Assembly: GCA_944384525.1 (NCBI GenBank)
Contig: CALWTR010000046.1
Location: 3,868-67,867, forward strand
Origin: an uncultured Clostridia bacterium
GTDB lineage: Bacteria > Bacillota > Clostridia > Oscillospirales > CAG-272
Length of the DNA: 64,000 nt
Direction: 5' to 3'
The position numbers were made by a program, and so were the translations under genes. Under the pieces are notes generated by a model that searched no databases, had not been told where the DNA came from, and saw only the letters and a list, made by a program, of their open reading frames with translations. Shown here one piece after another: positions 1 through 64,000 of the stretch. How positions within the stretch are numbered: the stretch's first letter is position 1; every line of letters starts with the position of its first letter.

Positions 1-342
1 CTTTCGGCAGGGCACGCAAGGACCCTGCTCGGAGTAAAGAGAGCGGAGGATATGACTGCGCTTGCCGACCGCGCGGCAGAGACCGGAATGTCTGTCAGAG
101 AGCTTGAGGAGGCTGTCAAACGCATAAACCGCCGCAAGAACGACGCAGATGAAGAAAAGCATCTCCCGGTCCTAGACTATTACAAGGACCTTGAAAGAAA
201 ACTGATGGAGAATACCGGAAGAAGAGTACGCCTCTCCGGAAAAACAGGAAAAAAGACTCTTACATTTTACTATGAGGATAATGACGACCTTCAGGATCTT
301 TTGGAGATGATCTGCGGAAAAGATTTTGTCGACAATCTTTGA
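1..342 (+). CDS. parB: ParB/Spo0J chromosome-partitioning protein, C-terminal part (5' end outside window)
   Basis: Frame 1 is open from base 1. Translation begins LSAGHARTLLG (ParB-type motif) and continues through the listed 96-aa ORF to the stop at 342. Confidence 0.85.
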   Translation, partial: LSAGHARTLLGVKRAEDMTALADRAAETGMSVRELEEAVKRINRRKNDADEEKHLPVLDYYKDLERKLMENTGRRVRLSGKTGKKTLTFYYEDNDDLQDLLEMICGKDFVDNL

Positions 343-433
343 CATGTAACCTTTAGTTGTCATTTTGAGGTTGGGTCCGCTTTGGCAGACAAAACAACAC
401 GATATGAATCTGAAAGGCACGGTAATTTAAAAA

Positions 434-979
434 ATGAAGGAGTTTTACGAGCGTTTTTTGGTGATACGTCTCTCTGACTATCCCGGACTCGGAATAAATT
501 CAGACCTTAATATTGTCATTATAATCGCTGCGCTTGCCGCGTTGCTGTGCATCACCGCTGTCGTCATGAATATAAAAATACAGCGCATCTCTGAGGTCAT
601 AAAGCGCATGCTGCGCATTGATGCCACCTCTCCGGAGAACGCAAAAACATTTGCGGAACTTAAATTCACCTCTGAGAGGCTTTTCAGGCTTATTCTGAAC
701 GATAAAGAGAGCAGGGAGATAATAAAGACCGTCGGAGAGAAAAGTTACAGCTACGATGAATATGCCGCACTTCAGAAGCAGAAATATGATTTTAAAAAGG
801 ATATAGATATCAAAGAAATACGTTTCTATATCCCTAGCGAAAGTCTGGCCTCTGCCGAAAAGCTGATCATGAGAAGGGCAGGGATCCTTCAGATCCTCCT
901 GTACTGCGTTGCCATTTTCGCGATCGCCGCACTGCTTGTGATATTTCTGCCGGAGATACTTCGGCTCATCGCCTCATGA
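434..979 (+). CDS. hypothetical membrane protein
   Basis: ORF track 181 aa. Two hydrophobic segments (IVIIIAALAALLCITAVVM; ILQILLYCVAIFAIAALLVIFL). Only 19 nt to the next same-strand gene. No family recognised. Confidence 0.55.
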   Translation: MKEFYERFLVIRLSDYPGLGINSDLNIVIIIAALAALLCITAVVMNIKIQRISEVIKRMLRIDATSPENAKTFAELKFTSERLFRLILNDKESREIIKTVGEKSYSYDEYAALQKQKYDFKKDIDIKEIRFYIPSESLASAEKLIMRRAGILQILLYCVAIFAIAALLVIFLPEILRLIAS

Positions 980-998
980 GGTTTTTGAGGAGACGTAA

Positions 999-1481
999 AT
1001 GACAGCCGCAGAGGACATGCGCCGCCGCAGGCGGCGCGGAAACACAATACTTTTTTCAAAAGACGGAGAATATCTGATCCCTCTGTCGGATTATCTCAAT
1101 ACTATGGATCGCAGAGCTGTTGTGATCTGGGCTCTCGGACTGGCGGATGACGCCGCCTGGCTTTGGGCTGGCGGCAGGGAAAAGATGAGCCTCGCCCGTC
1201 GATTTATTCTTGATTGCCATGCCGCCGCACACGACATGATTGATCCGGCGGATGTAGCTCTCTGCCATGCGATCGGGCAGGCCTGCTCCGTTGTTCACAC
1301 AACAAAACATGCGCTCGGATTCCCGCTCTATGATCTGACCGCAACCGCGTTGTCCGCTGGCGACTGCGATATAGATAAACTGCTTGACGCAAAGCTGTCC
1401 CTCTATTTTGACCGCGCTGTTGCCGCAGTAAGAGCTCTTGCCTCTTATCAGGGCGACTGGGCGCCTTTCATGAATAAATAA
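999..1481 (+). CDS. hypothetical protein, tentatively Imm-5-like (immunity-type helical domain)
   Basis: ORF track 160 aa. Arg-rich N-terminus, then an Ala/His-rich core (WALGLADDAAW, CHAIGQACSVVHTTKHA) that resembles Imm-5-like domains. The assignment is tentative. Confidence 0.5.
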   Translation: MTAAEDMRRRRRRGNTILFSKDGEYLIPLSDYLNTMDRRAVVIWALGLADDAAWLWAGGREKMSLARRFILDCHAAAHDMIDPADVALCHAIGQACSVVHTTKHALGFPLYDLTATALSAGDCDIDKLLDAKLSLYFDRAVAAVRALASYQGDWAPFMNK

Positions 1482-1485
1482 AAAA

Positions 1486-1515
1486 GCCCCCGACGATTTT
1501 CGCCGGGGGAAATTT
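1486..1515. terminator. bidirectional rho-independent terminator between convergent genes
   Basis: Stem CCCCCG (1487-1492) pairs with CGGGGG (1504-1509), with an A-run upstream and a T-run downstream. It sits between the 999..1481(+) gene and rnj(-). Confidence 0.7.
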
Positions 1516-3189
1516 TTATACATCCATGATGACTGGCAATATCATCGGATCTCTTTTTGTCTTTGCAAAAATAAATTTTGAAAGGTCATCTCTTATCGCG
1601 CTTTTTATCTGCATATAATCGCGGACCTTTCTTTTCATTGCCCTTTCCAGAACTCGGAGCGCGACTTTTCTCGCCTCCTCCATCAGCTCCTCAGATTCCC
1701 TGACATAAACAAATCCACGAGAGACGATATCGGGGCCGGACAAGATCAAGGATTCTTCCATATTGACAGTAACGACAACGACTATCAATCCATCCTGAGA
1801 CAGGTGCTTTCTGTCCCTGAGCACTACGCTTCCTATATCCCCGACTCCGCTGCCGTCAACGAGCACCTTCCCGCTTGTCACCGTCCCATTGAAACGCGCG
1901 GAACGGCGATCTATTTCCAAGACCCGGCCGACCTCACCTACGAAAATATGATTTGAGGGTATCCCCATAAATTCCGCAATTTCTTTATTGGCGTACAGGT
2001 GGCGATCCTCGCCGTGTATGGGCATGAAATATTTGGGTTTGAGCAGAGACATGAGCAGTTTCAGCTCCTCGCGGCACGCATGGCCTGAAACGTGTACCTC
2101 TGCGACAGAATCATTGACGACCTTTATGCCGTTTTTAACGAGCGCATTTATTATACGTCCGACGAGCTTCTCGTTGCCGGGGATCGCAGATGCGCTGAGT
2201 ACAACGATATCGTTCGGAGCAAGCTTTACCTTGTCATGCTCTGAAAATGCGATACGATAAAGCGCAGACATCGGCTCCCCCTGGCTTCCGGTCGTTATAA
2301 GAGTGAGCTTTTCCGGCTTATACCGCTTTATTTCATTTATATCAATGAGCACATTGTCCGGCAGATTCATGTATCCAAGCTCCGATGCCGCTCCTATAAC
2401 ATTGACCATAGACCTGCCGAGCACCGCGACCTTTCTGCCGTGCTTGTGGGATGCGTCTATTATCTGCTGAACTCTGTGTACGTTTGAGGAGAATGTAGCT
2501 ATTATCATTCTGTGCCCCTCGTACTGAGTAAATAGCTGTTCGAGCGAATTTCCGACAGTTCTCTCAGAGGGAGTGAATCCGGGGCGTTCAGAGTTTGTCG
2601 ACTCGCAGAGAAGGAGAGTAACTCCGCTTCTTCCTATCTCTCCTATACGTGTTAGATCCATCATATTGCCGTCTATCGGAGAGACGTCAAGCTTGAAGTC
2701 ACCGGAATGGAATACCGTTCCCACCGGTGTGCGTATGGATATCGCGCAAGCATCCGCGATAGAGTGATTTACATGTATGAATTCTGCTTTGAATACTCCG
2801 AGGCTGATCACGTCTCCTGCCTCGACCGTATAAAGATCCGGTATTTCTTTCGGAGGCATCTCCGACAGCTTATTAGCAAGTATCCCCATAGTCAGTCTGG
2901 TACCGTATACCGGTACGTTTATCTGCTGAAGTACATACGGAACGGCTCCTATATGATCCTCGTGTCCGTGTGTAAGAAGTATGGCACGCACCTTGCTTGC
3001 ATTTTTGATAAGATAGCTGATATCCGGAATGACCAGATCTATCCCGAGCATATCGTCATCCGGGAAAGCCAGGCCGCAGTCCACTACGATGATATCCTCG
3101 CCGTACTCGATCGCAGTCATGTTTTTACCTATCTCCTGCAATCCGCCGAGCGACACCACGCGCAGCTTAGCATTGTTGTTTTTATTCAT
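1516..3189 (-). CDS. rnj: ribonuclease J (metallo-beta-lactamase/beta-CASP RNase)
   Basis: 557 aa. N-terminus LRVVSLGGLQEIGKNM, the HGHEDHIG zinc motif and the overall length are typical of RNase J. Confidence 0.95.
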   Translation of the reverse strand: MNKNNNAKLRVVSLGGLQEIGKNMTAIEYGEDIIVVDCGLAFPDDDMLGIDLVIPDISYLIKNASKVRAILLTHGHEDHIGAVPYVLQQINVPVYGTRLTMGILANKLSEMPPKEIPDLYTVEAGDVISLGVFKAEFIHVNHSIADACAISIRTPVGTVFHSGDFKLDVSPIDGNMMDLTRIGEIGRSGVTLLLCESTNSERPGFTPSERTVGNSLEQLFTQYEGHRMIIATFSSNVHRVQQIIDASHKHGRKVAVLGRSMVNVIGAASELGYMNLPDNVLIDINEIKRYKPEKLTLITTGSQGEPMSALYRIAFSEHDKVKLAPNDIVVLSASAIPGNEKLVGRIINALVKNGIKVVNDSVAEVHVSGHACREELKLLMSLLKPKYFMPIHGEDRHLYANKEIAEFMGIPSNHIFVGEVGRVLEIDRRSARFNGTVTSGKVLVDGSGVGDIGSVVLRDRKHLSQDGLIVVVVTVNMEESLILSGPDIVSRGFVYVRESEELMEEARKVALRVLERAMKRKVRDYMQIKSAIRDDLSKFIFAKTKRDPMILPVIMDV

Positions 3190-3269
3190 TTTTTAATGTC
3201 CGTTTCTCCGGCGAAATCACGACCGCCCGCCCCTCGCCGGAAGGGCAGGTTTTCATATGTAGCGGCGGC

Positions 3270-3542
3270 TCACAGCAGAAAGTAGAGCAGGGTAAAAATT
3301 GCCGCCGAAAAAAGCGTTCCTATCAGGAACGGTAAAAAAGTACCGCGTCGAACCACGGCTTTCCGCGGACGGGCTCTTGAGATGATATTCTCCCTCAGGA
3401 TACGATTAGCTTCCCTGACCATATCCTCCTCCGCTCCGGGGGAGACTGCAGCGTCGTCTTTTATGACGAAATACGCCTCCTCAAAAACATCGCTGTCCGT
3501 ATTCCGCAGAAAAATTATTTTTTTCTGACATCCTCTCAGCAT
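3270..3542 (-). CDS. hypothetical small tail-anchored membrane protein
   Basis: ORF track 90 aa. Charged N-terminal part and a C-terminal hydrophobic segment (FLPFLIGTLFSAAIFTLLYFLL). No family recognised. Confidence 0.5.
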   Translation of the reverse strand: MLRGCQKKIIFLRNTDSDVFEEAYFVIKDDAAVSPGAEEDMVREANRILRENIISRARPRKAVVRRGTFLPFLIGTLFSAAIFTLLYFLL

Positions 3543-3660
3543 TTTAACACTCCGAAAAACTATTTGGATTCTCTCGTATAATTATAGAACCAAAGCAAAT
3601 ATTTTATTCGGATATAGTTTAAATATGCTGACTTTTTCGGACCAAATCTGATAAAGCCGC

Positions 3661-3699
3661 GAAAAACCGCGCGCAAAACACATTTTTAGTGTCGCGCGC
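3661..3699 (-). terminator. rho-independent terminator downstream of the XRE-family gene
   Basis: GCGCGC (3669-3674) plus ACAC (3678-3681) pair with GTGT (3689-3692) plus GCGCGC (3694-3699). On the minus strand the hairpin is followed by GG and then TTTTT (plus-strand AAAAA at 3662-3666). Confidence 0.5.
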
Positions 3700-3801
3700 A
3701 CATCTTCGCAATCATTAAAATTTCTGTCACTAAATCGCGCGGGAGACGCAAGGCCTGACGCCTTTACGGACCCGCGCTGATATATGTAAACTGGAGTTTG
3801 C

Positions 3802-4542
3802 TTATTTTCCGAAAAGTCTGTTCCAGAAACCGCGTTTTTCCTTCTTCTGCTCCGGTGCAGCGGCAACCTCTTCCGCCGGCTTTTTCTCCTCTTCGGCGGG
3901 AGCAGTTTCTGTAGCGGCAGGCTCTGCAACGGGACTTTCGGGAACAGTCTCTTCGACCGGAGCGGGCTCTTCTGCTGCCGGCTCCTCAGAGACAGTATTT
4001 TCAGCAGCCTCGACCTTAGGCTCTTCAGCTATCTCGGGCTCCTCTGCGACCTTAGGCTCTTCAACCGGCTTAGTCTCCTCAACAGCCTTGGGTTCTTCAA
4101 CTGTCTTGGGCGCTTCGACGACCTTGGGCTCTTCGACCGTCTTAATGTCTTCCGCCTTTGACGCTGCGGGCTCAGTCTTGGTCTCTTCGGCGGCGGGAGC
4201 AGGCTTCTCAGCAGTCCTTGCAAATCCGCGCTTGGTCACCTCGTCGGCCTTTACGTTCTCCTCCTTGTTGACCTCGCTCTCTATCTGAGCGGCGACCTCT
4301 TTGGAAATACGTCTTCTCTTCTTCTTCTCCGGAACGATGACCTCGTAGGTCTCGTCGAGCAGATCGTCGATAGATATCTCAAAAAGGTTCTTTATCTCAA
4401 TGAGCTTGAGCACCTCGGGATAAGACTGACCGCACTCCCATTTATAAACCGCCTGACGCGATACACCGACCGCGCTTGCAAACTCGTCCTGAGTGAGACC
4501 GCGCAGTTTTCTGAGCTTTACGATCTTTTCTTTAAAAGTCAT
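3802..4542 (-). CDS. XRE-family helix-turn-helix protein with long acidic Pro/Glu/Lys repeat tail
   Basis: 246 aa. The N-terminus LRKLRGLTQDEFASAVGVSRQAVYKWECGQSYP is a classic XRE HTH. Residues ~111-235 are a low-complexity E/P/A/K/V region, and the protein ends EKRGFWNRLFGK. Confidence 0.85.
   Translation of the reverse strand: MTFKEKIVKLRKLRGLTQDEFASAVGVSRQAVYKWECGQSYPEVLKLIEIKNLFEISIDDLLDETYEVIVPEKKKRRRISKEVAAQIESEVNKEENVKADEVTKRGFARTAEKPAPAAEETKTEPAASKAEDIKTVEEPKVVEAPKTVEEPKAVEETKPVEEPKVAEEPEIAEEPKVEAAENTVSEEPAAEEPAPVEETVPESPVAEPAATETAPAEEEKKPAEEVAAAPEQKKEKRGFWNRLFGK
4006..4143 (-). repeat. imperfect 15-bp tandem repeats encoding (E-E-P-K-V)-like pentapeptides
   Basis: Protein residues 134-179 read KTVEEPKVVEAPKTVEEPKAVEETKPVEEPKVAEEPEIAEEPKVEAA. 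The DNA shows recurring gaccttaggctcttc / gaccttgggctcttc units. Confidence 0.7.
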
Positions 4543-4580
4543 TTTTATATCCTCACTTATATTTTTTGGGGAATTTGCTC

Positions 4581-5222
4581 TTATTTATGATTATTATACT
4601 TGATAAAAGTCAATGTGTCAAGACGCCAAGCGTCATTTTCATAAACTAAAGTTATATTATTTGTTACTTTTTGCGATTTTTCCTCACTGTTGATTACATT
4701 TACGTCCACACTTAACGTTACACGGCCGTTTTTTACAGACTCCACCGTGAGAGTATCGTATATATATTCGTTTTTCTCATCAAACAGTGCCTCTGCCCCG
4801 GACAGGACCATGAGCTTACCGCCTACATCTCCTCCGTCTTCTTCGCTCGACTGATAATAGCGGGCATAAGAAATTATGACGCCGTTATCGCTGACTGCAC
4901 TCAGCTTTGTTCTGAAAATGGCGTCTGACATTGCAGTGCTGTAAACTTTTTTTGTCATGTTTTTCAGGCTCTCTATATCACTGAGGCCATATTTGCTGAG
5001 GAATACGGGATCCGCCTCCTTATATCCCTCCGGCTCCTCCTCGCCTACGGTCGGGATACCGTTTCCGTAAAATATCTCATTGATTATGAAAGATCCCTCT
5101 ATCAACTCTTTTGCGGCCGTCTTTACCTCTTCCTCATCTACTTCGGATGAGGAACAGGAAAGCAATGCGCATGAGAGTGCAAAAACAAGCATAAGGCCGA
5201 TAAGACTTTTTATTGCCTTCAT
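4581..5222 (-). CDS. hypothetical lipoprotein
   Basis: 213 aa. Signal peptide with lipobox (LMLVFALSCALLSC-SSSE). No family recognised. Confidence 0.7.
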   Translation of the reverse strand: MKAIKSLIGLMLVFALSCALLSCSSSEVDEEEVKTAAKELIEGSFIINEIFYGNGIPTVGEEEPEGYKEADPVFLSKYGLSDIESLKNMTKKVYSTAMSDAIFRTKLSAVSDNGVIISYARYYQSSEEDGGDVGGKLMVLSGAEALFDEKNEYIYDTLTVESVKNGRVTLSVDVNVINSEEKSQKVTNNITLVYENDAWRLDTLTFIKYNNHK

Positions 5223-5256
5223 TTTAGTCCATGCCTTTCATTTTTATATATTGAGC

Positions 5257-5280
5257 CGGCAGCGGGTATGCCCGCTGCCG
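5257..5280 (-). terminator. GC-rich hairpin just downstream of gyrA (possible terminator)
   Basis: Perfect 10-bp stem CGGCAGCGGG (5257-5266) / CCCGCTGCCG (5271-5280) with loop TATG. The T-run lies on the plus-strand side only, so minus-strand termination is uncertain. Confidence 0.45.
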
Positions 5281-5294
5281 TTTCTGTTGGATGA

Positions 5295-7883
5295 TCAGAC
5301 CTCTCCGTCTCCCTGCTCCTCAGAGTCATCGCTATCCTTATCCGGCATATCGTTTTCATCGTTGCCGTCAGTATCAGATACGCTTTCTGCGGGAGACTCT
5401 TTCCTGAGTTCTTCCTCCGCCTCCTCGGCGTTCTTTTCTATGTCCTCTTCGCTTTGTATCTTAGCGAAGTTTACGATAGTAGCTCCTTCAGACAGCCTCA
5501 TGACGATAACTCCTCCGGCGCTCCTGGAATATACGTTTATCCCGCTCACAGGAGTCCTTATAATAGTCCCGTCATTGGTTATTATCATTATATCGTCATT
5601 TTCTCCGACAGACGCGATCGCCGCCAGCTTTCCGGTCTTTTCGTTGATATTATGGCAGGTCACTCCGCGTCCGCCTCTGTTCTTCATTTCTCTGAAGTCG
5701 TCAAACTCGCTCCTCTTTCCGTACCCGTTTTCAGTTATGGTGAGAAGTTTGTTGCCCTCACTGACGAGCGCCACTCCGACGACATAATCACCGTCGCCCA
5801 GTGTTATACCGCGGACACCGCGCGCAAGGCGACCCATGCTCCTTACATTCGTCTCAGAGAATCTCACAGCATATCCGTCATGAGTAGCGATTATGAGGTT
5901 TTCGTCTCCTACAGTGTGTCTTACAAACAGAAGTTCGTCTCCCTCATCGAGGCTGAGAGCTATCTTTCCACCCTTTCTCTGATACTCATATTCAGAGAGC
6001 AGAGTGCGTTTTATAACTCCGTGCTTCGTCACCATCGTAAGATATTCTCCGTCTTTGAATGCATCTACTGCTATGACTGCGGTTATCTTTTCTCCGTCTG
6101 CAAGCTCGAGTATGTTTGCTATATTCGATCCCTTTGCGGTCCTTGACGCCTCAGGTATCCTGTATACCTTTCTTGTGTATACTTTACCTATATTGGTGAA
6201 CATCATAAGATTGGAATGGCTGTTGGCGACGATCACATTTTCAACATAATCCTCTTCCTTTGTTCCCATTCCTATTATGCCCTTGCCTCCGCGATGCTGA
6301 GCCGTATAGAGATCAGCTCTCTGCCTCTTTATATATCCGGCGTGGGACATGGTTATAACGCATGTGTGTCTTTCTATAAGATCCTCTATATCGATCTCGT
6401 CTGTCGCTTCAACAAGCTCAGTCTTGCGGTCATCTCCGAACTTGTTCTTTATATCGCTCAGCTCATCCTTTACGATTTGCTTTATCCTTTCCTCATTGGC
6501 AAGAATATCGCGAAGCTCCTTTACGGTCGCCTCAAGTTTTGCCAGCCTCTCCTCTATCTTACGTCTCTCTAGTCCGGAAAGCTTTCCGAGAGTCATATCT
6601 ACTATTGCCTGTGCCTGCTCATCACTGAGTCCGAATCTCTCTGAGAGTTTTGCCTTTGAGTCCGGAATTGATTCGCTGGATTTTATTATCTCTATGATCT
6701 CGTCTATATTTCCGATGGCTATCATATAACCCTCGAATATATGCATCTCCCTGAGCGCTTTGTCAAGATCGAACTGTGTCCTCTTACGTATTATGCTTTC
6801 CTGAAATTCTATATAATAGTCAAGTATCTGAGGAAGTGAGAGTATTTTCGGCTCCCCGTTCACGAGCGCAAGCATATTCACGGCGCATGTATCCTGGAGC
6901 TGAGTGTATTTATAGAGCTGATTGAGTATGACCTCTCCGTTGGCGTCGCGGCGGTAATCGACTACTATCCTCATACCGTCTCTGCCGGACTCATCCCGTA
7001 TATCTGTTATACCGTCTATACGCTTGTCCTTAACGAGATCTGCCATGCTCTGAATAAGCATACTTTTGTTTACCTGATATGGTATTTCGGTAAATATTAT
7101 CTGCCTCTTATTATCGTCTACGCTTCCTCTCGCACGAACTATTACACGTCCTCTTCCGGTACTGTAAGCGTCATACATACCCCGTGAGCCGTATATTATC
7201 GCGGCGGTAGGGAAATCCGGCCCCTTTATGTACTGCATCAGTTCCGCAACGCTGCACTCCGGGTTTTCCATTCGATATATAGTTCCGTCAATGACCTCGC
7301 GGAGGTTGTGAGGTGGGATGTTTGTTGCCATTCCGACCGCGATACCAACCGAACCGTTGACCAGTATATTAGGAAACTTTGACGGAAGTACTTCCGGCTC
7401 CTCTCTGGTGTTATCAAAGTTTCTTGTGAAGGGAACGACCCTTTTTTCGATATCGCCCATCATCTGGTCTGCGATACGGCTCATTCTCGCCTCAGTATAA
7501 CGATATGCCGCTGCTCCGTCTCCGTCAATGTTTCCGAAGTTTCCGTGACCCTCTACAAGAGGATATCTGAGAGAAAAGGACTGAGCCATTCTGACCATAG
7601 TCTGGTATACGGCGGCGTCTCCGTGCGGATGATACCGGCCGAGAACGTTTCCGACGGTCGTTGCGGATTTTCTGAAAGGCTTGTCGTATGTGAGATGATC
7701 CTCATACATAGCATAGAGGATCCTTCTCTGGCCCGGTTTCATTCCGTCTCTGACATCGGGAAGAGCACGAGAGGTTATAACGCTCATAGAGTATTCTATA
7801 AATGCGGTCTTCACCTCTTTTTCGATTTTCCTGTCCTCTATTTTTTGATCCGGGAACTCTATATTGGTATTATTATGCTCCAT
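5295..7883 (-). CDS. gyrA: DNA gyrase subunit A
   Basis: 862 aa. Contains AFIEYSMSVITSRALPDVRDGMKPGQRRILYAM and YHPHGD motifs plus an acidic C-terminal tail. Lies downstream of gyrB. Confidence 0.97.
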   Translation of the reverse strand: MEHNNTNIEFPDQKIEDRKIEKEVKTAFIEYSMSVITSRALPDVRDGMKPGQRRILYAMYEDHLTYDKPFRKSATTVGNVLGRYHPHGDAAVYQTMVRMAQSFSLRYPLVEGHGNFGNIDGDGAAAYRYTEARMSRIADQMMGDIEKRVVPFTRNFDNTREEPEVLPSKFPNILVNGSVGIAVGMATNIPPHNLREVIDGTIYRMENPECSVAELMQYIKGPDFPTAAIIYGSRGMYDAYSTGRGRVIVRARGSVDDNKRQIIFTEIPYQVNKSMLIQSMADLVKDKRIDGITDIRDESGRDGMRIVVDYRRDANGEVILNQLYKYTQLQDTCAVNMLALVNGEPKILSLPQILDYYIEFQESIIRKRTQFDLDKALREMHIFEGYMIAIGNIDEIIEIIKSSESIPDSKAKLSERFGLSDEQAQAIVDMTLGKLSGLERRKIEERLAKLEATVKELRDILANEERIKQIVKDELSDIKNKFGDDRKTELVEATDEIDIEDLIERHTCVITMSHAGYIKRQRADLYTAQHRGGKGIIGMGTKEEDYVENVIVANSHSNLMMFTNIGKVYTRKVYRIPEASRTAKGSNIANILELADGEKITAVIAVDAFKDGEYLTMVTKHGVIKRTLLSEYEYQRKGGKIALSLDEGDELLFVRHTVGDENLIIATHDGYAVRFSETNVRSMGRLARGVRGITLGDGDYVVGVALVSEGNKLLTITENGYGKRSEFDDFREMKNRGGRGVTCHNINEKTGKLAAIASVGENDDIMIITNDGTIIRTPVSGINVYSRSAGGVIVMRLSEGATIVNFAKIQSEEDIEKNAEEAEEELRKESPAESVSDTDGNDENDMPDKDSDDSEEQGDGEV

Positions 7884-7928
7884 CTTTGATATTTCCTTTG
7901 TCTTTATTTAAAAAACTTTCCGCCGCCG

Positions 7929-9854
<1,926 letters not shown>

Positions 9855-9892
9855 TTATCCTTCCCGGGTTATTCCCAATGATTTCTTTTTAT

Positions 9893-10153
9893 TTATTCTC
9901 CGTAAAAGTCGCTGTCTCCCTCAAGCCTTATTTTCAGTCCTGAGGTAGATATCCGAGAGAGCAGAACTCTGTTATCCTCAAGTACTATAAAGCTTCTGGG
10001 CAGATCCTTATCAAGATAGTCTACCATCTCCTCTTTCTCTTTTTTCTTCATGAACTTCTTTGTTATCGAGGATACCGTAGCGCTGTCAAGGTCAAAGATA
10101 CCTATTATATTCTTTTTTCTGACGCTCTTCCCGTTTCCTATATGAAGATACAT
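9893..10153 (-). CDS. remB: DUF370-family protein (RemB-like)
   Basis: 86 aa. Begins MYLHIGNGKSVRKKNIIGIFDLD and occupies the conserved position between recF and gyrB. Confidence 0.75.
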   Translation of the reverse strand: MYLHIGNGKSVRKKNIIGIFDLDSATVSSITKKFMKKKEKEEMVDYLDKDLPRSFIVLEDNRVLLSRISTSGLKIRLEGDSDFYGE

Positions 10154-10164
10154 AAAAGCGCCTC

Positions 10165-11259
10165 CTATCTGTATTCTCGGAAAGAACCCATTTCCGCCGT
10201 TATGACATTTTTATTCTGAGAATGTATGCAATCCTCGCACATAGTGATTATGAACTGTTTTTCGCTCCCGAGACTGAGTATATAATCTCTTCTTCTTTCG
10301 TCCAGCTCGCTGAGCACGTCGTCGAGCAAAAACACCGGATATTCACCGGACGATGAAAAACACATCTCTCCTTCAGCCATTTTAAGAGAGAGCACCGTCG
10401 ATCTCTGCTGCCCCTGTGACGCAAAATATCGTGAGCTCTTTCCGTTTATCCTTATATCTATGTCGTCTCTGTGTATTCCGAAAAGAGATACTCCCGCCTC
10501 ACATTCTCTTTTTATGTTTTCGCTTAGGATCTCTCTGTATTTTTTTTCTGTATCCTCTTCGTTTTCTCCGTCAACATCACTTATATAGTAGATTTCTATA
10601 TTTTCTCTTTTCCCGGAAATATCTCTCTGTAAAACCGACGCGTACTTTTCAAGCCCCTCAAGATACTCTCTTCGCATTATATTTATTTTAGCGGCGGTCC
10701 TGGCCATGGCCTCATTCCAGACTTCTGTCTCCGCCGGATCGGTATACATTCCTCTCTGCATGCATTTTAGAAGAAAATTTCTGTTTTCAAGGACCTTTTT
10801 GTAGTCGGAGTAATACTTATAATATTCCGGTCTCCATTGAGCTACGGCAACATCCAGAAAATTTCTTCTTTCGGATGGACCTCCTTTTATAAGCTGAAGA
10901 TGCTCCGGATAAAATATCACCGCTTTAAAATATCCCAAAACGTCCGAAACCTTGTTCTCTTTGACTCCGTTATGGTACCTTTTGCGTTCTTTCCCGTCAA
11001 AAATATATTTTAATGTGTGACTTCTTCTCTTATCTTCAAACTCTATCCCGAGAGAAAATGCCTCTTCTCCAAATTTGAGGAGCTCTTTGTCTCCCGCTCC
11101 CCGGAAAGATTTTCCCCTGGAAAAGAAATATATCCCCTCAAGCACATTTGTTTTTCCCTGAGCATTGCTCCCGCAAAGAACATTTATGCCGTTGGAAAAT
11201 GAAATGTCGCACTCCTCTATATTTCTATATTTAACAGCCTGAAACTTTTTAAGATTCAT
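10165..11259 (-). CDS. recF: DNA replication/repair protein RecF
   Basis: 364 aa. Walker A GSNAQGKTNVLEGI, C-terminal FLLDDVLSELD signature, and dnaN-recF-gyrB synteny. Confidence 0.95.
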   Translation of the reverse strand: MNLKKFQAVKYRNIEECDISFSNGINVLCGSNAQGKTNVLEGIYFFSRGKSFRGAGDKELLKFGEEAFSLGIEFEDKRRSHTLKYIFDGKERKRYHNGVKENKVSDVLGYFKAVIFYPEHLQLIKGGPSERRNFLDVAVAQWRPEYYKYYSDYKKVLENRNFLLKCMQRGMYTDPAETEVWNEAMARTAAKINIMRREYLEGLEKYASVLQRDISGKRENIEIYYISDVDGENEEDTEKKYREILSENIKRECEAGVSLFGIHRDDIDIRINGKSSRYFASQGQQRSTVLSLKMAEGEMCFSSSGEYPVFLLDDVLSELDERRRDYILSLGSEKQFIITMCEDCIHSQNKNVITAEMGSFREYR

Positions 11260-11285
11260 ATCAAATTTGTAAAATATTATTTACA

Positions 11286-12434
11286 TTATCCATTCATTCT
11301 GACAGGAAGTACCATGTAAAAATATTTTTCCTTTTCATTCTGTTCCGCCCCTTCGAGGGTTATGGCCTGCGTAGGAGATTTCATCGTTATTTTTATATTC
11401 TGATCTTCAAGTGATTTTACCGCGCTTATGAGAAGGCGGCAGTTGAATCCTATCTCAATATCGTCTCCCTCATGAACGCAGTCCATTTCATCATATACTT
11501 TTCCGTTGGCGGATACGGATTCGAACTCCATTTTATCATCTTTTACAGTTATTTTGACATATCCTCTTCCGCTGCCCTGTATCTTTTCCTCCGCTATGAG
11601 ATTGGCTCTTTCAAGCGCGGAAAGAAGAGCCTCTCTGTCCAGAGTTACAAATACTGTCTGAGACGAAGGTATCAGTCTCTCATATTCTATATAATCTCCG
11701 TCAACCGTGCGAGTGAAAAAGATTATGTCATCCATTTTTATAACGGCATGCTTCCTCGCAATAAAAATACTTACCTTTTTGCCGTCCTCATCCGGAAGTA
11801 TTTTAAGAAGCTCACTCAGAGAATGTCCCGGGAGACGGAGATTTATCTTTTCTTCGCTCCCTTTTCCTATAGAATTTATATCACATACAGCCTCAGCAGT
11901 AGAGAGAGAAACTCCGTTGCAGGAAACAGCCTTTATCCGGTCTCCCTCTATTTCGATAAGAGCTCCGTTTATATTGGTCCTCTCTGTATCGGATACTGAG
12001 TTTATAACTTTTGATATAATTTTTCTGAAAAGGGAAGATGATATCTCAAAACCTCTCTCATCAGAAAGCTCCGGAAGGCTTGGAAATTCAGATCCCTTCA
12101 TGGACTGCATCGAAAAACTGCTTCTTCCGCTCTTTATGGTACAGCTCAGATCCTCCTTTACTTCTATCGTCATAAATTCGTCCGATAAAACTCTGACCGT
12201 CTGAAGAAGTCTCTGCGCATTTATTATGTATTTTCCTTCCTCTTCGATGGACTCGGCATCTATGTAAGCCTTGAAACCCTTATTCATATCATAAGTTGAA
12301 ATTTCGATTTTACCGTCATCTCTGGTCTCTATCAGTACACCTTCTATTGAGCGAATGGTGTTTTTAACGGAAACAGATCCCATTGCCGGGATGAGCTTGT
12401 CGAGCAGTGCAGCTTTTGATACCGTGAATTTCAT
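11286..12434 (-). CDS. dnaN: DNA polymerase III beta sliding clamp
   Basis: 382 aa. Begins MKFTVSKAALLDKL, ends MVLPVRMNG-type, and lies immediately downstream of dnaA. Confidence 0.95.
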   Translation of the reverse strand: MKFTVSKAALLDKLIPAMGSVSVKNTIRSIEGVLIETRDDGKIEISTYDMNKGFKAYIDAESIEEEGKYIINAQRLLQTVRVLSDEFMTIEVKEDLSCTIKSGRSSFSMQSMKGSEFPSLPELSDERGFEISSSLFRKIISKVINSVSDTERTNINGALIEIEGDRIKAVSCNGVSLSTAEAVCDINSIGKGSEEKINLRLPGHSLSELLKILPDEDGKKVSIFIARKHAVIKMDDIIFFTRTVDGDYIEYERLIPSSQTVFVTLDREALLSALERANLIAEEKIQGSGRGYVKITVKDDKMEFESVSANGKVYDEMDCVHEGDDIEIGFNCRLLISAVKSLEDQNIKITMKSPTQAITLEGAEQNEKEKYFYMVLPVRMNG

Positions 12435-12522
12435 CTGTTATACCTTCACTTTCTTTTTATCGCGCATTCCGCGATTTAATTAATTTGAATATTTATATAA
12501 AATAGTAATAGGAGCAGTAGTG

Positions 12523-12693
12523 ATGTTGAAATTGTGGAAAAACGTTTTTACCTCTTGTTTACTTGCTTTTTTAGATTTTAATAAAAATATTTTATGTTGA
12601 AATTCTGTTGGATAGATGTTTAAAACTAATAACACTTTTCAAACAAACAAATGTTGAAATAAAATATAAAGCGAGTTTTAAACATTTCAACAA
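12523..12693. repeat. 10-mer ATGTTGAAAT, three direct copies plus one inverted 9/10 copy
   Basis: Direct copies at 12523-12532, 12594-12603 and 12651-12660. Inverted copy ATTTCAACAa at 12684-12693. Confidence 0.8.
12533..12541 (+). promoter_or_regulatory. DnaA-box-like site TGTGGAAAA (1 mismatch to TGTGGATAA)
   Basis: Read directly. It abuts the first ATGTTGAAAT copy. Confidence 0.55.
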
Positions 12694-12694
12694 C

Positions 12695-12703
12695 ATTTCC
12701 ACA
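12695..12703 (-). promoter_or_regulatory. DnaA-box-like site (ATTTCCACA on plus strand; 2 mismatches to TTATCCACA)
   Basis: Read directly. It abuts the inverted copy of the 10-mer. Confidence 0.45.
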
Positions 12704-12839
12704 TTTTAAACAGACTGATAGCTCAGTCATTTATTAAAACTAAAATTTACTTATATGAGAGAATAAAAAAACAAAATATAAAAAATAAAAATGTCAGAAA
12801 CAAAATAGGATGAAATAAAAAATTATAAACAAAGAAAAT

Positions 12840-14261
12840 TTATTTGATTTTTTTCTTAAGATCCTCAATCATTTTTTCATAGTTTGAGACGGTATTGATA
12901 TTGCTTTCGACCTTTGACAGGGAAGACATCACCGTGGTGTGATCGCGATTTATCTCTCCTCCGATTTCCTTTAAATTCATATCCGTCAGATTTCTCATAA
13001 GATATACGCAAACATGACGCGCAGCAGCGATGGTGTCAGTCTTTTTTTTGCTCTTTATATCTTCAACAGTGACGGAAAATTGCTTTGCTACCGTGTTCAT
13101 TATCCTGTCTACAAGAACTGAGCGCGGAACGCTCCCGGGAGCGATCACGGAAATGACTCTGTCTATCGTCTCTTTTGATACCGACTCTCCGGTAAGTGAG
13201 GATATGGCGGATATTTTTTTAAGTACTCCCTCTATCTGTCTTATATTATTATGGAGTCTCTCAGCCATATAATCGGTGAGTTCATCCGAGATGTTGAGAC
13301 CCATATTTTGCGTTTTATTTTTTATTATAGCCTTTCTGAGCTCGAAAGACGGCGGCTGCACGTCTGCAATGAGGCCCCATTCGAACCTTGTCCTTAATCG
13401 GTCTTCAAGTGGTTTTATTTCCTTCGGAGGTCGGTCGGACGTGAGTATTATCTGTTTTTCATCTTCATACAGAGCAGTAAAAGTATGGAAAAACTCTTCC
13501 TGAGTAGATTCCTTGCCCGCTATAAACTGTATATCGTCTATCAGAAGGATATCAGCAGAGCGGAACTTATCTCTGAATTTCTGCGTATTTACGGTGCTTA
13601 TTGCGGCTATCAGCTGATTTGTGAAATCTTCGCTTTTTATGTAAACAATTTTGAGAGACGGATTTTTTGAAAGTATTTCATTTATAACTGCGTAAAGGAG
13701 ATGAGTTTTGCCAAGTCCGCTTGCGCCGTATATGAAAAGAGGATTGTAGGTGGTTGGTTCGTTTGCCACGGCGCGGCAGGCTGCATGAGCAAATTTGTTT
13801 GATTCTCCGACTATGAAATTATCAAAGGTATATTGGCTGAGAGTACTGTTTTTTGAAAAAGGAGAAGATGTCTCTTCACCTACGCTAACATTCTCGATGA
13901 AGGGTAGCTCTTCCTTTTCCTCATTTTTTTCAGAGTCCTCTTTTTCAGGATCGCTCTTTAAAAGATCCGCCCCTGAAAAGCTTTTTTCATCCGGAGATCT
14001 GTCTCCGCTTTTATTTTCGTCGGATTCTATCACCACGCGGACCTCAAAGCCTATAACCTCAGTGAGGGCAGAACTTATATCGTTTATATATCTTTGGGAA
14101 AGAATTTTTTTCTTAAGGTCACTGTTTATGCGAAAGACTGCAAGCTTGTCCGTGAGGTCGGAAAGATAAAGATCCTTGAACCAGAGATCGAAGATGCTGT
14201 CGTAATATTTTTTTCTGATGATATCCAGGACCGCTTGCAGGATCTCTTTCAGCTCATTCAT
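12840..14261 (-). CDS. dnaA: chromosomal replication initiator DnaA
   Basis: Contains AAA+ Walker A GASGLGKTHLL and the C-terminal DnaA signature (RHVCVYLMRNLT...GGEINRDHTTV). The ORF track starts at a GTG (14279). The ATG at 14261 is preferred because AAAGGGGA lies 6 nt upstream of it. Confidence 0.95.
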   Translation of the reverse strand: MNELKEILQAVLDIIRKKYYDSIFDLWFKDLYLSDLTDKLAVFRINSDLKKKILSQRYINDISSALTEVIGFEVRVVIESDENKSGDRSPDEKSFSGADLLKSDPEKEDSEKNEEKEELPFIENVSVGEETSSPFSKNSTLSQYTFDNFIVGESNKFAHAACRAVANEPTTYNPLFIYGASGLGKTHLLYAVINEILSKNPSLKIVYIKSEDFTNQLIAAISTVNTQKFRDKFRSADILLIDDIQFIAGKESTQEEFFHTFTALYEDEKQIILTSDRPPKEIKPLEDRLRTRFEWGLIADVQPPSFELRKAIIKNKTQNMGLNISDELTDYMAERLHNNIRQIEGVLKKISAISSLTGESVSKETIDRVISVIAPGSVPRSVLVDRIMNTVAKQFSVTVEDIKSKKKTDTIAAARHVCVYLMRNLTDMNLKEIGGEINRDHTTVMSSLSKVESNINTVSNYEKMIEDLKKKIK

Positions 14262-14303
14262 AAAAAATCCCCTTTTCACAGATGTAAAAATAAAAAACGC
14301 GGA

Positions 14304-14312
14304 ATATACACA
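14304..14312. promoter_or_regulatory. weak DnaA-box-like site upstream of dnaA (ATATACACA)
   Basis: Two mismatches to TTATCCACA. It is the only box-like sequence seen in the short 141-bp dnaA upstream region. Confidence 0.3.
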
Positions 14313-14402
14313 GACAACTTTTCTTTTATGCGTGCGCGCGTATAATTATATATAATTATAACATATATAAATATAAAAAACAAGGAAAAATAAAATAAAA
14401 AA

Positions 14403-14810
14403 TCAAAAAGACTCGGGCTGCGGGTTTTTCTTTTTTCCGGAGATTCGTTTTGGTCTTCCCCTGAATATAAGAGCGTTTATAAATGCGAAAAAAAGAGACG
14501 CGCCGATACCTCCGGCAGCCGCTGTAACCGGAGCTGTTATTATTCCGGATAGTCCTGATGACAAAACGCTTTCTCTCACTGTTTTAGCTATATTTCCTCC
14601 GAAACCTATAAGAGGGACAGATATCCCACAGCCGGCAAAAGAATATATTTTATCATAGAGCCCCACAGCACCGAGCAAAACTCCTCCTACAACTAAAAAC
14701 ACGAGTATCCTTGCGGGAGTAAGTGCGGTTTTATCTATCACTATCTGTACGGCAAAGCATATCGCTCCTCCGACCAGAAAAGCGGTCGCTATTTTTATGA
14801 ATATTTCCAT
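14403..14810 (-). CDS. spoVAE: stage V sporulation protein AE (SpoVAEb-type)
   Basis: 135 aa membrane protein. Contains FLVGGAICFAVQ...PARILV...GCGISVPLIGFG and is the last gene of a spoVAC-AD-AE arrangement. Confidence 0.9.
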   Translation of the reverse strand: MEIFIKIATAFLVGGAICFAVQIVIDKTALTPARILVFLVVGGVLLGAVGLYDKIYSFAGCGISVPLIGFGGNIAKTVRESVLSSGLSGIITAPVTAAAGGIGASLFFAFINALIFRGRPKRISGKKKNPQPESF

Positions 14811-14858
14811 TATATATCATCCTTTCGTCCGGGCCGCCGAGCGGCCTGCAAAAACATT

Positions 14859-15857
14859 TCAGTCCGATTCTATGACCACTGCGGGGCATATCCCGAAAAT
14901 GGGGATCCTCTGCTGTACCGAAGAGGGACTCATCAGAGCGCCGGTCGACATGAAAAGTATTTTTTTCAGTTCTCTTTTTTCAAGCATCGGAAGATAGTGA
15001 GCGGCCAGCACTGAGGCGGAGCAGCCGCAACCGGAAGCGCCGCTGTGCACGTCTTGCGCATTTCTGTCATAGAGAAGAAGTCCGCAGTCTTCGTGCTTAT
15101 CCCTGATGTCAATGCCGTCTTTGCTCAGCAGCTCGTGAAGGAAAAAAGATCCGGTATCTCCAAGGTCTCCGGTAACTATACGGTCAAAACTTGAAATATC
15201 GTGTTTTTCATCCGAGAACAAAGCAAAAACGCTGTCGGCCGCCGCCGGCGCCATAGCCGCTCCCATATTCGACGCGTCGCAGATCCCGCTGTCTATCATT
15301 TTTCCCGGCATTATTTCGGTTATCCGCACTCCGGACTCCTTTCGCCCGAGCAAAAAGGCGCCGGCAGCAGTGGCTGTCCATTGCGCCGTCGGAGTACGCT
15401 GTCCGCCGTATTCAAGAGGCGTGCGAAATTGTCTTTCCGCGGCACAGTAATGCGAAGAGGTCACCGCCGCGGCTATAGTGTCTCCCTCCGAGGTTTCAAG
15501 ATATAGAGATGACAGCAGAAGAGCTTCGGTACAGGTCGAACAGGCGCCGTAAAGCCCCAGATAAGGTATGCCGAAATTGTAAAGTCCGGAGCTCGACGCC
15601 ACGCATTGATTCTGCAGATCTCCGGCAAACAGGACCTCTACATCCTGCTCGGATATACCTCCTTTTTTGAGAGCGAGAGAAAGCACTGTATGCGCAAGCT
15701 CTCCCTCTGCTTTTTCCCAGCTGTCTGAACCGAAAAGATCGGTTTCGTCGTGAAAATCAAACTTGCAACCAAGCGGACCGCGGTGCTCTTCATATCCTGC
15801 TGCGGAAGCGTAAGAGATAAATGCAGGAGGATTTTTCAGTATCTTTGTTTTTCTCAT
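14859..15857 (-). CDS. spoVAD: stage V sporulation protein AD
   Basis: Thiolase-like fold protein between spoVAC and spoVAE. The ORF track starts at GTG 15869. The ATG at 15857 is preferred because GAGG lies 6 nt upstream. Confidence 0.9.
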   Translation of the reverse strand: MRKTKILKNPPAFISYASAAGYEEHRGPLGCKFDFHDETDLFGSDSWEKAEGELAHTVLSLALKKGGISEQDVEVLFAGDLQNQCVASSSGLYNFGIPYLGLYGACSTCTEALLLSSLYLETSEGDTIAAAVTSSHYCAAERQFRTPLEYGGQRTPTAQWTATAAGAFLLGRKESGVRITEIMPGKMIDSGICDASNMGAAMAPAAADSVFALFSDEKHDISSFDRIVTGDLGDTGSFFLHELLSKDGIDIRDKHEDCGLLLYDRNAQDVHSGASGCGCSASVLAAHYLPMLEKRELKKILFMSTGALMSPSSVQQRIPIFGICPAVVIESD

Positions 15858-15865
15858 ACAAGACC

Positions 15866-16315
15866 TCACGATAATTTTTTAAAAACTTCTACCGCATAAA
15901 GAATTATACCGTACAGAGCTCCGCTGAGTACGGAATACAGTATGACGGGACCCGCAACTGTAAATATCTTTGGCCCGAGTCCGAGGATGAACCCCTCTTT
16001 TTTATTGTCTATCGCGGGAGATACGACCGAATTGGCAAAACCGGTGACAGGGACCAGAGTTCCCGCCCCGGCAAATCTTGCGATCTTATTGAAAATGCCC
16101 AGACCGGTCAAAAATGCCGCCGCGGCTATCAGCGTCACCGTAACGAAAAGCTGTGCCTCTTTTTCGTCTGCAAAATTCAGGTAGATAAAAAACAGAGCTT
16201 GTCCCAGTGCACATATCGCTCCGCCTACAAAAAACGCTTTGACAGAATTCTTTAGTACCGGTGAACGCGGAGACGTTTTTTTTACATGCTCTGCATACTC
16301 CTTACTGCTGTACAT
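15866..16315 (-). CDS. spoVAC: stage V sporulation protein AC
   Basis: Membrane protein with FFVGGAICALGQ and VPVTGFANS motifs. The start at 16315 (MYSSKEY) is preferred over 16336 because AAAGGAGA lies just upstream. Confidence 0.9.
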   Translation of the reverse strand: MYSSKEYAEHVKKTSPRSPVLKNSVKAFFVGGAICALGQALFFIYLNFADEKEAQLFVTVTLIAAAAFLTGLGIFNKIARFAGAGTLVPVTGFANSVVSPAIDNKKEGFILGLGPKIFTVAGPVILYSVLSGALYGIILYAVEVFKKLS

Positions 16316-16443
16316 ATGATCTCCTTTTATCTTCAAATATGAAAATAATTATTTACAAAAATTCAAAAATACGCTTTTGTATATAGTTTTTCAAATAAAA
16401 AAACAAATATTCTCCGGGATAAAAACAATCCATAAAAAAGAAA

Positions 16444-16464
16444 AAGACGGATCAAAGCCGTCTT
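16444..16464 (-). terminator. rho-independent terminator after the DUF2752 gene
   Basis: Stem AAGACGG (16444-16450) / CCGTCTT (16458-16464). On the minus strand a T-rich run follows (plus-strand aaaaaagaaaaa). Confidence 0.65.
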
Positions 16465-16547
16465 TTTAAATATAGATATAAAAGAAAAAATTATAGTTTT
16501 GGCTCAGAGCGTCAGAACAGAAAAAATTAAATAACGGTATGGAGAAT

Positions 16548-16994
16548 TCAGCGCCAGTATACTATGAGATCGTTAAGAGGATCTATACCGAAAAACACCA
16601 GCAGGATATTGCGCACAAAAAAGTGTATCATAACTATTATAGGTATCAATATAAAAATAATAGGTTTTATTTTTCTGGTGATAGATATGTCTCTCTTTAC
16701 AATTGCTTGAAGCATCACTGCGTCGCAAAATGCTATTACTCCGCATGTATACAATATAGCGGGGTAGTATAGAAAAGACTTTACAAGGTCCAGGCGAAAA
16801 AGTGCGTCTACCGAGCGTGAGCCGCCACATCCTGGGCAATAGAGGTGAAATGCGTCGTGAAAAACACATCGGAAGACAGGCAAATCGCTTTCCGATGACA
16901 GTCTGAACGCTATGACGTAAAGCAGAGAAAAAATAAATATAAAGGAATTTAGAAGTATAAAAAACATAAAGAGAGATCTTGTGCTTTTTATCAT
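16548..16994 (-). CDS. DUF2752-family membrane protein
   Basis: 148 aa. Contains the CPGCGGSR motif and four hydrophobic segments. Confidence 0.75.
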   Translation of the reverse strand: MIKSTRSLFMFFILLNSFIFIFSLLYVIAFRLSSESDLPVFRCVFHDAFHLYCPGCGGSRSVDALFRLDLVKSFLYYPAILYTCGVIAFCDAVMLQAIVKRDISITRKIKPIIFILIPIIVMIHFFVRNILLVFFGIDPLNDLIVYWR

Positions 16995-17155
16995 TTCTGC
17001 GCTCCCTGACAGCTTTTAAAGCTGAGGATCGTTATTCATTAAAACAAAGATTTCTGAATTTTTTGCGAGAGGGGGCATTATTATTCTCCTGTTTCGCGGT
17101 CAGTAAAGGAAAATATTCCTCATTTCTGACTTTGTGTCTCTGCGCGATCCAGTCG

Positions 17156-17920
17156 TCAGAGAAGCTGGGCACTTTCCGCGTCGAGCCAGAGAGTTGAGCC
17201 CGTTTTTCTCCTGAGTATGGAGGCGGGGCACTGTTCAGATATGTCTCCGTGAACCGTTCTTTTGACCGCCTCCGCTTTTGAGGAAGAGGGGACCATGCAA
17301 AAGACATGAGAAGCTGAGATGAGGGTAGGGATCGTTAGAGTTATAGCTGACGAGGGCACATCGTCAAAAGAAGGGAAGCATCCGTCGTGTACCTGCTGTT
17401 CCCGGCATCTTTCGTCGAGAGTTACGATCTTTACCGCCTTCGGATCGTTAAAATCAGCGACGTGCGGATCGTTGAAGGCGATATGTCCGTTTTCTCCTAT
17501 GCCCATGCAAACTATATCGCACGGATTTTCCGCAAGCAGTTTCGCATATCTGCGGCACTCATCTTCCGGGCATACGCCGGGAGTGATGAGATTTACGCTT
17601 TTGAACGGCAGACGGTCAAATATCGCATTTTTGAGAAATGAGGAAAAGCGCTGGGGAGCGCCGTCCGGTAAGCCTATATATTCGTCCATGTGAAAGGCAT
17701 TTACTTTTGTAAAGTCGACTCTTCCGTCCCTGCCTGCAGATACTAGCGCAGAGAGAAATTCACGCTGAGACGGCGCGGCGGCAAATATCATATTTACAGA
17801 AGATTTATTGACCAGAAGCTCATTTATTTTTGATATGCAAGCCTCGGCCGCCGCGTGACCCATTTCCTCTCTGGTCGAAAATATTTTTACCGTAAGGCTG
17901 TCTTTTTTAAATTCTTTCAT
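17156..17920 (-). CDS. nagB: glucosamine-6-phosphate deaminase
   Basis: 254 aa. Contains FHMDEYIGL and MGIGENGHIAFNDP motifs and is adjacent to nagA. Confidence 0.9.
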   Translation of the reverse strand: MKEFKKDSLTVKIFSTREEMGHAAAEACISKINELLVNKSSVNMIFAAAPSQREFLSALVSAGRDGRVDFTKVNAFHMDEYIGLPDGAPQRFSSFLKNAIFDRLPFKSVNLITPGVCPEDECRRYAKLLAENPCDIVCMGIGENGHIAFNDPHVADFNDPKAVKIVTLDERCREQQVHDGCFPSFDDVPSSAITLTIPTLISASHVFCMVPSSSKAEAVKRTVHGDISEQCPASILRRKTGSTLWLDAESAQLL

Positions 17921-17942
17921 TCTGTTTCTCCCGTTATATTTG

Positions 17943-19130
17943 TCAGTCGGCGCTGTATATACACGTTCCGCCTATATATGTGCGGCTTATATTTATATCG
18001 CTGTCGAAAACAATGATATCCGCATCCGCTCCGGGACACAGTATCCCTTTGTTCTTGAGAGCCATGATTTTTGCCGGGGTCATAGTCATCATCCGTACAG
18101 CGTCCTCAATAGGTGCTCCGGCAAGCTTTATCATATTTGATACGAGCCTGTCTGCAGTGGCAACACTGCCGGCAAAAGCGGAACGGTCGGGGAGCTTTGC
18201 CACCCCGTCCTCTATGATGCATCTGAGCCCGTTTTTCCGGCTCCCGATCACGCTTTCTCCGTCACCCTCTCCGGCACCGCGCATAGAATCTGTCACAAGA
18301 CAAAGTCTGGATGGGCCGAGTTCGCGGAAGCACAGCCGGAGCAGATTTGCGGGAACATGACAGCCATCCGCGATTATCTCCGCCGAGATGCAGTCAAAAA
18401 TAAAGGGACTTTCAGTAACTCCCGGATATCGGAATGCATTTTTGCGTACTATACCGCTCATTGCACAGTAGAGATGCGTTATGAGCGAGTATCCGTTTTC
18501 TATCGCCTCAGCAACGCAGGCGTCTGTAGCGGAACTGTGGGCTATGGACGCAACTATTCCGCGCGACCGCAGAAATCTTCCGAACTCCATCCCTCCGTCC
18601 AGTTCCGGAGCAGCGCTCCAACGCATTATAAGTCCTCTTCCTGCATCCGCGATCCTGATGTATCTTTCCGGGATCGGCGGACCGACGAGATCGCCTCTCT
18701 GCGCGCCTTTGAAGTCTTCGGAAAAAAATGGTCCTTCAAGGTGAAGTCCCGGCATATTGGCGCCGGGAGACGGTTTTGAATATACTTTTCTGAATATTTC
18801 GATTATTTCCAGAAGCTCCTCGTCCGGGCATGTTGCCGCAGTAGGGAGCAGTGTGGTCGTGCCGTGTCTTGCATGTATCTCGGCCGGCACGAAAAACGCA
18901 TCCTCGCATCCGTCGGTAAAGTCATGGCCGCCGCCACCGTGAGTATGTATATCTATGAATCCGGGGGCAATAAATCTGCCGCAGGCGTCTATCGTCTCTC
19001 CGCGGACCTCTTTCTTGTCATAGGCTCCGACATACGTTATTTTGCCGTTTTCCGTGACCACCATACCGTTTTGCAATATCCGCATCGGGGTCACGACACA
19101 TCCTCCTGTTAAAGTCGCCGCATTTTTCAT
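17943..19130 (-). CDS. nagA: N-acetylglucosamine-6-phosphate deacetylase
   Basis: Amidohydrolase with a GFIDIHTHGGGGHDF motif. The start at 19130 (MKNAATL, preceded by GGAAAGG) is preferred over the ORF-track start at 19211. Confidence 0.9.
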   Translation of the reverse strand: MKNAATLTGGCVVTPMRILQNGMVVTENGKITYVGAYDKKEVRGETIDACGRFIAPGFIDIHTHGGGGHDFTDGCEDAFFVPAEIHARHGTTTLLPTAATCPDEELLEIIEIFRKVYSKPSPGANMPGLHLEGPFFSEDFKGAQRGDLVGPPIPERYIRIADAGRGLIMRWSAAPELDGGMEFGRFLRSRGIVASIAHSSATDACVAEAIENGYSLITHLYCAMSGIVRKNAFRYPGVTESPFIFDCISAEIIADGCHVPANLLRLCFRELGPSRLCLVTDSMRGAGEGDGESVIGSRKNGLRCIIEDGVAKLPDRSAFAGSVATADRLVSNMIKLAGAPIEDAVRMMTMTPAKIMALKNKGILCPGADADIIVFDSDINISRTYIGGTCIYSAD

Positions 19131-19236
19131 AGCCTTCAGCCTTTCCTGATCGCTTTTTTCGGAATTTCCGGGAAACATAATAATTTTAACACAAAGTCGT
19201 TTATATTTCAATAAAAGATCTGTATTTTGACATGTG

Positions 19237-19265
19237 ACTATAATTTTGCCGGGCTGCTATTGCAA
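19237..19265 (-). promoter_or_regulatory. candidate sigma-A promoter for nagA-nagB (TTGCAA-17-TATAGT)
   Basis: Minus-strand -35 at 19260-19265, a 17-nt spacer, and -10 at 19237-19242. Confidence 0.45.
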
Positions 19266-19288
19266 TTTACAGGACTAAATGGTATAAT
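19260..19288 (+). promoter_or_regulatory. candidate sigma-A promoter with extended -10 (TTGCAA-17-TATAAT, TGg upstream)
   Basis: -35 at 19260-19265, and TGgTATAAT at 19280-19288. It lies upstream of the DUF4190 gene. Confidence 0.5.
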
Positions 19289-19352
19289 TTTTACAGATAC
19301 ATGGTGATTTATTTCGGTCCCGATCAATATATACGGTAAAGGGGGAGTTCTT

Positions 19353-19772
19353 TTGAACAACGGAGAATATAACAACGGAAACAACGGCGGGGTAAAATAC
19401 GAGCCGATAGATATAAACAAGGCGCTGCCTCCGACGAGAGGTTTTTCGATAGCGTCTATGGTCTTAGGCATACTTTCGCTCATAACCTGTTGCTGTGTAT
19501 ATATATCTATACTTTTCGGCGCCCTTGCCGTAGTATTTGCGCTGATTTCGCGCAAAAAGATAGGCGTGCTCGACGGGATGTCTATCGCGGGTCTTATCTG
19601 CGGCATACTGGGCTTTGTGATAGGAATAGCAATAATCATATATGTCAATACTCCCGGAGGACAGGCGGCTATAAACTCTTTCATGGAAGAATGGGAAAGA
19701 GCGCTTGAGGAAGCACAGAACGGCACCGGCGGCAACGGCGGGATAGGCGGTTCCGGCAGATACGAGATCTGA
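19353..19772 (+). CDS. DUF4190-family small membrane protein
   Basis: 139 aa. TTG start preceded by AAAGGGGGAG. G/N-rich N-terminus and two hydrophobic hairpin segments typical of DUF4190. Confidence 0.7.
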   Translation: MNNGEYNNGNNGGVKYEPIDINKALPPTRGFSIASMVLGILSLITCCCVYISILFGALAVVFALISRKKIGVLDGMSIAGLICGILGFVIGIAIIIYVNTPGGQAAINSFMEEWERALEEAQNGTGGNGGIGGSGRYEI

Positions 19773-19901
19773 TACAAGGCAATTGTCAGATAAAGCGCGG
19801 CGGATCTTGCGGAAAAGTGATTGCGGATGACTTATATTCGGTCTGACGCACATCCGTTCACGCGCTCTGCCGCGCGTATTTTATTTTACAGGAGAGGGAA
19901 A

Positions 19902-21572
19902 ATGGAAAGCGTAAGAGATATCATAGACGGTTTTGTGTATGATCACGTCAGAAAGTTTGCAGATATGGTCGATGAGGGCGGGGAGGACACCGTATTCATG
20001 GGTGTGAGGGTCCTGGACGACCGGGATAAGTTCACGCACGGGGCGCTTTGCGAGGCGTGCCTGCGTCTGTATGTGCATTACCTTCAAGAGGGGAAAAATA
20101 ATGATGCCGAGCATGTTTTGGCGTTCATATATAAACTGCTCGATATAATCAAGCGCAACCCCTGCTATACATGGGGAAAAATTGCTATACTCAGGGGACT
20201 GCTCTATGTCAAGGACAAGGGGTTCATAGACAAGATAGACAGAGAGTACATAGAGGTGCTGAAGGAAAAAACCGATTATTCCGATTTCTTTGATCTCAAG
20301 GAAATGAAGCTCATAGGCGGAAAACCGTCAAATTATGTTCAGGTCGCTATGGCCTGTGCCGGAATGCGAGAGAGACTCGGATGGGATGAGGGCGAGGCGA
20401 GCGAAAAGATCAAGGATTGTCTTTTCGGTATAATAAAGGGCTTTTCCTCTAGCGGGTATATGGACGAGGATCCCCCGCATGGCAGATTTGACAGGTATTC
20501 GCTCATCCTGACGAGCGAGCTCTGCGACAACCTTGCAAGGATAGGGAAGACTCCCCCGGATTTCGTGCTGGAAAACCTGAAGAGCGCGGCTTATTCGACG
20601 CTTTTCATGGCAAACAGGCGCGGTGACGGGACCTGCTACGGTCGTAGCCTTTCCGTACACGGAGACCTGGGATGCGGCGAGGTGCTTGCATCGGCGCTCC
20701 GACTCGGCTTAATAGAAGAAAAGGACAAAGATCTTGCTGTAAAATACATCCTCGCCGGTATCAAAAAGACAATAAATTTCTGGTATAACCGTGAAATAGG
20801 AGCGTTTGATATCTGGTATAACGGACGCAGCACCAACTCATATCGGCAGACTCATCGGGTGCTTGAGGTCAATATAGACGTTGCGCTACACCTTTTCGGT
20901 ACGCTTGACAACTTGACTGCCGCGGGGCTTGACAGATATGTTCCTAAAAACGAAATAGCGGAACCGGACAAGTGGGTATGCTCCGAAATATGCTTCTCCG
21001 ACAAGGAGGGAGACCGCAGGTCGACGTTTGTACTCAAGAGAGAAGACAAGATGATAATGCTCCCGCTTATCGGTCAGGGAAAGAACAAACACAGCCCGTA
21101 CCTGCCATTCCCGGCATCCTGCCGCGCACTGGAGGCGCCCCCTGAGTGTGAGGAGCCGTTCCTCACTCCGCTTGCCGTTATAGGCGGGAAAAAACTCATA
21201 CCGAAACAGTTCTATGATCATATAGAATTTGACGTGTCTGACGACAGGGTAGAGATAAATGCCCGCGGCGCACTTGCTACGTTCGATACGTTTTATCCGG
21301 AGCGGACCGACGTTCCTTTTGATGTAAAGTATGTTTTCGACGGCAGAAAAATAACCGTCTCATACTCATTCGGAGCTGAGGCGGAGGACTGCGAGATGAT
21401 GTTCTGTATGCATGAGGAAAAGGTCGGACTCAAGGCTTTCGGATTCAGTGAAGAGTCCGTCTCAGATGAGTTGTGCAATCCTGCATACTTCTGCCCTCAC
21501 GGCCGGACGGAGCGGGTATATCGTTTTTCTGGAGGAAAGGGCTCAAAATTCGGTTACGAGCTTTATATATAA
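19902..21572 (+). CDS. hypothetical protein (556 aa), no family recognised
   Basis: Long ORF. The ATG at 19902 is preceded by GGAGAGGG, so the ORF-track start at 19821 looks like an extension. No signal peptide. Confidence 0.7.
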   Translation: MESVRDIIDGFVYDHVRKFADMVDEGGEDTVFMGVRVLDDRDKFTHGALCEACLRLYVHYLQEGKNNDAEHVLAFIYKLLDIIKRNPCYTWGKIAILRGLLYVKDKGFIDKIDREYIEVLKEKTDYSDFFDLKEMKLIGGKPSNYVQVAMACAGMRERLGWDEGEASEKIKDCLFGIIKGFSSSGYMDEDPPHGRFDRYSLILTSELCDNLARIGKTPPDFVLENLKSAAYSTLFMANRRGDGTCYGRSLSVHGDLGCGEVLASALRLGLIEEKDKDLAVKYILAGIKKTINFWYNREIGAFDIWYNGRSTNSYRQTHRVLEVNIDVALHLFGTLDNLTAAGLDRYVPKNEIAEPDKWVCSEICFSDKEGDRRSTFVLKREDKMIMLPLIGQGKNKHSPYLPFPASCRALEAPPECEEPFLTPLAVIGGKKLIPKQFYDHIEFDVSDDRVEINARGALATFDTFYPERTDVPFDVKYVFDGRKITVSYSFGAEAEDCEMMFCMHEEKVGLKAFGFSEESVSDELCNPAYFCPHGRTERVYRFSGGKGSKFGYELYI

Positions 21573-21594
21573 ACAAAAGTTTACAAAAACAAGA

Positions 21595-21625
21595 AAACGC
21601 CCGGGAATTACCCCGGGCGTTTTTG
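21595..21625. terminator. bidirectional rho-independent terminator
   Basis: Stem CGCCCGGG (21598-21605) / CCCGGGCG (21612-21619), flanked by an A-run and a T-run. It lies between the convergent 19902..21572(+) gene and alaS(-). Confidence 0.8.
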
Positions 21626-21633
21626 TTATGCTT

Positions 21634-24264
21634 TTATATTGAGGCTTTTTTTGAGACGATCTTTTTTGCAAGAGCAAGAGCGTCCGCTATTTTGCTCCGG
21701 TCGCGGCCTCCGCTCATCGCGAAATCCGCTCTTCCGCCGCCTTTACCGCCAGCGACGGCGCTGACCTCACGGAGAAGCTCTCCGGCATGGGCGCCATTTT
21801 TGACTGCCTCGGAGCCGCATACTGAGAGAAAATTGAGTTTGTCGTCAGACACGACCGCAAAGACAGCGACCGCATCAGGGAATCGGCCTTTGATCGCGTC
21901 GCAGAGGTTGCGCGCTTCGTCCGGTTTCATTTCCAGTGTTGCTGATATGAATCTGTAAGGCGTGAGCATTTCCGCAGATGCGATGACCGAGGACAGTTTT
22001 TCCTCTGAAAGCTTGGAGAGCAGAGAGTCGACCTCTCTCTTCATCTCACGCACCTCGGTCTGCACTGCTGCCGCTTTTTTAGCTATATCGTTAGGATTCT
22101 GGGCGCGGAGCTCCTTTGCGGTATCCTCTATCAGCTTATCCTTTTCTCCGAGCAGGGAAAGAACTCCGAGTCCGGTAGTACCCTCAACTCTGCGTATTCC
22201 CGCTGCAACAGAACTTTCGGATATGATCTTGAAAAGTCCGATGTTTCCGGTATTGGAGACGTGCGTTCCGCCGCAAAGCTCAGTCGAAGAAGAACCGATC
22301 TTGACAACGCGGACGATGTCGCCGTATTTTTCTCCGAAAAGAGCCATAGCTCCCATGCTCTTTGCTGTGGCGATGTCTGTCTCGACCGTGGATGCGGCGT
22401 CCGCAGACAATATGTTTTCATTGACGATGCGCTCAGTCCTTTCGATCTCCTCTGGCGTCATGGCGCCGTAATGCGAAAAGTCAAAGCGCACTCTGTGCTC
22501 GTCTACATATGAGCCTGCCTGCTCGACGTGCTTACCGAGCACCTGTCTGAGCGCCGCCTGGAGCAGGTGACATGCGGAGTGGTTGCGCTGTATCGCGGCG
22601 CGCCTTTCACCGTCCACGCTGAGCTCGACTGAGTCTCCGACAGAGATAGTGCCGCCGTTGACGGTCGCATAGTGTATATATATGCCGTTTGTCTTTTTCG
22701 TATCGGTGATGTCGGCTGAGAAATTGTCGGATACAGCAGTGTCGGTGTCTCCGACCTGTCCTCCGCCCTCGCCGTAGAATACGGTCCGGTCAAATATCAG
22801 CGCGCAGTCGCCCTCGCTTATACTGTCCACATTTGTGCCGTCTGAGATTATGGCTTTGACCTTGGCGCTGCATATGAGAGAGTCATAGCCCAGGAAAACC
22901 GTTTTGTCAAGTCCGTCAAAAAGATTTTTCGAGGACTCTGACCAGCCGGATACGTTTCCTCTTGCCGCTCTTGCGCGCTCTCTCTGCTCGTTCATCAGAC
23001 GGGCAAACTCCTCCTCGTCCGTCGCAAGCCCGCGTTCTGCCGCGATCTCACGGGTGATATCGATTGGGAAGCCGAATGTATCATAAAGTCGGAACGCGTC
23101 AGCACCGCTTATTTTCTTTCCGCCGTTTTTCACCGCGGCGTCGCAAAGCTCACCGAGCATTCTGAGCCCGGCATCTATTGTTGTGTTAAAGCGCTCTTCT
23201 TCTATCGAAATAACCTTGAGTATATACTCTTTTTTATCAACTAGCTCGGGGTATGCGGTATAGTTCTCACCTATGACGACCTCACATAGACCCGGGAGAA
23301 AATTATGCGTGATCCCAAGCAACTTTCCGTGACGGCAGGCGCGGCGGAGCAGTCTGCGCAGGACGTATCCGCGTCCCTCGTTTGAGGGAGTCACGCCGTC
23401 GCAGATCATAAAAGTAGCGGAGCGTATGTGGTCTGTTATAACTCGTATAGATACGTCGTCGGACGCATTTTCACCGTATTTTTTACCGGAAATAACGCAT
23501 ACAGTATCGAGTATCTTTCTTACCGTATCGACCTCAAAGAGGTTGTCGACTCCCTGCATGACACAGGCAAGACGCTCGAGCCCCATGCCGGTGTCGATAT
23601 TTTTCTGTTTGAGCTCGGTGTAGTTGCCGTTTCCGTCGTTATTGAACTGCGAAAACACATTGTTCCATATCTCCATGAATCTGTCGCAGTCGCATCCGGG
23701 ACGGCAGTCGGGAGAGCCGCAGCCGTATTTTTCGCCGCGGTCGAAATATATCTCGGAGCAGGGGCCGCATGGACCGGAGCCGTGCTCCCAAAAATTGTCC
23801 TCTTTTCCGAGGCGGATAATTCTCTCTTCAGGCACTCCTATGACGTCGCGCCATATTGCGAAAGCCTCGTCATCCTTTTCGTATACGGACGGCCAGAGGC
23901 GGTCCTTGGGTATTTTGAGCCATACCGTCAGGAATTCCCATGCCCACGGAATAGCCTCAGCCTTGAAATAGTCTCCGAAAGAAAAGTTGCCGAGCATTTC
24001 AAAATAGGTACCGTGTCTTGCCGTATGTCCGACGCGCTCAAGATCAGGCGTGCGTATACATTTTTGGCATGTGCAGACTCTGCGTCTCGGCGGCACTTCC
24101 TCACCGGTGAAAAATTTTTTCATCGGCGCCATGCCGGAATTTATCAGGAGCAGGGACTTGTCCCCGTTCGGCACGAGGGGAAAGCTGGGAAGCCTCAGAT
24201 GACCCTTGCTTTCAAAGAAAGAGAGGAAAAGCTCTCTTAGCTTATTTAAAGATGTCCATTCCAT
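21634..24264 (-). CDS. alaS: alanine--tRNA ligase
   Basis: The start at 24264 (MEWTSLNKLRELFLSFFESKGH, preceded by GGAGGA) is preferred over 24315. Full-length class II AlaRS with editing and C-terminal domains. Confidence 0.96.
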   Translation of the reverse strand: MEWTSLNKLRELFLSFFESKGHLRLPSFPLVPNGDKSLLLINSGMAPMKKFFTGEEVPPRRRVCTCQKCIRTPDLERVGHTARHGTYFEMLGNFSFGDYFKAEAIPWAWEFLTVWLKIPKDRLWPSVYEKDDEAFAIWRDVIGVPEERIIRLGKEDNFWEHGSGPCGPCSEIYFDRGEKYGCGSPDCRPGCDCDRFMEIWNNVFSQFNNDGNGNYTELKQKNIDTGMGLERLACVMQGVDNLFEVDTVRKILDTVCVISGKKYGENASDDVSIRVITDHIRSATFMICDGVTPSNEGRGYVLRRLLRRACRHGKLLGITHNFLPGLCEVVIGENYTAYPELVDKKEYILKVISIEEERFNTTIDAGLRMLGELCDAAVKNGGKKISGADAFRLYDTFGFPIDITREIAAERGLATDEEEFARLMNEQRERARAARGNVSGWSESSKNLFDGLDKTVFLGYDSLICSAKVKAIISDGTNVDSISEGDCALIFDRTVFYGEGGGQVGDTDTAVSDNFSADITDTKKTNGIYIHYATVNGGTISVGDSVELSVDGERRAAIQRNHSACHLLQAALRQVLGKHVEQAGSYVDEHRVRFDFSHYGAMTPEEIERTERIVNENILSADAASTVETDIATAKSMGAMALFGEKYGDIVRVVKIGSSSTELCGGTHVSNTGNIGLFKIISESSVAAGIRRVEGTTGLGVLSLLGEKDKLIEDTAKELRAQNPNDIAKKAAAVQTEVREMKREVDSLLSKLSEEKLSSVIASAEMLTPYRFISATLEMKPDEARNLCDAIKGRFPDAVAVFAVVSDDKLNFLSVCGSEAVKNGAHAGELLREVSAVAGGKGGGRADFAMSGGRDRSKIADALALAKKIVSKKASI

Positions 24265-24371
24265 ATTTGTACGTCCTCCGAAAAACACGCTTTGAATAAT
24301 TATTTCGCATAACAAAAATTATATCATACAGAAAAGGGAAAAGTCAAGCGGAGTCAGCGTTTGAGACGCTG

Positions 24372-27300
24372 TCAGAGAATTATTTTTTTCCCTGAGCACA
24401 GCGAGTATATCGAGCATTCCGAGATCCTCTCTCCGAATATTTTTTCGGCAGCAGCACGATAGTAGATCAATTGCTCCGAATGTCGGGCGAGGATAACGCG
24501 GCGCGCCTCTTCTTCGTCTTCAAGTTCTCTCTGGGACAGCCGGTCGGTCTTATAGTCGATTATGACTAGAGCGCCGTTTCGGTCACGGAAAATACAGTCG
24601 ATGACTCCCTGAACAAGGAGCTCTCTGCCATGTAAAAGCTCTTTGAGGCTTTCGTCTTTTGTGAAGTCCGCGGCAGAGAGCTTGACGTTGAACCGGAATT
24701 CACGGTGTATTTCCGAAGAACTTCTTATCTGTTTGAAAAGGTCGGACCGAGCAAATGTGTTCAGCTCGTCCACCCGCGCTCTTGCGGCGTCTTCTTCCGA
24801 CAAAAAGCCTTTATCAACGAGCCTTTTGAGCTCGCTTTCAACGCCATTCTCAGCAAGCGCGTCAAAGTCGCAGAATTGCATGAAAAGGTGAGTTGCGATC
24901 CCGCGCTTCGCCCCTTCGTCCGACTCTTTTCCGGAAAGGAATGAAGGGAGGAGGTCTTTTCTGCGCTCCGGCTTTTTCAGGACCTCGGATTCATCGTCGG
25001 AACCGTCAAGAACACCGGGGAAAAGTGATGAAACTGAGAGCTTGGCCGGCAGATGACGGAGATATTCTTTCGGATATATGAATCCCAGCCGTTTTTTTAT
25101 TCTGGCGCCGATCAGTTCGATCTGCTCGCGCTCCTCTTCAGGCGACAAATTTTTTGCGGTATTCAAGCCCGTCACGACGGCGGGACTTTCCTCATTTTCT
25201 GCGCATTCGTCGTCTCCGCTGAAAACACGGACACGACGCTCAGGCGCGAGCGCAAGTATGAGTTCAGCAAAGGAAGAGAAATTCATATATGAATATTTTG
25301 ACGGGAAAAGAGTCTTAAGTTCTGCCGCCGCAGAAAGCTTTTCCGGATCTTTTGCGCAGTATACGAGATACAGCCGCTCCCTTGCCCTGGTAAGTGCAAC
25401 ATAGAGTACGCGGAACTCTTCTTCAGTAGCCTCGTCGCGCAATTTGTTTCTTATAGCATTGAATACAGGATTGTTCATTCGTACAAATCCGCTTTCGTCC
25501 GACAGTCTCATGGCGATACCGGTTTTTCCGTCTGTTATCAGGCGGCGGGCGTCCTGTTTCTTGATCATCGGTTTGTTGAGTCCGGCTACAAAGCATACCG
25601 GGTATTCAAGACCCTTGGAGGAGTGGACCGTAGTTATCCTTACGGCATCAGCACCGACATTCTCTCCGCTGTGAAAGTCAATGGTTTTTTTGTTGTTTAT
25701 GACCTCGTTTATATATGCTATAAAGCTGTACAGACCTCTCAGTGAGCTGGCCTCGAAATTTCTCGCGTAGTTATAAAGCATGAGTAATTTTTCCTTGCCG
25801 CCGTTCTCTGCGGCAAGTGATAAAATACCGGTCTTTCGGTATATCCCGGAAATAAGCTTGTATACCGGGATACCCTCCGATAATTCACGGTAACGGGACA
25901 GTTCGGCTATAAATGCGGATCCTTTAGTGTAGGATGGATGTGCGTCTACATATGAACGCAGACTTTCATAAAGTGTGGCGGAACGGTCTTTGCTTTTCCG
26001 GATCTCAAGCAACTCGTCCGGAGTAAAATCAAACAGCGGGGAGAGCATCAGCCCGGCCAGATATACGTCTCTCCGCGGGTTATCGACAGCATTGAGAAAG
26101 CAAAGCATCAGCAGTATTTCGGGGCTGAGGAAAAAGTCCTCGCTTTCCTTGGTAACCGACGGGATCCCGTGCTTTTTGAATATCTCCGCATATTTCAGTG
26201 CACTGCCGTGAGCGCGGCGTATTATGACCGCTATATCAGAATAGTGCAGCGGAGAAGAGTCGTTTTTTACTTCGGAAGATACCAGGCGTTTTATCTCTGC
26301 GGATATAGCCTCAGCCTCCGCCTCCTCATCGGAACCGCTGTCTGCATCTTCGTCTTCATCTCCGGACTTGGGGTTTCGGCGGCACATTATTGTTTCTGGC
26401 AGCCGTGTCATATCTGCCGCCGCAGCCTTTGCAAATATCAGAGCATCCTCCGAGGTATATCCTATACTGTCTCCGCATACGGAAAACAAAGAGTTGAATA
26501 TCTCGTTTGTAAAGTCTATTATGCCCTTATCACACCTGAAATTTTCCGACATGTATACCGACGCGCAGTTCGAACTCTGGCTCTCGGACAGAGGGGGATA
26601 TGACTTTTTCATCCCGGAAAAGACAGACGGATCCGCATTTCTGAATCCGTAGATAGATTGCTTTATATCTCCGACTGCAAATCTGTTGTCCGGACGGCAA
26701 AGTGCGTCGAATATTTTTCCTTGCACCTCATTTATATCCTGATATTCGTCGATGTATATCTCATCATAATCCTCTCTTATGCTGAGGGCAAGGTCTGACG
26801 GACCCTCTCCGTCGGTCAAAAGGTCGGCGCAGTATCTTTCTATATCGGAATATTCTATTATGTTTTTTTTCTTTTTTTCCGCCTTCATCCGCTCGTCAAA
26901 CCGGTGCAGAAAACGAACGAGAGTCCCGAGGTTCGAATACAGACCGGCATAGAGATCTTTCCACTGAGTTTCGGTATATTGTAAATAATCCTTTTCAAAT
27001 TTGAGCATTGCCGCTTTGAAATCGTCCCTCAGTGCCTTAGCGGAAATGCATATGCGTCCTTTTTTGTCCGCGGATATGGACGGATAAGTTGCAAATGAGA
27101 AATTCCTGAGCTTGTCCGAAAAACAGAAAAAACCGTTTTGCAGCGAGGCGCGGAGCTCGTCGGCTTTTTCAAGCTCTTTCCTCAAAAACTTTGCAATGGT
27201 ATCTCCGGCTTCTCCGTCTTCCGGAAGGAGCGATATCATTTTTGTATACGCATTGGAATAGTGCGACAGCATTGATCCGGCTTTGTCAAGTATATATTTG

Positions 27301-27965
27301 CCTGCCGCGGTTTTTTCGACTCCGCTTAGTATATCTCCGTCGGGCGAATATTGATTTCGCAGGGCGTCGAGGGCGGATACTGATCCGGAGAGGCTTTTTG
27401 TCTTATAATATATGTCCAAAAGATGCTTCCCGAGATCGCCGGAATCTCTGATCCCAACAAGTTCATCACAGAATCCGGCAAATTCCTCTCCGGATGCTAT
27501 CTCGGGCTCCAGGCCTTCAAACGTACAGTTTACAAGGCTTTCCATAACACTGTTTTCCAGAACGGCTATCTCTGGTGTATCCGCGATCCGGTAATTCGGA
27601 GACAGACCTGCGGTTGAGGCGTTCGCTTTGAGTATTTCATTGAGAAAACTGTCTATGGTCCTGATCTTTGCACTCGGGAGCAATGCCAGCTGTCTTTCAA
27701 GACGCTTGTTGCCGGGGGAACGACGTACCGCCTCTTCGAGAGCTGTCTCTATCCTTTCGCGCAGTTCATTTGCGGCATCGTTCGTGAATGTAACAATAAG
27801 GAGCCGCGTAATATCCGCCGGAGTTTCAGGATCGGTCACGGACCTGATTATCCTCTCGGTCAGAGTGGCTGTTTTTCCTGCGCCCGCCGCCGCGGATATA
27901 AGCAGAGTTTTTCCGCGGGTATTTATAGCGTCGAGCTGTCGTTCGGTCCATTTTCTCTCCGGCAT
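24372..27965 (-). CDS. addA: AddA-type ATP-dependent helicase/nuclease (UvrD-like helicase plus C-terminal PD-(D/E)XK nuclease)
   Basis: 1197 aa. Walker A AAAGAGKT and UvrD-type motifs, with a C-terminal GVIDCIF...IIDYKTD nuclease motif. Confidence 0.85.
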   Translation of the reverse strand: MPERKWTERQLDAINTRGKTLLISAAAGAGKTATLTERIIRSVTDPETPADITRLLIVTFTNDAANELRERIETALEEAVRRSPGNKRLERQLALLPSAKIRTIDSFLNEILKANASTAGLSPNYRIADTPEIAVLENSVMESLVNCTFEGLEPEIASGEEFAGFCDELVGIRDSGDLGKHLLDIYYKTKSLSGSVSALDALRNQYSPDGDILSGVEKTAAGKYILDKAGSMLSHYSNAYTKMISLLPEDGEAGDTIAKFLRKELEKADELRASLQNGFFCFSDKLRNFSFATYPSISADKKGRICISAKALRDDFKAAMLKFEKDYLQYTETQWKDLYAGLYSNLGTLVRFLHRFDERMKAEKKKKNIIEYSDIERYCADLLTDGEGPSDLALSIREDYDEIYIDEYQDINEVQGKIFDALCRPDNRFAVGDIKQSIYGFRNADPSVFSGMKKSYPPLSESQSSNCASVYMSENFRCDKGIIDFTNEIFNSLFSVCGDSIGYTSEDALIFAKAAAADMTRLPETIMCRRNPKSGDEDEDADSGSDEEAEAEAISAEIKRLVSSEVKNDSSPLHYSDIAVIIRRAHGSALKYAEIFKKHGIPSVTKESEDFFLSPEILLMLCFLNAVDNPRRDVYLAGLMLSPLFDFTPDELLEIRKSKDRSATLYESLRSYVDAHPSYTKGSAFIAELSRYRELSEGIPVYKLISGIYRKTGILSLAAENGGKEKLLMLYNYARNFEASSLRGLYSFIAYINEVINNKKTIDFHSGENVGADAVRITTVHSSKGLEYPVCFVAGLNKPMIKKQDARRLITDGKTGIAMRLSDESGFVRMNNPVFNAIRNKLRDEATEEEFRVLYVALTRARERLYLVYCAKDPEKLSAAAELKTLFPSKYSYMNFSSFAELILALAPERRVRVFSGDDECAENEESPAVVTGLNTAKNLSPEEEREQIELIGARIKKRLGFIYPKEYLRHLPAKLSVSSLFPGVLDGSDDESEVLKKPERRKDLLPSFLSGKESDEGAKRGIATHLFMQFCDFDALAENGVESELKRLVDKGFLSEEDAARARVDELNTFARSDLFKQIRSSSEIHREFRFNVKLSAADFTKDESLKELLHGRELLVQGVIDCIFRDRNGALVIIDYKTDRLSQRELEDEEEARRVILARHSEQLIYYRAAAEKIFGERISECSIYSLCSGKKIIL

Positions 27966-27987
27966 AGCCGCGCCTCCTTTCCATAGA

Positions 27988-28887
27988 TTATTTTATATCA
28001 AATTGTTTTATCGGTTTCACTTTGATCTCTCCGTCTTCATGCGTAACTTCCCCGAGAGCGAAAAAACCGTTTTTATCGCTGAGTCGGAGCCGTTCTCCGC
28101 AGTCGGCTTCAATACCCAGTCTGGAGAGACGCAGAGCCTGTCCGCATTTTGCAAGTCGGGCGTTGAACGGGTCAAGTCTCAGAAGACGGTATTTTTCAAA
28201 CACTCTTTCAACCGGTATAATAAGCGCTGTCCGCTCTTCAGGAGAAAGTCGCTCCAGCTCTTCGGCGGAGTGCGCAGCATCAAGCGTGAATCCTGCGGCC
28301 TCTGTTCTTCTCAGCGCCGCCATTACCGCACCGCAGCCAAGCGTTTTTCCGATATCGGCGCAAAGGGTACGGATATATGTGCCCTTTGAGCAGTGCACAT
28401 CAAGACGGTAATCTGATGAACTCAAACGTTTTGCCGTTAGTGAGTATATCGATACTTCTCTTGCCTCACGCTCGATCGAAACCCCCTTGCGAGCAAGCTC
28501 CATGAGCCGCTTGCCTCCTACACGGATCGCGGAATACATCGGCGGGGTCTGCATATAGCTCCCGATAAAACCGTTTACTGCCGCCATGACCTCGGCTTCA
28601 TCCGGTATAATATCCGAGCGGGACAGTATCTCTCCCGTTACATCCTCCGTATCCGTCGTTATGCCGAGTCGCATCGTTGCAGAGTAATGCTTTTCGGATG
28701 TAAGCATGTATTCGCTGGCTTTTACCGCCCGCCCCAAAAGTATCGGCAAGACCCCTGTGGCCATAGGGTCAAGCGTGCCTGTATGTCCGGCTTTTTCGGC
28801 GCCGAAAAGGCGTTTTACTGCCGTGACCGCTTTCTGCGATGTTACACCGCACGCTTTGTCAAGGATCACTATTCCGCTTACGTTCAT
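27988..28887 (-). CDS. truB: tRNA pseudouridine(55) synthase
   Basis: 299 aa. Contains the GHTGTLDP catalytic motif and a C-terminal PUA-like region. Confidence 0.93.
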   Translation of the reverse strand: MNVSGIVILDKACGVTSQKAVTAVKRLFGAEKAGHTGTLDPMATGVLPILLGRAVKASEYMLTSEKHYSATMRLGITTDTEDVTGEILSRSDIIPDEAEVMAAVNGFIGSYMQTPPMYSAIRVGGKRLMELARKGVSIEREAREVSIYSLTAKRLSSSDYRLDVHCSKGTYIRTLCADIGKTLGCGAVMAALRRTEAAGFTLDAAHSAEELERLSPEERTALIIPVERVFEKYRLLRLDPFNARLAKCGQALRLSRLGIEADCGERLRLSDKNGFFALGEVTHEDGEIKVKPIKQFDIK

Positions 28888-28961
28888 TTAAAACCCCACT
28901 TTAGTATATTGTAAATAAATGTTTTCATAAACAGAGCGGTATGTCTGTTTCTCGTTCAAAA

Positions 28962-29507
28962 CTATTTCCCGGGCATGGATACATCTTTTATTCTGACAGA
29001 GATATATCCGTCCGAAGAATCGCGGATTATCTCGTCAGGGAATCGATCGTCCCCTCTGAATATCATATATACATCCCCTGTTCCATCAGAGAATATAAGA
29101 GTTTTTTCTCCATCCTTTTTTTCTGTACTCTGAAGAGTGAGTCCTTCTGTGGACAGTAAACGCGCGGCGCGGAATGGCGGCGCATTTTCTCCGTTAGGTA
29201 GAGGGAGCTCCTCACCGCTGTCAAGGATAAGTACAAATTTGTTTCCGGTCTTTTTCATAATGACTCCTCCGGCTTCGGAGGGGTCTGTAAATTTTACAGT
29301 AACGTCGCGCTCCTCCCAGCTGCCCTCGCCTAAGACCACGGTTATTTCTTCGGTCGTTCCGTCGCAGTTGTATTCAAGTTTGATCACACCGCCGTCAAAT
29401 TCCGGAACGGCGCCGGCAGTTGAAGTGCAGGAAGCTGCGGATATGACGAAAGTCAGAAGCATGGCGGCATACGCGGCCGCTCGGGCGGCTTTAAGAATTT
29501 TTTTCAT
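28962..29507 (-). CDS. hypothetical lipoprotein
   Basis: A start at 29507 gives MKKILKAARAAAYAAMLLTFVISAASC-TS (signal peptide plus lipobox). The ORF-track start at 29630 adds an implausible extension. Confidence 0.6.
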   Translation of the reverse strand: MKKILKAARAAAYAAMLLTFVISAASCTSTAGAVPEFDGGVIKLEYNCDGTTEEITVVLGEGSWEERDVTVKFTDPSEAGGVIMKKTGNKFVLILDSGEELPLPNGENAPPFRAARLLSTEGLTLQSTEKKDGEKTLIFSDGTGDVYMIFRGDDRFPDEIIRDSSDGYISVRIKDVSMPGK

Positions 29508-29745
29508 GGATGTTGCGCTCCTTGCAAAAATATTCGCGCCGGGATCGCATCCTTTTTGACGCATCGTCCGGTCGCGATAATATAAATATATGAGGAGCGC
29601 AGACAAAAAAATTCCGTACGATATACGCATATTTTACCACACTTGCTCATATATTTCAATTAAATTATCGCAAAAAGAGCCATATATCCCGGAAGTTCCG
29701 CTGATTTTTGTATAATAAGACAGCATATGCGCTGCGGCGAATTTA

Positions 29746-29793
29746 TTCGTCAAGCCGTCTGCGACACATTTCGCATGCTGCGGTATTTATAAT
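29746..29793 (+). promoter_or_regulatory. possible Spo0A-box-like sites and -10 element upstream of spoIIE
   Basis: TTCGTCA (29746-29752) and TGCGACA (29760-29766) each differ by 1 nt from TTCGACA. TATAAT lies at 29788-29793. Confidence 0.3.
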
Positions 29794-29870
29794 ATTCAAT
29801 AAGGAAGAGCGCGGAGGCGCTTTTGCCATAACGGATAAGGGAGGCCGCTTTCTGGCGGGCACTTAAGATC

Positions 29871-32285
29871 ATGGATGCAAAAAAGAACAGAGAAAAAGTA
29901 AAAAAGGAAAAGGGGTTCAGCCCGAAGGGGTATTTCGACGCGGTGCGCTCAAAACGGCAGGGAAACCGTGAAGAGGTGCTGATCGACGCGATAACGTTCA
30001 TTGTGTCCCTGCTTTTCGGGAGGACGCATTTGATATTCGGAGCATATCCGCTCGGTATAGCAATAGTGGCGGCGCTTCCGGGCCGCGTTTGGCTCTCGCT
30101 TGCCGGTGTAGTATGCGGAGCGCTTACTCTTGGCAGGATAGGAGTTATATATTCCGCTATTTCCATAATCGTCGTTTTGATGCGGATAATGCTTTCATCC
30201 TCCTCGGATTCGCGCAGGCGCAGCGGCGGAGGGATATTTTCAGAGCAGCTGCCGCTTAGAGTGGCGGCGGCATGTATAGGAGGATTCGTCGCTGCGGTCT
30301 ATGAATTGCTTTTGAGTTCGGTCAGCACGGCAACGATACTTTTCTCGCTTTCAATGATACTGTTTCCGACAATACTTTGCGCATTGTTTTCCGGGATCTG
30401 CGATTTCCGCGTTTCCTTTCACGATCTGGTCATGGGGAATGCGGCGGTGTTCGGAGTCAAGAGAGAAATAAAAGAGGAGCGGGCGCAAATGTATTTCTTT
30501 CAGCTTTCCGCACTTCTTTTTATATTTTTCATATCTCTTTCGCTGTCTCGGTTTTCCGTATTCGGAGTATCGTTTTCTTACATATTTTCCTCGTTTATCG
30601 CTCTGTTTACCGCAAAGCGATTCGGCGCAATACGAGCTATGGCAGTAGGCTTTGTGGGAGCGCTGCCGATGTCTGCCCTGTATTCCGCAGGATTTGCTCT
30701 GTCAGGACTGGCGGCGGGGATACTATTTCCGTTCGGGACCTTATACGGTTCTGTCGCGGCAATTGCGGCTGGAATGGCATGGTGCGCGTTTTCTTCGGGG
30801 GTTTCGGGATTTGTCGCGGTTTTTCCGGAATTGCTCATATCCTCGCTTTTGGCATGGCCCGTGGTAAGCCGCATAGGAACTGAGAGCACGTCCGACTCTT
30901 CGGTGTCGCCGGAGAAACTGGCTACTGATATGGTCGGGACAGTTGCCCTCACTTATAAAAATGAAAGCGAAAGAGCGCTCCGCGATCTTGAATGCGGCTT
31001 TTCCTCGCTGGCCGGACTGGTGAAAAAATTCGGAGAAATAGAGACAAAACCTGATCGCGGTGAATACGAGGCCGCTTGCCGCGAAGCCGCCGATATATAT
31101 TGCGCCGGTTGCCGAAATTATGCTATGTGCTATACATCAGGCGAAAAACCGATGGAGGATAGCATCAGCCGGATCTCAGGTAAAATGTTTTCCGGGGAGT
31201 CAGCCGGGCGCAGTGATTTCCACGATTCCGTCCTTTATACATGTGATAACGCGGACAAGATCCTGGAGCAGATGCGCCGCGCGGGAGCATCCGTTACCTC
31301 CTCCAGGCAGAAAGAACGCAAAATGGAGTTCGTGGCGGAAAATTACGAGCTGATCGCAAAGATGCTGAATGAGGCTATGATAAGAGAAACGGGAGCAAAG
31401 GAGATGGATGCGGCCCTTACCGAACGGTTGGGTAAAATATTTTCCGAAAACGGTTTCCCTTACGGCGTGATACGCGCATTCGGAGACAGAAAGAAAAAAA
31501 TAATAGCCGCAGGCGAGGACAAGGACGGTCAGAAGATCACGTCGCCCGTTCTTCACAGCGCTATCGCAGAGGCTGTCGGCGCCCCGATCGGAAATACTAA
31601 ATATTATCGTAAGGACTCAATGGTGCTTTTTGAGTGTTCTACGGGGCCGGCGTATAAGGTAGAAACCGCCGTTGTCTCGGATCCGAGGAATGAGGGTGAG
31701 GAGTGCGGTGACACCGTCCGCTTCTTTGAGGACGGCGATATGTTTTACGCTGTCTTGTCCGACGGTATGGGCAGCGGTGAATTTGCCGCACGCACAAGCG
31801 AGTTCTGCGCGGAATTTTTGGGTACAACAGTTGTTGCGGGAGCATCTAAAACAACATCTCTGCACCTGCTCAATCACCTGATACGAGAGAAGAACGAGGA
31901 GTGCTCCGCCACTGTCGATATGATGCAACTCGATCTGGTGAGCGGAAAGACAGTATTTGTAAAGAGCGGCGCCGCGCCGTCATACGTCAAACGAAAGGGA
32001 AGTTTGTTCCGTATACGTTCCCAGACCGTCCCGATAGGACTGATAAAAAATCTCGACGCGGAGAAAATAAAGTTTGAAGCCAAGGCGGGCGATATAATAT
32101 TCATGCTCTCTGACGGAGTCAGTCAATGCCCGGAAGATGCACCGTGGCTGCTTGAATTGCTGAACAGGGATTGGAAATGCTCTCTTAAGGAAATTGCGGC
32201 CGCGATAATGAAAGCGGCCGCGGCAAACGGCGGAAGAAGCGACGATATGACGGTCGCCGCAATACGGATAAGCCCTGTGGATTGA
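29871..32285 (+). CDS. spoIIE: stage II sporulation protein E (membrane PP2C phosphatase)
   Basis: 804 aa. Polytopic N-terminal third and a C-terminal PP2C domain (YAVLSDGMGSGEFA, MLSDGV, DDMTVAAIRI). Confidence 0.92.
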   Translation: MDAKKNREKVKKEKGFSPKGYFDAVRSKRQGNREEVLIDAITFIVSLLFGRTHLIFGAYPLGIAIVAALPGRVWLSLAGVVCGALTLGRIGVIYSAISIIVVLMRIMLSSSSDSRRRSGGGIFSEQLPLRVAAACIGGFVAAVYELLLSSVSTATILFSLSMILFPTILCALFSGICDFRVSFHDLVMGNAAVFGVKREIKEERAQMYFFQLSALLFIFFISLSLSRFSVFGVSFSYIFSSFIALFTAKRFGAIRAMAVGFVGALPMSALYSAGFALSGLAAGILFPFGTLYGSVAAIAAGMAWCAFSSGVSGFVAVFPELLISSLLAWPVVSRIGTESTSDSSVSPEKLATDMVGTVALTYKNESERALRDLECGFSSLAGLVKKFGEIETKPDRGEYEAACREAADIYCAGCRNYAMCYTSGEKPMEDSISRISGKMFSGESAGRSDFHDSVLYTCDNADKILEQMRRAGASVTSSRQKERKMEFVAENYELIAKMLNEAMIRETGAKEMDAALTERLGKIFSENGFPYGVIRAFGDRKKKIIAAGEDKDGQKITSPVLHSAIAEAVGAPIGNTKYYRKDSMVLFECSTGPAYKVETAVVSDPRNEGEECGDTVRFFEDGDMFYAVLSDGMGSGEFAARTSEFCAEFLGTTVVAGASKTTSLHLLNHLIREKNEECSATVDMMQLDLVSGKTVFVKSGAAPSYVKRKGSLFRIRSQTVPIGLIKNLDAEKIKFEAKAGDIIFMLSDGVSQCPEDAPWLLELLNRDWKCSLKEIAAAIMKAAAANGGRSDDMTVAAIRISPVD

Positions 32286-32314
32286 TCCTTTCCGAATAAA
32301 AAATACAACTGCTA

Positions 32315-32343
32315 TTGTAAAATAAGAAAAGGCGGTTTATAAT
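32315..32343 (+). promoter_or_regulatory. candidate sigma-A promoter (TTGTAA-17-TATAAT)
   Basis: -35 at 32315-32320 and -10 at 32338-32343, about 45 nt upstream of the GH27 start. Confidence 0.5.
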
Positions 32344-32389
32344 GTATACAGGACCTTAAGTTTGAACAAAATTTTCGGAGGAGATAAAA

Positions 32390-33538
32390 ATGCTTGTCAA
32401 TAAGCCGCCTATGGGGTGGAATACCTGGAACACGTTCGGAATGGAGCCGAGCGAGGATCTTGTAAAGAGGAGCGCAGATGCGTTTATAAAATTGGGGCTC
32501 AAGGATGCGGGCTATGAATACATAGTTATAGACGACTGCTGGAGCCTTTATGACAGGGACAAAAAAACAGGGCGCATCGTAGCCGATCCCGCAAAGTTCC
32601 CGAACGGCATGAAAGCGGTCGGAGATTACATACATTCAAAGGGTCTGAAGTTCGGCATGTATTCCTGCGCCGGCGTGAGGACTTGCGCGGACTATCCCGC
32701 GTCTTACGGCCATGAATTCGAGGATGCCCGCACTTTCGCCGACTTCGGCGTTGATTATCTCAAATACGACTACTGCTATAAGCCTGTGTGTGCCGACGGC
32801 AAGCGTCTCTATATGAGGATGGGCAATGCGCTTCGTTCCTGCGGCAGAGACATTCTTTTCTCCGCATGCAACTGGGGCGCGGAAGAGTCTTATAAATGGA
32901 TGAGAGCGACCGGCGCTCACAGCTTCAGGTCTACCGGAGATATCATCGACAGCTTTGTATCGTATAAAAATATAGTCATTTCGCAGGAGGATCTGCACTA
33001 CGCGTCTGCACCTCAGTGCTTCAACGACATGGATATGCTCACCGTAGGAATGTACGGAAAGGGACTTGTCGGAAGTACCGGCTGCGATTTCACCGATTAC
33101 CGCGCTCAGTTCTCCCTTTGGTGTATGTTCGCGTCCTCTCTTATGCTCGGGTGCGATATAACCAATATAGATGAAAAGACTCTCGAGTTGGTAAAGAACA
33201 AGTATCTTATAAGAATAAATCAGGACGAGGAAGCAAGACCTCCCATCGACATAAGCGCTACCATGAATGCGTCAAGACACGGAGAGTTCGAGCGCGTATA
33301 CTTCAGACAGCTCTCTGACGGCGAATATGCGTTCTGCTTCTGGAATCTTTCCGACAAGAAGCGCAAGATCTTCGCTTTCATGTCTCAGCTCGGGCTTGAG
33401 GCAACGGACGGGCTCGGATTTGAGTTCCGCGACGTATTTACCGGCGAGGTGACCGGAGTTTACAATGAGTATGCGATCGAGACGGTAGAGCCGCGCGACG
33501 TTCATGTTTATATAGCAAAGCTGGTGCCCATGAAATGA
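32390..33538 (+). CDS. alpha-galactosidase, glycoside hydrolase family 27
   Basis: 382 aa. Contains PPMGWNTWNTFG, DDCW and YLKYDYC motifs. No signal peptide. Confidence 0.88.
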   Translation: MLVNKPPMGWNTWNTFGMEPSEDLVKRSADAFIKLGLKDAGYEYIVIDDCWSLYDRDKKTGRIVADPAKFPNGMKAVGDYIHSKGLKFGMYSCAGVRTCADYPASYGHEFEDARTFADFGVDYLKYDYCYKPVCADGKRLYMRMGNALRSCGRDILFSACNWGAEESYKWMRATGAHSFRSTGDIIDSFVSYKNIVISQEDLHYASAPQCFNDMDMLTVGMYGKGLVGSTGCDFTDYRAQFSLWCMFASSLMLGCDITNIDEKTLELVKNKYLIRINQDEEARPPIDISATMNASRHGEFERVYFRQLSDGEYAFCFWNLSDKKRKIFAFMSQLGLEATDGLGFEFRDVFTGEVTGVYNEYAIETVEPRDVHVYIAKLVPMK

Positions 33539-33723
33539 TTTGCCGCAAGTGCGGGACAGAGGTCACGTTCAATGAGGCAGGGCTTTATAAAAAGCTCGTG
33601 AACAGGGGCGCGACCGACTGCCTGTGCATAAACTGCCTCTCCGAGGAATTCCGGATCCCCGTTGAGACACTGTATAAAATGATAGAGGAATATAAAAAGG
33701 CGGGCTGCACGTTATTTGCGTGA
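33535..33723 (+). CDS. small Cys-rich (zinc-ribbon-like) protein
   Basis: 62 aa. Contains CRKC...CLCINC...GC. Its start overlaps the GH27 stop (ATGA), which suggests translational coupling. Confidence 0.55.
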   Translation: MICRKCGTEVTFNEAGLYKKLVNRGATDCLCINCLSEEFRIPVETLYKMIEEYKKAGCTLFA

Positions 33724-33834
33724 GCAAGATGCGCATATATATGTTCCTCCGGGTCTCAAAATTTTCCGAATGTGACGCGGTCACGGAAACTTTCGCCGCC
33801 GTTCGGTATAATAATGACAAAGGACGGTGATATT

Positions 33835-34035
33835 ATGTCAATAAGGTTAAACGAAGACCGCGAGGTCGTCGAAAGGATCAAGGAGGGACTTCGGCTCAAG
33901 GGCGGATATTGCCCATGCAGGCTTGAGAAGTCCGAGGATAACAAGTGTATGTGCCGGGAATTCAGGGAGCAGATAGCAGATCCGAATTTCGAGGGTTACT
34001 GTCACTGTATGCTCTATTATAAGAGCAAGGATTGA
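33835..34035 (+). CDS. ferredoxin-thioredoxin reductase catalytic-subunit-like mini-protein
   Basis: 66 aa from the ATG at 33835 (AAGGA upstream). The CPCR...CMC...CHCMLY cysteine pattern resembles the FTR catalytic chain. Confidence 0.65.
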   Translation: MSIRLNEDREVVERIKEGLRLKGGYCPCRLEKSEDNKCMCREFREQIADPNFEGYCHCMLYYKSKD

Positions 34036-34082
34036 TCCGGCCGCCTATACCGGACATAAGCAGAAAGAAGGGAGAAAGTATC

Positions 34083-34388
34083 ATGGAAGTACTCAAGATA
34101 ACAAAGGAAAATTTCGAAGCCGAGGTATTGCGTTCGCCTATGCCGGTCCTCATAGATTTCTATGCCGACTGGTGCGGACCTTGCAAGATGATGTCTCCTA
34201 TCGTTGACAGCATTGCTGAGGAGAGGGAAGATGTTCGCGTCGGAAAAGTCAATGTGGATGAACAGCCGGAGCTCGCTCAGGCGTTCGGCGTGATGAGCAT
34301 CCCCACGCTCGTCGTCATGAAAGAGGGAAAGGTTTCTTCGAGGGTCGTCGGACTCAGAGATAAGGCGACACTTATCGGAATGCTCTGA
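34083..34388 (+). CDS. trxA: thioredoxin
   Basis: 101 aa from the ATG at 34083 (GAAGGGAG upstream). Contains the WCGPC active site. Confidence 0.93.
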   Translation: MEVLKITKENFEAEVLRSPMPVLIDFYADWCGPCKMMSPIVDSIAEEREDVRVGKVNVDEQPELAQAFGVMSIPTLVVMKEGKVSSRVVGLRDKATLIGML

Positions 34389-34410
34389 TATCCCGGACGA
34401 TATATCAAAA

Positions 34411-34447
34411 AAACGCGTATATGCACTAAGCATATACGCGTTTTTTT
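34411..34447. terminator. bidirectional rho-independent terminator (trxA / mnmG)
   Basis: 11-bp stem CGCGTATATGC (34414-34424) / GCATATACGCG (34430-34440), flanked by A7 and T7 runs. Confidence 0.85.
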
Positions 34448-36359
34448 ATGCGTTTCCGCTCTTATTTTCGCTCCGGTCTTTTTCTCCGGCGGAAAGATAG
34501 ATCAGGAGAACGCTTATATCGGCTGGATTGACCCCGCTTATAGTTGCTGCTTGGCCGATACTTATAGGCCGTATCGCTGAGAGTTTTTGCGCTGCCTCCG
34601 TCCGCAGGCCCTTTATGTCTTCATAGTGCAGGTCAGGCGGTAACCGTTTGCCCTCGAGGCGTTTCTGCCGCTCTGCTTCCTCTCTTTCTCTCTTTATATA
34701 ACCTTCGTATTTTATATTGATCTGTGCCGTAGTGACCACGCCTGCGGGAAGACGGGGACGGCCGGTATCCAGAGGAGCTATGCTGTCATAATTCAGTTCG
34801 GGCCTTTTTATCAGTTCTGACAGCCGGATCCCCGTAGAAATGGGTGAGGAGCCGAGAGATACCAGCAAAGCATTGTTTTCTTCCGACGGGGATATAACGG
34901 TCTGCTCCAGACGCTTTATCTCGGATTCGGTCATCGCTTTCTTTTTCAGGAATGCCGCATATCTTTCCTCACCTATCAGTCCGACGCGGTGCCCCTCTTC
35001 CGTGAGGCGGAGGTCGGCGTTATCTTGCCTCAGCAGCAGTCGATATTCACTGCGTGAGGTCATTATGCGGTATGGCTCTTTCGTTCCCTTGGTAACCAGA
35101 TCGTCTATAAGCGTTCCTATATAAGACGAGGAGCGCGACAATATCATGGGAGGCTCTTCTTTGGCTGACAGCGCCGCGTTTATTCCCGCGACAAGTCCCT
35201 GTACTGCCGCTTCTTCGTATCCTGAGGTGCCGTTGAACTGCCCCGCACCGTACAGTCCGGATATATCTTTGAATTCGAGCGTCGGGAAAAGCTGTGTCGG
35301 GTCCGCACAGTCGTATTCTATCGCATAGGCGTATCTCATTATTTCGGCGTGCTCAAAGCCGCGCAGGCTTCGGAGCATGCGGTATTGAATATCGGTCGGG
35401 AGGGACGTGGAAAAACCCTGTATATACATTTCTTCTGTGTCTTTTCCGCACGGCTCTATAAAAAGCTGGTGCCGTTCTCTGTCGGCAAAGCGCACGATCT
35501 TGTCCTCGATAGACGGGCAGTAGCGAGGTCCTGTCCCGGTTATCTTGCCGGAAAACAGGGCGCTTTTTTTAATGTTGTCGCGTATTATGCCGTGTGTTTC
35601 CGCGTTGGTATAGACAATGTGACAGGGTATCTGTTCCATTGAATTCAAGCGTTCTTCATCTGAGAGCGCGGAAAACGGAGTGATGTGCTCTTCGCCGTTC
35701 TGTTCCTCTAGCTGTGAAAAATCTATCGATCGTTTATTGACTCTGGCCGGAGTCCCGGTCTTGAAGCGCATGAGCTTTATTCCGGCCTCAGCGAGTGACG
35801 CGCTCAGACCTCGCGACGGCATCATGCCGTCAGGGCCAGACGGATACGACCGGTATCCGACGAAAATCTCGGACTCAAGGTAGGTCCCGGTCGCAATTAT
35901 AACTTTTTCCGCCTCCCATGTTTCCCCGAGATGCGTGACTACTCCGGTCACGCGGCGCTTTCCGTCATGCATCTCCGTTGTTATCGCGGTTATCTCGGAC
36001 TGAACAAGGCGCAGATTATTTTGCATTTCAAGCGTCTTTTTCATTATGATTTTGTACAGAGCTCTGTCGGCTTGTATCCGCTTTGAGTGCACCGCGGCGC
36101 CTTTGCCCAGATTGAGCGTCCTCGACTGCAGGGTCACCAGATCCGCCGCTCGTCCCATTTCGCCGCCCAGTGCGTCGAGCTCATAAACGAGATGACCTTT
36201 GCCACTGCCGCCTATGGAAGGGTTGCAGGGCATATTTGCGACAGCGTCCAGATTTATAGTGAACAGAACTGTGTCAAGGCCGAGCCGTGCTGATGCGAGC
36301 GCCGCTTCTATGCCGGCGTGTCCGGCCCCTATAACTGCAACAGTAGTTTTATATTCCAT
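34446..36359 (-). CDS. mnmG: tRNA uridine 5-carboxymethylaminomethyl modification enzyme MnmG (GidA)
   Basis: 637 aa. N-terminal FAD motif VIGAGHAGIEAALASARLG, with full-length GidA-like sequence. Confidence 0.95.
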   Translation of the reverse strand: MEYKTTVAVIGAGHAGIEAALASARLGLDTVLFTINLDAVANMPCNPSIGGSGKGHLVYELDALGGEMGRAADLVTLQSRTLNLGKGAAVHSKRIQADRALYKIIMKKTLEMQNNLRLVQSEITAITTEMHDGKRRVTGVVTHLGETWEAEKVIIATGTYLESEIFVGYRSYPSGPDGMMPSRGLSASLAEAGIKLMRFKTGTPARVNKRSIDFSQLEEQNGEEHITPFSALSDEERLNSMEQIPCHIVYTNAETHGIIRDNIKKSALFSGKITGTGPRYCPSIEDKIVRFADRERHQLFIEPCGKDTEEMYIQGFSTSLPTDIQYRMLRSLRGFEHAEIMRYAYAIEYDCADPTQLFPTLEFKDISGLYGAGQFNGTSGYEEAAVQGLVAGINAALSAKEEPPMILSRSSSYIGTLIDDLVTKGTKEPYRIMTSRSEYRLLLRQDNADLRLTEEGHRVGLIGEERYAAFLKKKAMTESEIKRLEQTVISPSEENNALLVSLGSSPISTGIRLSELIKRPELNYDSIAPLDTGRPRLPAGVVTTAQINIKYEGYIKREREEAERQKRLEGKRLPPDLHYEDIKGLRTEAAQKLSAIRPISIGQAATISGVNPADISVLLIYLSAGEKDRSENKSGNA

Positions 36360-36437
36360 AAGATCACCAATCCAGTCTACTGCCGTGGATAAAGCGGCAG
36401 ATGTAAATGAAAATTTACATTATAATATTTGCGACGG

Positions 36438-37211
36438 TCAAAAAACGACTCTGTGAACCTCTGTAACACGACCGGTCCCGGCATCCAGCGTAAATACAGC
36501 CCCCTGCGCGCGGACAGCTCCGCTCGCGGCGGAAAAACGCTTCGGTATCCCGAGACGCATACGTTCTACCACGATCGAACTGTCCATGCCGAGAACACCG
36601 CCGCTTTCACCGCACATGCCGATATCGGTTATATATCCGCTGCCCTTCGGAAGTACCTGTTCATCGGCGGTCGGTATATGCGTATGAGTTCCGTATATGA
36701 TATTTATACGTCCGTCAAAAGCGTAGCCCATAGCGAGCTTTTCGCCGGTGGCCTCCGCATGAAAATCGAGAATGGAAAAGTCATATTTTCCCTCTTCGCG
36801 CTTCAGTACCCTCTCTATGGAATAAAAAGGATTATCCGGATATACCGGCATGTTTACACAGCCCAGGGCATTTATTACCATGAGGCGATATCCGGCAGCG
36901 TCAAGTATCGTATAGCCTTTTCCGGGAACGTCTGCGGGGTAATTTACCGGGCGCAGGCAGCAGGCGCTTTCTTCGAGAAATTTATATGACGCCTGATTGG
37001 CAAGCGTGTGGTTTCCTCCGGTCACGGCGTCAGCTCCGGCGGAGATCAGCTTTTTTAATATGTCGGGAGAGGCGCCTGTGATAAAAGAGGCGTTTTCCCC
37101 ATTTACAACAACAAAATCTATTTTATTTTTACGTCTGAAGTCCCAGAGCGTATTTGAGAGATACTCTGCGGCAGACGGACTTGTGACGTCTCCGAGTGCA
37201 AGGATCTTCAC
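36438..37211 (-). CDS. ymdB: YmdB-family metallophosphoesterase
   Basis: 257 aa. Contains MKILALGDV...VVVNGENA and lies directly downstream of rny, as in Bacillus. Confidence 0.88.
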   Translation of the reverse strand: MKILALGDVTSPSAAEYLSNTLWDFRRKNKIDFVVVNGENASFITGASPDILKKLISAGADAVTGGNHTLANQASYKFLEESACCLRPVNYPADVPGKGYTILDAAGYRLMVINALGCVNMPVYPDNPFYSIERVLKREEGKYDFSILDFHAEATGEKLAMGYAFDGRINIIYGTHTHIPTADEQVLPKGSGYITDIGMCGESGGVLGMDSSIVVERMRLGIPKRFSAASGAVRAQGAVFTLDAGTGRVTEVHRVVF

Positions 37212-37269
37212 TGCTCAATATGTCCTTTCTCGTTTGCGTTTTTCAATTGTTCGGTCATAATCAAATAAT

Positions 37270-37307
37270 CCGTAAAGTTGCTTCGGATTATAAAGCAAGC
37301 TTTACGG
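37270..37307 (-). terminator. long hairpin between rny and ymdB (terminator/attenuator or processing site)
   Basis: 14-bp stem with one bulge (CCGTAAAG-TTGCTT / AAGCAAgCTTTACGG). The minus strand continues ATTATTTGATT. Confidence 0.45.
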
Positions 37308-37331
37308 ACCATTCCGAGAGGCTGACCCGGA

Positions 37332-38873
37332 TCATTTTGCATATTCGGTATGTCTGCTCTCGCGTATGATATTGACCTTTATCTGACCGGGATAATCGAG
37401 CTCGTTCTCGATCTTTTTGGCTATGTCGCGGGCAAGCAGTTTCATCTGATCGTCGGACACGCTCTCCGGCTTGACCATTATCCTGACTTCCCGTCCTGCC
37501 TGTATAGCAAAAGTCTTGTCCACTCCGTCAAAACTGCCGGCGACCTCCTCGAGCTTTTGCAGTCTCTTGATGTAATTTTCGACATCCTCGCGTCTCGCTC
37601 CGGGCCTTGCCGCGCTTATTGCGTCCGCTGCCTGGATTATGAGATCAAGCGCGCTCTGGGGTTCAATGTCGTTGTGATGCGCCTCTATCGCATGGATTAT
37701 ATCCTTATGCTCATGATATTTCTTTGCGAGCTCGACTCCGAGCTGAACATGTGATCCCTCAGCTTCTGCGGTGAGAGCTTTTCCTATATCGTGGAGCAGA
37801 CCTGCGCGTCTTGCGGCCGTAGCATCTATGCCGATCTCATCTGCCAAGCATCCGGCGAGGAGCGATACCTCTACCGAATGACGCAGTGCGTTCTGACCGT
37901 AGCTTGTACGGAATTTGAGACGTCCAAGTATCTTTATGAGCTCCGGATTGAGTCCGTGAACTCCGGTTTCGAATACCGCCTTTTCTCCCGCCTGCTTTAT
38001 GGTTATTTCGACATCGCGCTTTGCCTTTTCGACCATTTCCTCTATTCTTGCGGGATGGATGCGCCCGTCGGATATGAGCTTTTCGAGCGCCAGTCTGGCG
38101 ACCTCGCGCCTTACCGGGTCAAAGCCGGAGATAGTTATGACCTCCGGGGTGTCATCTATTATAAGCTCAACTCCGGTGAGGCTTTCGATAGAGCGGACGT
38201 TGCGTCCCTCTCTTCCGATTATTCGCCCCTTCATTTCCTCATTGGGAAGGCTGACGACCGAGATAGCCACCTCGCTAACGTGATCTGCGGCGCATCTCTG
38301 GATGGCCATAGACAGAATATCCTTGGCCTTTGCTTCAGCTTCGTCGCGGAATCTTTCTTCATATTCGGATATTTTGAGCGCCGTCTCGTGTGCCATTTCC
38401 GAGTCGAGCTTGTGTACGAGCTCTGCTTTTGCCTCCTCGGTGGTTATTCCGGCTATTTTCTCGAGAACCTCGACCTGCTCGGCGAGCTTTTGTTCGATCT
38501 GTTCTTTGAGCTCGTCCGCGGCACGGTGCTTTTCCTGGAGAGATGCTTCCTTTTTCTCCACTCCTTCGAGCTTTGCGTCGAGCGTCTCCTCCTTCTGGGC
38601 GACGCGCCTCTCGAGCCTTGAGACTTCCTTGCGCCGCTCTTTTAAATCGTTGTCAGTATCTTTTTTCAGCTGAAATATCTCCTCCTTGGCGGAGATTATC
38701 GCTTCTTTCTTGGCGCTTTCCGCGCTCTTTATCGCGTCTTCAAGCATTTGTCTTGCCTGCTGTTCTGCTGAGCCGAGCTTGCCCTCGGCGACCTTTTTTC
38801 GTATTATGAATCCGGCCGCTACGCCAGCGGCGATACCTACGATAAGTCCGATGATAAGACTTAAAATATCCAC
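37332..38873 (-). CDS. rny: ribonuclease Y
   Basis: 513 aa. GTG start preceded by GGAGGTG. N-terminal TM segment, coiled-coil, KH domain and HD domain (LLHDIGK). Confidence 0.95.
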
Positions 38874-39009
38874 TTGTTTTCAACACCTCCTTTTCGTATA
38901 CTTTTGCGCATACGCTATATGTTTGTATCAATTTAAAATAAAATGCTGAACGACTTTTTCCATCCCGGGTATAATCCGTCCCCGAAATAGAAAAAATCAT
39001 ACATAATAT

Positions 39010-39038
39010 ATTATATAGTATATACTGCACTGTGTCAA
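39010..39038 (-). promoter_or_regulatory. consensus sigma-A promoter for rny (TTGACA-17-TATAAT)
   Basis: Minus-strand -35 at 39033-39038 and -10 at 39010-39015. This implies a leader of roughly 130 nt. Confidence 0.6.
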
Positions 39039-39163
39039 GGGATTTTTACCCCGGTACGGGAGATATTTTGTCTGTATCTGTATAAAAACACATAATAGTG
39101 TCGCGGAAAAATAGCAGTTAACAATAAGTTCACAATAAAATTTGAAAATTTTTTTAAAAACTA

Positions 39164-39192
39164 TTGACATTTAGAAGGAAAAGGGTTATATT
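39164..39192 (+). promoter_or_regulatory. sigma-A promoter of the hrcA-grpE-dnaK-dnaJ operon (TTGACA-17-TATATT)
   Basis: -35 at 39164-39169 and -10 at 39187-39192, immediately upstream of the CIRCE element. Confidence 0.75.
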
Positions 39193-39203
39193 ATTATCGT
39201 ATT

Positions 39204-39230
39204 TTAGCAGTCTAAGTGTTTGAGTGCTAA
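39204..39230 (+). promoter_or_regulatory. CIRCE operator (HrcA binding site)
   Basis: TTAGCAGTC-N9-GAGTGCTAA, one mismatch to the consensus TTAGCACTC-N9-GAGTGCTAA. Confidence 0.92.
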
Positions 39231-39353
39231 AATATGATCCGTAAAAATCGGAGTTAAGAGATGAAAAGCAGGCGCTTTGGTCTGAGCTCTGGATCCTGCA
39301 TTGCGGGATCGGTCGCAGAAGTAATGGCCGGCACCGCGGAAAGGGGAAACGGT

Positions 39354-40427
39354 ATGGATGATGACAGACTGAGCGAGCGAAAGAAAAAAATACTCCGTGC
39401 GATAGTTGATGCGCACATAACTTACGGAGAGCCGGTCGGGTCAAAGTATCTTTCCGAGGACCCGCAGATAACCTGCTCTCCCGCCACTATAAGGAATGAA
39501 ATGGCAGAGCTCGAGGAGATGGGATATCTTGAACAGCCTCACACTTCAGCAGGGCGTGTTCCATCGGAACTCGGTTATCGATTTTACGTCGATTCCCTGA
39601 TCGAGAGATACAGTGCTACAAAGCATGAGATCGACGACCTTAATCTTAACATCAAGTTCAAACTCACGGAGATGGATCATATACTTGATGAGGCATCACG
39701 TCTGGCAGCAAGTTTCACGAATTATACGGGCATAGCATTCAAGCCGAAGATGCCGAGCGTCTCGGTCATGAAGTTTGAGTTCGTATATCTCGGGGAGCGG
39801 GATTTTCTTATGATAATGCTTTTCCCTGGCGGAACCGTCAAGACGAAGAATATACATCTCGGCTTCCGCGTCACTCCCGAAACGGTGCGCCGTCTTACGG
39901 ACGCGATGAATATCTATTTCACCGGTGTCACAGAAAACATGATAACAATGCCGCTGATAGTTAAGGCGGAGGAATACATGGAGACCGAATCCGCAATAGT
40001 GCACCCGATATCCAAAATACTCTACGAGACCATGAAGGAGTTCGACAACTCGGATCTTAAGGTGGACGGTGTAAATAAACTGCTCCAGTATCCGGAGTAT
40101 TCCGATATAGGTCGTCTGAGAGACCTGATCGGTATGTTTGAGCAGAAAGATAAGTTGCTTGACGCGATAGAGGCGCACGATAATTCGGATGATGAGATAA
40201 ATGTCTATATAGGTAGTGAAAATGCGGTCGACGTCATGAGTAATTCCACACTTGTTTTCAAAAAGATAAGGAAAGGGAATCGGATCGTCGGAGCGGTCGG
40301 AGTTATAGGACCGAAGAGAATGGACTACAAAAAGGTCATCAGTATGATAGACCGTCTTGCTAGTGGGATCGGAGATGTTGTCAGCGAGGGTGACTCTCTT
40401 CCTCCCGGAAAGAACGACACTAAATAA
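39354..40427 (+). CDS. hrcA: heat-inducible transcription repressor HrcA
   Basis: The start at 39354 (MDDDRLSERKKKILRAIV, GAAAGGGGA upstream) is preferred over 39261. Contains the ATIRNEMAELEEMGYLEQPHTSAGRVP motif. Confidence 0.93.
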   Translation: MDDDRLSERKKKILRAIVDAHITYGEPVGSKYLSEDPQITCSPATIRNEMAELEEMGYLEQPHTSAGRVPSELGYRFYVDSLIERYSATKHEIDDLNLNIKFKLTEMDHILDEASRLAASFTNYTGIAFKPKMPSVSVMKFEFVYLGERDFLMIMLFPGGTVKTKNIHLGFRVTPETVRRLTDAMNIYFTGVTENMITMPLIVKAEEYMETESAIVHPISKILYETMKEFDNSDLKVDGVNKLLQYPEYSDIGRLRDLIGMFEQKDKLLDAIEAHDNSDDEINVYIGSENAVDVMSNSTLVFKKIRKGNRIVGAVGVIGPKRMDYKKVISMIDRLASGIGDVVSEGDSLPPGKNDTK

Positions 40428-40441
40428 CGGAGGGACACGAC

Positions 40442-41023
40442 TTGAATAACACAGAAGAAAAAGAAGAAAAGAATATAGATGAAGGGAACACTGCAGAGGC
40501 TAATGCGTGCCCTGTAGAGGAGCCGGAGCAGATGCCGGAGGCAGAACCGGAGACCCCGGACCCGGATCGCGCTTTGAAGGAGGCGGAAATAAGGATCGCC
40601 GAACTAGAGGCAAAGATAAAGGATTGCGAGGACAAATATCTGAGAATGGCGGCAGAGTACGATAACTTCAGACGCCGTTCACGCGAGGAGCGCGAGAGCG
40701 TATATCTGGACGCGGTAGCGGATGCGGTAAAGCCGCTGCTCCCGATAATCGACAATCTGGAGAGAGCGGCTCTTTACAAGGAGTCCGATAAACTTGCCGA
40801 GGGAATAGCGATCACGGCAAAGAGCGTAGACACGATGCTGGCAGAGCTCGGCATCGACAGGATAGGAAAGGTAGGCGAGAAGTTCGACCCGAACATTCAT
40901 AACGCAGTAATGCATATAGAAGATGACTCTCTCGGTGAGAGTACAGTCGCCGAGGTGTTCATGAAAGGATACCGCAAGGGCGACAAAATAATACGCTTCG
41001 CAATGGTCAAAGTCGCAAACTGA
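40442..41023 (+). CDS. grpE: nucleotide exchange factor GrpE
   Basis: 193 aa. TTG start after GGAGGG. Contains a YLRMAAEYDNFRRRSREE motif. Confidence 0.92.
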   Translation: MNNTEEKEEKNIDEGNTAEANACPVEEPEQMPEAEPETPDPDRALKEAEIRIAELEAKIKDCEDKYLRMAAEYDNFRRRSREERESVYLDAVADAVKPLLPIIDNLERAALYKESDKLAEGIAITAKSVDTMLAELGIDRIGKVGEKFDPNIHNAVMHIEDDSLGESTVAEVFMKGYRKGDKIIRFAMVKVAN

Positions 41024-41078
41024 GGCGGAGCTGCTTGATATTGTTATAAAATTCAACACATATAGATTCGGAGGATAA

Positions 41079-42926
<1,848 letters not shown>

Positions 42927-42939
42927 TACGTCAAATAAC

Positions 42940-42969
42940 AATGTCGCCAAACGATCGTTTGGCGACATT
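42940..42969 (+). other. perfect 30-nt palindrome / RNA hairpin between dnaK and dnaJ
   Basis: AATGTCGCCAAACGA|TCGTTTGGCGACATT. No T-run follows. Confidence 0.8.
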
Positions 42970-43030
42970 GCCATAAAAGCGCTGTGACCCGCCGTAGCGT
43001 GTCAGTCCAAATTCGGATCGAGGTATATGT

Positions 43031-44197
43031 ATGGCAGAAGAAAAAAGAGATTATTATGAGGTGCTCGGTGTAGCTAAAAACGCCAGTGAGGCGGAAATAA
43101 AAAAGGCATACCGTACACTTGCAAAGAAATATCATCCCGACATGAATCCGGGCGACAAAACGGCAGAGCAGAAGTTCAAGGAAGTCAACGAGGCTTACGA
43201 GGTCCTATCGGACGCCGATAAGCGTGCTAAATACGACAGTTACGGGCACGCGGCATTCGATCCCGGATTTGGTAGCGGAGGATTCAGCGGCGGCTCCGGA
43301 TTCGGCGCCGGTTCTGGATTTAGCGGATTTGAAGGGTTCGGCGGTGCCAATTTCGATTTCGGAGATATATTCTCTTCCTTTTTCGGCGGCGGCAGTTCGT
43401 CGGCCCGCAGCGGCGCAGTCGACGGTGACGACATACTTGTCAGAGTTACCCTTTCTTTTGAGGAGGCGGTGTTCGGCTGTAAAAAGGAAATATCTTTCAA
43501 CAGGATAGAAGCGTGCCATGATTGCGGAGGAAGCGGTGCGGCTAAGGGCAGCAGCCCGGAAACTTGTTCCGTCTGCCGCGGTACCGGGCGCGTCACTGTA
43601 AAACAACAGACCATGCTCGGGTTCATGCAGACTCAGAAGGCGTGCTCAGCTTGCCGCGGTACCGGAAAGATAATAAAAAATCCATGCAGCAACTGTAAGG
43701 GTAAAGGATATGTCAAGATAACTAAAAAGCTTGATGTGACCATACCTGCCGGTATCGACAATGGGCAGCGCATAGTGCTCCGTTCTCAAGGTTCAGTAGG
43801 AATGCGCGGCGGAGTTTCCGGCGACCTTATAATAGAGATCACTGTAAAGCCGCACAGCCTGTTTGTCCGTGAGGGCAGGAATGTGTACTGTGAGATCCCG
43901 GTATCATTTTCGGAGGCTGCGCTCGGAGCTGAGATCGATGTTCCGATGCTTGACGGCAGCACTGAGAAATATACTATCCCGGAGGGAACGCAGACCGGAA
44001 CTCGGTTCACAATGAGAAATAAGGGCGTTGCAGATCCCAGTACAAAACGCCGGGGCGATCTGATATTCACCGTAACGGTGGAGACACCTCAGAGTTTGAA
44101 CGCACAGCAGAAAAAGCTCCTTCAGGATTTTGCACATTCATTGGGCGAGATGAATAATAAAAAGCGCCAGAGCTTTTTCAAAAAAATATTCAAATAA
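43031..44197 (+). CDS. dnaJ: molecular chaperone DnaJ
   Basis: 388 aa. J domain (YYEVLGV...HPD), a G/F-rich region and four CxxCxGxG zinc-finger repeats. Confidence 0.96.
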
Positions 44198-44269
44198 GTC
44201 TGCTTAGATTTATAATGCTCTGTTTGGGATGAAATTTGAGAAATGATCATATGCGATCATAAAATAAAA

Positions 44270-44300
44270 GCGCAGGCCTTTTATAGGTCTGCGCTTTTTG
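44270..44300 (+). terminator. rho-independent terminator of the dnaK operon
   Basis: 9-bp stem GCGCAGGCC / GGTCTGCGC (one G-U pair) followed by TTTTT. Confidence 0.8.
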
Positions 44301-44332
44301 TCGGAGCGGGAAAGGTATACAAGCAGGATTTG

Positions 44333-45331
44333 TCAACTATTATTTGCATTATAGTGATCAAGAAATTCATAAAAGGCGTTTTGTACATCCGCCTGAGTTG
44401 ATGCGGTATTTATTTTTGCGCGAAGTGCGCCTGAACCGCGGATCCCTTTTACATAGAGCGCTAGCTGCTTCCGCGATTCGGAGACCGCGATGCGTTCCCC
44501 TTTTTCCTCTATTGCGGCGGAGAGCTGGAGCAGTGCGACGGATATCCGCTCCTCTACCGTAGGAGGGATGAAGGCAACGCCGTCGAGAAAGGCGGCGATT
44601 TCCCGGAAAATAAACGGATTTCCGACCGCGCCTCTTGCTATCATTACGCCGTCGGCTCCCGTCCTTGATAAAAGCGAGAGCGCATCTGAGGGAGAATTTA
44701 TATCCCCGTTTGCGATCACCGGGATCTTCACTGAGTCACAAACCCGCTTTATCTGCGTGGCGTCGACTTCACCTGAATACATTTGAGCTCGGGTCCTTCC
44801 GTGTACACATATGAGGGAGGCTCCTCCGGCCTCCGCCGCCATCGCCGCCTCGGGGGCGTTCAGATGTCCGCTGTCAAATCCGATCCGCAATTTGACGGTG
44901 ACCGGCAGAGGTATCGCTTCGGTGACCGCGCGCACTATCTTTTCTATCAGGGGCGGATCTTTCATAAGGGCGGATCCCTCGCCGTTGTTAACTATTTTCG
45001 GGACCGGACAGCCCATATTGATATCGACGGCAACAGGCATCGCGCCGCGGCCCGAAGCTGCACGCTCGAGGAGGATTTGTGCGGCGCGGGCAATTATATC
45101 CGGTTCTCTTCCGAACAGCTGTATTGCGGCCGGAGTCTCTTCTGCGCCCAGCTCCGCGAGGGGGAAAGTCTTTTTGTCCATGAAGCAGACCGCCTTGGCG
45201 GATACCATTTCCGTGACCGTGTATTCTGCTCCCCATTCCCGGCATATTTGCCTCATTGCCTTATCGCTGTACCCGGCCATCGGACCCAGCATCAGGCCGT
45301 GACTCAGTGTGTGGGATCCTATCTTTATCAT
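44333..45331 (-). CDS. dus: tRNA-dihydrouridine synthase (DusB-like)
   Basis: The start at 45331 (MIKIGSHTL...LGPMAGYSD, CGGAGGATT upstream) is preferred. Contains a DINMGCPVPKIV motif. The ORF-track start at 45550 would overlap nrdD and its terminator. Confidence 0.9.
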   Translation of the reverse strand: MIKIGSHTLSHGLMLGPMAGYSDKAMRQICREWGAEYTVTEMVSAKAVCFMDKKTFPLAELGAEETPAAIQLFGREPDIIARAAQILLERAASGRGAMPVAVDINMGCPVPKIVNNGEGSALMKDPPLIEKIVRAVTEAIPLPVTVKLRIGFDSGHLNAPEAAMAAEAGGASLICVHGRTRAQMYSGEVDATQIKRVCDSVKIPVIANGDINSPSDALSLLSRTGADGVMIARGAVGNPFIFREIAAFLDGVAFIPPTVEERISVALLQLSAAIEEKGERIAVSESRKQLALYVKGIRGSGALRAKINTASTQADVQNAFYEFLDHYNANNS

Positions 45332-45340
45332 AATCCTCCG

Positions 45341-45375
45341 TAAAAAGTCCGGCGACGCATCTCGCCTCGCCGGAC
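45341..45375 (-). terminator. rho-independent terminator of nrdD
   Basis: 9-bp stem GTCCGGCGA (45347-45355) / TCGCCGGAC (45367-45375). On the minus strand it is followed by TTTTTA. Confidence 0.75.
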
Positions 45376-45414
45376 TCTGTTGTTTTATTTTAGGACTGCG
45401 ACGATAAGATATGC

Positions 45415-47595
45415 TCAGAGATGCAGGACACGGTCTCTGATCTCCTGTGTGCGTCCTTGGTTCCAGAACTGCGTACCGATATATCCGCAGGTGCGTCTTG
45501 CGACGTTCATCTTGTTCTGGTCGTGGTTGCCGCAGTTGGGGCATACCCAAATCAGTTTTCCGTCCTCGTCCGCCTCGATCTGGATCTCTCCGTCATAGCC
45601 GCACACCTGGCAGAAATCCGATTTTGTATTGAGCTCCGCGTACATGATATGATCGTAAATGAATTTCATCACGTTCATTACCGCCTCGATGTTGCCCTGC
45701 ATATTGGGGACTTCGACATAGGATATCGCTCCTCCTGGCGAGAGCGCCTGGAATTTGCTCTCCACTTCAAGCTTCTTGAAGGCGTCTATCGGTTCGGTCA
45801 CATGTATATGATAGCTGTTGGTGATATAGTTCTTGTCGGTAACTCCGGGTATGATACCGAAGCGTTTCTGCAGGCTCTTTGCAAATTTATAGGTGGTTGA
45901 TTCAAGCGGGGTGCCGTATATTGAGTAATCGATATTTTCCTCCGCCTTCCATTTTGCACATGCCTCGTTGAGTTTCTTCATGATCTCAAGCCCGAGCTTT
46001 TCTCCCTCCGGCTCGGTGAGCTTCTTTCCGTTCAGCTCATAGACACACTCCCATAGCCCCGCGTATCCGAGAGAGATGGTGGAATATCCGCCGTGGAGAA
46101 GTTTATCTATTTTTTCGCCTTTTTTCAGTCTGGCGAGCGCACCGTACTGCCAAAGTATCGGCGCAGCATCCGAAAGCGTTCCCTCGAGACGTTTGTGCCT
46201 TGCCTGGAGCGCGCGGTGGCAGAGCTCAAGCCGCTCGTCAAGTACTGACCAGAACGTGTCGATATTGCCGCGGCCGGCGGTGCAGGCTACATCCACGAGA
46301 TTGATCGTAACGACGCCCTGATTGAATCTGCCATAATACTTCGGCTTGCCGTTTTCATCTACATACGGAGTCAGGAATGAGCGGCATCCCATGCAGGTGT
46401 AGCACTGTCCGTTGCCGTTTTTGTCGATCTTGTTCTGGAGCATGATCTTTTCGCTGATGTAGTCAGGGACCATGCGCTTTGCGGTGCACTTCGCGGCAAG
46501 CTTCGTAAGGTAGTAATATTTGGAATCCTCGTGGATATTGTCTTCTTCGAGCACATATATGAGCTTCGGGAAAGCGGGAGTGATCCAAACACCGGCCTCA
46601 TTTTTTACTCCCTGATATCTTTGGAGCAAGGTTTCCTCTATGATGATCGCAAGATCGTTTTTCTCCTGCTGGCTCCTCGCCTCGTTGAGATACATGAACA
46701 CGGTGACGAAGGGAGCCTGACCGTTTGTTGTCAGAAGAGTTACGACCTGGTACTGTATCATCTGCACGCCCTTGCGTATTTCTTCGCGGAGCCGCTTCTC
46801 GGTTATTCTCTCTACGGCGCTTTCTTCCGCAGTGCCGCAGGCGTCTATGAGTTCTTCACGGACCGAGGCGCGTATCTTTTTCCTGCTGACTTCAACGAAA
46901 GGTGCAAGGTGAGTCAAACTTATCGACTGTCCGCCGTACTGATTGGAAGCGACCTGCGCGATTATTTGCGTTGCAATGTTGCAGGCGGTCGAAAAGCTGT
47001 GCGGCTTTTCGATCATGGTTCCGCTTATGACCGTTCCGTTCTGGAGCATGTCCTCAAGATTGACGAGGTCGCAGTTGTGCATATGCTGTGCGAAATAGTC
47101 CGCGTCGTGGAAGTGGATTATACCCTGTTCGTGAGCCTCAACGATATCCTGAGGGAGCAGGAGACGCTTTGTGATGTCTTTTGAGACCTCACCGGCCATA
47201 TAATCTCTCTGAACGCTGTTTACAGTCGGGTTCTTATTAGAGTTTTCCTGTTTTATCTCTTCGTTGTTGCACTCTATAAGATTGATTATCTGTTCGTCTG
47301 TCGTGTTAGATTTTCTTACGAGAGCTCTTTTGTAGCGGTAGGTTATATAATTTTTTGCAACTTCGTACGCATCCTGCTCCATTATCCCGCGCTCTACGAG
47401 GTCCTGTATCTCCTCGACCCCGAGAGCCCTGTTAACAGAGGCGCATTTATCTGCGACCTTACGCGAGATCTCGTCTATCTGCTTGTCGGAGAGGCGAAGA
47501 TTTTCGTCTACCGTTTCATTGGCCTTTGCGATAGCCGCGGAGATCTTTGTTATATCGAATGGGACCTCGGAACCTGATCGCTTGATGATTTTCAT
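45415..47595 (-). CDS. nrdD: anaerobic ribonucleoside-triphosphate reductase (class III)
   Basis: 726 aa. N-terminal ATP-cone, a C-terminal Zn-ribbon (CQVCG...CPNCG) and the glycyl-radical motif RRTCGYIG. Confidence 0.95.
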   Translation of the reverse strand: MKIIKRSGSEVPFDITKISAAIAKANETVDENLRLSDKQIDEISRKVADKCASVNRALGVEEIQDLVERGIMEQDAYEVAKNYITYRYKRALVRKSNTTDEQIINLIECNNEEIKQENSNKNPTVNSVQRDYMAGEVSKDITKRLLLPQDIVEAHEQGIIHFHDADYFAQHMHNCDLVNLEDMLQNGTVISGTMIEKPHSFSTACNIATQIIAQVASNQYGGQSISLTHLAPFVEVSRKKIRASVREELIDACGTAEESAVERITEKRLREEIRKGVQMIQYQVVTLLTTNGQAPFVTVFMYLNEARSQQEKNDLAIIIEETLLQRYQGVKNEAGVWITPAFPKLIYVLEEDNIHEDSKYYYLTKLAAKCTAKRMVPDYISEKIMLQNKIDKNGNGQCYTCMGCRSFLTPYVDENGKPKYYGRFNQGVVTINLVDVACTAGRGNIDTFWSVLDERLELCHRALQARHKRLEGTLSDAAPILWQYGALARLKKGEKIDKLLHGGYSTISLGYAGLWECVYELNGKKLTEPEGEKLGLEIMKKLNEACAKWKAEENIDYSIYGTPLESTTYKFAKSLQKRFGIIPGVTDKNYITNSYHIHVTEPIDAFKKLEVESKFQALSPGGAISYVEVPNMQGNIEAVMNVMKFIYDHIMYAELNTKSDFCQVCGYDGEIQIEADEDGKLIWVCPNCGNHDQNKMNVARRTCGYIGTQFWNQGRTQEIRDRVLHL

Positions 47596-47652
47596 TGTGT
47601 TTCCTCCTTGAAATGCCGTGAACGAGCGCGACCTGAATTTTCGTGTGCATAT

Positions 47653-47680
47653 ATTATACCATATATTGTGTTTTTGTCAA
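47653..47680 (-). promoter_or_regulatory. consensus sigma-A promoter of nrdD (TTGACA-16-TATAAT)
   Basis: Minus-strand -35 at 47675-47680 and -10 at 47653-47658. Confidence 0.7.
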
Positions 47681-47703
47681 GGGGCAAATACTATATATTG
47701 TTG
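47656..47703. promoter_or_regulatory. two NrdR-box-like 16-mers, 32 bp centre to centre
   Basis: ATACCATATATTGTGT (47656-47671) matches the acaCwAtATaTwGtgt consensus at 14/16 positions. ATACTATATATTGTTG (47688-47703) matches at 13/16. Box 1 overlaps the -10 element. Confidence 0.7.
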
Positions 47704-47956
47704 TTTTCGGCATTTTCGGCTTAATGTACAAAACAGCTGTTTGAGGGAAATTTGTCCAAAACAAAACTCTTTTTTTGGGCAATATGTACCTTGAAAAAAA
47801 TCATTTCAAAATAATACGCGGCAGAAATTTGATATATTGTACAATTTTTCGTCAGGTTTTTTCTATGTTGTACAAACAGAAAAAATTTTAGTTGCCCTTT
47901 GATCGTCGGCGGACGTCAAAATCACCAAAATCCCCGTCGGCCGGGGACACGGTCTA

Positions 47957-47985
47957 TTGACAAAAACAGAGCTGTATATTATACT
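47957..47985 (+). promoter_or_regulatory. candidate sigma-A promoter of feoA (TTGACA-17-TATACT)
   Basis: -35 at 47957-47962 and -10 at 47980-47985, about 70 nt upstream of feoA. Confidence 0.6.
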
Positions 47986-48055
47986 TATATTATCAAAATA
48001 AATGTAGGAATTATTCGGCATACGACAAGGTTGCTGTGCTGGACTCGGAGGGGAT

Positions 48056-48292
48056 ATGACTCTTGATAAGCTTGCAATAGGCAAAAGCGGAACGATAACA
48101 GCGGTCGGCGGAGAGGGCGCACTGCGGCTCCGGCTCCTGGATATGGGGATAATACCGAGGACCCGAGTCAGCGTTATAAAACGCGCTCCGCTCGGAGATC
48201 CGATAGAGATACAGATAAGAGGCTATGAACTCACGATAAGGCTTGATGACGCGTCTAAAATAGAGGTCGTGCCGGATACCGATGCCGTTTGA
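48056..48292 (+). CDS. feoA: ferrous iron transport protein A
   Basis: 78 aa SH3-like FeoA (GKSGTITAV...RLLDMGIIPRTRVSV). GGAGGGG RBS. Confidence 0.9.
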   Translation: MTLDKLAIGKSGTITAVGGEGALRLRLLDMGIIPRTRVSVIKRAPLGDPIEIQIRGYELTIRLDDASKIEVVPDTDAV

Positions 48293-48351
48293 GATATCGC
48301 GCGGAGGTTTGCAGGTCTATAATCAACTTTAACGGCACGGAAGGAAAAACA

Positions 48352-50343
48352 ATGATATTTGCTTTGATAGGCAACCAGAATTGCGGGAAAACTACTCTGT
48401 TCAATCAGCTCACCGGCTCTAATCAGCATGTCGGAAATTTTCCGGGAGTTACTGTGGACCAGAAGGTCGGGCAGGTCAGGTCGGTGAAAAATTGCTCTGT
48501 CGTAGATCTGCCGGGAATATATTCTCTGCGGCCTTATACAAATGAAGAGATAGTTACCCGGGATTTTCTTGTGAACGAAAAGCCGGACGGTATAATAAAC
48601 ATCGCGGACGCGACAAATATAGAGAGGAACCTGTATCTGACTCTGCAGCTGCTGGAAATGGATATACCTATGGTCCTCGCGCTGAATATGATGGACGAGG
48701 TCCGCGGAAACGGCGGCACTATAGATGTATCCGGGATGTCCGAGAGCCTCGGGATCCCTGTAGTGCCGATAAGTGCGGCTAAGAACGAAGGAGTCGATGA
48801 GTTGATAGATGCGGCCGTTTCGGTCGCCTCAAACAAGATCCAACCGCGCCGTACGGACTTTTGTTCAGGCGCCGTTCACCGCTGTATACATGCGGTATCT
48901 CACCTTATAGAGGATCATGCTCGAAATATAGGCGTATCCCCGAGATTTGCGGCTACAAAGCTGATAGAGGGGGATTCGGATATAGTGAGTCGGCTGCTTC
49001 TGAGCGAAAACGAGCTCGAGACCGTGGAGCACACGGTCATAGAAATGGAGCGCGAGTGCGGGATGGACAGAAACGCCGCCATGGCGGATATGAGATATGC
49101 CTTTATCGAAGGTGTGGCTGCAAAGAACGTTGTGAAATGCCATGAAAGCCGCGAACACATAAGGAGCGTAAAGATAGACGAGGTGCTGACTAATAAATAC
49201 CTTGCCATACCGATGTTCTTGCTTGCGATGGTTACGATATTCACACTGACATTTGCGGTAATAGGCAAATTTTTTCAGGATCTGCTGGAATTGGGGATAG
49301 ACGCACTTGGAGGAGCGGTGGATTCAGCTCTGACAAATTACGGCATCAATCCGGTCGTCCACAGCCTGATAATAGACGGTGTTTTCGAGGGCATTGGGAG
49401 CGTTGTATCCTTTGTCCCGATAATCGTAGTTCTGTTTTTCTTCCTGTCTATACTTGAGGACACCGGATATATGGCGAGGGTCGCATTCGTTATGGATAAG
49501 CTGCTCAGAAAAATAGGGTTGAGCGGCCGCTCTTTTGTCCCGATGCTGATCGGATTCGGCTGTACCGTTCCGGCGGTCATGAGCACAAGGACTTTGTCGT
49601 CGGAAAGGGACAGAAGGATGACCATAATGCTCACCCCGTATATGAGCTGTTCCGCAAAGATACCGATATATCTGTTTTTCAGCGACGCATTTTTCGAGAA
49701 CGTATGGGGAAAAATACTCTCGGTAACTCTTCTTTATTTCGGAGGTATGTTCGTCGGAGTTCTTATAGCTCTGCTACTCAAGGCAACGGCGTTCCGCGGG
49801 AATCCCGTACCGTTTGTTATGGAGCTGCCGAATTACCGTCTGCCGTTCGGAAAAAGCGTTTTCATGCTCATGTGGGATAAGGCAAAGGACTTTTTGCAGA
49901 GAGCATTTACGGTGATCTTTCTCGCCACCGTGATAATATGGTTCTTGCAGTCCTTTGACACAAGACTGATGTTCATAACGGATAGTTCTGAGAGCCTTAT
50001 GGCAAAGCTGGGCGGCCTGATTGCGCCGATATTTCTTCCTCTCGGCTTTGGAAATTGGCAGTCGGCGACCGCGCTGATCTCCGGATTCACCGCGAAGGAG
50101 GCTGTGGTCAGTACATTGAATCTCCTTACATCCGACCCTCATGAAATATTTACCGGGCTTGCGTCCGTGGTTTCGTTCCTGACTTTTACACTGCTTTATA
50201 CTCCGTGTGTAGCCGCTACCGCTACGATAACGCGTGAGCTCGGTTCAAAGCGGCGCGGAGCCTGTGTTGTCCTGCTGCAATGCGCGGTAGCATGGGTCGC
50301 GGCGTTTGTCGTTTACAATATAGCAAGGCTGTTTGGAGCATGA
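48352..50343 (+). CDS. feoB: ferrous iron transport protein B
   Basis: The start at 48352 (MIFALIGNQNCGKTTLFNQLTG, GGAAGGA upstream) is preferred over 48289. N-terminal G domain plus a polytopic membrane domain. Confidence 0.95.
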   Translation: MIFALIGNQNCGKTTLFNQLTGSNQHVGNFPGVTVDQKVGQVRSVKNCSVVDLPGIYSLRPYTNEEIVTRDFLVNEKPDGIINIADATNIERNLYLTLQLLEMDIPMVLALNMMDEVRGNGGTIDVSGMSESLGIPVVPISAAKNEGVDELIDAAVSVASNKIQPRRTDFCSGAVHRCIHAVSHLIEDHARNIGVSPRFAATKLIEGDSDIVSRLLLSENELETVEHTVIEMERECGMDRNAAMADMRYAFIEGVAAKNVVKCHESREHIRSVKIDEVLTNKYLAIPMFLLAMVTIFTLTFAVIGKFFQDLLELGIDALGGAVDSALTNYGINPVVHSLIIDGVFEGIGSVVSFVPIIVVLFFFLSILEDTGYMARVAFVMDKLLRKIGLSGRSFVPMLIGFGCTVPAVMSTRTLSSERDRRMTIMLTPYMSCSAKIPIYLFFSDAFFENVWGKILSVTLLYFGGMFVGVLIALLLKATAFRGNPVPFVMELPNYRLPFGKSVFMLMWDKAKDFLQRAFTVIFLATVIIWFLQSFDTRLMFITDSSESLMAKLGGLIAPIFLPLGFGNWQSATALISGFTAKEAVVSTLNLLTSDPHEIFTGLASVVSFLTFTLLYTPCVAATATITRELGSKRRGACVVLLQCAVAWVAAFVVYNIARLFGA

Positions 50344-50490
50344 TCTGACTACTATAATTTACATAAATCAATTTCAATATTCATGATTCGATCTTCGGTT
50401 ATTGCAACGGAGTGAATAATGGTTTCGTATGAAATTTTTTAAAGAGCAAAACTTAGCTGCGCTTAAGAGCGGCAGAGGGCCGGTACAAAA

Positions 50491-50664
50491 ATGGGATTGT
50501 ACGATTATATTTTGATAGCGGTGCTCGCTGTCTGGGCGGCGGTGAGCATTGCGTTCATCGTCAGGAGACGCGCCTGCGGTTGCTGCGGCTGCAATTCCTG
50601 CGACAGCTGCCGCAGATGCCGGAGCAGAGGTAAAATGGATAAAAAAGACAAGGATCGGCGATGA
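50491..50664 (+). CDS. FeoB-associated Cys-rich membrane protein (57 aa, absent from ORF track)
   Basis: Hand translation gives MGLYDYILIAVLAVWAAVSIAFIVRRRACGCCGCNSCDSCRRCRSRGKMDKKDKDRR*. It has one TM helix and then a Cys cluster. The position just after feoB matches that small-protein family. Confidence 0.7.
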   Translation: MGLYDYILIAVLAVWAAVSIAFIVRRRACGCCGCNSCDSCRRCRSRGKMDKKDKDRR

Positions 50665-50677
50665 CTGAGGTGCTTTT

Positions 50678-52123
50678 ATGATGACACGGGAATATGACTT
50701 CGCCGTTATAGGCGGCGGAGTGATAGGAGGACTCATAGCCCGGGAGCTTTCCCGATTTGAGGTCACAACGGTGATACTTGAGCGCAGTATGGATGTATCT
50801 ATGGGTGCATCCAAGGCCAACAGCGGGATAGTTCACGCCGGATTCGATGCGGAACGCGGTACGTTGAAGGCGCGCATGAACGTCCGCGGTTCAGAACTTA
50901 TGGAGACGGTGGCCTCCGAGCTTGGCGTCGGATACAGGCGGAACGGGTCGGTCGTGACCGCATTCAGCGACAAGGAAAGGGAACATCTTCTGCGTCTGGC
51001 GGAAAGAGGAGCGCGCAACGGAGTAAAGGATATATCGGTGATAGACGGCGACAGGCTCAGAGAGTTTGAACCCAACCTTTCTCCTGAGATAAAGTATGCG
51101 CTGTATGCTCCGACAGGAGCAATAATTTCTCCGTATGGTCTCTGTATAGCCGCGGTAGGAAATGCGATGGACAACGGTTGTGATCTGATGCGCGGTTTTG
51201 AGGTTACAGCGGTGGAGCGAAGCGGTGAATGGTTCACAGTGACGTCATCCACCGGAGAGGCGATCAGATGCCGTGCCGTCATAAATGCGGCAGGGATAAA
51301 TTCGGATATAGTGGCGTCTATGGCGTCACCCGCAAGATTCCGGATCTTACCAAGAAAGGGAGAGTATCTGTTGTGCGACAAGGAGCTGGGCGGAATGGTC
51401 GGGTGCACTGTTTTCGGCTGTCCTACGGAAAAGGGAAAAGGTGTGCTCGTCACACCTACCGTTGACGGCAATCTGCTCCTCGGCCCTACAGCAGAGGATG
51501 TACAGGACAGGGACGATGTCGCAACGTGCGCAGACGGGCTGTCTTATGTGGAAAGAAGTGCGCTTCGTCAGCTCCCGCGCCTGCCGAGAGGGAAGGTCAT
51601 AACATCTTTTGCCGGCTTGCGCGCAAAGGCGGACGGAGGAGATTTCATAATAGAGTGGTCGGAACGGGGATTCCTGAATGTAGCCGGGATAGACTCTCCG
51701 GGGCTTTCATCTGCGCCTGCAATAGCGGAGACGGTCGTGGATATGATAGGAAACAGCGGATTCCGTCTTGACAGGAAGAGAAACTTTGACCCGTTCAGGA
51801 AACCGCTGGACTGGTTTTCAAGACTGAGTGATGAGGAAAAATCCGAGGTCATAAGAGAGAGGCCGGAGTATGGGCACATAGTCTGCCGCTGTGAAAAGAT
51901 AAGTGAGGGAGAGATACGGGACGCGATACGAAGAGATCCGCGACCTCATGACACGGATGGGATAAAGCGGAGAACGAGGAGCGGAATGGGACGCTGTCAG
52001 GGCGGATTTTGCCTTCCGCGTGTCGCTGAGATACTATCTGAAGAGACGGGGATACCTTTTCTCGAGATAACCAAAGCATCCGGCGGCTCATATATAAACA
52101 AGAGCAGAACAAAGGGTGACTGA
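50678..52123 (+). CDS. FAD-dependent oxidoreductase, GlpA-like (glycerol-3-phosphate dehydrogenase-type) with BFD-like [2Fe-2S] domain
   Basis: 481 aa. N-terminal YDFAVIGGGVIGG dinucleotide fold and a C-terminal CRCEKISEGEIRDAI...CQGGFC motif. Confidence 0.8.
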   Translation: MMTREYDFAVIGGGVIGGLIARELSRFEVTTVILERSMDVSMGASKANSGIVHAGFDAERGTLKARMNVRGSELMETVASELGVGYRRNGSVVTAFSDKEREHLLRLAERGARNGVKDISVIDGDRLREFEPNLSPEIKYALYAPTGAIISPYGLCIAAVGNAMDNGCDLMRGFEVTAVERSGEWFTVTSSTGEAIRCRAVINAAGINSDIVASMASPARFRILPRKGEYLLCDKELGGMVGCTVFGCPTEKGKGVLVTPTVDGNLLLGPTAEDVQDRDDVATCADGLSYVERSALRQLPRLPRGKVITSFAGLRAKADGGDFIIEWSERGFLNVAGIDSPGLSSAPAIAETVVDMIGNSGFRLDRKRNFDPFRKPLDWFSRLSDEEKSEVIRERPEYGHIVCRCEKISEGEIRDAIRRDPRPHDTDGIKRRTRSGMGRCQGGFCLPRVAEILSEETGIPFLEITKASGGSYINKSRTKGD

Positions 52124-52124
52124 T

Positions 52125-53381
52125 ATGAGGAGATTCGAGTGCAGGCTTGTTATAGTCGGCGGCGGACCCGCCGGTATGAGCGCCGCTGTCGCCGCATATG
52201 AGGCTGGAGAGAGGGATATACTCATACTTGAGAGAGAACATACGCTCGGCGGGATACTTACCCAGTGCATACACAACGGGTTCGGCCTCCATAGATTCGG
52301 CGAGGAGCTCACGGGACCGGAATACGCATACAGATATGAAAAGTCGGTCAAGGAGCTGGGAATAAAGTATTATACCGACTGTACCGTGACCGGTATAAGC
52401 AGTGATCGGACGGTCTCGGCAGTCAGCGCGGAAGAGGGAATGTTCAAGATACAGGCGGGAGCGGTCATAGTGGCTACGGGCTGCCGCGAGAGACCGCGTG
52501 GTGCGCTTAATATCCCGGGAACGCGTCCTTCCGGTGTTTATACAGCCGGGACAGCGCAGAAATTCGTTAATATAAAAGGTTATATGCCCGGCAAGGAGAT
52601 AGTCATACTCGGCAGCGGGGATATCGGTCTCATTATGGCTAGAAGAATGACTCTGGAAGGCGCAACTGTACGCGCTGTGCTCGAAATAATGCCGTACAGC
52701 AGCGGTCTTGCAAGAAATATAGAGCAGTGCCTTAACGATTACGGGATACCGCTCTACCTTTCTCATACCGTATCTGAAATACACGGCAAAGAGCGGATAG
52801 AGGGCGTATCTGTGGTCAGAGTTGATGAGAACCGCCGCCCTGTTCCGGGCGGGGAGATGTACATTCCGTGCGACACTCTGCTTCTGTCCTGCGGGCTCAT
52901 CCCGGAAAACGAACTGGCATCCGGAGGCCTTGCGATGTGCGACGTAACGACCGGAGGCTGCATAGTAGATCAGGACAGGGAGAGCAGTGCTGAGGGAATA
53001 TTTTTCTGCGGCAATGTCCTCCATGTTCACGATCTTGTCGATTATGTTTCCGAGGAGGCGGCGATCGCGGGACGCGCAGCTGCGGCATTTGCAAGAGGGG
53101 ACAAGCGCGGAGATGTAAATATAAGTGTTCATTTTGACAAAAATATCAGATATTGCGTACCGCAAAAAATAACGTCTCTCAAGGATACGGATATATATTT
53201 CCGCGTAAAAGACGTGCACCGCGGAGCGACCGTTTGCGTAAATGTCGGCGGGAGGGTGGTGTCTGAGCAGAAAAAAATAAGACTCGCACCGGGCGAAATG
53301 GAGACCGTGCATATAACGGAAAGGATGCTGGCCGAAAATACGGGAGACATAACCGTCAGTGTGATACCGAGCGGAGTTTAG
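52125..53381 (+). CDS. NAD(P)/FAD-dependent (pyridine nucleotide-disulfide type) oxidoreductase
   Basis: Contains LVIVGGGPAGMSAA and a second IVILGSGDIGLIMA Rossmann motif. The ATG at 52125 lies 1 nt after the upstream stop, and the ORF track offers an alternative GTG at 52116. Confidence 0.8.
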   Translation: MRRFECRLVIVGGGPAGMSAAVAAYEAGERDILILEREHTLGGILTQCIHNGFGLHRFGEELTGPEYAYRYEKSVKELGIKYYTDCTVTGISSDRTVSAVSAEEGMFKIQAGAVIVATGCRERPRGALNIPGTRPSGVYTAGTAQKFVNIKGYMPGKEIVILGSGDIGLIMARRMTLEGATVRAVLEIMPYSSGLARNIEQCLNDYGIPLYLSHTVSEIHGKERIEGVSVVRVDENRRPVPGGEMYIPCDTLLLSCGLIPENELASGGLAMCDVTTGGCIVDQDRESSAEGIFFCGNVLHVHDLVDYVSEEAAIAGRAAAAFARGDKRGDVNISVHFDKNIRYCVPQKITSLKDTDIYFRVKDVHRGATVCVNVGGRVVSEQKKIRLAPGEMETVHITERMLAENTGDITVSVIPSGV

Positions 53382-53395
53382 GCGAGGTGAGCATT

Positions 53396-53755
53396 ATGAA
53401 AAAGAGAAAACTTATATGTATAGTGTGTCCGAGAGGCTGTGAGATAGATGTCACGATGTCCGATCACGGTGAGATCACAGGCATTGAGGGAAATTCTTGC
53501 AAAAGAGGCGAGACTTATGCTCGTGCTGAATGTACTCATCCGGTCAGGATACTGACAACTACTGTCCGCTGTGAGGACGGACGCCTGCTGCCGGTACGGT
53601 CTTCCTGCGGGATACCAAAGGAGAGGCTGTTCGATTGTATGGAAGAGCTCAGGTCCGTTACTGCGGCGGCCGGAGCGATGATAGGGGATACGGTCGTTCG
53701 GAATATCCTGGGAACGGGCGCGGATATAGTAGTGAGCGGAAATGCCGGAGCATAG
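53396..53755 (+). CDS. DUF1667-family protein
   Basis: Begins MKKRKLICIVCPRGCEIDV. The ATG at 53396 has GAGGTG 6 nt upstream. It is the third member of the conserved GlpA-like three-gene set. Confidence 0.8.
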   Translation: MKKRKLICIVCPRGCEIDVTMSDHGEITGIEGNSCKRGETYARAECTHPVRILTTTVRCEDGRLLPVRSSCGIPKERLFDCMEELRSVTAAAGAMIGDTVVRNILGTGADIVVSGNAGA

Positions 53756-53808
53756 ATCTCCAGGAGAGGGCATTGCGTGGTAAAACGGGGAAAGGGGGCT
53801 GGATCGCG

Positions 53809-54477
53809 ATGTTTTGGAAGGAAATTTTCAATACTCAAGAGCTTATCTGCATGCTCAGGATAATAATTGCGTCCATATGCGGCTTGATCATTGGGTTTGA
53901 GCGGAAGATACGGCAAAAGGACGCGGGAATAAGAACACATACGATAGTTGCGCTCGGATCAGCTCTCATAATGACTGTGAGCAAATACGGATTCGGAGAT
54001 ACCGAGGCGGGGGACGCGGGGCGTATCGCCGCACAGATCGTTTCCGGTATAGGATTCCTCGGTGCCGGGATGATAATGTACAGAAGGGATATGATACGCG
54101 GGCTCACATCTGCTGCGGGCATTTGGGCGACAGCCGGTATCGGCATGGCGATAGGAGCGGGAATGTATTTTACAGGTATTGCGTGCACTTTTCTGCTTGT
54201 TGCCATTCAGTTCCTTCTGCACAGCGATATGAATATATTTAAGGAGAAAAAGTATTATATAATAAGTCTCAGGATAATAAATATAGATGAAGATAAAATA
54301 GACGAGATAAAAAATATATTCGGCTGTAAGAGTTTTATAACTCTGAGAGCAGTCGAGGATAGGTGCGATATATCGCTTAGGACTGACAGGTCGTTTTCCT
54401 CCAAGGAACTGATACATATAAAGCGCACATACGGATATATAGCGTCAGTAGACAGAAACCCTGATCACGGGGAATGA
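53809..54477 (+). CDS. mgtC: MgtC/SapB-family membrane protein
   Basis: The start at 53809 (MFWKEIF) is preferred over 53635. Contains LRIIIASICGLIIGFERKIRQKDAGIRTH, characteristic of MgtC. Confidence 0.85.
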   Translation: MFWKEIFNTQELICMLRIIIASICGLIIGFERKIRQKDAGIRTHTIVALGSALIMTVSKYGFGDTEAGDAGRIAAQIVSGIGFLGAGMIMYRRDMIRGLTSAAGIWATAGIGMAIGAGMYFTGIACTFLLVAIQFLLHSDMNIFKEKKYYIISLRIINIDEDKIDEIKNIFGCKSFITLRAVEDRCDISLRTDRSFSSKELIHIKRTYGYIASVDRNPDHGE

Positions 54478-54574
54478 TTTAGACGCTGTAAATTCAAATG
54501 AAAGGAGGGATTTATCAGTTAAGAGACTGACGGTGAAATTTTAATAATTACGGCTAAATGAAAGGAATTTTTGT

Positions 54575-55522
54575 ATGGTGAATAAAAATTTATTTAAGAG
54601 ACTCCTTTCCGTTACGGTTGCTTCAGCGATGTTTTTTGCTGTGTTACTTTTGACTTCATGCGGCGGGGATAAGAACAAGACTCTAGCCGACGGCCTCGGC
54701 ACCAAGCAGGGCTCTTATGCTTTTGCCGCAGTTTCGGCAGGAGAGATAATATCCGGAATGGATCAGTCGTCAGTAGGCGCGACGGCTAATTTTGTATCGG
54801 CGGGCAGAGACAGTTCCTTTTCTGATCCGGAAATGACGGAAAAGCTTGACGGCTATATGGCTTTCGCTGAAAAGATACTCGGCTCCGATACTCCGGTAAA
54901 AAATGAGGTTTCCGTCAGTGACCGCGACGGATACGAACATAAGAATACTGTAACGGTCACATCGTTCTCCGGAACGCAGACATATATAATGTATTATAAT
55001 GAATCACTGCTCAGGGAACAGGATCGCGACAGATACGGCGACCGCGATGATTGGTTTGAGGATGACGAGGTGGAGACGACGCTTTCCGGGATCCTTGTTA
55101 TCGGAGAACATGAGTATCGTATAGAGGGCAAGCGTGAGGTCGAGGGCAACGAGATGGAGCTTGAGTTCATCGCATTCCTTGATGAAAACGACCGGGTCGT
55201 ATTCGAGCAGGAAACGGAGACGGGAGAGAGCGAGTATGAATATTCGATATATTCCGGCGGAAAACTCATCGACTCCTTCTCACTTGAGGTTGAGACCGGG
55301 CGTAAGGAGGTCTCCGTTGAGATACAGACTAAGGATTCTATGGGAAATGTAATGAGTTATGAGCTCAGTAAAAAGCAGTACAAAAACAAAAACCGGATAC
55401 GTGTCGAATTCAGAGAGGGAAATATCGAACGCGAGTTCGATGTTGAGATTCTCAAAAACAGCGCAGGAGAACGGATCTGCAAATATTATTTGACCGATAC
55501 GGAAATTGAAATAGACGATTGA
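54575..55522 (+). CDS. hypothetical lipoprotein
   Basis: 315 aa. Signal peptide plus lipobox (LLLTSC-GGD). Acidic, with no family recognised. Confidence 0.7.
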   Translation: MVNKNLFKRLLSVTVASAMFFAVLLLTSCGGDKNKTLADGLGTKQGSYAFAAVSAGEIISGMDQSSVGATANFVSAGRDSSFSDPEMTEKLDGYMAFAEKILGSDTPVKNEVSVSDRDGYEHKNTVTVTSFSGTQTYIMYYNESLLREQDRDRYGDRDDWFEDDEVETTLSGILVIGEHEYRIEGKREVEGNEMELEFIAFLDENDRVVFEQETETGESEYEYSIYSGGKLIDSFSLEVETGRKEVSVEIQTKDSMGNVMSYELSKKQYKNKNRIRVEFREGNIEREFDVEILKNSAGERICKYYLTDTEIEIDD

Positions 55523-55530
55523 TCAAAGTA

Positions 55531-55566
55531 AGTCCGCCACCGTATCAGCGATGGCGGACTTTTTAT
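55531..55566 (+). terminator. rho-independent terminator
   Basis: 9-bp stem AGTCCGCCA (55531-55539) / TGGCGGACT (55552-55560) followed by TTTT. Confidence 0.8.
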
Positions 55567-55639
55567 GTCAGATCCACAAAACCCAATCTGTGTGAGAACT
55601 GCTTGTTTGGTTTTACATGTGAGCGGGACCCGAATAAGG

Positions 55640-55668
55640 TTGACAAAATTCGCGTTATAGTGTACAAT
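55640..55668 (+). promoter_or_regulatory. candidate sigma-A promoter (TTGACA-17-TACAAT)
   Basis: -35 at 55640-55645 and -10 at 55663-55668, about 85 nt upstream of the GT4 fusion gene. Confidence 0.6.
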
Positions 55669-55757
55669 CAATAAGGATGGTTTACTATTAGTTATAGTAG
55701 GCACCGAAAATTTTTTCGGATCTCTTTGCATATAAAAATCACGAGAGAGACTTTATA

Positions 55758-57764
55758 ATGAATATAGTTATTGTAATCGATATATACGACATGCTCACGA
55801 ACGGTACTGTTATGACGGCATACCGCTTCGCCAGGGAATTCCGGCGGCGCGGACACAATGTCAGGATAGTTGCTACGGGAGCAAAGGGCGAGGGGTGCTT
55901 CGAGGTGCCGGAGCGGTACATCCCGATTGTCACCGAGGTGTCCGCAAAACAGCAGATACGCTTCGGAAAGCCGGATGAAAAGATATTGAGAGCGGCGTTT
56001 GAGGGCGCGGATATCATACACTTTTACCTGCCTTTCAAACTGGAGCGCAAGGGCAGAAAGATAGCGGAAAGTATGGGTATCCCATGTACTTCTGCGTTTC
56101 ATCTTCATCCGCAGAACATCACATATAATATAGGGATAAGGCACGGAGGACTGCTTTCTTCGTTTATATACTTCCTTTTCAGAAAGAAATTTTACAGACA
56201 TTTCGAGCATATACATTGTCCGTCGGCGTTTATTGCCGATGAGCTGAAAAAGCACGGATATAAGCAGAAACTGCACGTTATATCAAACGGTGTGGAAAAA
56301 GATTTTTCGTCAGTCAAAAAGACGTACGGAGATGCGGGAGAGTATTTCGAGATACTTTCGGTCGGAAGATACGCAGCGGAGAAACGTCAGGATCTTATAA
56401 TCAAGGCGATAGCCGCCTCAAAGTACAGCGACAGGATCCGCCTCACGCTTGCCGGGCGCGGACCGCGCCGCGAAAAGCTTGAGCGTATGGCGAAAAAGCT
56501 TTTGAAAAATCCGGTCAGATTCGCTTTTTACGGCAAAGATGAACTTATAGAGGTCATACGTGCGAGCGATCTGTACGTTCATGCGGCGGATGTCGAGATA
56601 GAGGGGATATCCTGCATAGAGGCGTTCAGCGCCGGACTTGTCCCTCTGATCGCGGATTCGCCGAAATCCGCTACACCGCAGTTCGCAATAGACGATAGAT
56701 CTCTCTTTCGCGCAGGATCTGTAAAGAGCCTGACAGAAAAGATAGATTATTTTATAGAGCATCGTGATGAGCTCAAAGATCTGTCGAAGAAGTACATCGA
56801 GGAGGGGGAGAGGTACTCGATAGAGTACTCGGTCGATAAGACTGAGGAAATGTTCCGGGAGGCGATACGCACTCAAAAGAACAGAAAATTGCTCAACACG
56901 GCGAAATGCCGAAAGACGAGAAAACAGTTCTTCAACCGATCCTGGTTTCACAAAGCGCTCTCCTGGATATTCTATTATTTTATAGCTACACCGCTGCTGT
57001 ATTTTTATATTTATCCGGTATACGGGCTCAGGGTCAAGGGCAGGAAAAATCTGAAAAAAGCGAAAAAAACCGGGGCGATATCGGTGTCTAATCATGTCCA
57101 TGTCCTGGATTCTGTAATGAATGCGCTGGCACTCTGGCCGAGGAAAATGATATTTACCTCTGTGAAAAGCAACTTTCATATTCCTGTGGCAGGGAAAATA
57201 CTCGGTGTTGCCGGAGTTATCCCGGTGGCCGGCAGCATAAATGAGGCTGTTGTTTTCCGCAACGAACTGAAAAGGATACTGAAAAGAAAGCATATAGTCC
57301 ATATTTATCCGGAAGGCCATCTCATAAATTATTATTCGGGCATAAGACCGTTCGGAAACGGAGCGTTCAGCCTTGCATGTGATTCTCAGGTCCCGATAAT
57401 TCCCATCGTGATCGCTTGGCGGCGCCGGCGCGGGCTGTATAAACTGTTCATCAGATCAAAGCCGTGCGCAACTCTGTATATCGGGGCGCCTGTTTTCCCT
57501 AACAGGATATTGCTTTCTCATGAACAGGAGGAGGATCTGCGTATAAGGACAGAACTTGAGATGGAACGGATCTTCAGTCTGTCTGAGGGGCCGAACAGTG
57601 TGGATTATCTGGCCGAGAACGGGATAGCTCCGGAGGAGTTCAAGATAATGACGGGGATGTCACGTAAAGCCGACAAAGTGGCCGATCATACTAAAGATGA
57701 GAGCCGCAAATGTATCACCGACAGCTCTGAAGAAGCCAATAAAGACAACAAATATTTACATTGA
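55758..57764 (+). CDS. fusion protein: GT4 glycosyltransferase (N) plus PlsC/LPLAT-type acyltransferase (C)
   Basis: 668 aa. GT4-type E-X7-E motif (E280...E288, EIEGISCIE). A hydrophobic linker spans residues ~398-425. Acyltransferase motifs are H-X4-D (HVHVLD, nt 57093-57110) and YPEG. Confidence 0.85.
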   Translation: MNIVIVIDIYDMLTNGTVMTAYRFAREFRRRGHNVRIVATGAKGEGCFEVPERYIPIVTEVSAKQQIRFGKPDEKILRAAFEGADIIHFYLPFKLERKGRKIAESMGIPCTSAFHLHPQNITYNIGIRHGGLLSSFIYFLFRKKFYRHFEHIHCPSAFIADELKKHGYKQKLHVISNGVEKDFSSVKKTYGDAGEYFEILSVGRYAAEKRQDLIIKAIAASKYSDRIRLTLAGRGPRREKLERMAKKLLKNPVRFAFYGKDELIEVIRASDLYVHAADVEIEGISCIEAFSAGLVPLIADSPKSATPQFAIDDRSLFRAGSVKSLTEKIDYFIEHRDELKDLSKKYIEEGERYSIEYSVDKTEEMFREAIRTQKNRKLLNTAKCRKTRKQFFNRSWFHKALSWIFYYFIATPLLYFYIYPVYGLRVKGRKNLKKAKKTGAISVSNHVHVLDSVMNALALWPRKMIFTSVKSNFHIPVAGKILGVAGVIPVAGSINEAVVFRNELKRILKRKHIVHIYPEGHLINYYSGIRPFGNGAFSLACDSQVPIIPIVIAWRRRRGLYKLFIRSKPCATLYIGAPVFPNRILLSHEQEEDLRIRTELEMERIFSLSEGPNSVDYLAENGIAPEEFKIMTGMSRKADKVADHTKDESRKCITDSSEEANKDNKYLH

Positions 57765-57819
57765 TCCCGCCGCGGCACCGCGCCTGATCGATCGGACGGG
57801 ATGAAAGAGCGTTAGTTTT

Positions 57820-58929
57820 ATGGAAAAAAGAAGAAAGAAGGCAGGTCTTTATATTTTTTACGGCACGCTGACCGTTTTTCTCACCTCGCTGATACTGTCT
57901 TTTCAGGATATAGGCGAGATCTTCGGCGTACTGTCCGAGGCTGATCCTGTATATGTGCTCTGCGCTTTCGCGGTGCTGTTCCTGTATGCGGCGCTGTATC
58001 CTTTGACCGTTTGTATACTTGTAAGGGCGAACGGTTATAACACTTCGTTCGGCAGATCTTATGCTATAGGGATGACCGAACACTTTTTCAACGGTATAAC
58101 TCCTTTTGCGACCGGGGGGCAGCCATTCCAGGTATATGCGTTCAGCAAGGCGGGGGTCCGTCCCGCGGATTCAACCGGCGTACTCCTGATGAATTTTATA
58201 ATCCATATGGTGGTCACAAATCTGTTTGCCGCCTGTTCGCTTTTTTATTACGGCCGCTTCGCAACGACCTCTGCAATGCATATCATCGCGATAACCGGAT
58301 TTTCGATAAATTTTCTTGTGCTTGCGCTTATGATCTCGCTTGCGCTGAGCCGCAGGATGAGGGATCTGCTGTCCGCTTCGGCGCGAGCTCTTTGCCGGAT
58401 AAAGCTGATAGGCAAGCTGTTGTCCCCGCGTCTTCCGGCGCTTGACGCATATTTTGACCAGGTCCAGAACGCTTTTAAAACTCTCCTTGGGAAAAAGCGC
58501 GCGTTTTTTTCCTGCTTTGCGATACGGGCACTCACGATGGCAGTGTATTATTCTCTCACTTTCTTCATACTGCGCGCGCTGCATGTCGATGTCGGTCCCG
58601 AGCAGCTGTTCTTCGTTATATGCGGAACATCGTTTGCGATAACCATGGTAGTGTTCGTTCCGACTCCGGGTTCCTCCGGCGGCATAGAATTTGCTTTTGA
58701 AAAAATATTTTCCTCAATGTCCTCCGGCGCGTCCGGCGCGTTGTCATACGGGGGGATGCTCATGTGGCGGCTTATGAGCTATTATCTGCTCATGGCGGTA
58801 AGTCTGGCATTTTACATCCGGCTCGAGGCGGCGTTTTCGCGTGAAAGCAGGAGGAGGGAGGCTCAGTCTGACGATACGGATGGCGGATCTGATATCAACG
58901 GAGGGGCGGGAAAGAGCTCCGATGAATGA
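57820..58929 (+). CDS. flippase-like UPF0104 (lysyl-phosphatidylglycerol-synthase TM-domain family) membrane protein
   Basis: 369 aa polytopic protein. Contains ITPFATGGQPFQ and PTPGSSGGIEFAF motifs typical of this family. Confidence 0.8.
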   Translation: MEKRRKKAGLYIFYGTLTVFLTSLILSFQDIGEIFGVLSEADPVYVLCAFAVLFLYAALYPLTVCILVRANGYNTSFGRSYAIGMTEHFFNGITPFATGGQPFQVYAFSKAGVRPADSTGVLLMNFIIHMVVTNLFAACSLFYYGRFATTSAMHIIAITGFSINFLVLALMISLALSRRMRDLLSASARALCRIKLIGKLLSPRLPALDAYFDQVQNAFKTLLGKKRAFFSCFAIRALTMAVYYSLTFFILRALHVDVGPEQLFFVICGTSFAITMVVFVPTPGSSGGIEFAFEKIFSSMSSGASGALSYGGMLMWRLMSYYLLMAVSLAFYIRLEAAFSRESRRREAQSDDTDGGSDINGGAGKSSDE

Positions 58930-58961
58930 GCCGCCGTAAAAAATCGTAGAGGAGTTTTGAA

Positions 58962-59789
58962 ATGATAACTGTCTGTTACAGCGGGAACAAAAAAATTTTT
59001 GAAGGCTTGCTCCTGTCTGTTCTGTCGCTTGCCGACAAGGCGACCGACAGTCTTAATATACTTGTAATGAGTATGGATATACCGGACGTTGATCCGCGGT
59101 TCAGAAAATTTTCAAACGAGCAGATAGCTTTGCTCGACAAAGTCGTGAAAGAAAAAAATCCAGAGAGCAGAGCGACGCTGATAGACGTGACCGAGCTTTA
59201 TCGCATTCATCTCGCGCACAGTAAGAATGCCAACAGCGGATATACTCCATATACGCTACTCAGGCTTTTGCTGGATATGATCCCCGAGGCGGGAGACAAG
59301 GTCATATATACGGATATAGATACGATGTTCAGCGGCGATATAAAGGAACTTTACGATGTAGATATCAGCGGGTATGAATTCGGGGCAGTGCGCGATCATA
59401 TGGGAAGGGTGTTTATAGGCCCCAATTACTGCAACGCAGGAGTACTGCTTCTTAACATGGAGGAAATACGCCGTACCCGCCTGTTTGAAAGGGCGAGGGA
59501 GATGGTCGTAAGGAAGAAGATGATAATGCCGGATCAAACCGCACTGAATAAGCTTGCGCATGCAAAGAAATATCTGCCGCGCCGATTCAACGAACAGCGG
59601 GGACTCCGCCCGGATACCGTGATCAAGCATTTCTGCAAGGGGATAAAGTTCTATCCGCTTTTTTTCCGCATATATAACTACAAGCAGTGGAACAGAGAGA
59701 TGGTACATAAAAAGCTCGGTATCCACGAATTCGACTATATATACGAACTCTTCGATAAAATAACCGCTTCTGCGGATATAAACAAATAA
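58962..59789 (+). CDS. glycosyltransferase family 8
   Basis: 275 aa. Contains YTDIDTMF (DxD), NAGVLLLN and PDQTALN motifs. Confidence 0.82.
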   Translation: MITVCYSGNKKIFEGLLLSVLSLADKATDSLNILVMSMDIPDVDPRFRKFSNEQIALLDKVVKEKNPESRATLIDVTELYRIHLAHSKNANSGYTPYTLLRLLLDMIPEAGDKVIYTDIDTMFSGDIKELYDVDISGYEFGAVRDHMGRVFIGPNYCNAGVLLLNMEEIRRTRLFERAREMVVRKKMIMPDQTALNKLAHAKKYLPRRFNEQRGLRPDTVIKHFCKGIKFYPLFFRIYNYKQWNREMVHKKLGIHEFDYIYELFDKITASADINK

Positions 59790-59854
59790 AGACCGTCAGG
59801 AGCAAAAGATGCGCATCCCGGCGGTGATCAACAGCACGGAGGTAGCCGCTGAAA

Positions 59855-61381
59855 ATGAAGAATTTTGCATCTAAAATGTATGAGTCACTTATATCGGTGG
59901 CTCCGATAGCTGTTATAATCTCGGTGCTCAACTTTTCTCTCGGAGGGATGCCGGCGCTCAACTTCGTGTCGTTTCTTATAGGAGTACTGCTCCTGCTTAT
60001 CGGAATGGCGCTCTATTCCATAGGCAGCGCATCTTCAATGGAACCGATAGGTGAGCATATAGGAGATCGTGCCGCCGCGTCCAATAAGATATGGTTCATA
60101 TTGCTGACAAGTTTTACGGTCGGACTTATGGTGACGATGGCGGAGCCGGATCTCACCGTGCTGGCAACTCAGATAAGCTCGATACCCAACATGGTCCTGA
60201 TAACCAGCGTGGGGATAGGCGTCGGAGTATTTATGCTGGTGGCTGTTTTGAGGCTTATGTTCAGGTTAAGGATAAACTATCTCTTCATAATCCTTTATTC
60301 AGTCGTATTTTTGCTTGCCTACTTTGTCTCTGACGCATATGTGCCGCTCGCTTTTGATTCGGGAGGGGTGACGACTGGGCCGATAACAGTACCGTTCGTG
60401 TTGACGTTCGGAGTAGGCATCTCGGGTGCGCTTGGAGGCGCAAGATCGCAGGAGGACAGTTTCGGCATGGTAGGCATATGCTCTGTCGGTCCGGTGCTTG
60501 CGGTACTGATACTCGGTCTGCTTTATCGCTCGGAGGCGAGTGCCGAAGCTGTTGCAATGACGGATTTCCGCAACTTTGCGGACGTACTGAATGCTTATTT
60601 TCATGCGCTGCCGGAGTATTTTAAGGAGGTCGGTATAGCGATCTCTCCGATAGTTGTCTTCTTTTTGATCTTTCAGTTTGCCTCACTCAAGCTCCCCGCA
60701 AAAAGCCTTACAAAAATCATAGTGGGCATCATATACACCTATATAGGACTGACTCTTTTTCTTACCGGCGCAAACGTAGGTTTTATGCAGGCGGGGTCGT
60801 TTATAGGGGACGCTACCGCCCGCTCTTCAAGGTGGCTCCCGGTGCTTATAGGCATAGTTGTAGGTGCATTTCTGGTTCTTGCCGAGCCTGCGGTGCACAC
60901 TCTTAACAAACAGGTCGAGGAGATAACCGGAGGAGCGATAAAGCGGCGTACCATGCTGTTGTTTCTTGCGATATCAATGTCGATAGCGGTCGGGCTCAGC
61001 ATGGTCAGAGTTGTGACCGGGATATCGATCTGGTATATAATTTTGCCGGTATATGTTCTGGCGCTCGGAATATCGTTTTTTGTACCGAAGCTCTTTACCG
61101 CGATAGCCTTTGACTCGGGTGGAGTGGCATCCGGTCCGATGACGTCGACATTTTTGCTCCCCTTTGCAATGGGGGCGTCTGCCGCTTTCGGGGGGAATAT
61201 AATGACAGACGCGTTCGGAATAGTCGCTTTTGTTGCGATGACACCGCTTATCTCCATACAGATAATGGGTATAATATATAAGATCAGGAACAACATTGCC
61301 CGCAGGGATGCGTCTGAGAAGTATGCAGAACTGCTTAGGCGAGAGGGAGAGATCATCTCTCTGGAGGAGCGAGAGATATGA
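59855..61381 (+). CDS. DUF1538-type polytopic membrane protein (two homologous halves)
   Basis: 508 aa. AFDSGGVTTGPITVPF (aa 166-181) and AFDSGGVASGPMTSTF (aa 418-433) form one repeated motif pair. MAEPDLTVLA and LAEPAVHTLN form a second pair. Confidence 0.8.
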   Translation: MKNFASKMYESLISVAPIAVIISVLNFSLGGMPALNFVSFLIGVLLLLIGMALYSIGSASSMEPIGEHIGDRAAASNKIWFILLTSFTVGLMVTMAEPDLTVLATQISSIPNMVLITSVGIGVGVFMLVAVLRLMFRLRINYLFIILYSVVFLLAYFVSDAYVPLAFDSGGVTTGPITVPFVLTFGVGISGALGGARSQEDSFGMVGICSVGPVLAVLILGLLYRSEASAEAVAMTDFRNFADVLNAYFHALPEYFKEVGIAISPIVVFFLIFQFASLKLPAKSLTKIIVGIIYTYIGLTLFLTGANVGFMQAGSFIGDATARSSRWLPVLIGIVVGAFLVLAEPAVHTLNKQVEEITGGAIKRRTMLLFLAISMSIAVGLSMVRVVTGISIWYIILPVYVLALGISFFVPKLFTAIAFDSGGVASGPMTSTFLLPFAMGASAAFGGNIMTDAFGIVAFVAMTPLISIQIMGIIYKIRNNIARRDASEKYAELLRREGEIISLEEREI

Positions 61382-61734
61382 AACTGAAATTGCTTTTTGT
61401 CATCGTTGACAGGAACAGGGCGGAAAAGGTCATCACCTCGCTCGGGGCTTTGGGGGTCAGCTATTCGGACGCTATGCTCGGAGTCGGGACCGCCCCCTCC
61501 ACGCTGTCCGAGCTGCTCGGCGTCGGAGAGACGGAGAAAGCGGTCATAATGGGCACCGTAACGGAAGACAGGCTGGATATGATCTGGGAATGTCTCAGAA
61601 TAGAATACGGATTCGAGCAGAGGGGGACAGGGATCGCCTTCACTATACCGATATCCAGCGTAGGCGGTCCGGCAACTCTTATGATACTGTCGGGAGGCTC
61701 CGGCGAGACAAAGGAGAAAAAGTATGGAATATAA
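61378..61734 (+). CDS. P-II-family signal transduction protein (paralogue 1)
   Basis: 118 aa with a beta-alpha-beta pattern (KLLFVIVDRNRAEKV...GVGT...EKAVIMGTV...). Its start overlaps the DUF1538 stop (ATGA). Confidence 0.7.
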   Translation: MKLKLLFVIVDRNRAEKVITSLGALGVSYSDAMLGVGTAPSTLSELLGVGETEKAVIMGTVTEDRLDMIWECLRIEYGFEQRGTGIAFTIPISSVGGPATLMILSGGSGETKEKKYGI

Positions 61735-62074
61735 GCTTATAATAGTTATAGTCAATAAAGGTTACTCCACTTCGGTCATGGATGCGGCGCGCGGAGCGAG
61801 CGCAACAGGCGGTACTATGATACATGCGCGCGGAACCGGATCACATATGGCGGAAAAGCTTTTTGGAGTTGCAGTACAGCCGGAGAAGGAGGTCATAATG
61901 ATACTTTCCCCATCCTCTTCCTGCGACGAAATAATGAGGGCGGTGATCGCAAAGGCGGGACTCAATACCCTCGGGGCGGGAATATGTTTCTCTCTCCCTG
62001 TTGATAATGTGCTTGGAATAGCGGCGGGTATCAACAGCGGTGAAGACGCAGAGGATGCACCTAAGCAGATGTGA
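61724..62074 (+). CDS. P-II-family signal transduction protein (paralogue 2)
   Basis: 116 aa (KLIIVIVNKGYSTSVMDAARGASATGGTMIHARGTG...EKEVIMIL...). It overlaps the preceding gene by 11 nt. Confidence 0.75.
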   Translation: MEYKLIIVIVNKGYSTSVMDAARGASATGGTMIHARGTGSHMAEKLFGVAVQPEKEVIMILSPSSSCDEIMRAVIAKAGLNTLGAGICFSLPVDNVLGIAAGINSGEDAEDAPKQM

Positions 62075-62123
62075 AATGTATACATAAATCGTATTGAATT
62101 TTTGTCCAAACCAACGAAATTTT

Positions 62124-62149
62124 ATCCCGGCTGTTGCCGGGATTTTTTA
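62124..62149 (+). terminator. rho-independent terminator
   Basis: Stem ATCCCGGC (62124-62131) / GCCGGGAT (62136-62143) followed by a T-run. Confidence 0.8.
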
Positions 62150-62212
62150 TTCATGCTATAATTATATATGTACAAATAGATGCTTTTGGTTTTCACGGAG
62201 GTTATATAAAGC

Positions 62213-64000
62213 ATGAAGAAGGAAAGGATCATATCACTTATACTTTCATTTGTAATGCTGCTTGGTATCATTGCTTTTACAGTATCCTGCTCAGACGGTA
62301 ACGACAATACAGGTGGCGGGACCGAGGGTCCCGTCGGCGGCAACGGAGACGGCGACGGAAACGGAAACGGAAACGATACAGGTGACGGAGGGCAGACAGA
62401 ACCTGAGACCTTTGAGCTTGTTACTGACGGAGTCGCGAATTTTAATATAGTGTACGGAAAAGGCAACTCATCTGAGGTCACCGACAAGCTGGATCAGATG
62501 CTCGAGGAGCTGAACGCGCTCGGTGCAGGTACCTCGCTCAAGGAGGATTATTACATACGCGATATCCAGGACTGCGAGATCCTTATAGGAGAGGTAGATT
62601 ACCGCGACGGCTGCGAGGTGGATGTTCATCCGCTCGGCCCGAACGGATATTTGATCAAGGCGGTCGGCGAACGAATAGTCATAGCCGGCGGGTCTGATTC
62701 CGCGTTGATAACGGCGATAGACTTTTTCCTCGACAATTATTTAAAGATCAATGACGCGACAGACTCTCTCGGGACAGTCACGATAGCGAAGGACCTTTAT
62801 ATCGAGAAGTTGACGGACAACTATCAGATATCATCGATCTCTGTCTCCGGTAATGATATCTCGGAATATAAGATAGCGGTCAACTGGTCTGACAGAAACG
62901 CATACAGCGGAGCACAAAAGCTGCAGGCGGAACTGTACAATCGCGCCGGATACTGGCTTGATCTGGTCACTATAACGTCCGAGTATGATAAGGCGATAGT
63001 GATACGGGAGGTCGATGATGCAGGTACGGACGGATTCCGCGTCAGCGTCAGCGGAGACGATCTCTTGATAGAATGCTCTTATAACAATGCCTTTGAAAAG
63101 GGGATGACTGCATTTATGGAAGAAAATATCGCAGACAAGAGCGGAGACGTTAACTTCAGCCCGGATTTCTCGTTCAGCAAAGCGGTCAACTATGTCAAAT
63201 ACAGCGAATTCGGTGCCGTGGGAGACGGAGTTACCGACGACTTTGACGCGATAGCGGCGGCACATGCTTTCGCAAACGCCGGCGGACAGTCTGTATATGC
63301 TGATGAAAATAAATCCTATTATATCGGGGTCCACAGGAGCACGATAACAATAAAAACAGATACATATTGGGGCACGTCTCGCTTTATAATAGATGACAGA
63401 TCGGTATCTGTCAGCGATAAGGGATACAATGTCTTTGTCGTGGCGTCTGATTACGCATCCACAACTCTGACGGGCATAGATTCTCTTGTAAAGGGGCAGG
63501 CGAATATAGGTATAAGCCCCGGATATGACTGCATGCTCCTTATAGTAAACGACAATTATAAAAATTATATACGTTACGGCGCCAACGCTAACTCCGGCAC
63601 CTCACAGCAGGAGATCATAATCGTTGATAAGGACGGAAACGTAGATCCCGATACGCCTATCCTCTGGGACTACACCGAGGTCACCAAGGTGACCGCATAC
63701 CGTATCGACGATAAGCCGATAACGATATCCGGCGGAATATTTACGACCAGGGCGAACCAGGCGGCGTCCGAGTATAACTATTATAACCGAGGGATAAATA
63801 TTGCGCGCTCCAATACAACGGTCGTCGGTCTGAAACACTATATAACCGACGAGGGGTCGACCGGAGCTCCGTACAGCTACTTCCTCGGCGTTAACACCGC
63901 TAATAATGTTCTTATCAAGGATTGCCTGCTGACCGGTCACAAGACCTACAAGAATTCCTCAAATGTCAGCATGGGTACATATGATACCCAGGCTACTCGT
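62213..64000 (+). CDS. lipoprotein with pectate-lyase-superfamily (right-handed beta-helix) domain, 3' end outside window
   Basis: Not in the ORF track because there is no stop in the window. The frame is open for 596 codons from the ATG at 62213 (GGAGG 12 nt upstream). Lipobox IIAFTVSC-SDG, a G/N/D linker, and a YSEFGAVGDGVTDDFDAIAAAHAFANAGG motif at ~63200-63290. Confidence 0.8.
   Translation, partial: MKKERIISLILSFVMLLGIIAFTVSCSDGNDNTGGGTEGPVGGNGDGDGNGNGNDTGDGGQTEPETFELVTDGVANFNIVYGKGNSSEVTDKLDQMLEELNALGAGTSLKEDYYIRDIQDCEILIGEVDYRDGCEVDVHPLGPNGYLIKAVGERIVIAGGSDSALITAIDFFLDNYLKINDATDSLGTVTIAKDLYIEKLTDNYQISSISVSGNDISEYKIAVNWSDRNAYSGAQKLQAELYNRAGYWLDLVTITSEYDKAIVIREVDDAGTDGFRVSVSGDDLLIECSYNNAFEKGMTAFMEENIADKSGDVNFSPDFSFSKAVNYVKYSEFGAVGDGVTDDFDAIAAAHAFANAGGQSVYADENKSYYIGVHRSTITIKTDTYWGTSRFIIDDRSVSVSDKGYNVFVVASDYASTTLTGIDSLVKGQANIGISPGYDCMLLIVNDNYKNYIRYGANANSGTSQQEIIIVDKDGNVDPDTPILWDYTEVTKVTAYRIDDKPITISGGIFTTRANQAASEYNYYNRGINIARSNTTVVGLKHYITDEGSTGAPYSYFLGVNTANNVLIKDCLLTGHKTYKNSSNVSMGTYDTQATR

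Follow-up and report, generated by a model that had tools for sequence, protein, structure and literature searches.

A DUF1538 membrane protein encoded together with two P-II-like proteins: a candidate P-II-gated transporter from an uncultured Clostridia bacterium

The DNA analysed here, in the following called the window, is a stretch of 64,000 nucleotides from an uncultured Clostridia bacterium. Towards its end three genes on the same strand are arranged as a cassette (Table 1). The first gene codes for a membrane protein of the DUF1538 family and the two following genes code for P-II-like proteins, here called A and B. The membrane protein gene and gene A overlap by 4 nt (ATGA, 61378-61381) and genes A and B overlap by 11 nt (61724-61734), both overlaps being read in the sequence, and Shine-Dalgarno-like sequences are found 7-8 nt ahead of the start codons of A (GGAGGAG, 61363-61369) and B (GGAG, 61713-61716). 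All three reading frames and both overlaps are as described in the first-pass annotation of this DNA, and the translational coupling which it proposed is real. The cassette is closed by a terminator-like hairpin (62124-62143) with a stem of 8 pairs, 6 of them G-C, which is followed by TTTTTATT.

The 508/118/116-aa gene set is the same in three independent metagenome assemblies of the source species, and it can therefore be rejected that the separate A and B genes are a frameshift or a sequencing artefact of a fused gene; the same split arrangement is found in 11 other species. A search of positions 54000-64000 of the window against Rfam (E<=1) gave nothing relevant, just weak matches of sRNA models on the terminator, and in 11 loci where a long gap precedes the gene a search of the upstream DNA gave no riboswitch or leader bearing on the cassette. 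With these results an RNA leader is ruled out as a clue to the substrate. The sole leader RNA in the 11 long-gap loci is a T-box on the opposite strand at one of them (L006).

Table 1. Features of the DUF1538/P-II cassette (nucleotide positions in the window unless given as residues)
Feature	Position	Strand	Remarks
DUF1538-repeat membrane protein, 508 aa	59855..61381	+	Polytopic; two DUF1538 repeats and a cytoplasmic tail
DUF1538 repeats in the 508-aa protein	About residues 1-240 and 241-475		Charged cytoplasmic tail at residues 476-508
AEPD motif, residues 96-99	60140..60151	+	End of TM3, repeat 1
FDSGGVTTGP motif, residues 167-176	60353..60382	+	Repeat 1, break between short helix 162-174 and helix 178-193
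AEPA motif, residues 343-346	60881..60892	+	Repeat 2, counterpart of AEPD
FDSGGVASGP motif, residues 419-428	61109..61138	+	Repeat 2, break between helices 412-421 and 428-445
P-II-like protein A, 118 aa	61378..61734	+	Start codon overlaps stop codon of the membrane protein gene (ATGA)
P-II-like protein B, 116 aa	61724..62074	+	Starts 11 nt within gene A
Intrinsic-terminator-like hairpin and T-run	62124..62153	+	50 nt past the stop codon of B

The 508-aa protein matches the Pfam model of DUF1538 (PF07556) in two stretches, with 424.4 bits against a gathering cut-off of 22.6 (E 7.7e-128), and its two halves align with 30% identity over 222 residues (E 1e-30). From these two observations it follows that the protein carries a true internal duplication, as had been suggested earlier, and that the two pairs of motifs pointed out at that time, AEPD/AEPA and FDSGGVTTGP/FDSGGVASGP, are real and part of the same duplication. 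In 82 homologues AEPD is invariant or nearly so and AEPA is invariant; AEPD is also retained in subunit A of a split pair from Methylocystis, and the residues E-P-A of the second motif are invariant in five distant C-type sequences. Almost all columns of FDSGGVTTGP and most columns of FDSGGVASGP are invariant, and both motifs lie at breaks between helices in the secondary structure of the AlphaFold model. The C-terminal tail of the fused transporters contains a conserved acidic motif, EIIxL. Two homologues (P0031 and P0035) considered as natural fusions of DUF1538 with P-II were rejected; both are assembly duplications of the membrane protein.

The orientation of the two repeats can be judged from the charges in their loops. 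The K+R values of equivalent loops in repeat 1 and repeat 2 are 0.12 vs 2.39, 3.00 vs 0.72 and 0.09 vs 1.88 in the 82 homologues, and the opposite pattern is also present when the subunits are separate proteins. Residues 29-33 and 279-286 form one such pair of equivalent loops. The opposite charge bias points to an inverted arrangement of the two repeats in a predicted 7+7 topology. The AlphaFold model of the 508-aa protein (pLDDT 85.2, pTM 0.83) is all-helical with the helices broken at the conserved motifs. A sequence search of the PDB with the DUF1538 protein found no relative, and a Foldseek search of the PDB with this confident model gave no match (best E 0.013, TM<=0.21), so that the 7+7 fold of UraA/SLC4/SLC26 and the folds of SbtA, NhaA and ClC are ruled out for DUF1538.

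One pair of DUF1538 proteins has been given a function. A paper of 2017 reported Na+(Li+,K+)/H+ antiport by UmpAB from Halomonas zhaodongensis (PMC5484666). The evidence comes from one study, which used heterologous complementation and everted vesicles; UmpAB was active in E. coli from a clone with the two membrane genes alone, and a P-II partner is not mentioned in the paper (PMC5484666). Two further observations are supporting hints of a cation/proton activity: UmpAB homologues are found only in saltwater cable bacteria, and PF07556 is among the pH-adaptation features of a machine-learning study. The earlier statement that no substrate has been established is thus out of date for the DUF1538 family. 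The pairing of DUF1538 with P-II, on the other hand, is still uncharacterised as stated then, since our literature search found no paper connecting the two; the matches to Borrelia BB0017 and to Methanococcus are unrelated.

UmpAB and the protein in the window share the DUF1538 family and a functional unit of two homologous DUF1538 modules, but UmpAB consists of two polypeptides whereas the window protein is a single fused chain with a charged C-terminal tail. Its halves are orthologous to the subunits of split pairs: in Methylocystis the first subunit matches the N-terminal half (E 1.6e-37) and the second subunit the C-terminal half (E 2.3e-48). Judged from these matches, the 508-aa protein is a fused UmpA-like plus UmpB-like pseudo-heterodimer. 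With the NCBIfam equivalog models for UmpA/UmpB (NF041627 and NF041628) it scores 156.3 bits (cut-off 490) and 131.9 bits (cut-off 500), and we have for that reason rejected filing it as UmpAB; the split-subunit metagenome loci score about 95-112 bits with the same models. As these scores are far under the UmpAB cut-offs, the antiporter assignment is not safely transferable.

The two P-II-like proteins are paralogues (28% identity, E 2e-9). B matches the Pfam P-II model (PF00543) with 36.3 bits (cut-off 25, E 7.7e-9), while A reaches 17.2 bits against the same cut-off, and just 7 of 32 A-type members match this model at E<=0.1. A nevertheless belongs to the P-II superfamily, because the alignment of A-type and B-type profiles with hhalign shows clear homology (99.3% probability, E 3.4e-20). 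The B-type profile matches 22 solved P-II proteins at E<=0.01, the best being NifI1 (9p1x_H, E 4.3e-7), which is also the best solved-structure match of the A-type profile (E 0.019). The assignment of two DUF1538 repeats and two P-II-like proteins made in the first-pass annotation consequently holds by HMM comparison, for A by way of the B-type profile and not by Pfam. A model of a homologue in which A and B are joined in tandem (pLDDT 79) shows two beta-alpha-beta-beta-alpha-beta domains, and single domains compared by Foldseek with GlnK and other P-II proteins gave probability 1.0 and TM 0.54-0.64. The T-loop of B is of low confidence in the tandem model, as expected of a flexible loop, and its sequence is highly conserved. 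In B of the window it covers about residues 36-53.

The residues which bind ligands in canonical P-II proteins are mostly lost. The residue numbers used here are those of GlnB, in whose sequence known landmark residues fall at the expected numbers. Of the canonical ATP/2-oxoglutarate contacts Arg38, Gln39, Lys58, Arg101 and Arg103, only the equivalent of Lys58 is kept in A and B (94-100%), together with the glycine at the T-loop's base, while both proteins are without Arg38, Gln39 and Arg101 and also without Lys90 and Tyr51. The position of Arg101 is occupied by Gly in 80-100% of the sequences, Gln39 and Arg38 are not conserved, and at the position of Lys90 all three groups of sequences have Ile, Leu or Val. 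The P-II B-loop signature of PROSITE, [ST]-x(3)-G-[DY]-G-[KR]-[IV]-[FW]-[LIVM], includes Lys90; the B-loops in the window read G-T-G-I-A-F in A and G-A-G-I-C-F in B and deviate from it. The T-loop is about 8 residues shorter than in GlnB/GlnK, and the column of Tyr51 is a gap in all A and B sequences, which leaves them without the uridylylation site. B retains the invariant G-G-T of the adenine pocket, the G-x-G and Lys58, whereas A has lost the G-G-T. With Gln39, Lys90, Arg101 and Tyr51 missing, A and B are not canonical ATP/2-oxoglutarate sensors, and with Lys90, Arg101, Gln39 and Arg38 missing from both domains nucleotide binding is not assured.

The linkage between DUF1538 and P-II is universal in the loci which could be evaluated. 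Genes for A and B, either as two genes or fused, are found directly downstream of DUF1538 on the same strand in 78/78 species loci from genomes, and the same linkage is found in 67/67 metagenome loci; in 17 of these the subunits are split and there is one P-II gene, of the B type. Conserved adjacency of the kind expected of a P-II/transporter regulatory pair, which the earlier reading of the sequence had proposed to check by gene-neighbourhood analysis, is thereby established; independent gene calls and RefSeq annotation agree with it, and the adjacency is also seen in RefSeq plasmid records from Alphaproteobacteria and Peptostreptococcales. It spans Bacillota (Clostridia), one spirochaete and Alphaproteobacteria, and the cassette is common in Clostridia of the human and animal gut. 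When the open reading frames of 80 genome loci and 22 split-type loci were clustered, no third conserved partner gene appeared, the clusters being the cassette and shadow ORFs only. As nothing else in the neighbourhood is conserved, the cassette is self-contained. A P-type cation ATPase gene adjoins four related split cassettes, which is a third supporting hint of a cation/proton activity.

A and B are one tandem protein, always in the order A-B, at most of the metagenome loci with a fused transporter and at about 65 of the 78 loci from genomes. Paraclostridium bifermentans and Peptoclostridium acidaminophilum are examples of species with a tandem protein. Such a common fusion implies a 1:1 working pair and not a mixed trimer. 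The A/B heterotrimer which the first-pass annotation had suggested is, in its simple mixed form, disfavoured by this stoichiometry. Its other suggestion, that two paralogues serve two separate metabolic inputs, is weakened because A has lost the G-G-T motif and because split DUF1538 pairs work with the B-type protein alone. In the split cassette of Methylocystis the one P-II protein present matches B (34% identity, E 4e-24) and not A. Since split pairs carry the B-type gene alone, B is by this comparison the ancestral partner of DUF1538, and A a diverged extra copy which is mostly missed by Pfam.

Three known systems are of interest for comparison. GlnK is the P-II protein which plugs the ammonium channel AmtB, and SbtB is the P-II-like controller of the cyanobacterial bicarbonate transporter SbtA. 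The cassette resembles GlnK-AmtB in having a P-II-family gene directly downstream of a transporter gene and co-translated with it, and in the ferredoxin-like fold with a T-loop and the retained Lys58 equivalent. The AmtB family is however unrelated to DUF1538, and GlnK, a single canonical protein which forms a homotrimer, binds ATP, ADP and 2-oxoglutarate and carries its uridylylation on Tyr51, whereas the cassette has two diverged paralogous domains without these residues. With SbtB-SbtA it shares a non-canonical P-II-like protein dedicated to one adjacent secondary transporter and the absence of 2-oxoglutarate sensing. It differs in that SbtA is a homotrimer of another family and SbtB a single protein which binds adenine nucleotides, cAMP and c-di-AMP and has a C-terminal redox loop; no such features were identified in A and B.

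The third system, NifI1-NifI2, is like A and B in that two different P-II paralogues with adjacent genes act as one complex, and the T-loop of NifI1 is also shortened. The target of NifI is nitrogenase and not a transporter, and NifI keeps the canonical residues for ADP and 2-oxoglutarate. NifI is a 2:1 heterotrimer (bioRxiv 10.1101/2025.09.09.675011), whereas the usual A-B fusion fixes a ratio of 1:1. No nif genes are present in the window or in 160 related loci from two scans, and A and B do not qualify as a pair of the NifI1/NifI2 type.

The model which we favour, and which by analogy with these systems we consider rather probable, is that the cassette encodes a P-II-gated DUF1538 secondary transporter, possibly a cation/proton exchanger. 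The transporter would be the single-chain version of a two-subunit UmpA/UmpB-type protein, with its two homologous seven-helix repeats placed in the membrane in opposite orientations. The symmetry-related AEP(D/A) and FDSGGVxxGP motifs at the helix breaks would probably meet in the middle of the membrane and form the ion or substrate site. We infer that the module of A and B binds physically to the transporter from the cytoplasmic side and, depending on a small-molecule signal, opens or plugs it in the way known from GlnK-AmtB and SbtB-SbtA, the conserved flexible T-loop of B being the likely contact. Monovalent cation/proton exchange would be the most likely transport activity because it is the sole activity measured in the DUF1538 family, and the most likely ligand would be an adenine nucleotide, bound in a non-canonical manner and without 2-oxoglutarate. 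From the pattern of residues B is predicted to bind adenine nucleotides with no synergy from 2-oxoglutarate, and A alone to bind them weakly or not at all. It should be noted that P-II proteins assembled in threes would not obviously fit onto a transporter of pseudo-two-fold symmetry, which counts against this model.

The same P-II-gated architecture could serve another substrate, a metabolite or an inorganic ion linked to carbon or nitrogen status (bicarbonate, ammonium or an organic acid, for example). In the two characterised P-II/transporter pairs, GlnK-AmtB and SbtB-SbtA, it is nutrients and not Na+ or K+ that are transported, the window protein is no orthologue of UmpAB, and the DUF1538 fold has no solved relative to constrain the substrate. 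We nevertheless find a nutrient substrate rather unlikely, as cation/proton antiport is the only activity measured for DUF1538 proteins, Glu97, Asp99, Asp168, Glu344 and Asp420 are conserved carboxylates in the membrane which suit the binding of cations or protons, the residues for 2-oxoglutarate are missing, and no riboswitch, enzyme gene or regulator pointing to a metabolite is conserved nearby.

An improbable alternative to gating is that A and B serve the transporter as obligate structural subunits and make up a cytoplasmic domain which is permanently in place, has lost ligand sensing and is needed for assembly or activity. This would agree with the strict co-occurrence and the tight translational coupling, with the loss of phosphate and 2-oxoglutarate contacts from both domains and of the G-G-T from A, and the acidic motif in the tail of the fused transporters could tether the module permanently. 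But UmpAB is active in E. coli with its two membrane genes alone, the T-loop of B is predicted to be flexible, and the invariant G-G-T, G-x-G and Lys58 of B are hard to explain without a ligand pocket. There is as little chance that the membrane protein is mainly a sensor or anchor which holds or releases P-II as the output to control other cytoplasmic targets, as AmtB does when it sequesters GlnK: several targets are typical of P-II, control by sequestration at the membrane is established and the T-loop of B is conserved, but a second target gene is never linked to the cassette in the loci scanned, the inverted repeats, the broken helices and the conserved intramembrane carboxylates of the protein are hallmarks of a transporter, and a member of the family, UmpAB, transports ions.

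Few signalling proteins are as widespread as P-II, and to our knowledge direct targets of P-II among transporters are well characterised in two families only, Amt and SbtA. In the P-II-gated reading the DUF1538 cassette would represent a third class, so far unstudied, of transporters controlled by P-II. Our more specific proposal for this class is tentative: an inverted-repeat transporter of a fold absent from the PDB, controlled by a heteromeric A-B module which reads a non-canonical signal (e.g., AMP, ADP, cAMP or c-di-AMP) and not ATP and 2-oxoglutarate. If this were true, the A-B module would join NifI1,2 as only the second known heteromeric P-II, and it would be the first known to occur in tandem. 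Given the universal pairing within the family, the UmpAB antiporter would then also be P-II-regulated, and its physiological role, perhaps even its true substrate, would have been missed by expression without the partner.

The cassette joins three little-explored features, a membrane fold for which no relative has been solved, a heteromeric P-II module in fused or paired form and a ligand pocket without the canonical ATP and 2-oxoglutarate contacts. Understanding it would reveal a signal used by gut anaerobes for the control of a transporter, would be a test of T-loop plugging as a general mechanism of P-II proteins, and would give the regulatory context for UmpAB, the single published DUF1538 function. 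The tandem form of the regulator alone comprises hundreds of diverse clusters, 853 at E<=1e-30 among 1.84 billion representatives.

The first-pass annotation read three ORFs as a DUF1538 membrane protein followed by two small P-II-like proteins, A and B, and all three, with the ATGA overlap between transporter and A and the 11-nt overlap between A and B, are visible in the DNA. GGAGGAG and GGAG stand 7-8 nt 5' of the two internal start codons. Linkage to P-II genes, proposed there as a check, turned out to be conserved. A scan of one genome per species with the membrane-protein alignment as query gave more than 600 matching stretches; in 78 of the best 80 loci, which are nearly all from Clostridia (Oscillospiraceae, Lachnospiraceae, Christensenellales) plus the spirochaete Breznakiella, the DUF1538 gene is directly followed on the same strand by P-II sequence, first A-type and next B-type, and in the other two the DNA ends 34 nt and ~460 nt past that gene. 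Metagenome contigs, scanned from two seeds (the C-terminal repeat and one split-subunit sequence), gave 80 further loci, and all 67 whose DNA extends 400 nt or more downstream carry P-II gene(s) (one P-II gene runs off its contig end). Linkage was scored by our own ORF calling and phmmer searches; the same order is found in independent gene calls with precomputed Pfam hits and in RefSeq plasmid records, where the small genes are named 'P-II family nitrogen regulator'. A search for a third shared gene in the 80 genome loci found, shadow ORFs aside, no other ORF family in more than 8, and in loci with a split transporter other genes are common only to small groups of related loci; the DUF1538/P-II module is self-contained. 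On the strength of strict lineage-spanning linkage, tight translational coupling and repeated gene fusions, we conclude that the DUF1538 protein and its P-II module function together as a unit.

Features of the window and of related loci (L-numbers)
Feature	Position	Strand	Remark
Promoter-like site, near-consensus	55640-55668		5' of three envelope-type genes
GT4 glycosyltransferase fused to PlsC-like acyltransferase	55758-57764	+	directly upstream group, envelope-type
LPG_synthase_TM-family membrane protein	57820-58929	+	directly upstream group, envelope-type
GT8 glycosyltransferase	58962-59789	+	directly upstream group, envelope-type
DUF1538 membrane protein, 508 aa	59855-61381	+	ORF read from sequence
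Tail motif EGEIISLEEREI	61340-61381		codes for residues ~496-508 of the DUF1538 protein
P-II-like protein A, 118 aa	61378-61734	+	ORF read from sequence
P-II-like protein B, 116 aa	61724-62074	+	ORF read from sequence
Antisense ORF, 338 aa	60739-61755	-	rejected as a gene
Terminator-like hairpin, strong	62124-62143		downstream of B
Large lipoprotein, predicted	62213-64000		runs off window end
Separate DUF1538 subunits, two P-II genes	L111 3291-5454
Separate DUF1538 subunits, tandem P-II	L148 42-2118
P-type cation ATPase / universal stress protein region	L094 368-3295; L103 5084-5941
Tandem P-II gene	L089 5827-6669		identical to database homologue P0237
Complete lipoprotein copy, 794 aa	L173 3042-5426

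The antisense ORF, which lies across the final part of the transporter gene and across gene A, is a shadow ORF, since in related loci similar antisense or off-frame ORFs appear only in overlap with conserved genes. At L089 only short ORFs occupy the DUF1538 position; sister contigs carry an intact 510-aa DUF1538 gene, and the broken gene probably reflects assembly frameshift errors, or a decaying copy.

In ~65 of the 78 genome loci and in most metagenome loci with a fused, single-chain transporter, the P-II module is a tandem A-B protein of 220-240 aa in fixed order, belonging to a large family (of 1.84 billion representatives clustered at 50% identity, 853 match at E<=1e-30 and 2747 at E<=1e-10). 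The separate A and B genes of the window are a real minority state, since 11 other species have them too, as do three independent assemblies of the species that the window comes from. Two distinct paralogues had been thought to suggest a heterotrimer or two separate metabolic inputs. A mixed heterotrimer is disfavoured because the fusion fixes the A:B ratio at 1:1, and rather than two independent inputs A and B are better seen as one heteromeric module, in which three tandem chains could assemble into an A3 ring stacked on a B3 ring, or into two rings of mixed composition.

A transporter split into N-type and C-type subunit genes is found on Methylocystis and Chelativorans plasmids and in 22 metagenome loci. 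Against the window protein, the first subunit gives E 1.6e-37 with the N half and 3.4e-24 with the C half, and the second gives 2.3e-48 with the C half and 2.8e-20 with the N half; the N/C duplication therefore predates the fusion. Split pairs usually occur with a single P-II gene, of B type (17 loci). The Methylocystis P-II is 34% identical to window B (E 4e-24), and BLASTP against window A found nothing at E<=10. Of the two partners B is the ancestral one; A arose from a later duplication and evolves faster. Two loci are of intermediate, mixed architecture: L111, with four genes, has separate N-type and C-type subunits and two unfused P-II genes that each pass the Pfam cut-off, and L148 has separate subunits and a fused tandem P-II.

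Protein B scores 36.3 bits against Pfam P-II, above the cut-off of 25, whereas A scores 17.2 and just 7 of 32 A-type relatives match. Despite this, A is a P-II-superfamily domain, because it shares 28% identity with B (E 2e-9), because the A-type and B-type profiles match (99.3% probability, E 3.4e-20, 105 columns), and because the AlphaFold model of a natural A-B fusion (pLDDT 79.4, pTM 0.80) has two beta-alpha-beta-beta-alpha-beta domains which singly find GlnK and other P-II structures with Foldseek (probability 1.0, TM 0.54-0.64). The top solved-structure sequence match of both profiles (E 0.019 for A, 4.3e-7 for B) is chain H of 9p1x, a Methanosarcina nitrogenase-NifI supercomplex; this 105-aa chain is taken to be the short-T-loop subunit NifI1.

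The ligand pocket was analysed by aligning 126 A-type and 143 B-type domains with Thermus GlnK, NifI1 and E. coli GlnB (in the GlnB sequence used, known landmark residues have the expected numbers). B-type domains retain G27-G28-T29 (100%), Gly35, Gly37 and Lys58; A-type domains retain Gly35, Lys58, Gly87 and Gly89 and have lost the G-G-T motif. The Lys90 position is Ile, Leu or Val and the Arg101 position Gly in every group, Arg38 and Gln39 are conserved in none, Tyr51 is absent from all, and the T-loop is ~8 residues shorter than that of GlnB. A and B are P-II-like proteins rather than GlnB or GlnK; judged from these residues, binding of Mg-ATP/2-oxoglutarate in the canonical mode is very unlikely, as is uridylylation, and an adenine-containing ligand is plausible for B. 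The T-loop of B (consensus ARGTGxExAEKFFG) is highly conserved and modelled with low confidence, as would be expected of a flexible contact loop.

The 508-aa protein consists of two DUF1538 repeats (Pfam PF07556, E 7.7e-128, two stretches) whose halves are 30% identical over 222 residues (E 1e-30), so the motif pairs that had suggested an internal duplication are part of a real one. Short DNA similarities persist between the repeats (59890-59913 and 60634-60657, 79% over 24 nt) and between genes A and B (61529-61551 and 61878-61900, 87% over 23 nt, at the conserved EK(A/E)VIM strand bearing the Lys58 equivalent), and are consistent with the two duplications. The AlphaFold model (pLDDT 85.2, pTM 0.83) is all-helical with ~7 helical segments per repeat; the FDSGGVxxGP motifs lie where helices are broken (162-174/178-193 in the first repeat, 412-421/428-445 in the second) and the AEP motifs at the end of the short third helix. 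Among 82 homologues the equivalent loops of repeats 1 and 2 have opposite Lys+Arg content (0.12 and 2.39 for TM1-2, 3.00 and 0.72 for TM2-3, 0.09 and 1.88 for TM3-4), a pattern also found in the separate subunits of split systems, and by the positive-inside rule the repeats would therefore have inverted topology with both termini cytoplasmic, and split systems would form an antiparallel heterodimer. A Foldseek search of the PDB with the model found no relative (best E 0.013, TM<=0.21) and a PDB sequence search no match; the DUF1538 fold is without a solved relative. Acidic residues beside or within the membrane (Glu97, Asp99, Asp168, Glu344, Asp420) are kept from Clostridia to Alphaproteobacteria.

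Fused DUF1538 proteins carry a charged cytoplasmic C-terminal tail of 30-40 aa, often with a terminal acidic '(D/E)-x-I-I-(D/E)-L' motif; the strict pattern occurs in the last 20 residues of 64 of 132 fused homologues from among L001-L080 and L115-L172. Split C-type subunits mostly have tails of just 1-9 residues (L114, with 75, is the sole long exception), these short-tailed ones being partners of a single B-type P-II, and the tail of fused transporters might act as a peptide on which the extra A domain docks. An apparent extra domain in two over-long database homologues of the membrane protein (P0031, 679 aa; P0035, 663 aa) was rejected, as its ~170-residue internal repeat of identical sequence looks like an assembly artefact.

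The statement that no substrate is established needs correcting for the membrane family. Of six papers mentioning DUF1538 that a full-text literature search gave, a single one is a functional study, on UmpAB of Halomonas zhaodongensis: co-expression of two DUF1538 proteins made E. coli KNabc tolerant of salt and alkali again, and everted vesicles showed Na+(Li+,K+)/H+ antiport. Only the two membrane genes were on the clone, and P-II is nowhere mentioned (PMC5484666). No paper linking DUF1538 to P-II was found in the literature searched, so the pairing itself is uncharacterised, as had been said. On the NCBIfam equivalog models for UmpA and UmpB (NF041627 and NF041628; cut-offs 490 and 500), the window protein reaches 156 and 132 bits and the recovered split subunits just ~95-112 bits, and orthology to UmpAB was rejected for both. 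Three weak hints point to ion or pH homeostasis: saltwater cable bacteria have UmpAB homologues and freshwater ones lack them, PF07556 is among the pH-adaptation features of a machine-learning study, and four related split-type loci (L094, L099, L103, L104) have a P-type cation ATPase just upstream, closest to the Ca2+ PMR1 and SERCA models and below their cut-offs, with a tandem universal stress protein just downstream in L094, L103 and L104.

The nearest working parallels are GlnK-AmtB and SbtB-SbtA, where a nucleotide-responsive P-II in the cytoplasm plugs or valves the transporter via its T-loop. By analogy, and as the mechanism that we favour, the P-II module would plug or valve the DUF1538 transporter via the T-loop in response to nucleotides, with B as the putative primary sensor and plug and A as an auxiliary domain presumably acquired along with the fused transporter. 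Our best guess for the transport activity is cation/proton exchange, since it is the only activity measured in the family and suits the conserved carboxylates. With the UmpAB function and the single heteromeric module as corrections, the first-pass interpretation is largely right. A P-II-controlled transporter is of a known kind, and the DUF1538 cassette is widespread and uncharacterised; what is new about it is the fold of its membrane protein, a P-II module in tandem or paired form, and a ligand pocket that is altered.

The gap between the GT8 gene and the cassette is only 65 nt long, and neither a terminator nor a promoter-like site wholly inside it was found, so the cassette may be read through from the promoter-like site 5' of the envelope-type genes and co-transcribed with them; from that site no terminator comparable to the hairpin was found before 62124. 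This upstream context (55640-59789) is species-specific and not conserved across other genomes. In the predicted lipoprotein downstream, the signal peptide MKKERIISLILSFVMLLGIIAFTVSC is followed by a Gly/Asn/Asp-rich linker GNGDGDGNGNGNDTGDGG; the complete copy in L173 has no Pfam hit on record.
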